A stretch of 64,000 nucleotides of DNA, taken from the NCBI GenBank assembly GCA_001949185.1, contig BDGG01000001.1:1484263-1548262 (forward strand). Direction: 5' to 3'. The first letter of the stretch is position 1. Every line of letters begins with the position of its first letter. A model generated the notes under the pieces. That model searched no databases and was not told where the DNA came from. It saw nothing but the letters and a program-made list of their open reading frames with translations. The position numbers were made by a program, and so were the translations under genes. This document shows positions 1 through 64,000 of this stretch, piece after piece. This DNA comes from Ramazzottius varieornatus. Its lineage: Eukaryota; Animalia; Tardigrada.

Positions 1-2255
1 ACCTCCTAGCTTGTTTCCGAATAGTTTCGCTCCGTTCAACTGAGGCCCACTACCTCCACTCCGACAGTTTCAAAAATCCACAGGTGGCGTACAGCCGGTA
101 CTGATTAGGCTTTCTGCCGTTTTTACCTGTTGTCCTCAACCGGACCACTAGCTCAAAGGTTGTTGTACAAAGTCAGTTAAAATATGGTCGACATTAGACA
201 TGATGTTTCTCAAAGTCACGGGATATTCCAGGCGGATGTTCCTGCACTACAATTCTGAACTACAAACCTCTGAAGTCATAGGAAGGTTCCGACGTGTCAG
301 ACTGTTCTGCCCACTGGTCTACAAATGTGATTACATGCCAAGGTCGCAACCGGATCAAATGCAAAAGTTTCGAGCCAGAAGACAAATGAGAGTTGTGAGA
401 ACATAATGGTGATGTTGTTCTCGACGAACAAAGCGACTTTATAACGTCATAAGCCAAGATACAAAGATACACTGATAAGTCTTACATTTTTGATACGTCG
501 CGAAGCGGGTTTTACGTACGGAAGCGAGCTAGTAGGTGCTGTGCGACAGTCAAATGTGTATGTCAGCACAGCGTCACGTGACTGTTTGTCGCTCTATTGC
601 CACAAGAGCGGCAAACATGGAATTTTTTTACGTTGCTCGAGTCTGGACAAGTGAAGAGGTATTGTAGCGCACACTCCTTGTAAAGGTATCGTGCTAGTGA
701 CGTACTAACGAAGTGAAAATTATCACTGTAATATTCTAACCTGCCAACTGTAAATGTATACTCCAGAGTCACACGCAGCAGTTTCTGGGTTGGTGACATC
801 CCTGACGGGTTCAAACTCGCAACCGCGATGGAATCGATCTGAAAAGATTAGATTTTGTTACATCAGTGAACTGGGACAGATAAGATCTAAGATGTTAAGC
901 GCCTCTGCGGAAAATAGTTGGGTAAGAGCAATGTTGAGACAAAGCCCCACGGCTTTAGTTGAGACTGATGTTACGGCTCAAATCGATCTGTTAGCCGTGG
1001 ACGTACCTTGGACCCGTTAAAATGGAAACGCCCAGTCTCACCGACCCGACTACGGGCCGCCAGTCAAATGGGAGTTACAGTCCTACCTGTGAGATGTCAC
1101 AGTTCAAACGCCTGATATTAGTTCTGAACAGTTCGTATGTTCACGGAGCTACGCGCCATTCTGTTTGCACGAGAACAGTCAGCTGATCGGATCTCCGCTT
1201 GATTACTTGATCAAGTCAAGCCAGAACCGGGCGTCGATCAGCTGATCGCGAAGCGCAGTGTATGGCGAGCAAGCCCGTGGAAAATCGTTGTTTAATCGCG
1301 GAAGGAGCGATTGTGACATGTCGCAGGTAGGGCTGTACAAGGATTACGTAAGCAGGTGGGAGGGGGTACTGGTCACTAAAATCTTACGGCTTGCCTGCGG
1401 TAGGAGACGGGGTACCGAAGATCTGACGTAAGGAAATACAAGACAACAATAAAATAATTCAATTTACTTTGGAACGGAAGATCTGACTTGCGTGATGTTG
1501 CACAACTTTAGCAATGTGGATTGTGCATGACGCTATCTGAATATCCATGATTCTCCTGCGTTTAGACACGGTTTGGTTGGTGTGAACTGAGAAGGAGAAC
1601 CAGCTGCTTGCAACGTGTTAGGTCCTGTAGTAATATACGCGGGATTCAGGGATGGATTGAACGGGGGCTAACGGGCTTGGCCCGGACAGGCTAGCCCTGG
1701 GAAACCCAATATCGAGCTCGAATAGACTACGCAAAATAGTTGGCTCTGTCAAGGTTGTCACTTTGTATTTGAAGAAACTCATTTCGGACTTGGTACTTTG
1801 GTCAGCGGACAAAATGTTCAAGATGGAATTTCACATCTGGGGCTGTTTGGGTCGGTTTGCAACGGCGAACACGGCCTTGTGTGTTAATCATTGGCGCTTC
1901 GTTAGCTCAAAGTTCAGGCTGAACGGATGAAAGATGACCGAGTTATGAATTTTTTCGCGAAGGGCAAAAGCCTTTTCAGGGAACTTTGATCCGCGGTGAC
2001 TACTGCGAGGTTTTTCTTGGGACGCTTGCTTTAGAGTTTCATATGGCAGCACAAACCAACGGTCTTAAGTCGGTTGTTCATGGTTCAAATCGTCTGAAAT
2101 TATTCGTTGGTTTTCGGAACTTTTCAGCTGGGGGGACACGCGCGGTTTCTCGTTTCTTTTTTTGATCCAAATTTATGTCAAACTTTTCGGTTTAGACAAG
2201 CATTTTGCATTCATCGCTCAAAGAGCTTTGCTTAGCACTGTAAGGCTTTGTAAGC

Positions 2256-2428
2256 TACAGTGTACGAAAAAGTAAACCGTTAAAAATGGGTGTTGGATGG
2301 AGCCAGATGGGTAAAGCTAATGAAATTTGCGCATGCAGCAATATATAATTCTCATTGGCTGAGTTGTAAATAAGCTCTAGCTGCAGTGTTACGCCCATTT
2401 TTAACGGTTAATTTTGTCGTATACTGTA
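2256..2428. mobile_element. MITE with ~35-bp terminal inverted repeats, TA-flanked (Tc1/mariner type)
   Basis: Left tacagtgtacgaaaaagtaaaccgttaaaaatggg is the near reverse complement of right cccatttttaacggttaattttgtcgtatactgta; no ORF. Confidence 0.75.
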
Positions 2429-2989
2429 TAACAACCAGGAAGATGCTTTTACTCCAAGCTGCGAGTGTTTGACATCGAACTCGCTATTGCAGCGAATTGA
2501 ATTGAATTTTCTTTAACGTGTGCTATCCGCTGCTTCGTCTATCACACCACACCTTCCTTCCTGCTCGCGTAAGCTCACGCTGTTACACATTGTTACGCTT
2601 CATTAGGCTTTTCGTTCTCGACATCGGGTTCCTTGTCTGTCCTCGTCCTCTCTGTGCAACAGAGCCTACATTCTTCTCGATGATGTTCCTTGTCGATGAG
2701 CAAACTTCATTTCATTTTTTTTGCTTCTCGTGTCGCTACACGAGAAAACTTTTCACCGCTTTTGTGAGGGGCTCCTTGAAGATATCTCATTATGAGAGAT
2801 ACGGGTGACTAACGAGGAGTTAACGATCGTTTCCCGCGATCTTCTGTTGAGTCTTCAGAGTAAATAATCTGCGCTCACTGCAGAAGTAGAATAGCGGGAG
2901 GAGACGTCATAAATCACGCTAAAGACGAAAAGGGGTGAATATGGACAGAACCACCCTCAAGAATTCCCAAAAATCTCCCTAAAACGGCT

Positions 2990-3275
2990 AAAAGTGTTTT
3001 GAGACTTTGAACCCCGGCGACTTGCGGCAAACTTATCATTTCCTGGCCGTTGATGTTCTCTCAGCCTTCATCCCAAAAAGGGTCCTTTCGGAGATAAAAA
3101 TAATGTTCCGGTACCTGGGATGTCGAAACTTGTATACCCATGAACTTACACATGTCGGAATTGATGAACCTATGCTTTCCCATAGTCAATAAAAACTTTC
3201 GGAACCACTTATTGTAATTTTTCTACTTCATCGACAAGCTTTGAGCGAGCCGAACGCGATGCGAACAGCTTGGAT
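2990..3275 (+). repeat. Dispersed repeat family, copy 1 (Helitron/HINE-like non-autonomous element?)
   Basis: ttttgagactttgaaccccggcga (~2997) is shared with ~6255 (+) and ~23750-23780 (-). The end motif catcgacaagct..gagcgagccg..gcgaacagcttg (3229-3273) is shared with 5851, 7122, 45224 and 50350 (-). Confidence 0.6.
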
Positions 3276-3680
3276 GTGAAAAGGTGGTAAGCGCGTTGGT
3301 TACAGACGCGCTCGGGTCGTTCGCACCAGCCGGCACTGGCAGCTGCAGCCGGAGCGAACTTTAGCTTGCCCTCGGCAAAGTAGCTTTGCCGAATGTTAGT
3401 TTAGGGTCCTAGAGAAAAAGAGCTAAGCATATCCCATATGGAATTCGGAAGTCAGAATTGCCAAACAATTTGCACGGTAGATGACTGTTCGACAGAATAT
3501 ACGCAAAACTCTACAATGCGGTAGAAGAACGTTTATGCGATACAGTTTTTAGTGGACGCTGGAAACCGTGCAGCCACTAACTCAACTAGATCTGCAAAGT
3601 TATCCCGTTTCGTGCCCATTAGCCTAGTGGCTTACATCGTACGGTGCAAACCGCACGGCGCGGGAATAGTAATACCTTCT

Positions 3681-4109
3681 TCAAAGTTCTTCACACCTGT
3701 AGAAAGGTCGGCGATAGGGTAATAGGGTAAGAGATGATCCGGTTACGCCCGTGATTTTCAGCTGAGCAAGCGTGAAGCTTTGCTCCAAAGAAGTTTTTAA
3801 CAAGCCGTTGGACAAACACTCACAAATTTTCTCAGAGTGGCTCACTGGCATAAACGTGGAGCAAAACGCAACACCCCGGCCTAGGCGGTGATCGCCTTTG
3901 CACTGCATGATAAAATTTGCCAGAAGACTAGGGTCGGTTGATAAACAGGCCGGACCATGGTCGCGATAGGAGTAATTATAACACGAATGGTTCCATCCCG
4001 GAGGGAAACTGTCCCGTACATCAACCTCATCCTTAAGGTCACCCAACGCGCCGATTACGAAACAGCACCACAGGAAGAATATGACGATGCACGAGTGTTT
4101 CCCACGCAT
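3681..4109 (-). CDS. Putative small secreted Cys-containing protein (3' exon structure unresolved)
   Basis: ATG-initiated ORF with a signal-peptide-like N-terminus (IVIFFLWCCFVIGALG) and several Cys; no family recognised. Confidence 0.4.
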   Translation of the reverse strand: MRGKHSCIVIFFLWCCFVIGALGDLKDEVDVRDSFPPGWNHSCYNYSYRDHGPACLSTDPSLLANFIMQCKGDHRLGRGVAFCSTFMPVSHSEKICECLSNGLLKTSLEQSFTLAQLKITGVTGSSLTLLPYRRPFYRCEEL

Positions 4110-4869
4110 ATTCGTCCTTCGGAAGTTTGTTCAGCTAAACGAGAAGATCATCACGTCAAACGGCATAAAAACATTTCGCCAGTCGTATCGAGCGACATGC
4201 AGAGATTTTGAAACTACTACACACTACAACCGACAAGTACGACAAGCTTTGACTGCAGATAAAAAAAGGATGGTATTACAGTGGAGTATAAAATACCGGT
4301 AACTGATAATGCGTCCGTCGCACTGGTATGCAGAATCGCCGTAGTAACCGGACTTGGTTGTTAATCGGTACACCAGATGTTATAGAGTCCTCCAGTTCTT
4401 ACTTGTTGGAATGCATGACCTTACTTTTAAGGGCAAGGTTACGAACTAAAGGCCAGGGAACACCTGCTAGTGTACGGAGCGCTTTCCACGGAGCCACAGT
4501 ACTCAAGATGGAACAACTGACCTCTGAGTAACTTGCTTCACGGTCAAACCGACCAGTCCGCGGAGATTTTTCGAACGAGGACACAACTACAATAACAGTA
4601 TTTGCCAACAAACCTCACTAAAAAGTCGACAAAAGTAAGCGCATGAATATTAAGAACGTCGTCACACTTTACAGAGCTAAAGACGCGATTTCAACCAGAA
4701 ATTCAAAAGCAAGAGTCCGCACAAAACTCGGCAAACGAGAAAGCTGAAGTAGATCGAACTTCTTTCCGCAGTTTCTGCGTTACAAGGAACGCAACCCATG
4801 GAGAAGGCGGACCCGGATATAGTGGCAACAGTGAGGAAGTCGATGTGGGACACGGTATGCCGTCCAGGT

Positions 4870-5260
4870 ATCCCACATTGATTTCCCACCACCTTCCGAC
4901 CACATTAGTTCCTTTTTCATCCCATATTGAATTCTCAAGCCTATGCTTGTTTCCCAATCTCATCCCATATTGAGTTCGACCTTATTGTTGCTCTGAAAGT
5001 CCCACATTGGCTTCGGTGACCCGATTTGATCACTTCAGAGTTCCCATATTAATGTCCTAAGTACTCCCATCGTAACTAGATCCCACAATGAAACCCTGTT
5101 GGCCCCATGCTGAATCAACCACGCCCATTCCATTACGTCACGAGTCCATCTTGGAACCCTTCTGAGAGCCGCATCTAAAACTCCCTCATCAAACACAGGG
5201 TCAAACCAGTGTACAGTGCTGCCACCTGTTGCACATGACGTAATGAATCCCACATTGAAT
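4870..5260. repeat. Degenerate array of TCCCA(C/T)ATT motifs
   Basis: About 8-10 irregularly spaced copies of tcccacatt/tcccatatt and variants. Confidence 0.55.
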
Positions 5261-5850
5261 AACGTGGTCGGGTCTGGCTGCAGAGTTTCACATCAGATCC
5301 ACAGTCTTGAACCATTTGACCTTCAGCTTGTTATAGCATTCTTAATTTGTTTGAAATTATTTTGAAGTACTTAGCTTGTCTTGTTGTCTAACTTATATTC
5401 TTGTCGATTTTTGTCGGTCGTTCTCGCTTAGGTCATTGTTGACCGAGATCCTCAGGCGTACTTCTGGTGAATTCAACTCTTTTCGGAATTTTTCTGCCGG
5501 TTGTCCTCTCAGCATATATTTAGGACAGTGCTGCGCACACCACCGAAAACCACCATTGTCTCCACACACTACCTCTCACCACCGTAGTCTCCTAATATCA
5601 CCTTCTCGCCACCGTTTGCCCGGACGTACCACCTTTCGTTCACCACCGTTAACTAATTAGAATTTAAAATCTCTGCGCACCACTTTTATCCGGGGATAGC
5701 GTCTTTCTCAAGAAAAGAACTGCGGAAGTGATTCTTAGACTGTCTCAACAGTAAAAAGATCGAGAAACGGTCACGCCGTCGGGGAAGACCTGGTACCAGA
5801 GTGATATTTTTGTTTCCCATTCTTCTCTGCAATTTATTTCAGTTTTTCTT

Positions 5851-7168
5851 CATCACTGACAAGCTGCCAGCGAGCCGAAGGCGAAGCGATTTTTATGTGA
5901 GTTTCGGCGGCCCATTATCCGGAACATTAAATAATAACATGATTGTTCGAGTATCGGTTTTGAAGTTTTGGCACCCCAGGGGCTTTTGTAACTGCTGATG
6001 TGATAACATGCAACAGACATCGAGGAAGACGAATCTGAAGTTACATCTGATTTCTGACCAGTAATCAAACGGCCACGTCAGGAAGATCCAAAGGGGTTCG
6101 AATTTTTGTCCAGAAATTTCTGACATCAGAATGACGTCACACAGCGTAAGACTACACATACAATCGTTTTGACACCGAACTTCGAAGCTGGGGTGTTTCG
6201 GAGGTTAATCGCCCTTGGAGTTTCCTGCAGTACATCCCAAAAGGGCAAACAGGTTTTTGAGACTTTGAGCCACGGCGAGGTACGGCGGAGCTACCATCCA
6301 GCGCCCTTGAATATTCTGTCAGACTTTAGGTCAAAGAAGGGGTCATTTGGGAGCAAAAATAATCTTCCCCAAACTGGGCCGCCGAAATCCATATACTGAT
6401 ATCCATTTATTTTCACTGTACGCTGTTGCATTCGCCCAGTTTCAGGCCGAATTGGTTCAAACTTTGCGAAATTTAGAAATGTAGTCTAGCTGTTCACAAC
6501 GTGGTTATTGTTTTATTTTCCTATTTAGTGGTACGAGTTTTGATTATTTCTTGCAATTTTTATGTCGCTTGCATGCCTTCATAATGCAGCTCATTGCCTA
6601 GCAAACTAGGAAATAATTTAGGCAGCTCCTTTCCCAACCTCTATGTGCGCTTCCACATAGGTCTTCCTGTGGTACTTTTCTCGATAGTCGCAAGCAAAGA
6701 ACTCGACAAGGTTCGTCCCAGTTCTGTTTCGTTCGGATTAGTAGCCGAATTAGTAAAATAGTTTCACCAGGTGTATCTCGACTTTGAGCTGGTACACCAA
6801 ATACCTGGTAATGTAGAAAGCTGATTGCAGATCGATCTAGATCAGTTCGCTGGAAATCTAAGCCGGGAAAGCAGTACTGTCAGTAACTAGTCGATCTAGT
6901 GGACTTTTTCTGTTTTCTGCTTTCCCGGGTCAGACCACAAAAGACCGAAAAGTGGCTGGTCTACTAAGCTTGGTTAAGGTTTTCAAGCTATTTAGTCTTC
7001 AAGCACGAACCGTCAAAGACGCGACAAACGTTCTATTTTATGCGCAAAGATTCGGTTTGAAATCAAACGAAATCGAAATCTTATAATGGCTCATTTGGGC
7101 TCCGATTCCCGTTTTTTTAGATCATCGACAAGCTGCGAGCGAGCCGCAGGCGAAGCGAACAGCTTGTA
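5851..7168 (+). repeat. Dispersed repeat family fragments (gcgagccg(a/c)aggcgaagcga at 5851-5890 and 7122-7168; gagactttgagccacggcgaggtacggc at ~6255)
   Basis: Direct similarity to 2990-3275 and 23740-23790. Confidence 0.55.
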
Positions 7169-10100
7169 ACTTATTCACGGTTGTCAGAAGCCGCTATGAT
7201 CTCGTTCGCCTAGTTACGTGCGAACTTACCTCGACTAGTATTATTTTTGATAATGGACCAAGCTGAACACACCCACATGACATGACTTTTTCGGTATAGA
7301 AAAGCAAGGCAGATCTTGCAGGGGTGCTGATTACAAAAGAAATAACGCTTATAGAACAAGATGAACGCAACTTTCTCCATCTGAAATTGGCAGAAAAAGC
7401 GATACAACACAGTAAGACAGATTTCGCGCTTCACCAGTCATCAAAATGTGGTCAGTCATCGAAGTGTACTCAACCGTCAGATCGGCTTGACACATTTTTC
7501 TTACACCTCTACAGTCATGTGCCATCGAATTGCGTTGAAGGAACCGGGAGGATCCAACTTTTCTTTCCATTGGTCGAAACAATCATGACGTTTATCCAGT
7601 TTACCTCTTCTGCTCAAAACAAATAATGTTCTGGGAATCTATGATGTAGCGCCTAGCACTCACAATTCTGATCTGCGCTTAACAAAGAATCTTGATTTTG
7701 ATCTTATCCCAACTTCATGAATCTTGCGCACTGTTTATCTGAGCCCGGCCGATGGTTTCAGTCTGAATTTCTTTCCGGAAGTATGTATCGGGGTACGTTG
7801 GAGGGGGGAATGTCATTAGGGCCCCTGGTACGTCACCGTGGAATCATCTAGTCTCACATTGATTTTGGGGATGAATTACACCATGGAAGCGGTAAACGTC
7901 AGAACTGTGGGATGCCGGTGGAAGCCAAAGGGGAGATTTTTACATGGGAAGCGCGGCTTATGCAGGAATAACCTGCGGCCACATCCACACTGTCTCGATA
8001 TACGGAAGACTTTTCCCATTCTCGTCTGTCAACTCAAGACACAATCTGGTCAAAAACGAAACAGTCTCTCGAAATTTTCAGAAAGCTGCTAGTCAGCTCA
8101 CGTCTGTTTTAACTGGAAGCGACAAAGTTTCCGAAAGCAAACGTACGAATTTGAGACGAAAACGTTCAACAGTAGTCATTCCGCAAGGCTTGTGGGGTGC
8201 GCCAGGCAACCGGGGTACCCCCTTGGCCTTTTAAGTGATACGTTCTGGTCATACTTGTCCAAATGCTTCCTACAGCGAAAGAAGCAGCCCTTACTGGGAA
8301 TTTCATAGGAACGTTCAGCTTTAAAAACTTACTCGACACTGTGAATGACGACTTAAGTTCAAAGCTTTGAATGGTTCCACACACTTGTCAATCTGACCTT
8401 ACTTTTCATAAATGTCCAGATGGTGTTATCTTTTCGTCTACCGTATTTTTCGGCATGTTGTAAAAGCTGGACAGGACGCCGGCATGGACAATTGTCGTTT
8501 GGATAGTTATACTGGACAATTGGACAAGACGAACCCAGTTAAAATTGCGTATGAACGCCCGGAGACGGTCTTCTTTTACTCTGCGAAATGAAGGAAAAAT
8601 GACACAGCAAATGTCAAATTGCGACAGTGCAAACTATAATTCGAAAATTTCATGGAATTGAAGTAGTCGTGACGATCCAACGGAATTCTAATGGTACATA
8701 TTGGATTGCCTTCGAACTAGAGCTGTTAATGGTTTGTACCATATGGTTTGGTTTGGTTTAAGTGGTGGTTTGCATGCCAAACCGGTTAAATGAAAATGGT
8801 TTCTCGCGCACTATCTCAACTACTTGAGCCTATCTCAAACCCTAGCCCACGGTACTGAAATCGCCAGACACCCTACAGACCACGGGCTGGCGTGTGTCGT
8901 GTAGACCGTTCTGTGAACCCCTACACTGGTCTAGACATGCGTCTGGCGTCCAATACAGCCAATCGACAGGATGAGCAATGCAGACCGGGTCACAGACCGT
9001 CGCGAGATTCGACAGTGCCCCGGGATGATGAAGAACCCAAAGTGGACGAAGTGCGCGAAAGCCTCAACGAGGTGACCACGTGATGCACAGTGTGGTGCAG
9101 CCAACTCTGCGCAGCTGTCGCGTTTCACAAAAGAAGTCAAATAAATTTTTCTGCAAAACCAACAACTGAAATCTAAACAACAGCTCCTCCTGCGTCTTTA
9201 GAGACGGTGATTGTTATTAGAATATGACGACCGCTGAGCAAATTCGACCTGAGGCACTGATGCTACTAAGTAAGTTTCCCCTGGATCCACAGTTCGGAGC
9301 TTATCGCATTGCAAAGTTTCTGGGAAGATCAACCAAGACGCGAGTTCTCGGTCTTCAGTCCTCACCTTCATTCTGTGAAACATGCATCTTTATTCAGCGA
9401 ATTTTCACATGAGCCTATCTGATTGAATAAAGTAGTGCTGAGACATATGTACGATGTGCGGCTCCCGTCGGCGTCACACCTGTTGAAAACAGCGCAAGTT
9501 CTCGCTACATCCCATTTGTGTAACCACAATATAAAGTTAAGTAGCTCATACTTGACAGTATGTACCGATGGAATATTAGGTTTCGATATCGGCGTAGAAT
9601 CCCGGCTGCTCATAAGGACATAGAAACCATGTACTGTACATGGGATATCGGAATGGACGGGATAGGCACACAAACGACGCTCGGTGCATGGATTAAGCAG
9701 AACTGCGAAGATACAACACAGTTTCTTCAGGGAACACATTCTGTTGAAGTAGTAATCTTATACCCCTGTTCAAGGCAACTTGCTACCACCTCGAACTTCG
9801 ACGTCAAAACATTCACGATTGCTGGTTTTCCGCTCCTTGCTCGCACTGCCCGTACAAGTTTTCAAGCTCTATCGACTGAGATATGATTCGGTATATTATA
9901 GCAAGAAACAGCTTTGAACAATCGACTGATATGACTTGCGGTGTGGAAGACATGTCGCCACGACTGAAATGCACTCTGCAGGATCCTATTGATATTTTTA
10001 GGTAGCAACCCCAATCTGATGTAGATAGGCCTACAACTATCTAAGCGGTTTGGAAAAACTAGAGGCCATAAGGATACCGAACTAGCTCGACAAAGGAATA

Positions 10101-12105
10101 GAAACTGTTAAATTTGGCCATTTTGCCGGAAAAACGGTTTTACGCCGAAAATTCTAGCTTTGGTTCCGATCGGCGGATTCACGTTCGCGACTCCGTTTAT
10201 GTAGCTCAGACGTAGTCCTCATTATGTTCAACACCAAAACTGCAGGCGCTTAGTCAGATCGTTTTGAAAACTGTCCTGAAAACTGCAATGGTTGCATGTT
10301 CTTTCTCCTCGCACCTTTTCTAGTTTGGTGTCGATTGCGACTTCTTCTGAACAGATTTCCGGCCGGTAATTTTTCGTGAGAGGCCAAATAGGATTTCAAA
10401 TCAAAGAAAAATGGTCTGGAAGTTGAGCAATAATCTCGTCGAGAACAACTCGGAGTTATGTGTGGTAGCAAGTTGGCTTGAATGGGCTGTACATGGCGGT
10501 GGAATGATCTCTCTGCAAAACGTACGGCTGAACAAAACGCTCATTTTGTTTGGCAGAGTCGACCGGCTGTCATGCATCTGCAAGCCACTTTTGCACTTTC
10601 TCCAAGAAGACAAACCTAAAAGAAACTTTAGCCGTCTATTGCACATACATTAACTTTTCTCCTGGCACTTCCATCGCGCTACTAAAACAACGAAAGAAAT
10701 CACGGCTCCCATGTCGCAAACAGGTAGACGCCCAAGCGGCAGCTTAGAAAACGTTGTTCCATACTCTGGAAATCAATGATACTTTACTGTCATTAGCAAT
10801 GTCGGTAAATAACGTGGACTTCATGTTGACGGGAGCTTTCCGCTTTTTATGATCATTCAAGTAGTAGCAGAGTACCTGGACCGGCCACTTTTTTCCCAAG
10901 TTGAAAATGCCAGGGAACATAGAGCTCAGCCAGTGATTTTTCGTTGTCGTCACTGATGTTCTTGTGGCGGCCGGCGTTGTGGTAGCTGTTACTGTGGTGG
11001 CCAGTGCTGCCGTCATTGTTGACGCGACTGAAACCAATTAACTGAGGATAAACTACTCGTTAACAGAGTCACGTATCCAGTACCAGGTGACTTTTTCGAA
11101 ATATTATAGTCACCTTCCTTGTGTGGCCTGGTTTCTTGTGCACGGCCTGGTTGTATGGTGGGGACCACGTAACCGGTACGAAGCAATCGGTGGTTGGAGA
11201 AGTTGTATTGTTGCTGAGATTTGAACAAAACAAGCGCCGTTATTTTGCCGTGATTCAAAAATTTTCAACCAGGTGCTGTAAAGTTCCCGGCCGGTGAAAA
11301 GAGGGATGCACTTCGCTTCGTCTTACCCGTACGCGTCAAAGAAAAGAATTGTTGCTCTGTTATATTGTCTTCTGTTCGGCGCAATCGAGCGTGGAAAAGA
11401 TGCTTAGGCAGGACGATTCAACAGAACTACACCGGTGCCATTCGTTGTCTAAATAGATGTTACACAGATATCGATGTGATACTCATGTCTGTTAAGGTCA
11501 GGCAAATCAACTGGACCAAAACCCTATTTGATTTCGTGGAATGATATACATATATAGAAAGGGGCGTAGGCAACGCCCGGTCCGCAGACGAATTGTGTTA
11601 TCAGTATCTGAGGAGTACCTTATGATCAAAACAACGATCAAGCAATCAGTGGTTAAAAGGCATGAAGCTGGAGCGACGTTCAACGAACAGCCCAAGGAGC
11701 TCTGTGCTGTGTGTGAATTGGCCAGTTCCTTTTTCTCAGGTCGAAATCTGGCAAAAAGTGCGAGAAAATGTCCAATAAATTGCATGTTCATAAATCAAAT
11801 TCGAACAAACTGTGGTGCCGGCGAATTAACGCATAACGTAACCGAACGGGAAAAGCCAGTATACAGGACAAGATCTTGATTCTGCAATCTTTCTACCGGT
11901 ACACGCACGACAAGAAATCAGGACCAGGACAAATTACGGGCCGGGTGGAAAAGAGGGCAAAACAGAAATTCAACCGTAGAAAAGTGTCGAAAAGTGTATC
12001 AGTGTGAATCGGTCGCGTACGCATGTGCATCCGTACCGCCGTAGCCAGAAAGTCTGGTCCATAACTTCTCCTGGTGCCTGTACCGCAGTCAGGTGATGCG
12101 GCCAT

Positions 12106-12495
12106 TCACCGTCTCCAGAGCTCCGATAGCATTTTCATTCCACGAGGGCTGGGTTCCCACTTGCGCTGAAGGAACATGAAACCTAGATTCGGCTTTACCA
12201 CGTCGTTGGTTTTCCCGGATGGTACAAAGGGGTCCTTAGAGTCGTTCTGTGATGACGGTTGAAGACTGGCCCATCCTTCAGACTGAGCGGGTGCGAAGCT
12301 GGCCAGGTCGTCTTTGGTAGGAGATCCTCCCGAACCCCATCCGCTAGTGTACACCAGATGACGCTTGTTCCTCAGGAAATCTGGCCGTTTGTGAAACTCT
12401 GACGGATGGTATCCACGGTCGACAACCCTTTCTCCCGAAGTGGTCTTCAGGCACACCGAACACAAGCACATCACTAGCGCCAGAAGCCCAGTCAT
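12106..12495 (-). CDS. Putative neuropeptide-like secreted precursor, 129 aa
   Basis: Signal-like MTGLLALVMCLCSVCLKTTSG, dibasic sites (HKR, RNKR), then HLVYTSGWGSGG; second Trp motif FMFLQRKWEPS near the C-terminus. Confidence 0.6.
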   Translation of the reverse strand: MTGLLALVMCLCSVCLKTTSGERVVDRGYHPSEFHKRPDFLRNKRHLVYTSGWGSGGSPTKDDLASFAPAQSEGWASLQPSSQNDSKDPFVPSGKTNDVVKPNLGFMFLQRKWEPSPRGMKMLSELWRR

Positions 12496-13484
12496 TAGGC
12501 GGTTCTCCGTGACGAAGGCGAGGACAAAGATGCGCGAACCGGAAAAGTGCAACGCTGAAATGCAACTTCGTAGACCAGATCAACTGTGATATCTACTCGT
12601 GTCCCGGAATCCTATGATCAACGCTAACTATCAATAGATGTGTGCGGGAAGGGCGTATAATATAAATACGATCTTGACGCTACCCACGCATGATCTTGAG
12701 GGGTTGGTACGAAAAGTTTACCCGGTATATGCCATCCCATGCAATATTCACGAAGCGGATCTGACAGATGGGTCCAAACCTGCCTGAGAGGGCTTGCATA
12801 ATGAGAGGATGATAAGCGGAAAAGGGTGTTCTCACCTGAATAATCTAAGAGGGAAACATGCCAGTTACGCACAACCTTCCACCTGACCTTCTTGTTGACT
12901 GTGTAATTGGCATTTAACTTCCCAGTTGACAGAATTAAACGAATGGAGCTGCTTGCAGCTCCAACCGAGCTGTCGCTCCTCGGGCTAGAAACCCTATCGT
13001 AATCTTTGTTATTGGAACTGGCATGGCTGACGCCGGACTTCCCCATCGGCGGAGGGGACACTAGTGTGCCAACTATGTCTGCTAGCGGTGTTGCACCGGA
13101 TATCCTCACCGACTCACCTAACAGCCTAAGGTGACGCCATGACGGTCGTGGTTCTTCCTGCCTGACGGCTTTACGTCCAGCGACGACTAATTATTAGAAA
13201 AGGGCATTCTGTGACAAAACTACGTCGATACGGAAAAGTACGCCTTGGTTTCATTTTGTCGCCTTCGAGTTTCTGATGAAAGTCGGCTCGAGCGCAAGTG
13301 CCCCGAAACACCAGCAAATTTTCTTGCGAATAAAGTTACGGCATGCATACGGTATACAGTATGATTAGCTAAGACGAAATTAAATCACCCAAAACCAGTG
13401 AAGACAAACACAGTATCTTTCAAAGAGCAACGAGAACCTGGAGCGGTATCGGAAACAGGTATCACAAAGAGTCACCACGTCTGT

Positions 13485-15920
13485 TTACCGGAATGGGAAG
13501 TTGCTGCCTCCTGCGAAGTTTCCAAGATCACCAAAATTACCAAAATTGCCCTGGCTGAAAGGATCACTTCTGTCAGAGAAAAATTCTCGCATACGGTTCC
13601 GATGCCTACCCTGTCCGCGTTCGTTGGAACTACCTTGACGATTCCGGTTATCAAAGGATGGTGGTGGCATCTGGTTGTCCGACGACTGTTGGGAATCACC
13701 ATCAGGACTAGAGAAGAAACTGTCGGCATTTGAGGAATCGTCCACTGGGACAGGTCTTCTTGTCATCATGGGCTGCACGGCAGGCTGTTGTGGTGTGGTT
13801 GTCGTGGTTGGTGTGGTCGTAGTGGTAGTAGTAGTGGTCGTGGTTGGTGTGGTCGTAGTGGTAGTAGTAGTGGTCGTGGTTGGTGGTGGAATGACGGGCG
13901 TAGGTGCAGCATCTGGAACCAGAAGCGAAGCCCTATGAATGCTATAGTCAAGTCTTTAATGCTGTAGTTAAGGCTTGACGCCCTGATTACCGCCGTACTC
14001 ACTGTTAGTACAATACGGCACTTTTTCGCTCCCCATAATAATTTCCATTTTGCCCGGTTTAAACCAAACTTTTTCTCTTTGCCTGGTTTGCCGTATTATC
14101 ACCGAAACGCAGCTGATGACCACTGGTCAGTACAACTTCCGCAGGCTGGAAAAAATCCTTACGATTTCGGGCAGTTTCGGGGGTATTTTAGGTTTCATAT
14201 CTTTGCTCGAGATACATACCTACCATCTGTTTAGCAAAAACTTGAAATACTAAGGAGAGCTTCCTCTACCGATACTAGGCTTGGGACAAACTTGGTGTCA
14301 TCGGTGCGTCCAGAAAAAAATCAAAACGGTCAGGGCTACTTTTCCCAAATTGACCTTTACGGCCTGCCAATCTCCACAATTTCGAAATTCTGTAAGTTGT
14401 CTATTGGCTAATCTGGGTTACGCCTCCCCCTTTTCCTCCAGTTAAAGTTCTGTGCTCACAGTGAGTACGCTGGTAATCTGCTGACATGAAAAGCTTGGTA
14501 TGCAGTGTGTTAAAGAAAGGCTCGAAGCACCCAGTTTTTCATGGCTGAATGCGTACACACAAGACGAGAAACTAAAGCCGCCAACAAAAATTACGAACGA
14601 GGCCTCTTCGCTACGGCGGTTCAAATGCATGCAAGTACGCGGCTAATTCAGAGTAATACACTTTCGACACTTTTCTACGGTTAATTTCCGGTTGAATTTC
14701 CAGTGAGTTTCCATGAGTTTTTTACGGAGTTGGCCGTCCCTTCCCCCAGTCCCAAAATGTCTACTGTCCCATAATTTCCTATCGTACGTCTACTATATTA
14801 CCAAAGCGATGCCGCCTGCAGCAGCGCGGGGTAGTAGGGGTACTTGATACTTACTTTGCCTGTTCCCGGATCCGCTGCCATTTCTGTTCAGGGTCTGTGT
14901 TTGGCTTCCCTGTTGTCGCTGTGGATTTTGGTTCTGTGAGGTTCCTCCATTATTTGGCACGGATGCAATGCGTTGGGCTTGGTTAGGTTGGTTATTTGGC
15001 GGATTACTTGTACTAGGATCGCCACCTACGGAGCCTCGAGCATTGCTGGTCGCCACAGCATTGCCACCTCCGACGAAAATGTTTGCTTTGTTGATAGTCG
15101 ATGCTGACTCATTACCGCTTGTTCCAATCCCGGGTCCCGAGATCTCCGCAGTTGTGTCCGCGTTGGCCGAAGCAGACCCGTTCATTTTTCCAGCTACAGA
15201 GTTGGCGCTAGACCGAGCGTTATTCCCAGTATTCTGAGAACCGCGATACTCGCTGGATGAGGTGCCGAGGGGACCGTTAATGTCTAGAGTGAATGCCAGG
15301 CTGTTAGCCAGGTCGAGGCTGGGATTCTGGCGGTTAATGTGCTGAGCTTGCGATAGGGAGGTGGCAGCACTGTAGCTGGGTTTCAGGTTCAAGTTGGTGA
15401 GGCTGCTCCAGTCAGGGTTTTCGAGGGAAGGTAGTGATCCGAGTGCCTTCATCGGACCCATCGGACCCATCGGAGAGAAAGTTGCAAAAGGCTTCAGCTG
15501 TCTTTTCCGGCGTGATTGGGTGTAACTTCCTTGCGGTACAAGCGTGAGGGGAGAAGCGTCAGATGGTACTAATCTTTTTGAACGTTCGCTGTCTCCGATG
15601 AACTGGGTATCTGGAAAGAATGCACAGACATTGACTGCTACTAGAGTCTACAGGATGTATGACCGCGAAAAATTAAGCCAGACTTTTCACCTAATTAATT
15701 TCATTTGCTAAAATCTACCATGCGGAAGTCAGTAAACCGTAGGGGGACTAAATTCCTAATCATGGAAGAGTGTCGTAACTTTGTTACACCAGTATTACGC
15801 ACCTGACGAAGGAACATGACGGCGAACACGATTCGAAGAATAGAGTGCCGCTGATGAGCCTGGAACGATAAACCTGGGCTCCGTGAGGAATATCAGTAGA
15901 ATGAATCGAAGGTCCAACAT
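13485..15920 (-). CDS. Secreted low-complexity Ser/Asn/Gly/Thr-rich (mucin-like) proprotein, ~433 aa; exons 15920-15803, 15610-14855, 13912-13485
   Basis: Two phase-1 GT-AG introns join the ORFs in frame. Hydrophobic N-terminus MLDLRFILLIFL, furin-like sites RVRR, RSKR and RRKR, a poly-Thr/Pro tract, and a GNFG-rich tail. Confidence 0.65.
13790..13890. repeat. Coding tandem repeat (33-bp unit duplicated; ACN-rich on the - strand) encoding PTTTTTTTTTT
   Basis: ggtcgtagtggtagtagtagtggtcgtggttgg occurs twice in tandem. Confidence 0.85.
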
Positions 15921-17340
15921 ATTGTATTCGGATCCGAATGGCACAACGACGGTGGGGGAACGGAAAGGAAATTCGCATAAACGGACAAGGTGAGATTCTT
16001 TATCCCATGGCCCGAATGAAGATCGCCGTTTCTTCAGTTCTTCACTGGTTTCGAACTGGAAACCGGCGTCAACAGCAGCACTGTTATTCCATGAATGACA
16101 GGAAGACTGAACTGAAGAAAGATGGAAACAAGCTCGGACTGCAACAATTTCGTATTGCAGAGACGTTGCTGTTCGGCTGATTGCTGATTTACGACAATTC
16201 AATAAACAGTAAACAAGTATTCATCACCAGACAAGCAAGAAATCGAGTGACGAAAAATCTAGAATTTATTTCCCAGAGTTTTCCGCATTGTCTCGTATTG
16301 ATAGTCAGACCTTACTCACCATTGCAGCACTGATTGCAGTATACATAACGGAGTGGTGATGGAAGTGCACGTACCGTGCAGAAAGAAAACGTTGCCTGAG
16401 GATATTGTTGTGTTTTGCAAAGTTAACGTTAGACCAACAGGTTTTTAGCTGCTTTCCGTAATCATTCAAGGTTAGTGTTAAGTTTTGACACTTTAGTTAA
16501 CCAAACTGGTCGCAGCAGACTGGACGTCGGGATGTCGGGACGTCATTCTGGACAAATGCGCGTTGAACAAGTCGTAGAGGTTTTAGCATTCAAACACCTA
16601 CACAGACAATGGTTATGGAGGGAAGGCCCTACCCAACGTGGTTGGAAAATGGTCTTTGGAAATTACGACAAGAAGATTGCTGGTGGCACTGCTCGCTATC
16701 CCTGCACCCACCAGAAGCTAATTAGACTGGCATGCTGTTTGGTACTGTTTCCCCTCCACAGACTACATTAAAAATCTTATACCCAGATTTCAATCGTTGT
16801 GCGCACTGATCAGTGCACCATACAGATTTCCGGTGCCTTCGTCTGACCTTCTGTAGCTCGTGACCTGTGGTCAAGATTCGTGTTCTTCAGGGTCTAATTG
16901 ATCTGTATAAGTCTTGTTCAAGCATCCCTTTAGAGTCTGGAAACTAGGAAACGTTCTCCTGATCATGAACAATTTGGACGGACACCATTCTGACGCATTC
17001 CCGTACGCAGATACCCATATACTGTACTGGACCCGTAAAGCATGTACCGAACAGGCGATCGATGCCGAAACAGCGGCACGAAAGCGATCGAATGATACAC
17101 ACCCACGTACCTTCGACATTTTTGTACGAATGAATCAATGATTTGCCGTCTCTTCCGCCTGGTCCATTAACTTTTTTACTCGCAGTAGACTGTAGGTTCC
17201 TATTGTGTGCGTACAGTATATTCCTTGACGCTCTCGTTTTCTTACGCTAATTTGATTCGGTGTTTATTAATACCATATCACTTCGCATCGTGACTAGGCT
17301 CTTGTGGAAGTTAGACATCAGATACTCCACTCTTTTGTGG

Positions 17341-17767
17341 TACACTGTCTCCCAATAATGAGTGACCCCCCTTACCTGTACTCGAAAAATCGTATCTCCT
17401 GTCCCTGTACTCCAATTTCGATCGTCCAAATTGTGTTTGAAAGAAGATGGTTCGATCTACGCGGTCACGTGACTTGGCAGGACCATAATCAAGAAATCAA
17501 CTGGCACGACAAACTTTGCCGACCTTCGAAACTGAGTGTGTTTTCTCACCAACGCAGTCTAATCTCCGAATGCCAAGCCTCTGCACCCTAGCATTCTAAA
17601 AATGCAACAAACGTCGAAATCTCCAGCAAAACAGAAAGCAAGACATTCGGACGTTCCGTCGAGGAGTAACATGAAGTGATCTAATGATCGAAATTGGAGT
17701 ACAGGGACAGGAAATACGATTTTCCGAGTACAGGTGAGGGGGTCGCTCATTATTGGGAGACAGTGTG
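17341..17767. mobile_element. Non-autonomous Tc1/mariner-like foldback element with ~80-bp TIRs
   Basis: cactgtctcccaataatgagtgacccccc...ccaatttcgatc (17343-17423) is the near reverse complement of 17686-17765. TA on the left, TG on the right. Confidence 0.8.
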
Positions 17768-18063
17768 AGTAGCTCCAGAGCCCGGCCAAGATACGCACCG
17801 CCCGACGTCACCAGGTGTTCACTCCGATCGATTCACCGATCGTAATGCTGTACCGACACATTCAATCAAATCTACCCATCAATTGCAAATTTTCATCAGG
17901 GTGACGTCGGAAAACGTTGGGCGAAGCTGTCTCGGCCAGCTCTTCGGGCTGCAGTAACGAAGTTCAGTCGAGCAATGAAACATCTGATACCACAAAAGAG
18001 CTTACAGTTTCAAGCTAGTACCTTCTCTTGTCAAGACCGGGCTTCTTCTACACGTTTACTACA

Positions 18064-19113
18064 ATGAACACCTCCCTCGCCAACCTATCGACGTCGTCTT
18101 CAAATCAAACAATGACCGGTCAGTATATTGTTGGTTCTATCGCCAGTCTCATTGCTTTCGTCACCGTAGTTTTAAACCTCACCATCCTTACCACATTCAT
18201 CCGCTACCCAGATATCCGCACACCGTTCAACATTTACATTCTCAACTTGACCATTGCCGACCTACTCTGCGCCTCGTTCAGCATGACCGGTGTCATAGCG
18301 AACACCGTAGTCCCAGCTTGGCCATGGGGTGTCACCTACTGTTCCATCTTCATGTACATGGACTGGATGTTCCTGGCGGCTGGATTGCAGAATCTCGCGT
18401 TGATCGGAGCTGACCGGTTGTGGTCCATTTTGAAACCTGTCCACTACCGCGCTTACCGCTCGGTGAAGGTCAGCGTGATAATCTGCGTCTCAACCTGTAT
18501 ATACCTGCATTTGGTCATCGTTCCTTTCATCACTATGGACCGAACTCTGTACGCTTTTGAGGACCCAGATATTTGTGTCACGAATATCAAAGCCCAAGAA
18601 TTATACACAGCTTTTCTGGAACTCGTCGTTTACGGTGGACCGTTGGTTTTCGTCTTGTTCTGCTACATTCTCATGGCTTACAAGCTTCGCAATCGAAGAT
18701 TTCAACAACGGAAGCGGGTGAACCCTGTCGAAGCAACATCACGAAGTCATATGGTACCGAGGTCAAGTATGGTGGCAGCGGGCCAATCAAAAGCACCAGG
18801 ATCTCTAGCACAAACCGGAAGCTCAGAGGGAGTGATCCTAACCAGCGCAGAGTATGCGACAAGAAGCGCAAGGTTGGAGAACAGGCTGAACCGAAGTTTG
18901 CTGATCTTGGCATTCGTCGGGCTGATCTGCTGGACACCGGCCATTGTATACTACCTGGTGGCGATATTCCAGGCGGACTTTTCGATTCCGTTGTACTACG
19001 ACATCGCTATCGCATTAGAGTTTCTAAACTGCATGGTGAACCCAATCATCTATCACTACAGTTTGCCGGACATCCGGAAAGCGGTCGGGAACTTATTCGG
19101 CAAAAGGGGTTGA
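18064..19113 (+). CDS. Intronless class A GPCR, aminergic type (muscarinic/histamine-receptor-like), 349 aa
   Basis: 7 hydrophobic segments; N-terminal N-glycosylation sites; LTIADL (TM2); Asp at 3.32 (18 residues before the R of DRL); P..YRA after TM3; CWTP (TM6); NPIIY (TM7). Confidence 0.92.
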   Translation: MNTSLANLSTSSSNQTMTGQYIVGSIASLIAFVTVVLNLTILTTFIRYPDIRTPFNIYILNLTIADLLCASFSMTGVIANTVVPAWPWGVTYCSIFMYMDWMFLAAGLQNLALIGADRLWSILKPVHYRAYRSVKVSVIICVSTCIYLHLVIVPFITMDRTLYAFEDPDICVTNIKAQELYTAFLELVVYGGPLVFVLFCYILMAYKLRNRRFQQRKRVNPVEATSRSHMVPRSSMVAAGQSKAPGSLAQTGSSEGVILTSAEYATRSARLENRLNRSLLILAFVGLICWTPAIVYYLVAIFQADFSIPLYYDIAIALEFLNCMVNPIIYHYSLPDIRKAVGNLFGKRG

Positions 19114-20810
19114 CTCGAGCAGTATATAGTGGCCAGATGTTGCCAAGTGTACCGGTGCGTATTTCTAGTGGCATCAGGTATGCTGTTTGGGAACGTGGAA
19201 CACCGAAAGAAGTAGTCCAGAGTAGTGAAATGCAATGCTAAAAATATAACTGTATTATTTTTACGACTGCATCATTATCCGGCGGTGTGCGTCCATCGGC
19301 CATCCTGTTAGGAACTGTTATGGTTGTGCAGTCATCCGCCCGACCGGTCACAGCTAAACGTGGCTCTGAATCCCAGCTGAGTCTTCGAGATGTGAAGACC
19401 AAATGCTCTCCAAAACGGCCCAACACTGCCACCGGAAATTACAACCCGTCATCCTGTGCACTTGAGCCGTTGATTAATCGTCGTCATTTGGAAGAGGCGC
19501 GTACACCTGGTGTTTACGCTGCTAAGTATTACGAAAAGGAAACTCAAAAGAGGCCAAAAATCACCCCTTGTAAGTCTGAACTCCGAGATTTTTCTCACCT
19601 GTTAAACAAGTATTGTGAGATCAGGTGTTTGACTGCCGTCACGTTCACTTTGTAGCTTCTTGGCGTCACGAGCAACCGGCAGTATTCGTGAGGCAACGGC
19701 CAAGGTACACACCAGGTGGTGTCAAGATTCAGTGGGCGGATGAAACCATGCAGGATTTGGGGGCGTGCACGGTGGGAGCCCAAACGTCGAACATGTGAGT
19801 CGGTGAGTTGATTTCGATCGTTTGCGTTACCTATTTCATTTAACTTATTACGAAAGTCTTGTATACTGAGTGTTCGGGGTGTCTGACATGACCTTTCACA
19901 TTTAGACATCCTGCGGGATTTGACTTTCCGAATGAAAGAATTCTGTATTCCAAACCTCGCAAAATCACAGAACGGTCCACGTCACTGACTGGCTGTAAGC
20001 GGGCTCCTGGCATGGATCGTACATCTTACTGTCAGATGAAAACTGATCCATTTCACTCGCTCGTGCTGTAGTTGACAAGTATGTGGACGAGTCCTCTGCA
20101 AAAAGGAAGGCGCAAGATGATCTTAGAACGCAGACTGGATCTGTGCCAACAGGTAATGTACAGTAAATCCTGCTCATTGTATGCCCGTATATTCAGACCA
20201 ATGCAGTGCGGAAAGTAAACTACAAATCTTGTTCTGTAGCTCAGATTGTGGTAATTTTCAAGTCGAAGGAAAAGGATCTGGCAACGAGTATCCCGCTGGG
20301 CAAGAAATTTCCCCAGACGAATGACATCAGATCCGCACCGGAATTCCGCGTCTTGGCGAGCAAAGTAACTGCTGCTATAGGTTGGTCTATCACGATCCAA
20401 AAAGAACCCGTATGAGACGCAGGAAACACTGCGTCAATCTTTATTATTTTTAGCTGAGTTAATTTCCGCTGGATCGTCGGGAGATCTACGTGACGCGAAA
20501 GAGATTGAAAAGTTCGAGCGCGAACTGAACTCTCGGATAAACCGACGCGAGGAAAATACATCATCAACCACTCTCGAGAGGGAACAGAACGAACGCGATG
20601 ACTTTACGCAGATGGATATACTACCTGGTGGTCAGGATGACAAAAACACCGAGACGTACAAGCGCTCAGTGTACGACAAAGAAACCTCCAGCAGCTTGGC
20701 TAGAGCTCATTTCGACTCTTTTGCGCAACATCATGCTGCTGCCATCGTCCATCCTGGTATTTTTATCTTCCATTCTTCCCTTCTGATACAATACAAATCG
20801 ATTTTTTAGT

Positions 20811-22217
20811 CCTCAACAGCTTTTTGATAATGCAGAAACAAACGACACTCCAAAGCCACCGGACGTCTCTTACGTTGAAGTTATAGCAGGTCATTCGGAT
20901 CAACGCATTTCCGCTCCCATTCACGAACAGACAGGAAACCATGCCTATCCGGCTCCAGGTCCCGAAGCGACGAAATCCAATACCGAGCAGTACGAAAGAT
21001 TTCCACACGAAGGTCCCGTGGGGCAGGAATCGAAATTCAAAACTACACAGCATGTACCGGAAACACTGTCGGCTGTTCGGAGCGAGTTAGGTGCTTCAGA
21101 GGCTGCGAAAGCGACCTCTTCATCTGAGCTTTTGGGACCGACGAAAACACCATCCGAGGCGATAAGCACTGAGTCTGCCATCATTCGCAAAGCCACGCTC
21201 ATTGTAGACGATTTGATGGAATCGGTTGACGATGAAAACGTTCCGGATGGCTCGCCTTCGGATACCCCAAGAGTCAACCTCGATGCCCTTATGAGAACAT
21301 ACACCGCTAAAACAGCGAATGAAGGTGAGGCGTCAACAACACAATCGGTAGAAGATTTGGGACACTTCACTCCTTCCGAAGTCGTGTCGTGCACAGTCGG
21401 AAATCTTCAGAGCAAAGAAAACATACAGGAAGAACCACTGCAGGGTTACCGGGAAAGGGACGACATTGTCGCAGTCGACAGCAAGCTGCAAGAGGCAAGA
21501 GATACCATTATAGAACTGCTGGAAGCTGTGGATAACGACCAAAAGTTAGGTAGCGAACTTAGTCTGACGACAGTCAAAGGAACGGCTAGCAGGGAAAACC
21601 AACATCCAGAACATCTGAAATCGTCCGTTGCTTCGTTGCGACAAGTGATAAGTACTGCTTCCTCCCCCGACGAAAATGTACAGGACCAGCTTTCTAACCT
21701 GTCGTACGCGTCTCCAAGTACAGAAGAAATCAAAGAACCTCCCACAGAAAATTCGTCGCTGGTTAAACCTCAGGAGAGTCAGCTTGAACCGGCTCAAGTA
21801 GTTTCCAATGTCCCCTTGGAAAACACAACAGATCTTCATACAGATGTAGTGCAGAAAGAACAGGTACACAGGGAAAGAGAAGACAGCAAAAAGGAAGAAA
21901 CAAGGGACACCATTGTGGAAGTATTGGAAGCCGTGGACAACAACCCGCAGTTCGACAGCCAACTGAATGTAGCCACGCCCCTGGCGGCACCCGAACCCTC
22001 GACCGAAATTCCACCCGATACTCCACTTAACACCGAAGAGAAACAACCGGATTATCTGACGCCATCTGATGCCCGTTTACCGGAGCCCGTATATTCCACC
22101 ACGTCAACACAAGACGCAGAAGAGATCGTGGAAGATTTTCTTGATATTTCTCCTTCAAAACTTCCTGTTGATTCTAGCTCGAATGTCGCAATCGGACCGC
22201 TGACTCAAGCAGATTAA
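20811..22217 (+). CDS. Orphan acidic Ser/Thr/Glu/Pro-rich disordered protein (5' exon unresolved)
   Basis: The frame is open from ~20787 to 22217 (>460 codons) and contains an internal duplication (RDTI(I/V)E(L/V)LEAVDN twice). Confidence 0.65.
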   Translation, partial: PQQLFDNAETNDTPKPPDVSYVEVIAGHSDQRISAPIHEQTGNHAYPAPGPEATKSNTEQYERFPHEGPVGQESKFKTTQHVPETLSAVRSELGASEAAKATSSSELLGPTKTPSEAISTESAIIRKATLIVDDLMESVDDENVPDGSPSDTPRVNLDALMRTYTAKTANEGEASTTQSVEDLGHFTPSEVVSCTVGNLQSKENIQEEPLQGYRERDDIVAVDSKLQEARDTIIELLEAVDNDQKLGSELSLTTVKGTASRENQHPEHLKSSVASLRQVISTASSPDENVQDQLSNLSYASPSTEEIKEPPTENSSLVKPQESQLEPAQVVSNVPLENTTDLHTDVVQKEQVHREREDSKKEETRDTIVEVLEAVDNNPQFDSQLNVATPLAAPEPSTEIPPDTPLNTEEKQPDYLTPSDARLPEPVYSTTSTQDAEEIVEDFLDISPSKLPVDSSSNVAIGPLTQAD

Positions 22218-22478
22218 AGTCTTACTTTTTCTTCCGTATCATACCTAAATTTCCTTGTTTTTGGTCCCATGATAGCCGGCCTACTGTTGCAGCTTAGGAA
22301 CACTATCCCATTTTCGTGCGTTCCTTCCTTTTTCTATATATTACCACGCCCAAAGACTTATGTTTTCAGTCCGTATTTAATGGACGAACGATAAATGCAT
22401 CGAGCAACAAACTATTTACGTTATCTACCAGAATTCTGAGATTAAGTGGAATGTGTGTTGAGTTTTAATGACCAATCC

Positions 22479-25400
22479 ATGCCACCAAAGAAGACGAAAC
22501 CTGCGAATCCAGCCAAGACCGCTTCGAAAGATGGCTCATCAGCCAACGCCGATGGTCCATCCGGCAGCATTTCGAGTCGACTTGCGCAGAACCCATTACC
22601 CACTATCGATGTTACGCCCTCCGCTGTCTCACCTGTGGATGTCCTACCCACGGCCACCAAACCACACAAAAATCTAGCTGCCGATGTTGATCCAGTTCCG
22701 ACTATTATCCCACAACGAGATCAGATACCCCGGAGTATCCACTTTGTGCCAGTTGTGGACGAAAATATTGTACCTCAAAACATACCCCGTTTTGCCGACG
22801 AAAAACCTTCCATCGATCAGACAAAATTGCGCCATCATGATATCGCCGTCAAAAAGTATCCTTTCCGCCACGAGCAAATCGACCACCATCTAGATCAAAC
22901 TCGTCGCGTCCACCATGCTGACTTCGCTGTCCCGCAGAAGGTATTCAACGCCTCCAAGAGCGACGAAAGCATCACTTTTGAAGAGGCTGTATTACCCACA
23001 GAAAATTTCCACGCTGAGCGTCCGTCGGTGGGTCAAGCTGACCACCATGACCACATCGAATCCGAAGTCGACAAGATGGATGAAAGAACCCAAGAACTAC
23101 TCGAAAATACCAGCCTGACTTCAGTCTATCCCACCGATATGAAATCCGACTTAACGTTAGACGAGGTTCCTGTGTCGCTATTGGACGAAAATAAGGTGGA
23201 CGATAGGGCCTGGGAAGTATCAGGTTTCATCAATGATCGAAAGGACGTCAAAGTTTTCTTCGAAAATTTTATCTTCAATCCGGACACGTACCCATCGAGC
23301 TATCCGCTTTTGCAAACCAACATCGCCAAGAGGAAGAAACGGTTTACCATTGCGGAACCACCGTTCTGGCAGATGGTGCCACCCGAGCTGACAGAAACAC
23401 CTACGCCCAGTCACTCAAATCGCCATCATGGTAAGGGCCTGTAGGTGTCGTGGGTCTAGCTCGCAATGAATGACCTTATCTAGTGTAGCATAAGGGACCC
23501 ATCGTAGAAAAAAACAGTTCTTTCAGAACTGTTAGTGTGGAAATTTATGGTAGGTAATGTTTGAGTTCTGCGAACTGCAGTTGAAACTTCGTTTGACGCA
23601 AAATCCGCCGAACAGTTACCGGGTTGAAAAACAGATAGAGTATCTGAGTCGTGGCGGCCCAGTTGTGTAACAATGGTTCTGTTTTCCAAAGCACTCTTTT
23701 TTTGACATGAGGGTCAAGCATGTCGAAGGGCATCGCATGGTGAGCTTGCCGTACCTCGCCGTGGCTCGAAGTCTCAAAAAACGTTTCCCCCTTTTTAGAA
23801 GATTTTCCCGAAAATTCACCAGCTGAGATACCCTCACTTGAGCGGTTTTGCGTCCGAACAGATGTAGCCGCATTCCCACGCTGTATGATGTCACCGTGAC
23901 GTCGAAAAATTTTCATTCAACATTTCGAGCCTCTTCAAATTTTTCTGACGTAGCCGCTTGACCACTGGTCAGGAGGCCGAATGAACTCGAGCATCGTTTT
24001 CGCCGATGCCTGTTACATCTGACTGCCTCAGTAGTTCAACTTTGGGCTTGGGGTCCCAAAACTTAAATGTCAATTCGTGAACACTTCCTGAACAAAAACC
24101 CATCGTTACAAAACTGGGTTGCCAGTACCCATTTGTATGGAATGAATACCGGATACCTTTTGAATCTTTAAAACTAGATATCCGTCAAATTCGCTGTAGG
24201 GAAGACTGGATCGTCTCCTGCTGCCTTATCCCCCGCCGATGCTAAGAATGCGAAGAAAGGAAAATCGCCGGTTACGGTGGTCGAACCAGATCGGGATTCT
24301 CCTACTGACAATGACCAGCAGGAAAAACCGATAAGAGAAGAAAAGAAAGGCGGGAAGAAACAGGGACAGCGGGTCTCAGCCTCGGATGGCGCACCAAGTT
24401 CAATGTTGAAACCCGGAGAACTGACACCGCTGAAAAATGTTCTAAAGGGTGTGGAACGACCACAGACCGGTGGTAGCCGGTTTGACCTGAAGGCGGTGGC
24501 TAGTACCATGAACAAGCCATCCTCCATTGCTGAACCGGCGAAAGCGCCAGAGATCGGTCAACCACCTGTTGCGGAAGCAATCAAAGAGCGGTCGTCTTGG
24601 GAAGCATTCTTCGGGGAAAGTGAGAAATTGATCGACGAAGCTTTCGATCCCAACGAAGCGGGAACAGGATATGACACGGTGCACGGACCTACCGGTCTAA
24701 GGTAAAAGCAGTTCCCTGCTTAGTTTCCTTTGGCTTTCTTCAAAACTTTTCGTAAGATTTTTTGATCGCGAGGTAAAGGCTGTAAACTTAGCCGACCCAT
24801 ACCAGGTTTATAAAGTTAGCCCCAGCTGTTTCGTCTATCGCTTGATTGACCATTTGAGTGGCAGTCTTAGATTTTTAACATGGGACTTCAACGTTTCTTT
24901 AATTGCGGATCTCTTGAATTCTCTGAATCCTCACGTTGACTTTACCCAATACCATTCGACAGCCCATTATTGTACCTATCGCTCTATCCATAAACGTTTG
25001 GAATTAAGTAGAGAACAGGCGAACTTGGAAGGCTAACTTCACAAACCCGGTGTGTGGCGGCTATCTTTGAAACCTCTCCCTCGTATATCAAGTAATATTG
25101 ACTTTTTGCAGATATCATACAGTAGGTTTAATTGTAAATTTACAGTTACTCAAAATAAATCTTCTACGTTTGATCGTACTTCAAAACATTTGTAAAGTAC
25201 GTTGTACATCGAACCGTGGATATAAACAAGTTTGTCGGCTCGTCATCGTCGCTTTTGACCTTTCCTTTGTGTCGCAGGAAACAGTTTCTGGAAGATGAAA
25301 GAACCAGCGGATTTTTCAAGAAGCTTCTCGACGAACTGGTCACGGAGTGGCTGCACCACAGATCCTCGCTGGATGCCTCCACCCAAAATGAGGGAAGAGG

Positions 25401-25895
25401 CGATGAACGTCTCCACCCTAGCCTGCAAGACGCCCTCTCTGTAATTCGAAAGAAGAAGAAAGACTCAGGAAACTGGAGTCAGCAGGTCTTCCGCGGCGCA
25501 GCTGATGCGTATGTGGAGAGGTTAGAAGGTCTCCAGAAGGTAACTTGAAGGTACATCGATCCCACGTCTTACTCTTAGCCTAACCAGATACTGTACTCTC
25601 GGAGGCCCGAGGGTAAGAATAGCTTAATGAATCTTGAATCACCCGATGTTCTAGGTTGCCTATCCGCAATACGATCGTGGACCACGGCAATGCACAGTTC
25701 CGATTCCCAACCTGACATACGATAAGTTCGACGGAGTTAAAGCAGTGCTGCGTCGAGAGTTCTCCTACAGCACGAAGGAACCGTTCATGAAGACCTACGA
25801 GTCTCAGCTGTACCCCAACCAAGACCCCGGTCGGAAAACGTTTGTAGTCGGTCGCGAAGTCTTACGCTACTACGCTCCGATGACTTCGGCGAAAG
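22479..25895 (+). CDS. Orphan multi-exon protein; exons 22479-23430, 23527-23549, 24178-24701, 25278-25539, 25655-25895 (3' end uncertain, possibly 26823-26848)
   Basis: MPPKK start; GT-AG sites with compatible phases link the listed ORFs; no domain recognised. Confidence 0.6.
23740..23790 (-). repeat. Dispersed repeat family copy (intronic)
   Basis: The reverse complement ttttgagacttcgagccacggcgaggtacggc matches 6255-6288. Confidence 0.65.
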
Positions 25896-26939
25896 GTTGG
25901 TGGTTCAGTTTGCCATGCACTCATATGTCCGTTTGGTTGTTTGGACTAATTATCGAAGTATGCCAAAAACCTGGAAACTCAGTTTGAATTGTTGTACAGA
26001 AATACATAGAAGTACAATAAGTTTTAACGCTTCGTTCACCAGAAATTCTGTGGTCGTTCGATCTCGGCAAATTTTGCATTAAAGTGAAGCAATTCGTGGG
26101 CAATACTGCAAAATTAGAGCCTAGGTTGAAAAGGCATTCGGGGCAAAAAATTTGTGAAGTATAGGAAGCGAAGTTTTTTCAGGGCTCCGCGTTCACGAAA
26201 TTTTGTAGTTTCTCCCCATTGCACGTTTGAGTCTGACTTTAGCTTTGGATGAAAGAGCGATGTCTAGTGATTAGTTTGGACAGAAGGAAGTCAAGCCGGA
26301 CCGCTGTCAACGCTAGAGGAAAAATTCATTTCTGCACCAAGTGGAAATGCGCAAGTGAAATGGGGAACAACGAGCTGGTGCCTTACCTGATCACCAGCCG
26401 GATATTGGTAACTTTTCCGTTTTCTTCGCCGCGTTTCATTCCTGATGGTAGTTTGTTTTCATTCTGTATTCCCTTTACACTCTAGTTGCTTTTGTCGAAG
26501 CGCTAAGAAACCATCTACAGTATCTCAGATATTCAAAAAACTGCATCTTTCACGATCGGCGCGGGAATAACACCACGAAGTGGGCGAGTTTACGAGGAAA
26601 ATCGAAAAACGACTTATTGCATCTTTTCAAAAAATTATTTCTCCTTCTGTGCGAGTGTCAGGTACCTCATCTTTTAAGGACGGTGGTTACAGGAGATGGT
26701 CTATCTGTTGAAAGCGTGTTGTGGCATAAAGCATTGTCAGGTGTCCTGTGCCTTAAAACTTATCGAACCCCTGTGTACTTTCTCGAGTTGATATTGGTAT
26801 TCGCTTTCTTTTTTGCTTTTAGCAACTATCCGTCATTATCCTGATTAGCTGGTAAAGATCTCGCAACGTCGGAACACACGTGTTCGTCTACAGTAATTTC
26901 CTCTGGAATACAGTGTAAATTCCATCGCGATAATACTTC

Positions 26940-29900
26940 ATGTTCTACCTTCCAGATATCGACTACGATCCACGGAATATGCCTTGCGGAGGCTCGTACC
27001 TTCCCGAGCACTACCTGACCCCCTCTGAGGTAAAGACCTGCAACCCAGTCATCACCGACATGATACCCAAGAAAGAAGCCGACCTCACCATACAAATGAA
27101 ACTCCGGTCTGTCCGTCGCCAAGAACCCACACCACGTCCCAAGCCCGTCCACTCCACCCTTCAGTTCCCCAAGCCGAACAAGCCCCGTCTTCCACGCTCT
27201 TACTACAACGCAAAAGGGTCCCCATGCTCACTGTTCGTTGTTCGTCGACTTAACCCAAACTATTGGCCCGAGCGCATGCTACCACCTGTTCGCCCTGACG
27301 CGGTCCGACCACGCTGCCTCCAGTCCACCAAGACATGGTCCATCTATGTGGCCATTCAACGCAGATTACTTCGGCAAGTGCACGAACGTGCCAGACGGAG
27401 AGAAGAAACACGAAGACAGTTTCACTTAGAAAGATCATGCTACTGTCGACAAGGAAGGCCGAACTACCAGCCAAAGTTCTCGCCGAAGAAGAAGCAGAAG
27501 GTTACACGAAATCAAGTAAAGATGCGCTGGAGTAAACTAGTTTTGAATCACAGCTTTACTGGAGTGTATTGTCCGAGGTTACAGCCACCTATTCTGTCCC
27601 CTCCAAAGTATCAACATTTCGGCGGTAACTTTGACGTTCCCGAAACTGTAATGGAACAAGGATACAAGAATCCGTTGTGGACCACCCTCCGCGAAAAAAA
27701 AGCTTCTGCCGAACAAGGCGTAAGAAAAGATGCAGAAGAGAAAGAAGTCGCAGTCAAGAAGGAGAAACTCTCGGAAGTTATTCAGAACGCGGCAGCAACG
27801 TCTCAGCAAGTCTCTACCGCGTTTCTGGTTCATCCAACGAGTACTGTAGGAGCTCCGCATGGAAAACAATCGGCCAAGCCAAGGCAACTTGTTTCGTCTT
27901 CTGCAAGAGGAAACAAACATGAAGTAGGGAAAACAAATATCCCTGTACGGGGGATGAACCCTCAAGTTCAGGACCTCGGCGATCAGGATGATGCTTCAGT
28001 TCACCCTATACCAACGGCTTTGATGGTCGAAGAAGATGGCATATCGCTTGTCATACCCGACAAGGCAACAGCTAGGAGGCAGACTGGAGACAAAACCAGT
28101 AAAACCAAACCAGGTAGGATGCAAAGGGAGTTCCCGCTGTTGGGAAAGACGTGACAATTGATCCGATGTGAAACCAAGAATTCGAAGTGGCAAGCGGGTA
28201 TTCCATTAACTTGCTACGACAGCTAGGTTGTATGTATGCCTAGACTTCAGCTGTCTCATCTTTCTAGACGAAGAAAACCGCACTGCCGAGCGGTCGGACA
28301 AAGCTTTACCACTCGTTCCCCGATCATCGCCGCGCACTCAGAGTCCCGAGCGAAGTCAAATGCTGAACACCGACAATAAGACAGCTTCCTACCTCATGCC
28401 GACCAACTCTCTCCTGCTCCCTGGGCCTGCACCTGAAAACAACATGAACATCGATCACCTCAGTAAATACACCTTTGCGGATGTTCCGCCAGATACCCGG
28501 TACTCGTTGTTAAATGCACCAGGCGGGATCGACCAGCTTGTCGGTTACACCAGAGATGAAATCCTACATGCCGCAGTCAAAGACCAATCAAAACAACCTC
28601 CCTCTTCCAAACCGGCCCAGCCTCCATTGATTGAAGTTGTGTCTTCAAGTATTCTTTCTGTGCAAAACGATAACAAGCTACGCTGTTCGAATAGCTGGGA
28701 CACCCAAGAAGGAAGAAATGTTGGAGAGAGAATTGCCGAGCAAGAAAACAAAGCAGCTGAAGCACGGGATGCTCGGGCTTACATCCCGCCGTTTCAACCA
28801 AGGTACATGATGGGTAAACAATATCGTGAGTCGAAAAAGAAGGTCATAACACCGAGACGGGCGTCCGATAAGATGGAGGGCGATCCGCAAAGAGTGATCA
28901 GGTTGCGAGAGCGAGAGAGATTGCGGAGTGGCGATGGAAAGTCCATGTCACCACTCGATCTGCTGTTCGAACAAGCAGCCCGTCGAAGCAGTAATGCTGA
29001 TGCTGATAGTGGAGAAGAGAGAGAAAAAATCGGATCAGTTCCGATTCAATGTGACATTCGGCTCAACGATGAGAATACGCCACTTAACCATTATGTTACT
29101 TTTGAAGGACGACCAATACCACGTAAGCGTCTGCCAGTAAGCCATACCATAAATTATCATTGTTCTGCGAAATTTACAGACTATTGAGATTACTTTGTGA
29201 ACTTCGTTCTAGAGAGTATCAAAGGTGGTCATGCCCATCCTCGTCAACAGCGCAGCTTGATCTATTTCGACCGTCCTAATACAGGGTGATTCTGATTGCT
29301 GCGAACGATTTTGAAAATCTACCACAAATTCACCGACAGTGATATTATTCTAGTAATTTGGGGCTTGAAAGCCCTTGGCCTTATGAATCGCTAGAACACG
29401 GGCAGGCCAAGAATCGAGAGATTTCTGGAACATCTCAAGAGGAATTTTCTTGTACTCCTCCTGTGCGGCTCTTATCATGCCCTTCTCGGTGGTGTAGTTC
29501 CGTTGCGCGAGTCGCTGTTTCAGGTAGCCGTTCGCAAAGAAATCCATCGGCGACACATCCGGGCTGTTTGCCAACCATTCTTCCTTCGTAATAACTTTGA
29601 TCCCTCGGGATCTGAGCCATGCGATGACTTTCTTTGCGGTATGAGCTGGAGCACTGTCCATGTGAAGGATCACCTTCTAAGCATCAGCTCGATACAATTT
29701 TGGCACATCAATATCGAACATTGGCTTGAGAATCTTTTTGATGAAAAGATCGGCATTGACTTTGGCTTTCTGGGGGACAGCGTAAAGTCGAGTTGAACCA
29801 CGGTAGGAATAGCCAGCAGCGAACATACGTTGGGCCGGAAATGAGGAAGATTTTACTGCAGTCGGGATCACTCGACCATCTTCAACATTTTTTTTCGTCA

Positions 29901-32900
29901 CGTAGACGAAATCGGTCTTTCCGTTCTTGAAGTCCAGCGGTAGCATCGTCCATCGTAAAAATATACTCGAGGTTCTCTGAAATTATGTTGTGGAAATTCA
30001 GGGCACCATCTTTTCGTTGTTTGATGGCTTTCTGAGACAGGAAATGCACTTTGGGCTTCTTGCGGATGGTGGCACCTAAATCTTCGTGGATGATGCGGTG
30101 AATCGTGTGCTGGGAGACCCCTATCTTCTTTGCCATCCGTCTTTGTGGGATACTGTTGTCCTTCGAGCAGAGCTCAGCGACTTTCTTGATTTTCGTCGGT
30201 GTTCTGATAAGCGGTGGTCCGGTTTTCTTCTTCTGTATCTTTGCAGGGCAATTTTTGCTGGAGTCGCTTCCGACGCTTTTCCATACCTTCGATACCGTAG
30301 ACTTCACCACAGTGTACCCTTCCTTCGTCAGTTTCTTTATAGTCATGCTTATACTGTAATTAAGTCTTCTGAGGGCCAAGATACGGACCCTGATGCCTCA
30401 GAGATTGGAGGAGGCATGATCAAGTTTTCGGAAAAAGCAAAACGATCAAAAAAAGCCCACAAAATTTTCTATCAGCTGATTTACTCGGCAATCAAATTGG
30501 TTGATTACCCATTTTACTGTTCGAGTTCAAAATCGTTCGCAGCAATCAGAATCACCCTGTACTAGCAAGGAGAGACCTGCAAGACGAAAGTCGACTAGAA
30601 AGCCAGCGACAAGATATGAAACCACCAGGCAGCGAGAACGCTTTTGTGAGCCTGGAGGCTTATTAGCTGCTGGTGACAGACTGCGCTTGGCTCCTGAGAA
30701 TCCCGAAGTGACGCAAGCTACCACGAAATTGGTGAGGGAGATGGGTCCGATGGAAAAGTCTACCGTCAAAACAGTACCGCGAAGAGCCGCGGAACGGCAG
30801 ATAACCAGAAAGCAGTTCGAAGCGAAAACTGCCAATGGCGATCCTGACAAGAAGAGCTCGTGGATAAAGATGGATCCGCACCTCAACATCAAGAACTACG
30901 CGATCATGAGACATAACGCCATGAAGTATACACACCGCAATGAAGAGGTAAGGAGGCCGAAGAACTTGTTTGTCCTTCACGACAACTTCTGGAAGCAAAA
31001 GGCACCTTTCGTGGTCGCATTAAGCAGCAAACCAAGCCGGAAAATGTTGCCCCATTTGCGACAGTACCTACTTCAGAAGCAGGAAGAAAATAAGAAGCTT
31101 TCGCAAGTACAGATGATCCTCAAAGACTTCAAACTAGTTGACAGTCTCTATGGACCAGTTGTACTGACTTTGAAAGCCCAAGCGGATGCTGAGATGGAAT
31201 TCCGGACACCTAACAAAGTCGAGAAAGTGCCTGATTTCATTTCGAAAGTATTGCTTCATCATAGACTGAAGCGTCTGAACTTATTCCTGCCGAACGCAGG
31301 AAAAGTATCGCTGGAATTTTCCGACGAAGATCTGATCGAAGGACCATCTCGAAGAAAGCCTATGAAGTGGTACGATTACCTGACATTGTCGAACGCGAGC
31401 TTCCTCAAGCAAACGCGTCCGCAAGCTGCCTTGAGTTCTCGCCTTGAAGAACGACGAGCTCGACTTCACGCAAAACGTCTTGTTCGCCGGTACACAGGAG
31501 AATACCACCACACTCATCTTGTTCGTTCCATCCTGAAATCAAAAGTCCTGCCTTCGACAGCCGACCCTAACGCTTCGAATCTAGATGCTCACGTCAACGT
31601 TCCGCTTTCTTCCGAATCACAAGACGATCATCCGGAGGATGAAGTGCTGGTAAGAGTGGCTGCACAAACCCCAAAAGGGAAGTCTCCAAACGCAACGAAG
31701 AGTGGAAAGAACAAGAACGCATTGGACGTCGAGTCGGAGTCACTTCTGAGTGACGACATTGACGACCCGTCAGTTAAAGGCAGGAGCAGAGTTAACATGA
31801 AACGGGAAAGTGGTCAAAATATCCGAGGGGCCGGGCTTGTCACGAAGGACAAAGGAAAGACTCGGGGTTCGTCAGCCGCTACGTCCCACAAACCAATCAA
31901 CGAACACCCGAAAGTACCAGCGGCTTACGCAGACGGCAAAACGGCAGAGTCTGGTGACGAGCATCCTAAAATGAAAACCGGTAATCGGGCAAGCGCTTCT
32001 GATGACGGTCAACGGGACAAACCAGGTCCCGAGGAATGGCCGCCTTGGTGGCATTTCGACGTTTCAGAAGGTTTCTCCGATCAAGTGAAGAACAGTGACC
32101 AGCGGCCAAATCCGAGGACCGACCTCTTCGAGTCTCAAATGCGTCTTGCAGATAGGCGTGGGTTCATTCCAGCGGCGGATAAACTTGATTTCAAACACAA
32201 AGCCCACCTGACGTTCCAAGAGAAGTCACTGTTAGACTTTGTCAGTTTATTAAAAGAGAAATATGATCGTACGGACGCCAAGACTAAACGAGATCGTACA
32301 TCAACTGCTGACGCCAAAGCGACAGACACTCAAGAAAGGATATTACATCCGAACAGTTTTTTGGTCGGTTCCTTCCCAGAGGAAATTCAGCACATCGTCA
32401 AAAGGTTTCAAGACATCGCAACAGGTAGACTTCCAGATGACACGATTGCTAAGCCTCAAGCAGAGGAAACTCACAAGGACAGTGGAGAGACGAAAAACTC
32501 CCTGGAGCAAAAGTTTAGTCTGATTGGCGAGAATTCAGACTTTACTTCGATCGACACACTAAACAGTGAGGAAGATTCGGCAGCGGAGGACGAGAACTTG
32601 CGGATAAGCTGCGAAGTTCGAATAGACCCGGAAGATTATTCGTGGCAGCTTCCACAGATTGCCGACATGAGAAGGAAGGTTGCAGCCCGATGCAAGTATT
32701 ACGACAGATGTACTGACTACCTTCACAGCCTGAAACCGCTTAGTGAAGATCAGGCGTTGTCAAACAAACTCAGGCAGATGAACTTGTGGACGGATAATCC
32801 AGCAGGTACATACTATATTTATTTCCTCAACCTTCACGCTTCTCAGCGTACGAAGCAGTATAGGACAGAAAAACATTTCGTTGTATTCCTTTGATTGTTT

Positions 32901-33464
32901 TTTTGCTTAGAAGCAACATTTTCGGAGCTACCACGGCAAGGTCAAATGCGTAATTTAGCACTACGGATCGACGAACTTGCTTTTACGACTTGCTCGACAA
33001 GCACCGAAACCATCGAAAACCGTATCACAGGCCTGGTTCTTCAGCTTCAACTGGCAAAGTTGCACGTTGCTCACTTGGCTGATGAGGCAATCGATAAAGC
33101 GCAGCGAGTTCATAACCATGAAGCAGCCATGAGGCGGTATGCAAAGGTAACGGGCTACAGCACTGATAGTCCTTCGATATGTCACGCTCTGCACAACATG
33201 CCATTACTACGGACACCGCCAGCCAGTCCGCCGCGGTGCCCCAGTCCTTCCAAGCTCGCCCAAGATACGGGTGTCGATGTAACAAATGAAGAAGATGGTA
33301 AAGATAAAAAAAGCAAGGGGGAGAAGAACGCCGACAAGAACAAAAAGGGCAAAGATGTGAAGGCGAACAGGAGCGATGATAAGAAGCCTCGGTTTGGCTC
33401 AGATAATGCCAAACCGCCGACGAAGAAAAACTCAGCAAACTCCAAACACGGTCCGAGTAAATAA
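26940..33464 (+). CDS. Large orphan basic/disordered protein (~1630 aa); exons 26940-28113, 28268-29122, 29213-[transposon]-32805, 32911-33464
   Basis: The 404-, 319-, 797- and 189-aa ORFs join in frame through three phase-1 GT-AG introns. Removing the transposon plus one TA restores ...FDRPN-TSKERPARRK... Confidence 0.75.
29282..30559 (-). mobile_element. Tc1/mariner superfamily, DD37D (maT) transposon, 1278 bp, with perfect 34-bp TIRs and TA target duplication
   Basis: TIR cagggtgattctgattgctgcgaacgattttgaa at 29282-29315, inverted at 30526-30559. TA at 29280-81 and 30560-61. Transposase motifs IFTMD, HMDSAPAH, NSPDVSPMD, with 37 residues between the 2nd and 3rd Asp. Confidence 0.95.
29350..30417 (-). 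pseudogene. Inactivated maT transposase (two frameshifts, one nonsense codon)
   Basis: ATG at 30417 (MPPPISEA) is out of frame with RILALRRLNYS; frameshift at ~29947 right after IFTMD; in-frame TAG at 29677-29679. The HTH region (IPQRRMAKKIGVSQHTIHRIIHEDLG) is recognisable. Confidence 0.88.
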
Positions 33465-34359
33465 TTTTGGAGGTTCTGATGACGTTTCTCGAATTCAAAT
33501 TCGAAAGTATCGGTTTTTCCCTTCCAATATCGTCGGTAAGCTTTTCTCGCTTTAGAGGGCAACCCATAGGTCCCATACTCATGATGTTGATCTCCTATGA
33601 CATTGGTAATTGTTGTTCGCTGCTCATATACACCTTGAGTGCGCCAACTTGCTACCACCTTGTATTTCGGCGCGGAAAACTTCAGACTGCTAGCTTGCCA
33701 TTCACGCCTCCACACTTTCCGTACAACTTTCAAAGTTGCTTCGACAGAGGTATGATGCTTTTTGTTCTATTGAGAAATAGTTTGAAAAAGTTGACTAATA
33801 CACCTTCCGGTGGGGAAGACGTACCGCAGTAGGGTCAAACGCAGTGTGCAAAATTCCAGGTTGGAGTTTTCATCCTCAACCTGACATAAACAAACTCACA
33901 TCCCCGTTAGTGCACAGAAAAAATGAAGAAAGAGCAGGAAAGTTCCGAACTAACTCGACAACAGAATTAAAAACCGCCAACCTCTTGCGTTTTGTTGGGA
34001 AACTTCCTCTGATGGAGCAATTTCTAGATCTTTTTCAAAACATCAGATTCGTGTTCACCACCCACTTTCCTGTAGCTGAGTTTCATTTCTAACTATCTCC
34101 AGCAACAGCTTCTGTAGGACGACAGCAGAGAACGGCGTAAAATTTTGCGAAAGATGTTGTAATTTTCACTTCGCGCCTCCTCTAGTTTAATTCTGATTCC
34201 AACTTTTTGCAAACAGATTTTTGACCATTAATGTTTGGAGAGGTAGAATCAAGGAAAATTGATCTCAAAGCCGAGCAACAATCGCATCGAGAAAAACTTA
34301 ACATGATAGGTGGCGGCAAGTTGGCGCACTCAGGCTATACTTTGATGTGGGTGTATTTT

Positions 34360-36537
34360 TCAACAGCAAGAATGACATGAGCTCAATCGCATAAACAAAA
34401 GGATAGCAATCAGCTGTAACGAATAAGACAAAGTAGAAGCTGAACTTGTCAGTTTCAGGTTATTCAGCGCCTGTTTCATGGCGTCTGTATGTACGGCTTT
34501 TTCCGTAGGCAGTTGAGGCGGTTTACCTTCCTCGATCGGTCCATACAACTCTTTCATCCGTTTCTCCACCATGTCGATATCACGGAACAACCCGCTGTCT
34601 GGATCAGGTTTGCAGGTTTTCGACGCACTTCCTGGTTTCCGAAAGTACCCAAACTCGCATACGCACAGAGGTGCCTTCCCATTCAACCGATTAATACATA
34701 CTTCCGTGTCCGCTTTGCACGGATTTGACTCCACGCATTCGTCGACATCCATACAAGTCGAATAATGAGAATCCCAGACCTTCCCTTCCTTGGCGTTACA
34801 TCCACATGTGATATTCACCCTGTTCTGAATCAGGTCGAAGAAGTTCCTGTTCTTCTTTCCTTCGAACTGGCAGTCGTCGTTTTGGCCGGCATGGTGACAG
34901 GGAAAGTCAATGTTTTTCCGCTTACAGTTCCCGATGTCCACTGGGTCGTCCATAGGGTTCTTGTAAGCACCACAGCAAGGATCTGGACAGAAGGCTGTCA
35001 TGGCGCACGAGAAATCCCAGAACGTTTCGTCATCTTTGTACTTCTCTCTCAAAGGCTTGTCGATCTGCCTTTGGCACATCCCAACGTTCTTTGTGCATTT
35101 GAAGCCATCCATTGTGGCCATAGTAAAGGCTAAGTTCTCTCGCCGATAGATCTTCATAACACCGGATACCGGTTTTCCGGTGTGCTTCGTGTAACACTGA
35201 ACTGCTCTAGCGGCATTCCTGTAGCCACAGAAAAAAAGAGGTGCACTAGTCTATCAACACGAGCTGGGTGTACATCTACTGTATTCCCTCGATAGTTCTG
35301 CGAATTACGTCATCATGCCAGTAAATTACACCCACATTGGTATCCCTGATTGTTTGATTGTCGCCCAGCATTACACTTGACTGGGGAGCGGTCTTCGATT
35401 GAAGGTATAGATACTTTCTGTTCCGCGCCGGATGATATTTACCACGACAGTTACGTGATTCGCAGAACTTTCGAGGGAATATATTGTGTGATGGAATCTG
35501 AATATCGTCATTACCCTCGGCTACGTGCCTCAGTGTCGAGTGTCCCAGGAAACGCCAAATGCGCGTAGGAGCTTTTTTGCGTCAGGGTATAATTGCACAG
35601 AAAATAACTCGCAGTTGTTCTAAATTCGAAGAGGTCATTTCGACTGAGAAACGGGGTGTACTTTTGTCCCTGAAACCACGTCCAACCCAGATCACCTACG
35701 CAAAAATTTCGTAGAAAAGCAGAAAGCGATGATCGTCTTTGTGACTCCAAAACCTCTGTTTACGGAGACGTGACTCAGTTTACCTTGGACTTCACAGAAG
35801 TCTCGTTTTGCTAAACCCAGAGCGTTATAAGCCAACATTTTTACGTTCCTTGAGTTCTTAAAGGCTTTCGGCAAGGTCATTTTCTTGTACTGCTTCATAA
35901 AGTAGTCGTGGTCCGAATTGAGGTACCGGTTGAACTGTTGGGCATGAGCGTACGCATACTTATGCACCAACTTCAAGCACGGCAGCAAGCCTTTACGACA
36001 CTGTTCTTCCACGATGGGGTGGAAATCTTTCACAATCGGGATGGGGAAATGCCGATAAAGCACTCGTTGAAAGAATCTATCCTGAGGCAGTTCGGCTATC
36101 TTAGCGAACACTCGTGGGTCGCTTTCCAGGTATTTGTGCTCAATCATCCAGGAAGCGACCTGGACGAGTATCCTCTTCCACCGTTTTGGTACTGCTAACA
36201 TGTCGGTTTCAGTTTCTTGTTCGGTTATGCCACCGAGGAATAAATGACTGAATGGGAAGGGCGTGTCCAGGAAGTAGGTTTGCAGTGCTTGTTCTTCGGA
36301 CTTCTCGGTGTGTCGACCAGTCAATAAGCGATGCTCCGCGGAATCAATAGCAGGATCGAAATCGTTCGAGTAGCTGATAAGATCTTTGTTGTACCAAATC
36401 CTGAAAGATGGTTCGCATTGGTATTTCTGCGTATACTCGTGCTCTTGCCGCAGGTAAAGTGATCCGATCATCGTTGGGTAGAGCTGAACGAAAGCAATCA
36501 CGCAAACAGCTTTGAGCATGTTGTTCGAGGTAAACAT
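34360..36537 (-). CDS. Secreted/GPI-anchor-like Cys-rich protein with a Ca-binding EGF-like domain, ~597 aa; exons 36537-35784, 35695-35515, 35218-34360
   Basis: Signal peptide; in-frame GT-AG joins (1794 nt total); CMDVDEC...C...C.N...CVCEFGY EGF_CA-like motif; C-terminal TSSAS plus hydrophobic tail. Confidence 0.8.
35277..35486. mobile_element. MITE (TACTGTA-terminus family) in intron 2 of the EGF gene
   Basis: tattccctcgatagttctgcgaattacgt pairs with acgtgattcgcagaactttcgagggaata; the interior resembles 40430-40500. Confidence 0.7.
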
Positions 36538-36905
36538 CAAGGTTGATCATGTCTGAGGCTCATTACTCCAGCTGCAAATGAGCCATCAGCCAAAGTAACT
36601 CAAGATGACGTCAGTGTTCGAAACTGATGCACGTATGTTTCTACGGTTGGAAGATGTTACTGTACAGCTGACAAGGGGATGATGCCTGTCCTGACGTGCC
36701 GATAGTCAAACCGTTTCGGCAAAACGATGGAAGACAGTCTCTTCTACGATCTGATTCAGGAGTTTAAATCGTCCGACGATCCTGGAATAAACTACAGGAC
36801 GTGGAAGCGACAGACTTAAACTGCTGCCGTGACGTAAGGTCTTTGATTGGGAGTTCGACTAAACAGATCGCAACTCAGCGACGGTCCATTCCGTCAGATC
36901 CGGAC

Positions 36906-37227
36906 TACTGTATTCTCTCCGGTGATTTCTCTACGTCACTCGAACGGTTTTTGCAAATGATGCAAGAGTGAAATTGCGGTATCTGCCACAGTGGCAAAAC
37001 CGTGTCGTCATTAGACTCAATCAAGGACATGCAATCAATCGCGAACGTGTATTTAGTTTCAAACAAAGATTAATCAGCTGTTCAACAGAGGGTGCAAATT
37101 TTGTGCAAATTTTTGTTCAAAATGACGTAGTAAACTGACGTAGAGCGAAAGCTGCCTGTTCGCTTCGCAAACTCTTTAACAAAAGTATCGCCTGTGACGT
37201 AGGGAAATTACTGGAGAGAATACAGTA
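36906..37227. mobile_element. MITE (TACTGTA-terminus family)
   Basis: tactgtattctctccggtgatttctctacgtcac pairs with gtgacgtagggaaattactggagagaatacagta. Confidence 0.8.
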
Positions 37228-38507
37228 GATGGTGTGCTATCGCGCATCTTCAACGAGTTTTGGCATGGTGTTTGGTCATCCTGATCATCAGCTGAGCAAC
37301 TGGTTCGCAAAGTCTCCAATCGGCACCCGCAATCAGAAAGCTTTACTTCATCACGACATACTGGAGCGGTTAATGGACTTTCATTTCTGAATCCTGTACT
37401 TATTCCAGGATCGTCGAGGGATTTAGCTCCCTAGCTCAGACCATAGAAGAGACTCTCTTCTATCATTTTCTCGGGACGGGTTGATTGTCGGGACGTCGGG
37501 ACATGCATAGTCTCCTTGGAGCTCATCTGCGTTGCGAAGCAGGACGAAAACTTTCCGGTATATAGGCCACGAACGGGTTACCAAACCGTGCTGGAATAAC
37601 TCGCCAGAAGATGTCTCACAGATCTTCCCGTTACTTACAATTACAGCCGAATGACACGAGGAACCAGCGCGCATCAGAAGATCGACCTGTCATCTATTGA
37701 ACGTTCAAGAATCCGTTCATCCACGGCTCCGTTTAAGGCTTCCACGGGTTGACCAAAGTACCCTGCAGTCGAAACGTTTTCCGCAGTTGCCTGTGTGAAA
37801 TACATCGTTTTACTCCAGACAGTAAGATAGAGGGATGTTTAAGCTACAGAATTATGAAGATGATGATGTCACACGGCGGCGCCTTTGATCACTAGCCGCA
37901 GCAATATGCAGAAGCTTTGAAAACCATAGAAAAATTGACGAAGGAACTATTCTTACCAATTCTTTTCGCCACAATGCGTGCGTATAGTCAGAAAGCTTAT
38001 CTCACGGCACGCAGAAGAGTCAAAGACGTTTTCTCTGAAAATATTACCAAAACCACTTTTCACAAACAGTTTTTGTGATATTTTCAAGGGACTTCTTGTT
38101 CGATCTGTATAATTCTCGTCGGACAGTGTTCTACCACGAATGACGCACAGTAGTGAAAAATCGATGTAAAATTTACATTCTCGAGTTTTTTTAGAAGGGT
38201 CGAAGTTTCAGCATATTGTTGCGGCAAGTGGTCAAAGGCGCTGCCTTGTGCGTCATCATACTCATAATTCTGTAGCTCAAACGTCCTCCCATCCTGCTGT
38301 TTAGAGGAAAACGATGTATTCCACACAGGCAACTGGGGAAAAAGTTTTGACTGCAGTTACTTTGGGCAACCCGTGGAAGCCTTTTTAGGTCGCCGTATAA
38401 AAACCTGGAGCTTCGAACCCTCCAACAGAAATCCGATTTTCCACCAGTTTTCTGGTGTCTTCGTAGTCTCGTTCTGTCCATGTTTATCTAGTAACTCTAC
38501 TACTATC

Positions 38508-39480
38508 ATGATAAGGAAGTCTACGGCTTTGCTAATAACGTCGATCACAGTTATCATCCGCCACGTGTCTGGTGTCGTTGCCAATATCCTTTCGCTTCTG
38601 GATACTTTGCTTTACCGCGCTCTCCAAAAGTCTTCCAGTACCCTTCTCATTGCTCACGGGATCATTCTCGTTGACCTCGTTCTGTGCTCGGTCGTATCGC
38701 CAGCCATAAGGGCGGCGAAATTGTCTGGTCCGCAACGTCCTTCCGTTACTGCCCGCTACTGGACGATTTACCCTTTAGCTGTCTTGTCGACCTACAGTAT
38801 ACGGTTGAATGGTATTCTGCGTGTCTGCTTGCGGTACAAAGATCAACATCATCGCGCCACATCTTCATGATCGGCTGAAATCCAGACGGACAGCCGTGAC
38901 GACGATATCTGCGACGTGGGTCCTCAGTATTTTGCTGGTCATGTTTCCAGGTCTGGGACTGGGTGCGGGAGGTGTGCCAATCAGCCACAGCAGTTCTTGT
39001 ACAACTATGAATGCGTACAGAGGTTAGATAAGGCTCGGCGAAGCGAAAATAAGAAATTTCGCCGTTTTTCGCCGCGGCGAAAAATTTATTGCGTGTTCGG
39101 CTGATTGATTGATTCAAGATGCGTTCCCTTCGGCGTAAACGTTTTCGCCGCGGCGAAAAACGGCGTAAGTTCTTATTTTTACTTCGCCGAGTCTTATCTA
39201 CCTGGACAGCTAACCCACAACTTTTGTCGGCAACTTCTGCTCTTCGGCACGGTTCACATGGCTGAATCACAGTTTTCACCAAATAGGCCCGGTACGTAAA
39301 TGTACCTTTACTTGACGCATCAATGTTGCCGATCTAAGCGATCGATCAGTCAGCGTTTTTGGCCTCTTGTTTTGCGAGCAGTTCGCTGTACAGTCCACTC
39401 GCTCGAGATCTGTTACCTAATTTGACGGCTTCAAAACTGAAAGATCAGGAAAATCAACAAGCCTGCTCGCCATGCCGAAG
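38508..39480 (+). pseudogene. Decayed class A GPCR-like gene interrupted by a MITE
   Basis: TM-like fragments in shifting frames (VSGVVANILSLL; LLIAHGIILVDLVLCSVVSP; SRRTAVTTISATWVLSILLVMFPGLG), with stops and frameshifts. Confidence 0.55.
39025..39200. mobile_element. Palindromic MITE, TA-flanked, ~55-bp TIRs
   Basis: tagataaggctcggcgaagcgaaaataagaa...cgccgcggcgaaaa mirrors ttttcgccgcggcg...ttcttatttttacttcgccgagtcttatcta. Confidence 0.85.
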
Positions 39481-40383
39481 CTCAGCTACAAGGGCGTATT
39501 AATGGGGGGAGCAACTCTGCAATTGCGGGACTTTTCCGTTTTAGAAATTGTCGACCTGCAGTTTCTGAGAGCGAAATTTAAGAAAATTGCGGTACTGCAA
39601 TTTTAGAACGAGAGGTTTTGAGAAATTGCAGATGCGCAATTTTGAACATTTTTTGCGGAGGCTGGTCCAACCAATAGGCAATTTTCGAAGTTTCAAAATT
39701 CGGATAATTGGCAGGCCATGAACGCCAAATCTCAAAAGGAAGAACTAGTCGCCTTGATTTTCTTCTGACCGCACTGATGACTACAAAATTGATCCCAGGC
39801 TCAACTTCGATAGATAAGACTGTCCCCAATGATCCAGTTTTTTTCTAAGCGAATACCGTGCACGTGTCTCGCGCGAAGAGACAAAACAGCGAATTTAACC
39901 AGAACCACCCGAAACCGTAGAAAAAATTTCCAGCGTGCTGGGGTTTTGCTGACCGCTGGTCATTAGTGTTGCTTTGGTGGAAAAGACCGAGGTACATGCA
40001 AACAAAAAGACCCAGACCGGAAAGACCAAAAGCTAAACTGGGAGGTGAATAAGACTGAGTGATTGTATACACAAAGAGGACGGTCGTACGCAGAGCGTTA
40101 ATGTCCATCGGTGTACGGTATTTGTGTTAAATTCAACTAAGTGGGTGGCTTCGAACGGGTTTCCTTCTTCTTAGCAAGTCCCGGGTACTCGTACCACAAC
40201 CGTATGCTTATTCCGAATAAGTCCGCATTGGACTTCCTCGTCAAATCATCGGTTTAACGGCACGAATGAATATCATTACGAAATTGCCCCAGCAATTTCA
40301 AGAAATTCAGCGAAAATATATTGAGAATCTGCAATTTCCCGACTTTTCGACAAAATTAATTGCCGATCGACAATTTTGAGCAG

Positions 40384-40574
40384 TACTGTATTACCTCTAA
40401 GGTATCGCGCAGTCACGTGACAGATCAGAGAATTACACCCGGGGCCTCATATCATTGATTGTTTGATTGTGGCACAATGCTGCGCTTGGTTGGCCGGGAA
40501 TTTTTGATTAATGGCAGTGAAGTGTTTTATCCCCGCCTGTCACGTACTGGCGAAACCTTAGAGGTATTACAGCA
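40384..40574. mobile_element. MITE (TACTGTA-terminus family)
   Basis: ctgtattacctctaaggt...cacgtgacag pairs with ctgtcacgt...accttagaggtattacag. Confidence 0.75.
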
Positions 40575-41339
40575 TCCTTGGAAAAAATTCCGAATCTGTA
40601 CAATATTGCGATACCGTTCTGCAAACCTCAATACGCCGTTGCTAAGCTAGACGCATTCGACTTGATTACTTGATTACATCGGTCGACGCATGGTGCTATG
40701 TATATGCTGTGTGATTTTGCATGTTGGCTTGGCATGCGTTGTGGTGAATGTATGGCGGCCCAGAACTGAAGCCTTGAAATTAGGTAACAGATCTCGAACG
40801 AGTGGACTGTACAAGAATGGTATAATATGGTTCTATCGGAGCAAATGTCAGTTGCGGCGACCTCGGCGTCGAGTGGCTACGCTTTCCGGTGTGAGCCAAA
40901 GTTCGGTCTATCACGCCGACATAATAAAATTGCAGTGAACTCTTGACAACTTTCCTCTTTTACCCGTCTTATCGGCATACGATCAAGAACGAATACTCAA
41001 GGGGATTCTGAATCGCAGACTCATCAGAGCAATCTCGAGCTCCAGACAGCACGATCCTTTTCACAGGAGTTTTTTCTGACTGTTCCAATTTTTTAGTTTT
41101 TGCTGAGTTATGGCTTTGTGTCTGATCAATCGAATTCGTACGAATCTACTGGCGAAAACAGCTATTTGATTAACAAAGAATTGATTACTCTCAGGACCCT
41201 GCCGGTCGGACAATCGTACGACCGACAGGGTATGACGTAACTCGAGCTGCCTGCTGTGCGATCGGCAGCCACGCGGCTGGGTAACTAGGTAGGAAGGTAG
41301 AGGATCGTACAATGGTACAATCGCCAGGGTGGGTGGGTA

Positions 41340-41580
41340 GGTTGTTTGATCACTAGTGGTTGACCATTGATCTCGGTAGATTAACCACTGGTGGCTAGCC
41401 GTTGGTCTTGCTGTCTTGACCACTAGTGGTTAACCATTGGTCTTTCTAGGTTGAGCACTAGGGGCCGGCCATTGGTTTTGCTATGTTTGACCACCGATAC
41501 TAGCCATAGGCATTGATTGGTTGACCGCCCAGTCGCAGCTGGTTTATTGGCTCGTCCTTGTTGTCTATTGGTCAATGGTA
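41340..41580. repeat. Degenerate minisatellite built from ttgacca(c/t)t / ctagtggtt units
   Basis: Repeated ctagtggttgaccattg, ttaaccactgg, ttgaccactagtggttaaccattgg, ttgagcactag, ttgaccacc. Confidence 0.55.
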
Positions 41581-42709
41581 ACAGGTCTGGGGGGGTCCTC
41601 AGTTTACTGGAGTTGATTATATGACTGAAAGACGCTTTTCACTACGTCAGATGTGAACGAACCTTGGTTCCCAACCTTTGATCTTTCCCCCATAGGCTCC
41701 GGCTTGCCATAGTTTCCACAATTTAGGGGCTTCAGAATGCCTGAACAGCTTTCTACTATGGCTCAAGCGGTCTATGATTCATTCTAAAGCTCCGCTGAAA
41801 GGCCAGCCTTTTGGGCGGAGCTCTCGCAACATTAAACAAGATCACTCTGCCATTAGCTTCGAAACTGCAGGCCGTGTGCGTGCTTTACCGTATTTTTGCC
41901 TGCTCACTAGCTTCGTCCTCTCAGAATTACATATATATGTAGTAATCCTGAGAAGATGGCTCCATGTTTATCTAGGACACATAATTCATACTGTGATGCC
42001 TTGTGAAGCACGCGCGGTACGTACAAGTACAAGTAATGTATTGTATCCTCCGCCGGGGGGCGCGAAAAACTGACCGAACGGTCCGGACTTCTACTTCACT
42101 TGTACGATGACGTTACCGCGTGTGTTCCGCCAGGCAGTTCACTAGTTTCGAATGATCAATTTAGCCCGCTTCATGGTTTACAGCGTAGAAAACACGTTCC
42201 TTTTCTGGTTTTCCATTTAGATTTCGTTTGTGGTTTCCAGTTGAAAGTATGGTTTTGTGATCAGCAGTCCCAACTGAAAACAAGGAAACGACTACAAATA
42301 AAAAACCCGGAAGCGAGATACAGTATTTTTACATCATATAAAATCGATATTAAATTCACGCACACGCCACACGAGAGTGTAAAAGTACGAAATGTGCAAA
42401 ATAAAATAAACGTTCCGAATCTGCCTGCTCGATATTAAGATTTTCAGACTAGTAAAATCACCGTACCAGTGCATGAAACCAATTACGGTGGAGTTTTACT
42501 GTAGTCTTTCTTGAAGATCTCGCGGTATGTTATCATACGCATGAAACCGAAGTGTTGAACCCCAGTCCATGAAAATGTGCCGTGTAAACCGCCTGACGGT
42601 CTCGCGCGTATGGTCACGTCCGTGTCACATTCCTAAACCATTACAATAGTGCATTGCCAATGCGTGTCCTTCGGTCGATGACCAATTCACCACAAGCTTG
42701 TATCGTACC

Positions 42710-44469
42710 TCAAATGTTATGGTTAAATCTCCCCTGTATTGCAGTTAGCAAGGTGTCGGCCAGACGCGTTACATTTTGCAAACCCTCAGACAGCTTCATA
42801 ATGTCATCTTTCCGGGCGTAGTCTCTCGATCCTACGCGGTCATCGCTCGTTTGGAAGATGAGTATCGCGTACGTGATCAACATGCCGAACACCTAGGAGA
42901 ACACTGAACTTTATAGATAGTCGCATGTTAAATTTTAGAACACAAGTTCAGGATTTTAGCTTCACACACAAAATTTCGCCGTGTAGGTATCACTTGGAGC
43001 GCTTTGACAGTTTTACTCACCCCGAAGACGTATTCGACGTTGATAGCAGAAAAACCGGTGGCCGTAATCAGTCCCGCACCTTCTGTTTCTGCCGCCAATT
43101 TTTCGCATTCGTGATGGACAGAGGGACAAGTCAAGTCAGTTTCCATTTCATGCAGTACTTTCGTTACCTTCTTCACCTAAACAAACGGATCTCTGGCTAT
43201 TGACCTTTCGAAGAGCATTCAAAGGCTTCAACTATCCGCGACGCCCTTACGCAGGAGTGAAAGTAAATGCATGTGCCGATTCGCAAAGTGGCGTTTAGCA
43301 AGGTGATGACGGTAAAACCTTGATGCCATAATCGTTCCTTCTCAGACTTCTGTTGGTACTGTATGCTTTCCTCTGGGCTGAGAATTTTGCTGCTTTGCTG
43401 TAAGAAGAGGTCAAAAAATGGTCTTCAAGAAAAAGGTAGAGAACATTGCGTTCTGGGATCGCTCAGCTATGTATCGGAATACACGTCGGAAACCGTCCTT
43501 CTCTCAGCGCTTCGCAGGGATGCTTGAGATCTGCTACTGTAGCTGCAACCAGTAAAGAAACTTACTTGGAGCAAGACTGCGATGGTGGCTACCATAGCCA
43601 ACAGATCCCGAGTACAGTTAACGGTGATCAGTAGGCCAAAGGTGTCGTTAAAGCTAGAGTTCAAATTTTTCAACAGCTGAATGTCCTTCTTTGCCTTAGC
43701 CAGAACCACGATCTCCGAAATTTGCACCTCCACGGAATCGGTACCTGGAAGCCGAAGATCGTGCTCGGTTTTGCGGAATCCCGTAGCCAGATATAGTATC
43801 AACACGATGTAGAAGATCTGTGCGGTCCCATCAACAACGACACAAAGACCGTACACTCCATAGTTGAATAGCACTAAAGCCCACCCCGGCACTGTACCAA
43901 TTATCACGATATGGAAATTCCAGGCAGTGAAGGTGCCCAGATCAATCAGCCAGGGCCAATGGTATCGCACGATGAATATTGTATGCAGAAGAAAGCCGCC
44001 AGAAACCCAAACAAGTGCTAACAACGTGATGCGCTTCTCTGTGCGTTGCCGTTCGTTTCTGGTTAGGACTTGCGCCATTGTGACGGCGAACTTGTGTAAC
44101 AGATTGACAATTCGGCTATTGAAGCACAGGAAGATCAAATAAACTATCGGTATCTGAATGCATACGGAGACATTATTGATCAACTTGGCCAGCACGAAAA
44201 AGTCCGAAGAAGCGATCTCTGACAAAAAGAACACGATGTAGTCCGCAAGACCCAGTAACACTACTGTCATTACCATCAACGCCACACCGTAGCGGTAGAT
44301 TCGACGCAGGCAGCCGAGTTTTGAAGAGAACAGAACTTCCGTAGGAGAATAATACAGGCCAATTAGCCACAAAAGTTTCAGGAACTTGTCGACTGATCGG
44401 TGTCGGTTCATAACAACAAGGTCGGGTGTTGTTTTCGTCGCCATCGGAGAAAATTTCATCTTGCTCATA
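42710..44469 (-). CDS. Gustatory receptor-like (7TM chemoreceptor ion channel superfamily), copy 1; 4 exons (~44469-43566, 43397-43251, 43176-43021, 42892-42710)
   Basis: Multiple TM segments; FNDTFGLLI motif; three phase-0 introns at the 3' end; TM7 signature TYAILIFQ (TYhhhhhQ). Confidence 0.85.
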
Positions 44470-45621
44470 TTAGATTGAATCGCTCTGTGGAACATTACTG
44501 AAATGAGTGGGCCTTATACATATAACATAGCTAGTTACAGTCTATGTTGAGCAAACTATCGAAAATCTGCTGCATGTTCTAGTACTCGGAACCGGATACC
44601 GTGAAAGCACTCCAGGGAGATAAACCCCCCGAAAAGCTAAGGTAAATAAAACGAATTGGCCTAGCCTACGGGGATTTTCAACGGAATCTGAAGTACGGTG
44701 AGCGGTTAGTAGGTGCACAGGATCAGTGGAGTTACGCCAGTTTTCGTACTGAGCAAGCCAACCAAGCTCTGTTTCATCTACCGATGGGTGGTACTTTTAG
44801 CCTCCTGGCCGACCCATGCAACATTTTTTATGAATTCTTTTACGACCATAGTTCTTAGTTCGCGAGGCGGGTCAACTTGGCCGTTTAAGAAGGTTAAGAT
44901 CAGCTCTTGATCATCCTGCTACGGGGGAAGATCAACTGATAGGATCTCTGATCCTCAGTATGTACGATCCTCCACAGAGTCGTACGCGTGAATCCGTTCC
45001 GGGTAGTGAGCACGCGGCAGACCGACCAATCAACGGTCAGCTGTCAATCAGTTGAGCATGAATGTGCAGTATCACACACGGTTAGCCCAGCGTGTCATTG
45101 ATTACCTGATCATGTACTCGTGGCGCAAATCTGTTTGACTTATTGACAGCTGACCGGTAGATGGAACAGAGCTTAGTGAATTAATCATAATACTCCACGA
45201 AACTTGCAATCTCCCAAGTTACAGAGCGAGCCGCAGGCGAGATTTTTCTTGTACAGGTATAGCATATGATACATTGTGTAAAGTGGGTTACTCGAACACA
45301 AGCTGAGCACCGGCTGAATAAATGAAAGATATACGGACGTCAGATGTAAAGATGAAACAGAAGACAGCATAGAGGATTTAAGAGTAAGATAGTGAAAACG
45401 TTCAAATGAAAATGGTTTGCAAGGACTTCATATCCACGACGATGGACGAAATCATCCCAGCCAGATCTCTGGTTCGTCAGACGAAAAAGGCTGATTTTTC
45501 AATAACAATTTCTACTTGGATTAAAAGCTCATTTCGTGCCAATTCATGGCCGTTTTTGATCAACATCTTGCCAAAATCAGACAACAAGCAAATTAAACGC
45601 TGATTTCAAGCCTACGAGGGG

Positions 45622-45715
45622 NNNNNNNNNNNNNNNNNNNNNNNNNNNNNNNNNNNNNNNNNNNNNNNNNNNNNNNNNNNNNNNNNNNNNNNNNNNNNNN
45701 NNNNNNNNNNNNNNN
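45622..45715. other. Assembly gap (94 N)
   Basis: Run of n. Confidence 1.
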
Positions 45716-46240
45716 GACTGATGCCCAGTGAACTGCGCTGATGCCCATGTTCCGCCCAGATTCTGACGTCTTTTCCGCTTCCTGCTGTGTCTTCCAGGAT
45801 TTTTTTCTGCCAGCCTAGTCTATCCCAGTCGATAGAGAAAACTCTCTTCTACCTTTCTGCCGTTTCAGTTTGTGAAATAAGACTGGATCGTTGGCAAAAT
45901 CCCCTCGTTAGTTTGATCAGATTTCGTGTGTAAGATTTGTGAGTGAAAAACTTTAGAGCAGGAGCCAAGAATTCGGCTGGGCTGGAACTCGACAATAAGG
46001 AATGGCTCTTCCGGTTTTCCGTCGACTAGGGTTGGAAGTTCCTCCTCTAGTATACTATGTATTGATACTATAGCATACTACGTTCTTTCGTTGAATGCCG
46101 ATTCCAGGACGGAGTCGTAAGGTTTCAAAGACCCCTCGCCGGCTCGCCCCGCAGACATACCGTTTGTGAAGGTACAGAACGCTCATATAGTAACAAGACT
46201 GTGTGGTGTGAGATGGTTGTGTTTCCAAGGAAGTTGAAAC

Positions 46241-48732
46241 TTAAGTCGCCAGATCATGATTATAGCATTTGGCCGCCAAAACCAATTCGATTTGCGCTGT
46301 TATATTCTTCACATTCTGTAAGATCAGATTAATATCCTCTTTTCTGGCGTAGTCTCTCGACAAAACACGGCTATCTCTTGTCTGGAAAATCAGGATTGCG
46401 TAGGTGATCAGCATGCCGAGCACCTGAAACGAGAAAGTCCCCTTTGCACAACCGAGCTCGCTGGTACCAAAACAAGTTTCGAGTAAATTCATACTACATT
46501 AGGACATGAACGTGTCTACTCACACTGAATAGATATTCGACGTTTATCACGGAAAACCCGGTGGCCGAGACTAGTCCGGCACCCTCAGTTTTCCCCGCCA
46601 GCTTTTCACATTCATGTTGTAGAACAAGACACGAAGTTTTCGCTGCCATACAGCAGATCTCCCTCCTTAAACTTCGCTCCTGAAATAAAAAGTAGTACAC
46701 TTACAGTCACCGTCAAATTTTATCGGCACACCATGGTCTTGATTTTCTTTCTCGTATCTCGTGATCCCCTTGTCTGTTTTCAATGATTTCAAAACCATCT
46801 TATAGCAGTTAGCGTAGACCTTTTGATAACGTAAAAGACGGGTCAATTCTTCAATGGCTCAACCGGTACGTCCCGACAAGGAAGTGAGGGTTATCTTTAG
46901 TTCGCGCTCACTCGTCTCGTGCCAGGTACGTGCAGAAGCCTGAGAGGCCAGAATGTAGCAAAAATGGACCGCAAAAAGCAATCTCCAGGAAAACTTTTGT
47001 ACAAAACTTTTTCGAATAAATAAAGTTGGTTTTCTCTCTTCTCACTGATTTCTGAGCTTTTCTGCGAAGCATACTTGTGTCAAAGGGATCGGACGAACAA
47101 GACGGAAGATGCTCACGGTCAAATTGGTTCATCCATGATCCATAATGGATTTGCACAAAGTAGACTAAGGATCACAAACGGCAAACTATTGTCTGGATCA
47201 TATTGTGGCATTTTAGCCGTCTAGGCGTTGTCACGTGACAAAAGACCGTGACCAAGAAATGGCACTCATTTCTTTGTTCGAGCCAGCAAAACGCACCGGT
47301 TGATCAAATCGAAAATTGGCCTGCCTGTCATCTCTACTAATTAGGAGAAGACAGACGATGCATCGTCTTTGCCAAATTGGGAGGGGAGAGGAGCCAGTCT
47401 TCACGAGATATGAATTTTTGAACTATGGGTAGAAAAAACCGAAATTTCATACGTGCGGACCTGATAGGTCCCTGAAAACAGACAACGGGTTCCGGAGATA
47501 CGAGGATGCGAATGAAGACACTGGGGTGGTGGTGAAGTACTGTATGACGTACGGTGACCATACATTTTCTGGGAATCGCTCTGGGTTACGAACACTGTTA
47601 AGTCACAATACTTACACACGAGTGACAGTAAATACAGGCCCCAATCCGCACGGCAGCGTGAGTTATTGTAAGGACTGTAAACCCATAATACCACAGGGAT
47701 TCGTTTGATGTGTGCTTCTTCTGCAGCAGTTCTTCGGGACCTGGTACCCGGTCACCTTGCTGTAACCAAAGAACGTTCAAGATATTCCTGTTCCGGAAAC
47801 AACATTGCAAATCAACCTTTCGCTTAACTAGCCTTTAGCAGTAAAGCGGTCGTGGCCACCACCGCGACGAGGTCACGGATGCAATTAATAGTTATCAAAA
47901 GGCCGAATGTATCGTTGAAATTAGAGGTCAAGTTTCTCAGCAGTTGAAGGTGTTTCGCAAACTCCTTCAGGCTTTCCAGAGATTCCGCTGAGTTTTGATG
48001 GTCCATCGCCCGAACATGGTTTGTGATCTTTCGGAAGCCAATGGCCAAGTACAATATCAGACCAATGTAAAAGATCTGCGCCGCTCCGTCGGCATTAACG
48101 CATAAAGAGTATACTGTCTGATTGAAAAGCGCTACTGCCCAGCCGGGTACACCTTTGAATATCACAAGCTGATGGTCGCGGTCTGTTAAACCATCTAAAC
48201 TACCAATCAACGGCCAATGATACCACACGCTAAGAGCACTGAAAGCCAGGAAACATCCTAAAATCCAGACGAACCCCATCGTTGTGATGCGCTTCTCCGT
48301 AATTCGACGTTCATTCAAAGTCAAAAGATGCCCCATAGTCGCCGGAAAGTCCTCCAGCAGTTTGCTTATCCGATCGTGCAAACAATGAAAGATCAAGTAG
48401 ATTATCGGAATTTGGAAACAGATCGAGACGTTATCGACTAACTCGGCCAGGATGAAAAAGTCCAGAGTAGATATTGATTCGAGGTACGATAAGACGTAGT
48501 CGGCGAGACCGGCGAACGCCACCATCGCCACCACCAGAGCCATCGTATAGCTGTAAGCTCGTCGTAAGCCGCATTTCTTACGTGACGCCATTTCGGTTGG
48601 CGAGTAGTAAAGTCCAGATATCCACAAGTATGTCAAGAACTTCTCAAACATCTTGTGACGGTTAACAGTAAAGACCAGGTCTGATCGGACTTTCTTTGTC
48701 ATAGCAGGTGGCTTCATCGTACAATACTTCAA
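46241..48732 (-). CDS. Gustatory receptor-like, copy 2 (tandem paralogue); exons ~48732-47833, 47759-47616, 46679-46524, 46423-46241 (start codon uncertain)
   Basis: Colinear with copy 1 (GLADY, NFNDTFGLLIT.NC.RDL, HECEKLA..TEGAGL..ATGFS, TYAILIFQT). Intron 1 would need a GC donor. Confidence 0.8.
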
Positions 48733-51700
48733 TCAAATCAAAAACTCTGCGGAGACCTCCAGAAGCTCTGAAAGCCTAAATCGTTGTCGGAAAACATATA
48801 AGAAAGTTCATTATTGATCTGGTTAGGAACCCGGTTGACGCTGGCGCAGTGTTAGTTTAGGGGAGTACCACTGCCCCTACGGGTGATACTCAGTCCGGGA
48901 AGAGGCCGACGCGTGTCACTGTACTATAAGTGCGTGTGGGATGGTTTGTGTACCTGCGTGTTGTTGGTCCACCGAAGTGTGCGGGATCGCGGAGTCCCAA
49001 GTTGACGCTAAAGTATTCCACATAGGGTTAGTAAGTTGGCAGAAAACAGAGAAGTCTCTGGGGAATTGCAATGCTCCTCATCATTGCCCCCTCTTAGCCT
49101 ATCCGGAGTGTGCAAACATACGGCCAGGGTTTTGTAAAATAACTTTTACGAGCGCTTCTTCGATCCGGCTTCTTCGCCGTGATCCCAAATTTATGTTTCG
49201 GCGGGCTACCTCTGCTCAGCAAATGTTGACTGAGAAGCACTTGGTTGTAAAGTCGAGTCAAAATAGAAGAAGAGCCGGCTCTAAAGCGTGCTACCGGGCG
49301 AGTCGTATCGTACGAATTTGTAGAAGCTGAGGTCAAACGTTTAACAACAGGAAGAGTTAAGGTCCAGCTTTTGAAACTGTCGTACTGTAAAGACACAAAT
49401 CGAAAACAGATTGTAAAGACGTAACGTCACAGGTTCGAAAAACCGGTGCTAACGCCACAGGGGCCCTATCGCTTCGGTAACAGTCAGCCCAGCATTTCGC
49501 GGTTCATAGGAGTGTTGGTAAGGTTTAGGACGAACCCTGATTTCAGGCTTTTTCTTTTGATGGACGCAAGTTACAATGATGTCATTTTGCTTTTGAAAGT
49601 TGGTTTTCCCGTTGGTGCTCTCTGTCAGTCATGGAGCAGATCGTGAAGAAGAAGTTTGGTTTTGGTGTGGACTGGGTTAAAGCGAAAGCGGGTGACGGCC
49701 GGAGTCGAGTGGGGATTGACTGGGACGCTCGAGGTGGAGAAGAAGGATGCGCTGACGATTGACGATGTTGTCGAAGCGTATCCTAATGACATGATGACTG
49801 GTGTACTGGATTGGTATATGTTTCTCAATTTTGATCCTTCCATGAAATCTCATTCGGACTATGAAGGTACCGGTTGTTGGCCTTTTCCGGTGGCTGGTGG
49901 TGATTGGCTCAAATATGTTCTTATAACACTACCAAAACACTCCGACTGTACTGCAGAGAAAATTCCGGCTGCTGTCGTCGTCACGCTCCAGCAAACAACT
50001 ACAACTAAAATAACTCCATCCGTACCATGAGGCGTCAGATTTTGGAGTACTTTCCGATGCAACACAGAAATAACCAATTACCTTCTGGCCCGGCTCCCAG
50101 AAACAAGATTAGAACATCACGGATGCTGCATGTGTTCTTCTTTTTAAATTCTAACCACTTTAGCAATTAAATTTGTTTGCGTATTATACGTTACCTGTGA
50201 TGGATGCTGGACTTCAGAGATTAGTGAAATTTTTACTTGTGGCTCGCTGTTTTATAAATTTCACTTCACCGGAAACCTAAACTTTCTAGGCCTTGACACC
50301 TACTGCTTTATTTTACAATTTAGTTTTCACCTTGCCGTACAACTATCTACAAGCTGGTCGGTCGCCTTTGGCTCGCTCGCAGCTTGCTGTGAGTGGGTAC
50401 CGTGGGTCCTGAATCTTATTTTAAATAGAAATTGGTTCGTTGTTTCAGCTGGTACTGTAGGAAGGGATGGTTACGTTCTGCTGCACTTCTGCAGGTCAAA
50501 TAAGACGAAATTAAAATCCTTGCGATTGCGAAGATGAATCAAACAAACGACAACTAATTGATTTTGAAAATCATGGTTTATAAAAGCATCTGCTGAAACC
50601 TTTGAGAGGTTGCAAAGCTCGTGGGAGCTTGAGAAAAACGATGAAATGAAGCACTAAAGCTGGCCATGATAGTTTCGCTGGCAGTAATTATCCCTCCAAT
50701 CTAAAACCGAGCCGGGGCAAATGCACTTCTGATTGGCTGACTGTTCGGAGTGAAAAACAATCTGAAAACAAGTAAGAAAATGGAAATGTGAGGACAGATT
50801 CCTCTTCCGATTTGGTTATCATCAGGGCGCTCGGAAAAAATCGAAATTCCCAGGGCTTTTTTTCACTCTACTCCCAACGGCCTGCCTATTCTCGAAAGTT
50901 CGGAATTTCGGAGCTTGCCTATTGTTGGGCCCGCTTCTTCCAGGGCCTTGGTCAATCAAAATCCTGTACTCTCGAAGCGAACGGTAGCATTTTGCGAATA
51001 CGAAAAGCTTCGTGCTGTAATTGTTAAACAACACGAGATCGTAAGAGTGAGTGGACCGGAGGCTACCATGTATGCCCTCCAAAGTTCTGTGCAGTCACAT
51101 GGCAGGCTCATAAATCAGGTCCCGGGTGGTGATGATTCACAGGTCCTGGGGATTATTCATGGGCTAAATACCAATACCAAAACACCAATTTTCAGACCAA
51201 TATCTTTCGAACCTAGGCAACTGGTCAAGAGTATATTCAAACGGCTCTCATACGCCAGAAAATGGACCAGAAAAAATCAGAAAAAGATCATATCGAATTT
51301 CAAGGCGATAAAAACTGATTTTGGTAACCACTAATTATTTTCCGTAGTTGTGTGCAAGATTTTAGGCGATTTGGATCAGTAGTTTTCGCTTGAAAAGATG
51401 GACAAGAAAACAAGTACTTAGTCATAGTTATTAATTAGATTAGACAGTTTTGAGCCAAACTTCTATATTCGACTGCTATAAACTTCATGCAACGAAAGAA
51501 ACGCGAATCTCAACACCTTGAACAAAGAAAAGTAAAAACTAAAATGTTATAAGCATGGAAACGGATGAGACTAGCGAGGTGTTAGATGTTTGTCACGGCG
51601 GAGAGGACCAGGAACTCAGCCGACCCTTCCGACTAAGTGTTACAGTAGTTATGGTTGCGAGACCATGAACTTAATCAGTTAGGTCGAACAAGGTGTTGAG

Positions 51701-52262
51701 GTGTTGGTTATGGACGAGTTGTGGGTGCACTCCCGCAACAATTCCTGTAATAGAAAAAACAGTTCAGTTTCACCTAAAGTCAGGCTTCGCGAGTTCATCT
51801 TAATCTGTGTCTTCAAAGGTTCGTAGGCGGCGGTGGCTGCGGACCCATGGCAGTAATGTGCATCTCCGCGTCGAGATATAACTTGCAAAGTGTTTTTATC
51901 GCTACGCCGAGACATATCGTCCGTATGCGCTATGCAGTAGGCAGTGCCCTAAAATAAACTTGAATTGCAGGTTTAGTAGCGGCAATATCTAAGTCATACG
52001 CCAAGAGCATGTTGCACTTGGTCTTTGTGTAGGCAAAAGTCAGTTGGCTGACAACGTGCTTCAGTGTCGTATGTACGAGTAACGATAAAGCTAAGTCTAC
52101 ATCGTTGAATGTTTCCGTCGACAGACATATCGATCATCAATAGCCGGCTGTACCGTTATACAGCAAAAGCAAAGTCTGGTGGACTTGAACGTCTGGTTAC
52201 TCCAATCACTGCAGTCCGACTTTGCCTTTCTCAGTTTTGCTTCCATCCTATAAATCGGGACA

Positions 52263-53432
52263 ATGGCCCGTTACAGACTCTTGTATTTCAAGGGACGAGC
52301 TCGTGCTGAGCTGGTTCGCCTGATCTTCCACGCTGCAGGTGAAGATTTCGACGATGTACAGCTGGACGATAATTCCTGGCAGGAGATCAGAACAAGTAAG
52401 CCACCTCTTCACATTACGCATCTGCTCTTCGATATTTGAAGAATCATTCAAGCCGAATACGTACCAGCCTGGGTGTCCTCTTCTGATGTTGCGCTACCTT
52501 TTGTTCGTAAATATGGTCCGAAAAGCAAATAAACAATTGCTTAAAATAGATCTGCTAGCGACGGACCACTGGTTTCGATATTGCGCATTGAATACTTCGC
52601 ACACATGAAAACATTTTGACATTCCAGTTTTTTCAGATAGCCCAACCGGATCTTTGCCCATGTTGGTTGTGGACAATAATGAACCTCTGACTCAGAGTAT
52701 GTCCATTGCACGCTTCGTCGCTCGAGAGTTTGGTAAGATTTCTTCCTCGAAACACGCTTGTATTTATGTATGATACTGGCGAATACATATAGCATTTGTG
52801 CCTTTCAGGTCTTGCTGGCAAGGACAACTACCAGATGGCTCTTGTGGACTCCATTGCCGACTACATGAATGACTTGATGGGCGACATTGTCGAAGTGACA
52901 TTCGAGGATGACGCGAGGCGAAAAGTAGGGAAACCCGGAAGTACGTCTGTCTTCTCATTTAGTATATTAATCATTTGCAGAGAGAGCGAGTTCGGCGGTT
53001 CAACGAGAGAATCATGCCTGAGACTGTGCATTTTGTGGAACGTTTCATCCAACGGTACGGAGGAAACAGTGGATATGCCGTGGGAGATTCGGTGAGAACA
53101 TGGTTGACTTCTACAGCTCTCACATTCAATATATATTCCATGGTCTGTCTTGTGCAAGCCTCGCCTTTGGAATTTTTCAGCTGACGTATGCCGACCTCTA
53201 CATTTACAACACTTTGGTAGGCGTGCACGACTGTTTGAACAATGCGTGGAATGTGTGGTAAGTCAGTAACCGGTTTCTTGATATTTCATTGCAGGATCAA
53301 ATGGTGCTCGCCGGTATTGCGAGCTGGAACGATTTTCAACAGTACCCGCGTTTGAACCAAATTGTACGCAGCATTGAGGGCACTCCACGCTTTGCCGACT
53401 ACCTACAGCGTCGACCCCAAGCCACGTTCTAG
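52263..53432 (+). CDS. Glutathione S-transferase, sigma-class-like; exons 52263-52395, 52637-52732, 52809-52924, 52981-53091, 53181-53216, 53295-53432
   Basis: MARYRLLYFKGRARAELVRLIF (catalytic Tyr), SPTGSLPML, QSMSIARFVAREFGLAG, VGDSLTYADL, ending YLQRRPQATF*; all joins in frame. Confidence 0.93.
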
Positions 53433-54029
53433 GTTCACGAGTTCTTTTTCGTGAAGCTGAAATGAAGAGACATTTCGATGTGCATTTGTTCGGATGCGTT
53501 GTTACTGGTACTTGAATTTAATCCGTTATATAGGGTCCATCTGACTACATCATGAGAAGCTTGCTGAATTAGCGACAGACTGTTTCGATGTATCTGCGAG
53601 ATTTGCATTTATATTTATGTTTTGACGATTTTCCGCTTTTGCCGCCATTTTCCCATTCCTTATTCGGATGTATCGATGAAAAAGACCTGGGTTGATGACG
53701 TCAGCCTTGTCCCGCAACGTCTCAAACAGGACAAGTATGAGTGTGTGAATGCAAGAAAACTAACTTCCCTGAGGCGTTCTTGCGTTCGTTTCTGCCTGCA
53801 GAGCTCGCCGGAAGCGTTTCCGGTTTGAAGACCTCTAGTTTGACAGAGTATTTTCTAATTACTGGTGTTCTGCTTGCATCGGGTTTTCCTTCGTTGCTGA
53901 ACTCGATGTGTCGAACCACGACGGTGTGAATGCATCCCAGAACTCGTGATTTGGGTATCGTTATAACGAACGACAACAACCATGCGAGTCTCTGGCCCGT
54001 GAGTATGTTGCGCTCTTCCTTGAACAATC

Positions 54030-55643
54030 ATGGTCCTGAAGAGAAGAATCGACACGCGTTGGTGGGTGCTGTTCTGCTGCTGCTGCATCGTTTTCTTTCC
54101 AGCATTCTTTGACTTCCAAGTCAGTGTTCTGGTACAGCGCCTGACCGGCACAGCCATAGAATGCATCAACGGCATAGATACCTGCCTCAACTTCTCACTG
54201 TATCAGTTCAACATTCTCGCATCAATGGACTACTGGACAAGAGCGGTAGCTGGTGTTTTCGCCGGCATCATTATCGACAAGTATGGAACAAAATTCGCTC
54301 TTTGGGGATCCGCAGTTGGCATGATTGTAAGCACGTGAGTAATTTAGAGTTTGATTTTGGATCAGTTCCATTCAACTGACAAAAGGCGTGCACCGAACAC
54401 TGTCCCACCTTTTTAGGTTAATATTCACTTTGGGCTCTTACGTGAAAACAACCACAGGTGCGTACATCATGATGCTGCTTGGACGCCTTCTCTTCGGATT
54501 GGTGACCGGCGGATATTCCGTCATCATCCACAGAGTAAAAGCCGGCTGGTTTAAACACAAGGAACTCGCACTTGCCTTCTCCACGGAAATCTTCTTCGAT
54601 AAGTTCGCCACGGCGATCGCTTTCCTCCTGTACGGAGGGATTCTTGGGTCTATCGGTCTCCGAGGGGTTCTGTGGTTGTCTTTCTTCTTGACCGTCATTT
54701 CCGCCATTGCTTTGGGGATCATAGCCCATTTGGATTCGGCGCGGACTTCCGCCATGGTGTGGACAGGTACAGCTGACACGCGACCGAGAACCATCTGGTT
54801 CTCCCTGCAGTACTTCGACGCGGTGTACTGGCTCCTCGTCGCAATCCTTCTGTTTTACGAGGCATCGGTCCAACCTCTCATTGCAGATGGGCCACTCTAC
54901 TTCGCGGTAAGTAGCACAATGGGTTTTTTTCCTGAGATAAAGCCGCGTGCGACAGAGTATTGTAGAAGATGGCACAGAGCACTCGCTCCATCATCCAGTA
55001 GATAGCATACTCAACTTTGCTGTATTAAATTCTGCTTTCTAAGTAAATTAATGTCTGAAAATGTAGTGCATCTTTTTTTCAGGGCGCATACGGGTACTCT
55101 GAAGCGACCGCTAGCTACCTTACCGGTCTTATCTACGACCTGTGCTTCTTGGCGCCGATCGTCGGATGGTTAACCGACCGGTACGGCAGACGGGATTACG
55201 GCCTGTTTTTCCTAATGGCCATAACCTGCTTAGCCTATCTGCTAGCTCTCACTCTGAAGACCACCTTTCCCGCCGTTCTTCTGACACTGTTCGTCGGGAT
55301 CGGCTTCACATCGTACTCGTCCATCCTTTGGTCGAGTATACCTCTATTGGTTACGCACGAGAGCATCGGTTTGGCCCTGGGACTAGGGAAGCTCGTTGCC
55401 TCTGCGGGGGGAGCTGCGGGGATGGTAACAGCGGGTGCCATCCTGAACACGGGCTCGTCTACTGGCGACCTTCCCTGGGATTCGTTTTTTATATTCTTGT
55501 TGGTTTTGAGCTCGGTTTGTGTTGTGATCTCACCTCTTATCATCTACCTGAATACAATGACGGGCTATCGTCTTACTCTTTCTCAACGTCAGAAAGCTGA
55601 CGATGCAGTTTCGGAAGTTACTCCGATAAACACAAGCTTCTGA
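54030..55643 (+). CDS. MFSD1: MFS transporter, MFSD1-like; exons ~54030-54326, 54418-54906, 55083-55643
   Basis: MFS motifs GIIIDKYG and GWLTDRYGRR; MLLGRLLFG; WFKHKELALAF; WSSIPLLV...GLALGL, recalled as typical of MFSD1. Confidence 0.85.
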
Positions 55644-56766
55644 AGACTCGCAATCGCGTGCTGGTCGGTGTTACAGTAAATCGACCTAGAACTTACGATA
55701 GTTGCATGGCAGCTCTGCTTGCGATGAACTCTGATCGGTATGGAACGATCGGATAGGGTTCATAAGATCGCAGCTTTTCCCTCGTGAAATGACTTTGAAT
55801 ATCTTCATTGAATCAAGCATAGCTGGCCGTAGAGCATGGAACATCTGCGAAAAACAGCACGCTATGTTCGAAGTGTGGTTGACGAAGAAGTAACCGACTG
55901 GCTGCGACGGGCAAGTTTACAGACAGCGCAGGAGAATGGTCACCGTGTCTCGGCATGGGGGCCTCAGCATTTGCGGGGTTTACTGAATGCCATCAGCGAT
56001 GCAAGGCTTGGTGAAGGAAGGCACTCGGGTACGTCTGTGTTTCTGCGGGTATCGCTTTGGCATGGAAACGTCAAGGCAGAATATTCAAAGAAAGATAATG
56101 ATTGTTATGGAAATTGATACACGGGAATGTTCTGCCTCTTAATGTAGTAAGTAACTCACTCCTGTTTCCCAGCCCACCAGGTTCAACTCCGAACAGTTTT
56201 CTACGAAATCTTATTGCTCAAGGCGCAATCATCACTTTCACTAGTTTGCAGTAGTTTTAGCACTGGTGTCGTCTACCACGGATGAAGATGCCTCTCGTCC
56301 CTGGTACCAGCGACTCCCTTTCAAACGGACTTCGCCTCGGAAATTCTTTCTCTGTCCTGGTCCGCTTCCCATCCTGACGATCCTATAAAAGATCAGCTGC
56401 AAATACAATTATTCTCTCTTCTGTCTCCAGAAAGCAGCTCGAACGTTCCTCAACCGTACGAAGATCCGTGGAAAAGTTTTGCGGACGAGGATGTACCCGG
56501 TTGGACGACCGACAGTCCAGTTGCAGCTAGCAAATCTTTTATTGAATTTCAGTCTGTTAGAACCAACCGTTCCGCACCCTAGCCGTCGAGTCCAAAACCC
56601 TGGGATATAACCAGTCCATGGAGCCCATTTGATCTAAACTCAGTTCGAAAAGCTTTACACATCACTCCACCATCCGGAAGTACAAACTCGACCATCAAAG
56701 AAAGCAGACCAAATGAGAAATCTTCGTAGTAAAATTTCTGGAAACGGCGAAGGAAAATATAACTAT

Positions 56767-57174
56767 TCAAGTAGAATGCCGTTTGGCCACAGCAATGCAT
56801 AAACTCGCGCGGTCTCTCGTTAGCTTATCCCTCTTCACGTTCAGTTCAGCGATAGTTTTTTGCAGTTCTTCCTTGTCTCCGGGATTGTACTTCCCAAGGA
56901 ACATGCGCTCCTTGATCCATTGCCACGGATCAGCAGGTCGCTGCTTTTCCCTTTCCAGCCTCATAAGTACATGTAATATCACGTCAAGCAAACCTTCATC
57001 CTTGACGTATTTCGGAAAGTGAGTTTGCTTGTCAGATACCGAACAGTTGGAGAAGGACAGCTTGTCTTGCAGCTTGGGGTTGGGTGGAGGAGGAACCACA
57101 ACAGGTTCTGGTGGCGTCTTTGGTGCTACGGGTGTCGTCGGTTCTTTTCCCTTCTTGCCAGCTTTATTTGGCAT
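56767..57174 (-). CDS. MYCBP: c-Myc-binding protein (MYCBP/AMY-1/FAP174)-like; 3' end may be spliced
   Basis: KQTHFPKYVKDEGLLDVILHVLMRLEREKQRPADPWQWIKERM followed by a coiled coil parallels recalled MYCBP KREQFRRYLEKSGVLDTLTKVLVALYEEPEKPNSALDFLKHHL. Confidence 0.7.
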   Translation of the reverse strand: MPNKAGKKGKEPTTPVAPKTPPEPVVVPPPPNPKLQDKLSFSNCSVSDKQTHFPKYVKDEGLLDVILHVLMRLEREKQRPADPWQWIKERMFLGKYNPGDKEELQKTIAELNVKRDKLTRDRASLCIAVAKRHST

Positions 57175-57256
57175 TCTTTGGACACATCAAGTTATTGCCT
57201 AGTCTGGTGTTGGATACCTTACAGAGTGGACTGCGAAGATAACGAAATGATACAAA

Positions 57257-57269
57257 GTGGCCAAGCAAC
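57257..57269. promoter_or_regulatory. Candidate RFX X-box in a 200-bp bidirectional promoter
   Basis: GTGGCC-A-AGCAAC fits GTNRCC(N0-3)RGYAAC and lies between the divergent ATGs at 57174 and 57374. Confidence 0.55.
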
Positions 57270-57373
57270 AAAAATTGTTATAACTGAACGGCTCAACAGT
57301 GAGACTTGTCATGTCGCTTCGTTGTTCCGATGTTTGGCTCGGAAACTGTGAAGTTTAATCGTGCGACGCGAAA

Positions 57374-59828
57374 ATGGTAGAGGACGAGAAGGGAGAAGAT
57401 CTGCGTCTGGTTGAATACTTTGAGTTTAATGTTGACAAAGAAAGTGGCGATACTAACGTTACCAGAAAAGGCCTTGGTGGCGACACCTTATTGGATATGG
57501 TGACGGACAATTTTTCCGAACAGATCCGTGAGCTGCGGGACATCAATGCTCGCCTTACAAATGCCAACCTTGAAAAGGATATGGAGATACAACAACTGAA
57601 AGTTAAACTGTCTTCTCTTACTGGTAGGAACTACGGCTTGTTGTTACGTTATGAAGGTTTACGTGCTGTTTGTCAGCCGCCATAGTAAACGCGCGCTCCT
57701 GTTCCAGGACAGAATGCGCAAGATACCGTTACCGGTGCTAAAATCGTGGAGCTTGCAAAAGCAAAACGGGAACTGAGTGCCAAATATGAGAGCGAAGTAG
57801 CCAAGGTTAAGAAGCTCCAGAACGATAAGGCCGAGCTGGAACGCAAGTTGATGTATTCGGAATGCAGTGTCGTCGACATCGTTGCCCGAGATAAGGAACT
57901 CAACTCCAGTCGGAGGGTCTTGTCTTCGAAGCCAGCGATGGAAAAGAAACCTGAGCCATCCCAAAGTGATACCGACGTCCGGCTACTGTCTCACAAGCTG
58001 CATAGTGCCGTCGAGAAGACCTCCCTGGCGGCACATGAGAATGCTTGCCTGAGACAACAGCTACAAAAGGTGCACAAGCTACTCGAACGGGAAGTCGGAC
58101 CAGGTGTTGATGTGGCTGCGTTGCTGAAAGAAGAGACGCCGGGATATCGAGGACGCGACCAGCTAATTCAGCTACTCAAATCGAAGGTGAAGTGTCGCTT
58201 TGTGCATTAGATTTTACGGTATTCTGAAATGTATTTCGATTAGTTAGATACGTCCAGGAAAGAGATGGAAGCTTTGAAATTGTTTGACCGGGAAACCACG
58301 GATCACGGTCCGTCAGCGTCGAACCTCTCCCTTCGTACTCCCTCCAGCTGGAAAAGCATCGGCAAACCCGAACCCAACGAGTATAATCAGAAGTATAAAG
58401 AGCAACTTGCTCATGTCGACCAAAAGAGACGGGCGGATATTGCGGTAGGGTTTGAAACCTGCAGCAATATAAAGTTTTCAGTTTCAAAGGATGGAACTTG
58501 ATAACCTTCAGCGATATTGCTTTTTTCCAACTTACTGTAATGCTTGTTGAACTTCGCGAAGCACGTCATCATGCGCGTCCAGTTGAAGCCCGGTCCGAAA
58601 ATTTTGCCTTACCAACCCCCTAAGGGATGTTTCGCGCGTATTCGCGAAGTTCAAGAAGCATACAGTACATTGTCTTACAGTGCAAGTCAAGCATATTGAC
58701 ATAAACGATTACAGTACCTTCATAATTTTGATCAATTTTACAGTAATTTTTTGCAGACATTGGCTGAAGAACATGAGAAACTTCAGAAAGCTTATTGCGA
58801 TCTCAAGGCCAAAACAGCCGCGGATAAAGATCGGATGGACTATCTCAGCAAAGAAAACACTCGTCTATGCCAGTTCAACCGCCACGTCCTCGAAACCTGC
58901 AAGAAGGACGCTGAGCTGATTCAGTATTTCCAGAAGACCATCGTCGAACTGCGAGAAGCCTTCTCTAAGACCGCGGGAAGCAGTTCCCACCCGTTGACGC
59001 CCTTACCAGAGTCGCACGATAGTCAGATCTTGAAAGTTCCATCGCTCTCGATACGGAGTTCGACCAGCTTAAGTGGCTCCAGTCGACGGTCTGTTGCCAG
59101 TCGCAGTTCGAGGTCCGTCAATCACGTCGTATCAAAAAAGATCGCTCAGATGGAACAAGAAATCGCCAACTTGAAGCAACTGAATTCAATGACTTTTGAC
59201 GAACTTGGCAGTGAATCTGGACCTGAAAAACCACCAGGACTACGTTCTTCAGGATCAGTTCAGTCCACAGTATCAACTGTCAGCCAGACCTTCAAGTCTC
59301 CTGTGCCCACAAAGTCTAGTTCGTCATCGGTAGCAACCCTGAGCAAAGTAAAAAGTACAGCGAAAACAGAAGTTCTGCCGGTAAAGGTTTCGGACAAGGA
59401 TTCATTAGGCGAGCCGGAAACTGATGCGTCCGGAAGCGAGCGTAAGGAATTAGGTGATGGTGTGCTGTCGGAAACCGAAAAACAACTACCACAGTTTGCA
59501 ATTTATGCAGAACAGACAAAAGAACGGTGAGCAGCTGTCCGAGTCTTTCCCAGAGTACACACTGTACACTTTCCTTCGAGAAATCTTAACAAAAAATCAT
59601 GGTTCTCGTAGTCTTGAGACGGAAATGCGAGAGCTGGAAGAACTGAGAATGGAACACAGTCGAACGAAGGAATCGGCAGAGATGCTTCAGCTCAAACTGT
59701 CTCATCTACAGCTTGCAACTGAAGCGAAACAGCCCGGTACTTCGTATGGAAAAAGCCCTGCAAGGAGAAATCTCGGTACATCGCAAAGTGTCATCGGGCT
59801 GCGTTCTTCCCTTGTTAGCAGGAAATAA
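57374..59828 (+). CDS. CCDC13: CCDC13-like coiled-coil protein, multi-exon
   Basis: AKIVELAKAKREL...KVKKLQ and LEREVG..VDV..LL....GYRGRDQLIQLLKSKV match recalled CCDC13 blocks; coiled-coil ORFs are linked by short introns. Confidence 0.75.
58533..58667. mobile_element. MITE (TACTGTA-terminus family) in a CCDC13 intron
   Basis: tactgtaatgcttgttgaacttcgcgaa pairs with ttcgcgaagttcaagaagcatacagta. Confidence 0.75.
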
Positions 59829-60277
59829 TATGAACAAAGTCCGTGTGGATTGTTCTCCCCCAAAAGGGAATTACGGTTTGTTCTGTAGCCACCCAAACGA
59901 TGATTTCCTAGGTTGCGTTACCGGTAGCCACCAACATTTTTTCGCTTTCAGTTTCGAAGCTTTTCGTATTTTGTGTGTTGTGGAAGAAATTGAAGGTTCT
60001 TGAATGTTCATAACGACATGAAATATTCGGTAGCACTTTGCGTTCCGTACGCGGAACTTCAAGTCAGTGGATGGGGAGAAATTGGAAGGTTCAGGCGTTT
60101 TGGGTGGATCATCAAGTAGCCTGCGAATATAGCCAAGACACTTCTCTGATAGTGGTAAAATTTTATTTTACCGTCCTCAAAATTTATTCCGTCGTATAGA
60201 TTACTATAGTGTAAAATCGTAATAATAGTTATTGCATCTCTGATGTCGGTCACCGTAATTTCGATGGACCGACGTTC

Positions 60278-61080
60278 TTACTCTGTATACAGGAAATGCC
60301 GCAAAACGTCCTCTTGGGGCAGTTTGACCACACACTCGTTCAGCCATTCCAGTTGGTCGGGCGGGTAAGGCCAATAAGCCATGTAGAGGTCCCTTAGAGG
60401 ACTCCAGTAGTCACTTCCCTTACCGTCCAACTTGACGGAGCGCGGCCATGCCGCTCGCAAAAGGGTCATGTCTTCAATGCGCCTGGGTTCTCGCAGGATC
60501 CATAATGGCGGGAACTGGGCTATGGCCGATTCGTGAACGGACACCGTCACGTTCGCCAAGACAGGGCCACAGCCTAGCTCCTTTAAGAAGGTGTAATCCG
60601 CCATCGGCTCGGAATTATGGAGCATGTTCATCCTGGACAGCACAACGGATGATGCTTCAGGATAGTCTGCAACGGTAGCTCAGTGCGATATGTTAAGCGG
60701 AATATCGACTTGAGGGAGTACATTGGGTATCGCTGCAGCTTGTGGTCTTCAAAGTCCATAAGGACCCAGCGCGTGGCCAGCTTGACCTTTTGCACGTTGC
60801 TCGACGTGTTTCGCGAACCGGTGGACAAACGATGGTCTTCCAGGGCCTTAGATCCAAGTAGTCCAGTCTAATTGCAGGTGAAGAGGCAATCTGGTTCTGC
60901 AGAATACTGTCCCACAACGAAGAAACTCTGAAACCAAGGGACTAAAATTACTCCTGATATTTTCCGTCTTCATGTCCATCTTACCTTCGATATGTTGACT
61001 TCAACTTTCTTCAACTTTTCATCGATGAGAAGTCCATCACGAAAACTCCGGCGAGAACGAAAATTGTTGTTTCGCTAATC
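60278..61080 (-). pseudogene. Unidentified gene or decayed gene fragments
   Basis: Protein-like segments in three frames (VSSLWDSILQ...; KVKLATRWVLMDFED...; LLRAAWPRSV...W..L...Y) with splice-like sites that I could not join in frame. Confidence 0.3.
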
Positions 61081-61964
61081 TGAAACAGCAGAAGTGTTCA
61101 CCAGTTCATTTGATGCATTTTCCTTGCTGGAGACGTTATGTTGCGGACGATGCGAGAGGGTTCTACGCATTCAAACTTTTCTCCCTGGCCAAAAGGTGCT
61201 CGGTGGCAGTTCAGAGTACCCTCAAACGGTAGCTAGGACCGAGTACTTTCGACAGAAAAAGTCGGAAGAAGTTCGGGCGCCGACGGTCACCTCCGTTCCC
61301 TTGTCAGATCGCTCCACTTCGGCAGCTGTACATCGGGATCGTCGAGACTAGCGTCGAGTTCAGCAGTGTTCGGCCTCTTTTTCGGCATATCGCCCGTATC
61401 CTTCTGTTCCCTTTTCCCGCGCGCACGCATCGCTCACCGGAGTACAGCTGTCAGGTGGCTCAGAAGCAAATGCAGAAGAAGACACCCACGGCGCACGCAG
61501 TTTGAGTCCAAGAGGACTGTGAAATCTGGAACTGGAAGGATGAACTGGAAGTTTTGACAACCCTGTTCGTCGGAAGTTGGACCTTACGCGCCCTACGGCG
61601 TGCGAGTCATACGGTAAAACTCTTGCAATCCCTTGTAATCAAGTAATCAAGCACTTCACCCACTGAAAATTATGTCGCATGTGCATGGCTGTAGAGTGTA
61701 CAGCAAGTTCTGAAGTTCTGATTTCTTGATTTAATGCCAAGTTGCCAACTATCTTGAATAAAGTGTGAAATTAACTTGGTGGCATATGATATCTAGAGTT
61801 TTTCATTTTTATCTGCGTCTTCCAATCCCGTTCACGGATTTCTCGACACTCTTGCGTCAGTTTCCTGACTCTCTTCTGAAGAACTGTGTTATCTTCCTTC
61901 CCTTAACGGAGTGGTGTTCCACGAATTCCCTCTTTGAGTGCTACACGCCATCAAGTCATCAGAC

Positions 61965-63962
61965 ATGGACTTCCGAGAGCTCTTAGCCATGGCGCAGAAG
62001 AACAACAAAGAGGCACAAGTTCAGGTAGGCAGTCTCCGGTTGATTCATCAAATTCGTGTTGATCTGACACGATTCCATTACGCAAACATCGCTGTTCTTC
62101 CCCGTCCGCGTAGCCTGATCGTTGTTGGCTTCGTTCTAGCTAAAGACTGGAAACCTCGGCCCAATGGCAGACTTCAATACTCCCGGAGCACGAGAAGCCA
62201 AAGCCAAGCTGGACATGGCCCGTATCGCAGCACGTGTCAAAGAAGCAAAACAGAAACAGCTGACAGTCCAACAAAAGCCTCCACAAACACCCGGACAGAA
62301 ACCCCCTGCTCAAAATCGACCTGGTACTACTAGGAGAAAACATTACTCTACACATTTGTGTTTCTGTGAATTTACTATAATTGTTGTAGGGGATACATCG
62401 AAGAAGAAGCCAGAGACTGCTCCAACCTCGCTTCCGCCACCGAAGCTCAACAATCGTCCTGCTCAAAACGGCACGAACGCTTTCACTAAACCATCTATGC
62501 AGAAGCCTTCCATCCCTCAGAAAATCTCTACGTTTCAGCCGTCGAACAAGCCTAGTCCTGCCACAAACGGGCCAGCAGTTGGTCGTCCTGATGGGTCTTC
62601 ATCAGGACAGCTCAACAAGTCGTCTTCGAAGCCCCTTCAGACGAACGGACATTCTGTTCCCAACCATAACTCGAAGCCAACTTCAGTCCCCACCAAAAAG
62701 CGCGTAAATCCTGCACCTCCGGTTCCGAGCTACCATGAATTACTCAATGCAGCCCAGAATCAGCATAAGGAACACATCCAAGAACCTGAAAAATTCTTCC
62801 GTGCACCTGCGCCACCTGTGAAGAGGGTGGAGAGCGCTGCCTCGTCCAAGGGTGGACCACCAAGGTCGGGGGTGCAGAACACAGCCTTGTCTGACCGTCC
62901 TGGACACGGTCAGGGTGACAGCCGGAATGGACCAGTCAAGAATTCCCGTCCAACCTCCAGCTTAGTAGCTCCACCTCCCAGCGAAGCACGCAGAAATTCC
63001 GCTTCCGCTGCTTCTTCCAGCGTCAAACCTTCTCTTCCTACAGCGAAGGTTCCAGGATCCTACCCAAAACGTCCAGTGGACGGAACTGTATCGTCCAAAA
63101 TTACTCCAGCTGGCGCGAAGTCATACGCCCACGTGGGAAACGGAAATCGGAATGTGCACCAAAGCGGTCAACATGCTGGAGTGCCTTCACGGGACAAGAT
63201 TCCTCCACCTGCTTCCAGCGTAAGCGTTTCCCGATCTCCTTTTGTCTTTACGATTTTTGGCACATATCCAAAGAAAACTGTGTATGGATTTTTACTCATT
63301 CAGTACCGTTATCTGTATCTCGCTTCCGGCGGAAGTGGAGCTCGATTTACATTTCTCATTTTAGGGTCGACCAACGCCTTCCAACCCCTCATCTTCTAAA
63401 CTTCCTCTCGCTCCTGCAAGGAGTCTTCCACTCAAGCCAGCTTCTTCAGAAGGCAGAAACCTACTGCCCAACGGAAAGTCGGCGGAAAGAAGCCAACCTG
63501 CAGTAACGAACGGTCGACCTGCCATTCGACCAGCTGCTACTTCCGGTCGTCCTCCAGTCCCTCCTGCCCGGCAAAACGGTCTACCTCTATCTACAAGGCT
63601 ACCTCCAGGGAAAATGGCTCCAGCCAGAAGGCAGGAACCTCCGGCACCGCCTCAGCCGGCACCTCGGCGGAATATCGTTTATCCGAACGGACCTTCCTTC
63701 CCTGCTTTCCGTCCAGGCTACAAAGGTAAATTACTGTAGTATCAGAAATTCAGACGAGATTTTCCTCACATTTCATCACAAAAACTTCAGTACTTCTTTA
63801 GCTTTCTACTCTTTTAGCGCCTAAGAGGAGGATTGAAGAGGACGAAGAGGAAGAGGACGATGACGATATGGCCGACTTCATTGATGACGGCGATATGGAC
63901 GAGGACAACTTCGATGTTTCGAAACATCTGCGGGAAATATTTCCCCGATACGATCCTCGAAG
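61965..63962 (+). CDS. SPTY2D1: SPT2 histone chaperone homologue (partial; continues beyond the window)
   Basis: N-terminal MDFRELLAMA; long Pro/Ser/Lys disordered middle; C-terminal acidic DDDMADFIDDG...VSKHLREIF..YD (SPT2 domain start). Confidence 0.85.
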
Positions 63963-64000
63963 GTAAATCTTCTTTTTTGCATACATTATGTTCGAAAAAT

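Follow-up and report, generated by a model that had tools for sequence, protein, structure and literature searches.

The locus described here raises the question whether a DNA transposon that has landed in a coding exon simply disrupts its host gene, or whether it is removed from the RNA as a new intron, as the original prediction had proposed. All coordinates refer to the window, i.e. the whole stretch of 64,000 nt from Ramazzottius varieornatus that was analysed (GCA_001949185.1, BDGG01000001.1).

Anatomy of the element and its host gene

Direct reading of the sequence placed a Tc1/mariner element of 1,278 bp at 29282-30559, flanked on both sides by the TA duplicated at the target site (left TA 29280-29281, right TA 30560-30561). 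Its ends are perfect inverted repeats, complementary at 34 of 34 nt (29282-29315 and 30526-30559), and because the target is itself partly palindromic the inverted repeat stretches to 45 nt at 93%. The left repeat carries an in-frame TGA (29287-89) and a candidate splice donor GT (29286-87); two AGs ending at 30542 and 30549, both out of frame and competing with the proposed acceptor, lie in the right repeat. A transposase remnant occupies the minus strand (29350-30417, ATG at 30417-15, stop at 29352-50). Exactly three lesions were located in it, as many as had been predicted: a 1-nt deletion between 30396 and 30395, a 5-nt deletion between 29947 and 29946 and a TGG to TAG change at 29679-29677.

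When the catalytic residues were counted directly in the open piece of the transposase (HMD...(37)...PMD), 37 residues separated the second and third Asp. An intact relative matched the catalytic domain of Sleeping Beauty (5cr4) with an E value of 8e-4, having 3 residues more than DD34E and an Asp facing the Glu. No Pfam transposase model scored above threshold for the transposase of the element, and its relatives in the protein database were unnamed, with 47-58% identity. Catalytic spacing, ends and TA target together support classification of the element as a maT-type (DD37D) member of Tc1/mariner.

The host gene lies on the plus strand. In our model, upstream exons at 22479-23430, 24200-24701, 25278-25539, 25655-25895, 26956-28113 and 28268-29122 precede the interrupted exon, the 5' part of which (29213-29281) encodes the conserved sequence HPRQQRSLI. 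The 3' part (30562-32805) starts directly after the right TA with the host CTAG (30562-30565), and the AG of this tetranucleotide (30564-65) is the proposed acceptor. A 105-nt intron (32806-32910) separates it from the last exon with the stop codon (32911-33464). The frame was counted on the joined exon model, which was also compared once with the orthologue in a local pairwise alignment. Without the seven ordinary introns and the element, the gene stays open as a single frame over 2,278 codons; with the element retained, the frame ends at codon 1349, at the TGA of the left end, as expected from the predicted immediate stop. The downstream part remained open over 931 codons (747 + 184; 30564-32805 and 32911-33461), in good agreement with the roughly 930 predicted.

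The Hypsibius exemplaris protein BV898_10584 (2,419 aa) was colinear with the host gene on both sides of the element, and the motif HPR(L/Q)QRSLI, five codons 5' of the insertion, was present in four related proteins. Since orthologues carry the motif and align colinearly across the element, the insertion site is a true coding exon. The claim of a DD37D element in coding sequence was thus borne out by direct reading, catalytic spacing and orthologue colinearity.

In the public annotation the locus is split: RvY_00518 covers part of the transposase remnant, and the 3' half is modelled as RvY_00519, which begins at Met 30741 within the 3' part of the interrupted exon. A single gene, orthologous to BV898_10584, is thereby broken up in the R. 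varieornatus annotation, with separate models arranged around a transposon remnant. Database searches for the host gene used genomic sequence, one exon at a time, with the junction and empty-site strings left out. Pieces of the gene had no match in Pfam. Residues 480-1420 of the orthologue, used as query for a public model of the 5' half, returned only the orthologue itself, and the 180 codons that directly follow the element, used as query for fragment proteins spanning the junction, returned no match.

The locus in DNA and RNA contigs

Evidence from DNA and transcripts was taken from assembled contigs of four runs, including the DNA run X1, the RNA-like runs X4 and X6, and X5. In X1, element-specific contigs had a depth of 22-26 and the flanks 22-23, and an empty-site joint was absent from the contigs of the runs examined. 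Equal depth and the lack of such a joint indicate a single fixed copy. A heterozygous or rare allele found no support, as flanking DNA contigs enter the element ends at flank depth.

The RNA-like contigs passed through the element colinearly with the genome and carried the letters of this very copy. At 19 sites where X1 shows the letters of sibling copies, X4 and X6 contained those of the element copy only, indicating locus-specific RNA through the element. For the same reason, carry-over of genomic DNA into X4 and X6 was rejected.

No splice joint of any kind was present in the contigs of the four runs, which likewise retain ordinary introns. Thus, the RNA joint check gave no sign of the splicing that the original prediction had put forward. 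Introns 5, 6 and 7 are kept in the RNA-like contigs, meaning that these sample unspliced RNA only and have no bearing on mature mRNA, so that the splicing test lacks power. A contig of X5 (30526-31410) was unspliced across the proposed acceptor.

Competing explanations of the insertion

We consider, with moderate confidence, that the locus is best explained if a copy that was already dead hopped in recently and disrupted the gene. An old, dead cut-and-paste transposon of the maT type, its ends still intact, would have been mobilised in trans and would have landed at a TA of the conserved tardigrade gene orthologous to BV898_10584, inside a long coding exon. The insertion, fixed in the sequenced strain, is the single lesion of the host gene; RNA of the locus reads through the element, and translation would end at the left-end TGA, after little more than half of the frame. 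The frame-neutral GT..AG would be a coincidence in which a CAGG/GT terminus met a partly palindromic CT-NN-TA-NN-AG target; under disruption, the chance of an exactly frame-neutral GT..AG is about 1/16. We infer the recent timing of the hop, the mobilisation in trans and the loss of function. If the insertion merely disrupts, the sequenced laboratory strain may be a natural null for this gene, and an unused splice junction would make the case an ordinary strain-fixed gene disruption. An old knock-out was rejected because the host frame is fully open: scaled from the three lesions and 2.6% private change in the 1.3 kb of this copy, a dead host coding sequence of 6.8 kb should carry about 19 lesions, and the host gene has none.

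The timing of the hop was assessed from the copies of the element in the genome. The family comprises three copies genome-wide with five to six recognisable ends. Both siblings, 92-94% alike to the element, are wrecked by nested insertions, and within the family the copy described here is the only one in an exon of a gene; related MITEs are 79-90% alike. Three lesions and 33 substitutions (2.6%) occur in the element copy alone, and both 34-nt ends are unchanged, for which the chance is about 0.2 had the copy stayed in place throughout. Private changes together with untouched ends are what a recently moved copy requires. A search across the genome found no near-identical maT copy; recent transposition accordingly lacks an independent sign, and the genome retains no donor copy. 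The very recent knock-out by a dead copy, which had been raised as a caveat to splicing, is ranked first, with the perfect ends and the read-through RNA among the points in its favour and the lack of a near-identical copy counting against it.

As judged from sequence likeness, the transposase could possibly have come from RvY_15055, an intact relative of 357 aa (L004:1623-2693), which has intact ends and shares the terminal CAGGGTG and an inner GAACGATTTTGAAC with the ends of the element. A further mariner-like MITE of 345 bp was observed 40 kb upstream on the same contig (L021:492-837), with ends reading TA-CGAG/GTAAAC...TA-G. Like the element it sits at a TA and carries GT at its positions 5-6 (TA-CGAG/GT versus TA-CAGG/GT). 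Kinship was rejected, the end sequences being unrelated, and the MITE belongs to a different family.

Next in rank, and in our view unlikely, is that the spliceosome joins the left-end GT at 29286 to the host AG at 30565, so that a full-length protein is made and the element has become a new, tolerated, frame-neutral intron. The arithmetic of this proposal is exact. Removal of 29286-30565 takes out 1,280 nt, i.e. the element plus one TA, keeps the frame and turns P-N-T-S-K of the empty site into P-N-T-G-K, with Ser to Gly as the sole change; the predicted figures held throughout. The host frame is open over its full length despite the private changes and three lesions of the element, and should these changes have accumulated at the present site, the contrast would be explained only by selection on the reading frame of the host. 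It also speaks for splicing that recent transposon activity has left no sign, so that a fresh hop is not made likely. Perfect ends, in turn, favour a recent hop, and the RNA-like contigs run colinearly through element and acceptor without a joint, even if they keep ordinary introns as well.

The splice sites themselves are fairly close to those of the seven modelled host introns. In the candidate donor (AGG/GTGATT) position +3 is G, where six of the seven host introns have A, and +5 is not G; both features weaken it. The candidate acceptor has pyrimidines at 7 of the 10 bases before TAG, the trinucleotide that ends four of the seven host introns. In RNA, the element ends would moreover form a 36-bp stem burying the donor, and the AGs ending at 30542 and 30549 precede the proposed acceptor. 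If the predicted junction is used after all, the locus would be a rare animal case in which a full-length DNA transposon turned into a frame-neutral intron while the ancestral state, the element and the gene can all still be read.

It appears doubtful that such exactly frame-neutral spliceosomal introns arise in a more general way, with the donor GT supplied by positions 5-6 of either end and the AG by a palindromic CT-NN-TA-NN-AG target that the subfamily may prefer, making hops length-neutral in either orientation. CT-NN precedes TA at 4 of 6 ends in the three-copy family, which is a small sample. In the related TACAGGGTGATCCC family this was the case at 1 of 30 ends against 1.9 expected, i.e. 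at chance level. The ends of this related family show no excess of TA-NN-AG, and an introner-like family, as once suggested, is not what three copies, two of them wrecked, amount to. The supposed restriction to one orientation fell away too: the element ends are perfect inverted copies, so the GT and the end sequence are identical either way.

Use of other cryptic sites, either from GT 29286 to the AG at 30542 or 30549 or within the element, would yield transcripts that are truncated or out of frame and retain little or no function, and is similarly hard to credit. Exonic insertions of Tc1, Ds and dSpm undergo cryptic and mostly imprecise splicing, and C. elegans mutants with Tc1 would offer a parallel. 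At the right end, three AGs (30542, 30549, 30565) fall within a stretch of 25 nt, and the first two have the better preceding context, TCGTTCGCAG. The lack of any joint speaks against cryptic splicing as well, with little power in contigs that retain ordinary introns.

Gene fission, in which the 5' part ends at the left-end TGA and the 3' part has its transcription start inside or close to the element and its translation start at Met 30741, seems very improbable. In its favour, the layout matches the public model RvY_00519, both halves are open and the X5 contig starts within the right end and continues into the 3' half. The annotation, however, is a predictor's response to a stop codon and no evidence, and a break of the assembly graph at the repeated end accounts for the contig start at 30526. 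Coverage by RNA-like contigs is unbroken over the whole locus rather than in separate units, and the 60 codons that lead from the element to Met 30741 remain in frame and free of stops.

Comparison with known systems

Rushforth and Anderson reportedly showed in 1996 that Tc1 is spliced from pre-mRNAs of C. elegans mutants, its removal, mostly imprecise, being demonstrated in RNA. In both cases an exon holds a Tc1/mariner element whose ends contain, or lie next to, GT and AG dinucleotides that could act as cryptic sites. They differ in that no spliced RNA was seen for the present element, and in that its proposed removal would be exactly length-neutral.

Introners are said to have been described by Huff and colleagues in 2016 as intron-generating families of DNA transposons. 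They form many similar, mostly short and non-autonomous copies that serve as introns in many genes, whereas the family of the present element has three copies, its TACAGGGTGATCCC relatives have no target bias and splicing of the element is only predicted. What is shared is the notion of two splice sites of different origin, one brought by the element and one arising at or beside the target duplication. Many of these intron-generating families have target-site duplications and terminal inverted repeats (Gozashti et al. 2022, PMC9860276).

From the maT (DD37D) family the element departs in being a dead copy of a three-copy subfamily, and in that Pfam transposase models stay below threshold. It shares with this family the TA duplication, inverted ends of about 34 nt, a size near 1.3 kb, a single transposase, which has about 357 aa in the intact relative, and the 37-residue catalytic spacing.

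The transposon and the gene it interrupts

The element at 29282-30559 proved to be real and well described in the original prediction: it measures 1,278 bp, has TA on either side and ends in terminal inverted repeats of 34 nt each (29282-29315 and 30526-30559) whose complementarity is perfect. Its transposase lies on the minus strand as three open pieces. The breaks, located by alignment to an intact 357-aa relative in the genome, RvY_15055 (L004:1623-2693), are a 1-nt deletion (30396/30395), a 5-nt deletion (29947/29946) and a TGG>TAG change (29679-29677). In a Pfam search the transposase models stayed below threshold; RvY_15055 aligned to the catalytic domain of Sleeping Beauty (5cr4) with an E value of 8e-4 and weakly to Mos1. 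Judged by sequence, the element carries DD37D, the signature of maT, because 37 residues were counted directly between the two Asp of its transposase, and because RvY_15055 exceeds the Sleeping Beauty domain by three residues in the stretch from the second catalytic position to the third, the latter being Asp. It is a further member of an already known kind of transposon. The RvY_15055 element (G000:C11:964710-965998), with transposase and both ends intact, is possibly autonomous; its DNA is 72% identical to the window copy, and the ends of the two share CAGGGTG at the terminus and GAACGATTTTGAAC further in.

The closest outside relative of the host gene is BV898_10584 (2,419 aa) of Hypsibius exemplaris, for which tblastn gave ordered matches across 22479-33452 that flank the element to the left and to the right. 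The gene was modelled with eight exons and seven GT-AG introns (23431-24199, 24702-25277, 25540-25654, 25896-26955, 28114-28267, 29123-29212 and 32806-32910). Removing the element, whether to restore the empty site or by taking out the proposed intron, leaves a single open frame of 2,278 codons, and the alignment of this frame with BV898_10584 spans nearly the full length; the joined model was assessed by counting its frame and by a single local pairwise alignment, and databases were searched exon by exon. With the element retained, a TGA within the left end stops translation at codon 1349. The insertion is the sole lesion of the gene. Since the motif HPR(L/Q)QRSLI, five codons 5′ of the insertion, was found in all four relatives (4/4), its sequence context marks the site as genuine coding sequence. 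The public annotation appears to break one 2,278-codon gene (22479-33464), the orthologue of BV898_10584, around the transposon; its model RvY_00519, encoding the downstream-adjoining protein GAU87708.1 of Ramazzottius varieornatus, starts at Met 30741, and in RvY_00518, which covers the transposase remnant with 215 aa, an invented intron bridges the 5-nt deletion. A search for a public model of the 5′ half returned none.

The predicted intron, with GT at 29286-87 and AG at 30564-65, is arithmetically correct: 1,280 nt would be taken out, length would be kept and Ser would become Gly. This arithmetic holds in both orientations of the element, since each end is a perfect inverted copy of the other. 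For the frame to be preserved with the GT at positions 5-6 of the element, the host must provide AG at +3/+4 past the TA, which has a chance of 1/16. Upstream of the proposed acceptor, the right end contains two further AGs, ending at 30542 and 30549, neither of which would keep the frame. Compared with the seven modelled introns, where +3 of the donor is A in six and the pyrimidine-rich acceptors end in TAG in four, the proposed donor (AGG/GTGATT) and acceptor (CACCCTGTACTAG) would be usable, not strong.

Relatives of the element and their target sites

When the 55.8-Mb assembly (200 contigs) was searched, three copies of the family were found, the siblings on contigs C2 and C7 being 94.0% and 92.2% identical to the window copy. 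Both siblings have damaged ends and nested insertions. Nested in the C2 copy is a 383-bp MITE (L002:1118-1500) whose inverted ends measure ~45 nt. The C7 copy, its halves separated by a gap of ~16 kb (G000:C7:1396865-1412836), holds a 481-bp element with ends starting AGTCCTCCTCACGAC (L008:1842-2322). A related family with TACAGGGTGATCCC ends accounts for 88 ends or sites in the assembly and includes ~740-bp MITEs that are 79-90% alike (e.g. C3:3042880-3043631 and C7:1979806-1980552); they derive from the same group of transposons and are old and non-autonomous.

The claim that the family is introner-like and makes frame-neutral introns at TA-NN-AG targets found no support: three copies do not form an introner-like population, and in the related TACAGGGTGATCCC family CT-NN 5′ of the TA, the mirror of TA-NN-AG, was not enriched (1 of 30 ends, 1.9 expected). 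In the three-copy family CT-NN-TA stands at 4/6 ends (chance ~2e-4, computed after the fact). The full CT-NN-TA-NN-AG site reads CTAA-TA-CTAG at the window copy (29271-29281, 30560-30570), where the target is a partial 20-nt palindrome, and CTCA-TA-TAAG at the C2 copy (L002 near 835-842 and 2509-2520). There are hints here of a symmetric target preference which, if true, would provide the AG without selection for splicing.

Sequencing runs and the fate of the insertion

Contigs from four runs were compared over 28100-33500, and no joints were found anywhere in this interval. In the DNA run X1, flanks with a depth of 22-23 continue into the element ends, contigs specific to the window copy have a depth of 22-26, and the loose ends match the flanks of the two siblings. 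The X1 data therefore point to a single fixed copy without the empty allele for which the original prediction had allowed, although rare variants can hide in contigs. Contigs of X4 and X6, runs classed as RNA by guess, span the element with 100% identity. At 19 sites with sibling letters in X1 (at seven of which X1 is without any other letter) they have the letter of the window copy only; genomic DNA is therefore ruled out, and X4 and X6 are RNA from the element's own locus. Between them, these runs are colinear with the genome over introns 5, 6 and 7, unbroken at exon borders (X6 28100-28451; X4 28869-29142 and 32776-33073). Since the element and these introns are retained, the sampled material is unspliced RNA containing the element. 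A contig of X5, a run of unspecified kind, reaches from the right end over the proposed acceptor into the exon (30526-31410).

RNA-like contigs of three runs were colinear across the introns at 28114-28267, 29123-29212 and 32806-32910 (within 28100-33100), with a low depth equal to that of exons. Processed mRNA of the host gene was not detected in the compared contigs. That only unspliced RNA was seen may reflect, among other causes, expression restricted to certain stages, transcription that is antisense or mere noise, or decay of a message with a stop in it.

The three lesions, together with 33 substitutions (2.6%), occur in the window copy alone, and the 68 nt that make up its two ends are free of them. 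Had this decay taken place at the present site in a dead host gene, the 6.8-kb coding sequence would be expected to have ~19 lesions; it has 0, and an old knock-out is therefore excluded. What remains is a recent hop of a dead copy, or a gene selected via removal of the element from RNA. On balance we favour the former, in which a dead copy would have moved recently into the coding exon, disrupting the gene and being read through in RNA. Such a hop would need transposase in trans, with RvY_15055 as a candidate source (ends intact, end motifs in common), and the perfect ends would be a requirement rather than luck.

The predicted in-frame intron, with the host gene still under selection, looks rather unlikely. 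It stays alive because the genome contains no near-identical maT copies, which would signal recent activity. Its junction is absent from the contigs of the four runs, in which retained ordinary introns limit the power, and is thus unsupported, yet not refuted. Other cryptic splicing, non-productive in outcome, we regard as improbable, and fission into two genes, both used, as very improbable.

Comparison with known systems

What defines introners, transposon families that generate introns, is a large number of similar copies present as introns (PMC9860276); the three-copy family of the window element does not fit this definition. A full-text search for tardigrades together with introners found a single paper, on Copia retrotransposons. 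A 345-bp MITE lies 40 kb upstream (L021:492-837; G000:C1:1471291-1471636), with ends TA-CGAGGTAAACGTCACAATTCGGGC and a G directly after the second TA, hence with a GT..AG pair; comparison of the ends ruled out kinship with the window element. In C. elegans, Tc1-type exonic insertions can be spliced via cryptic sites.
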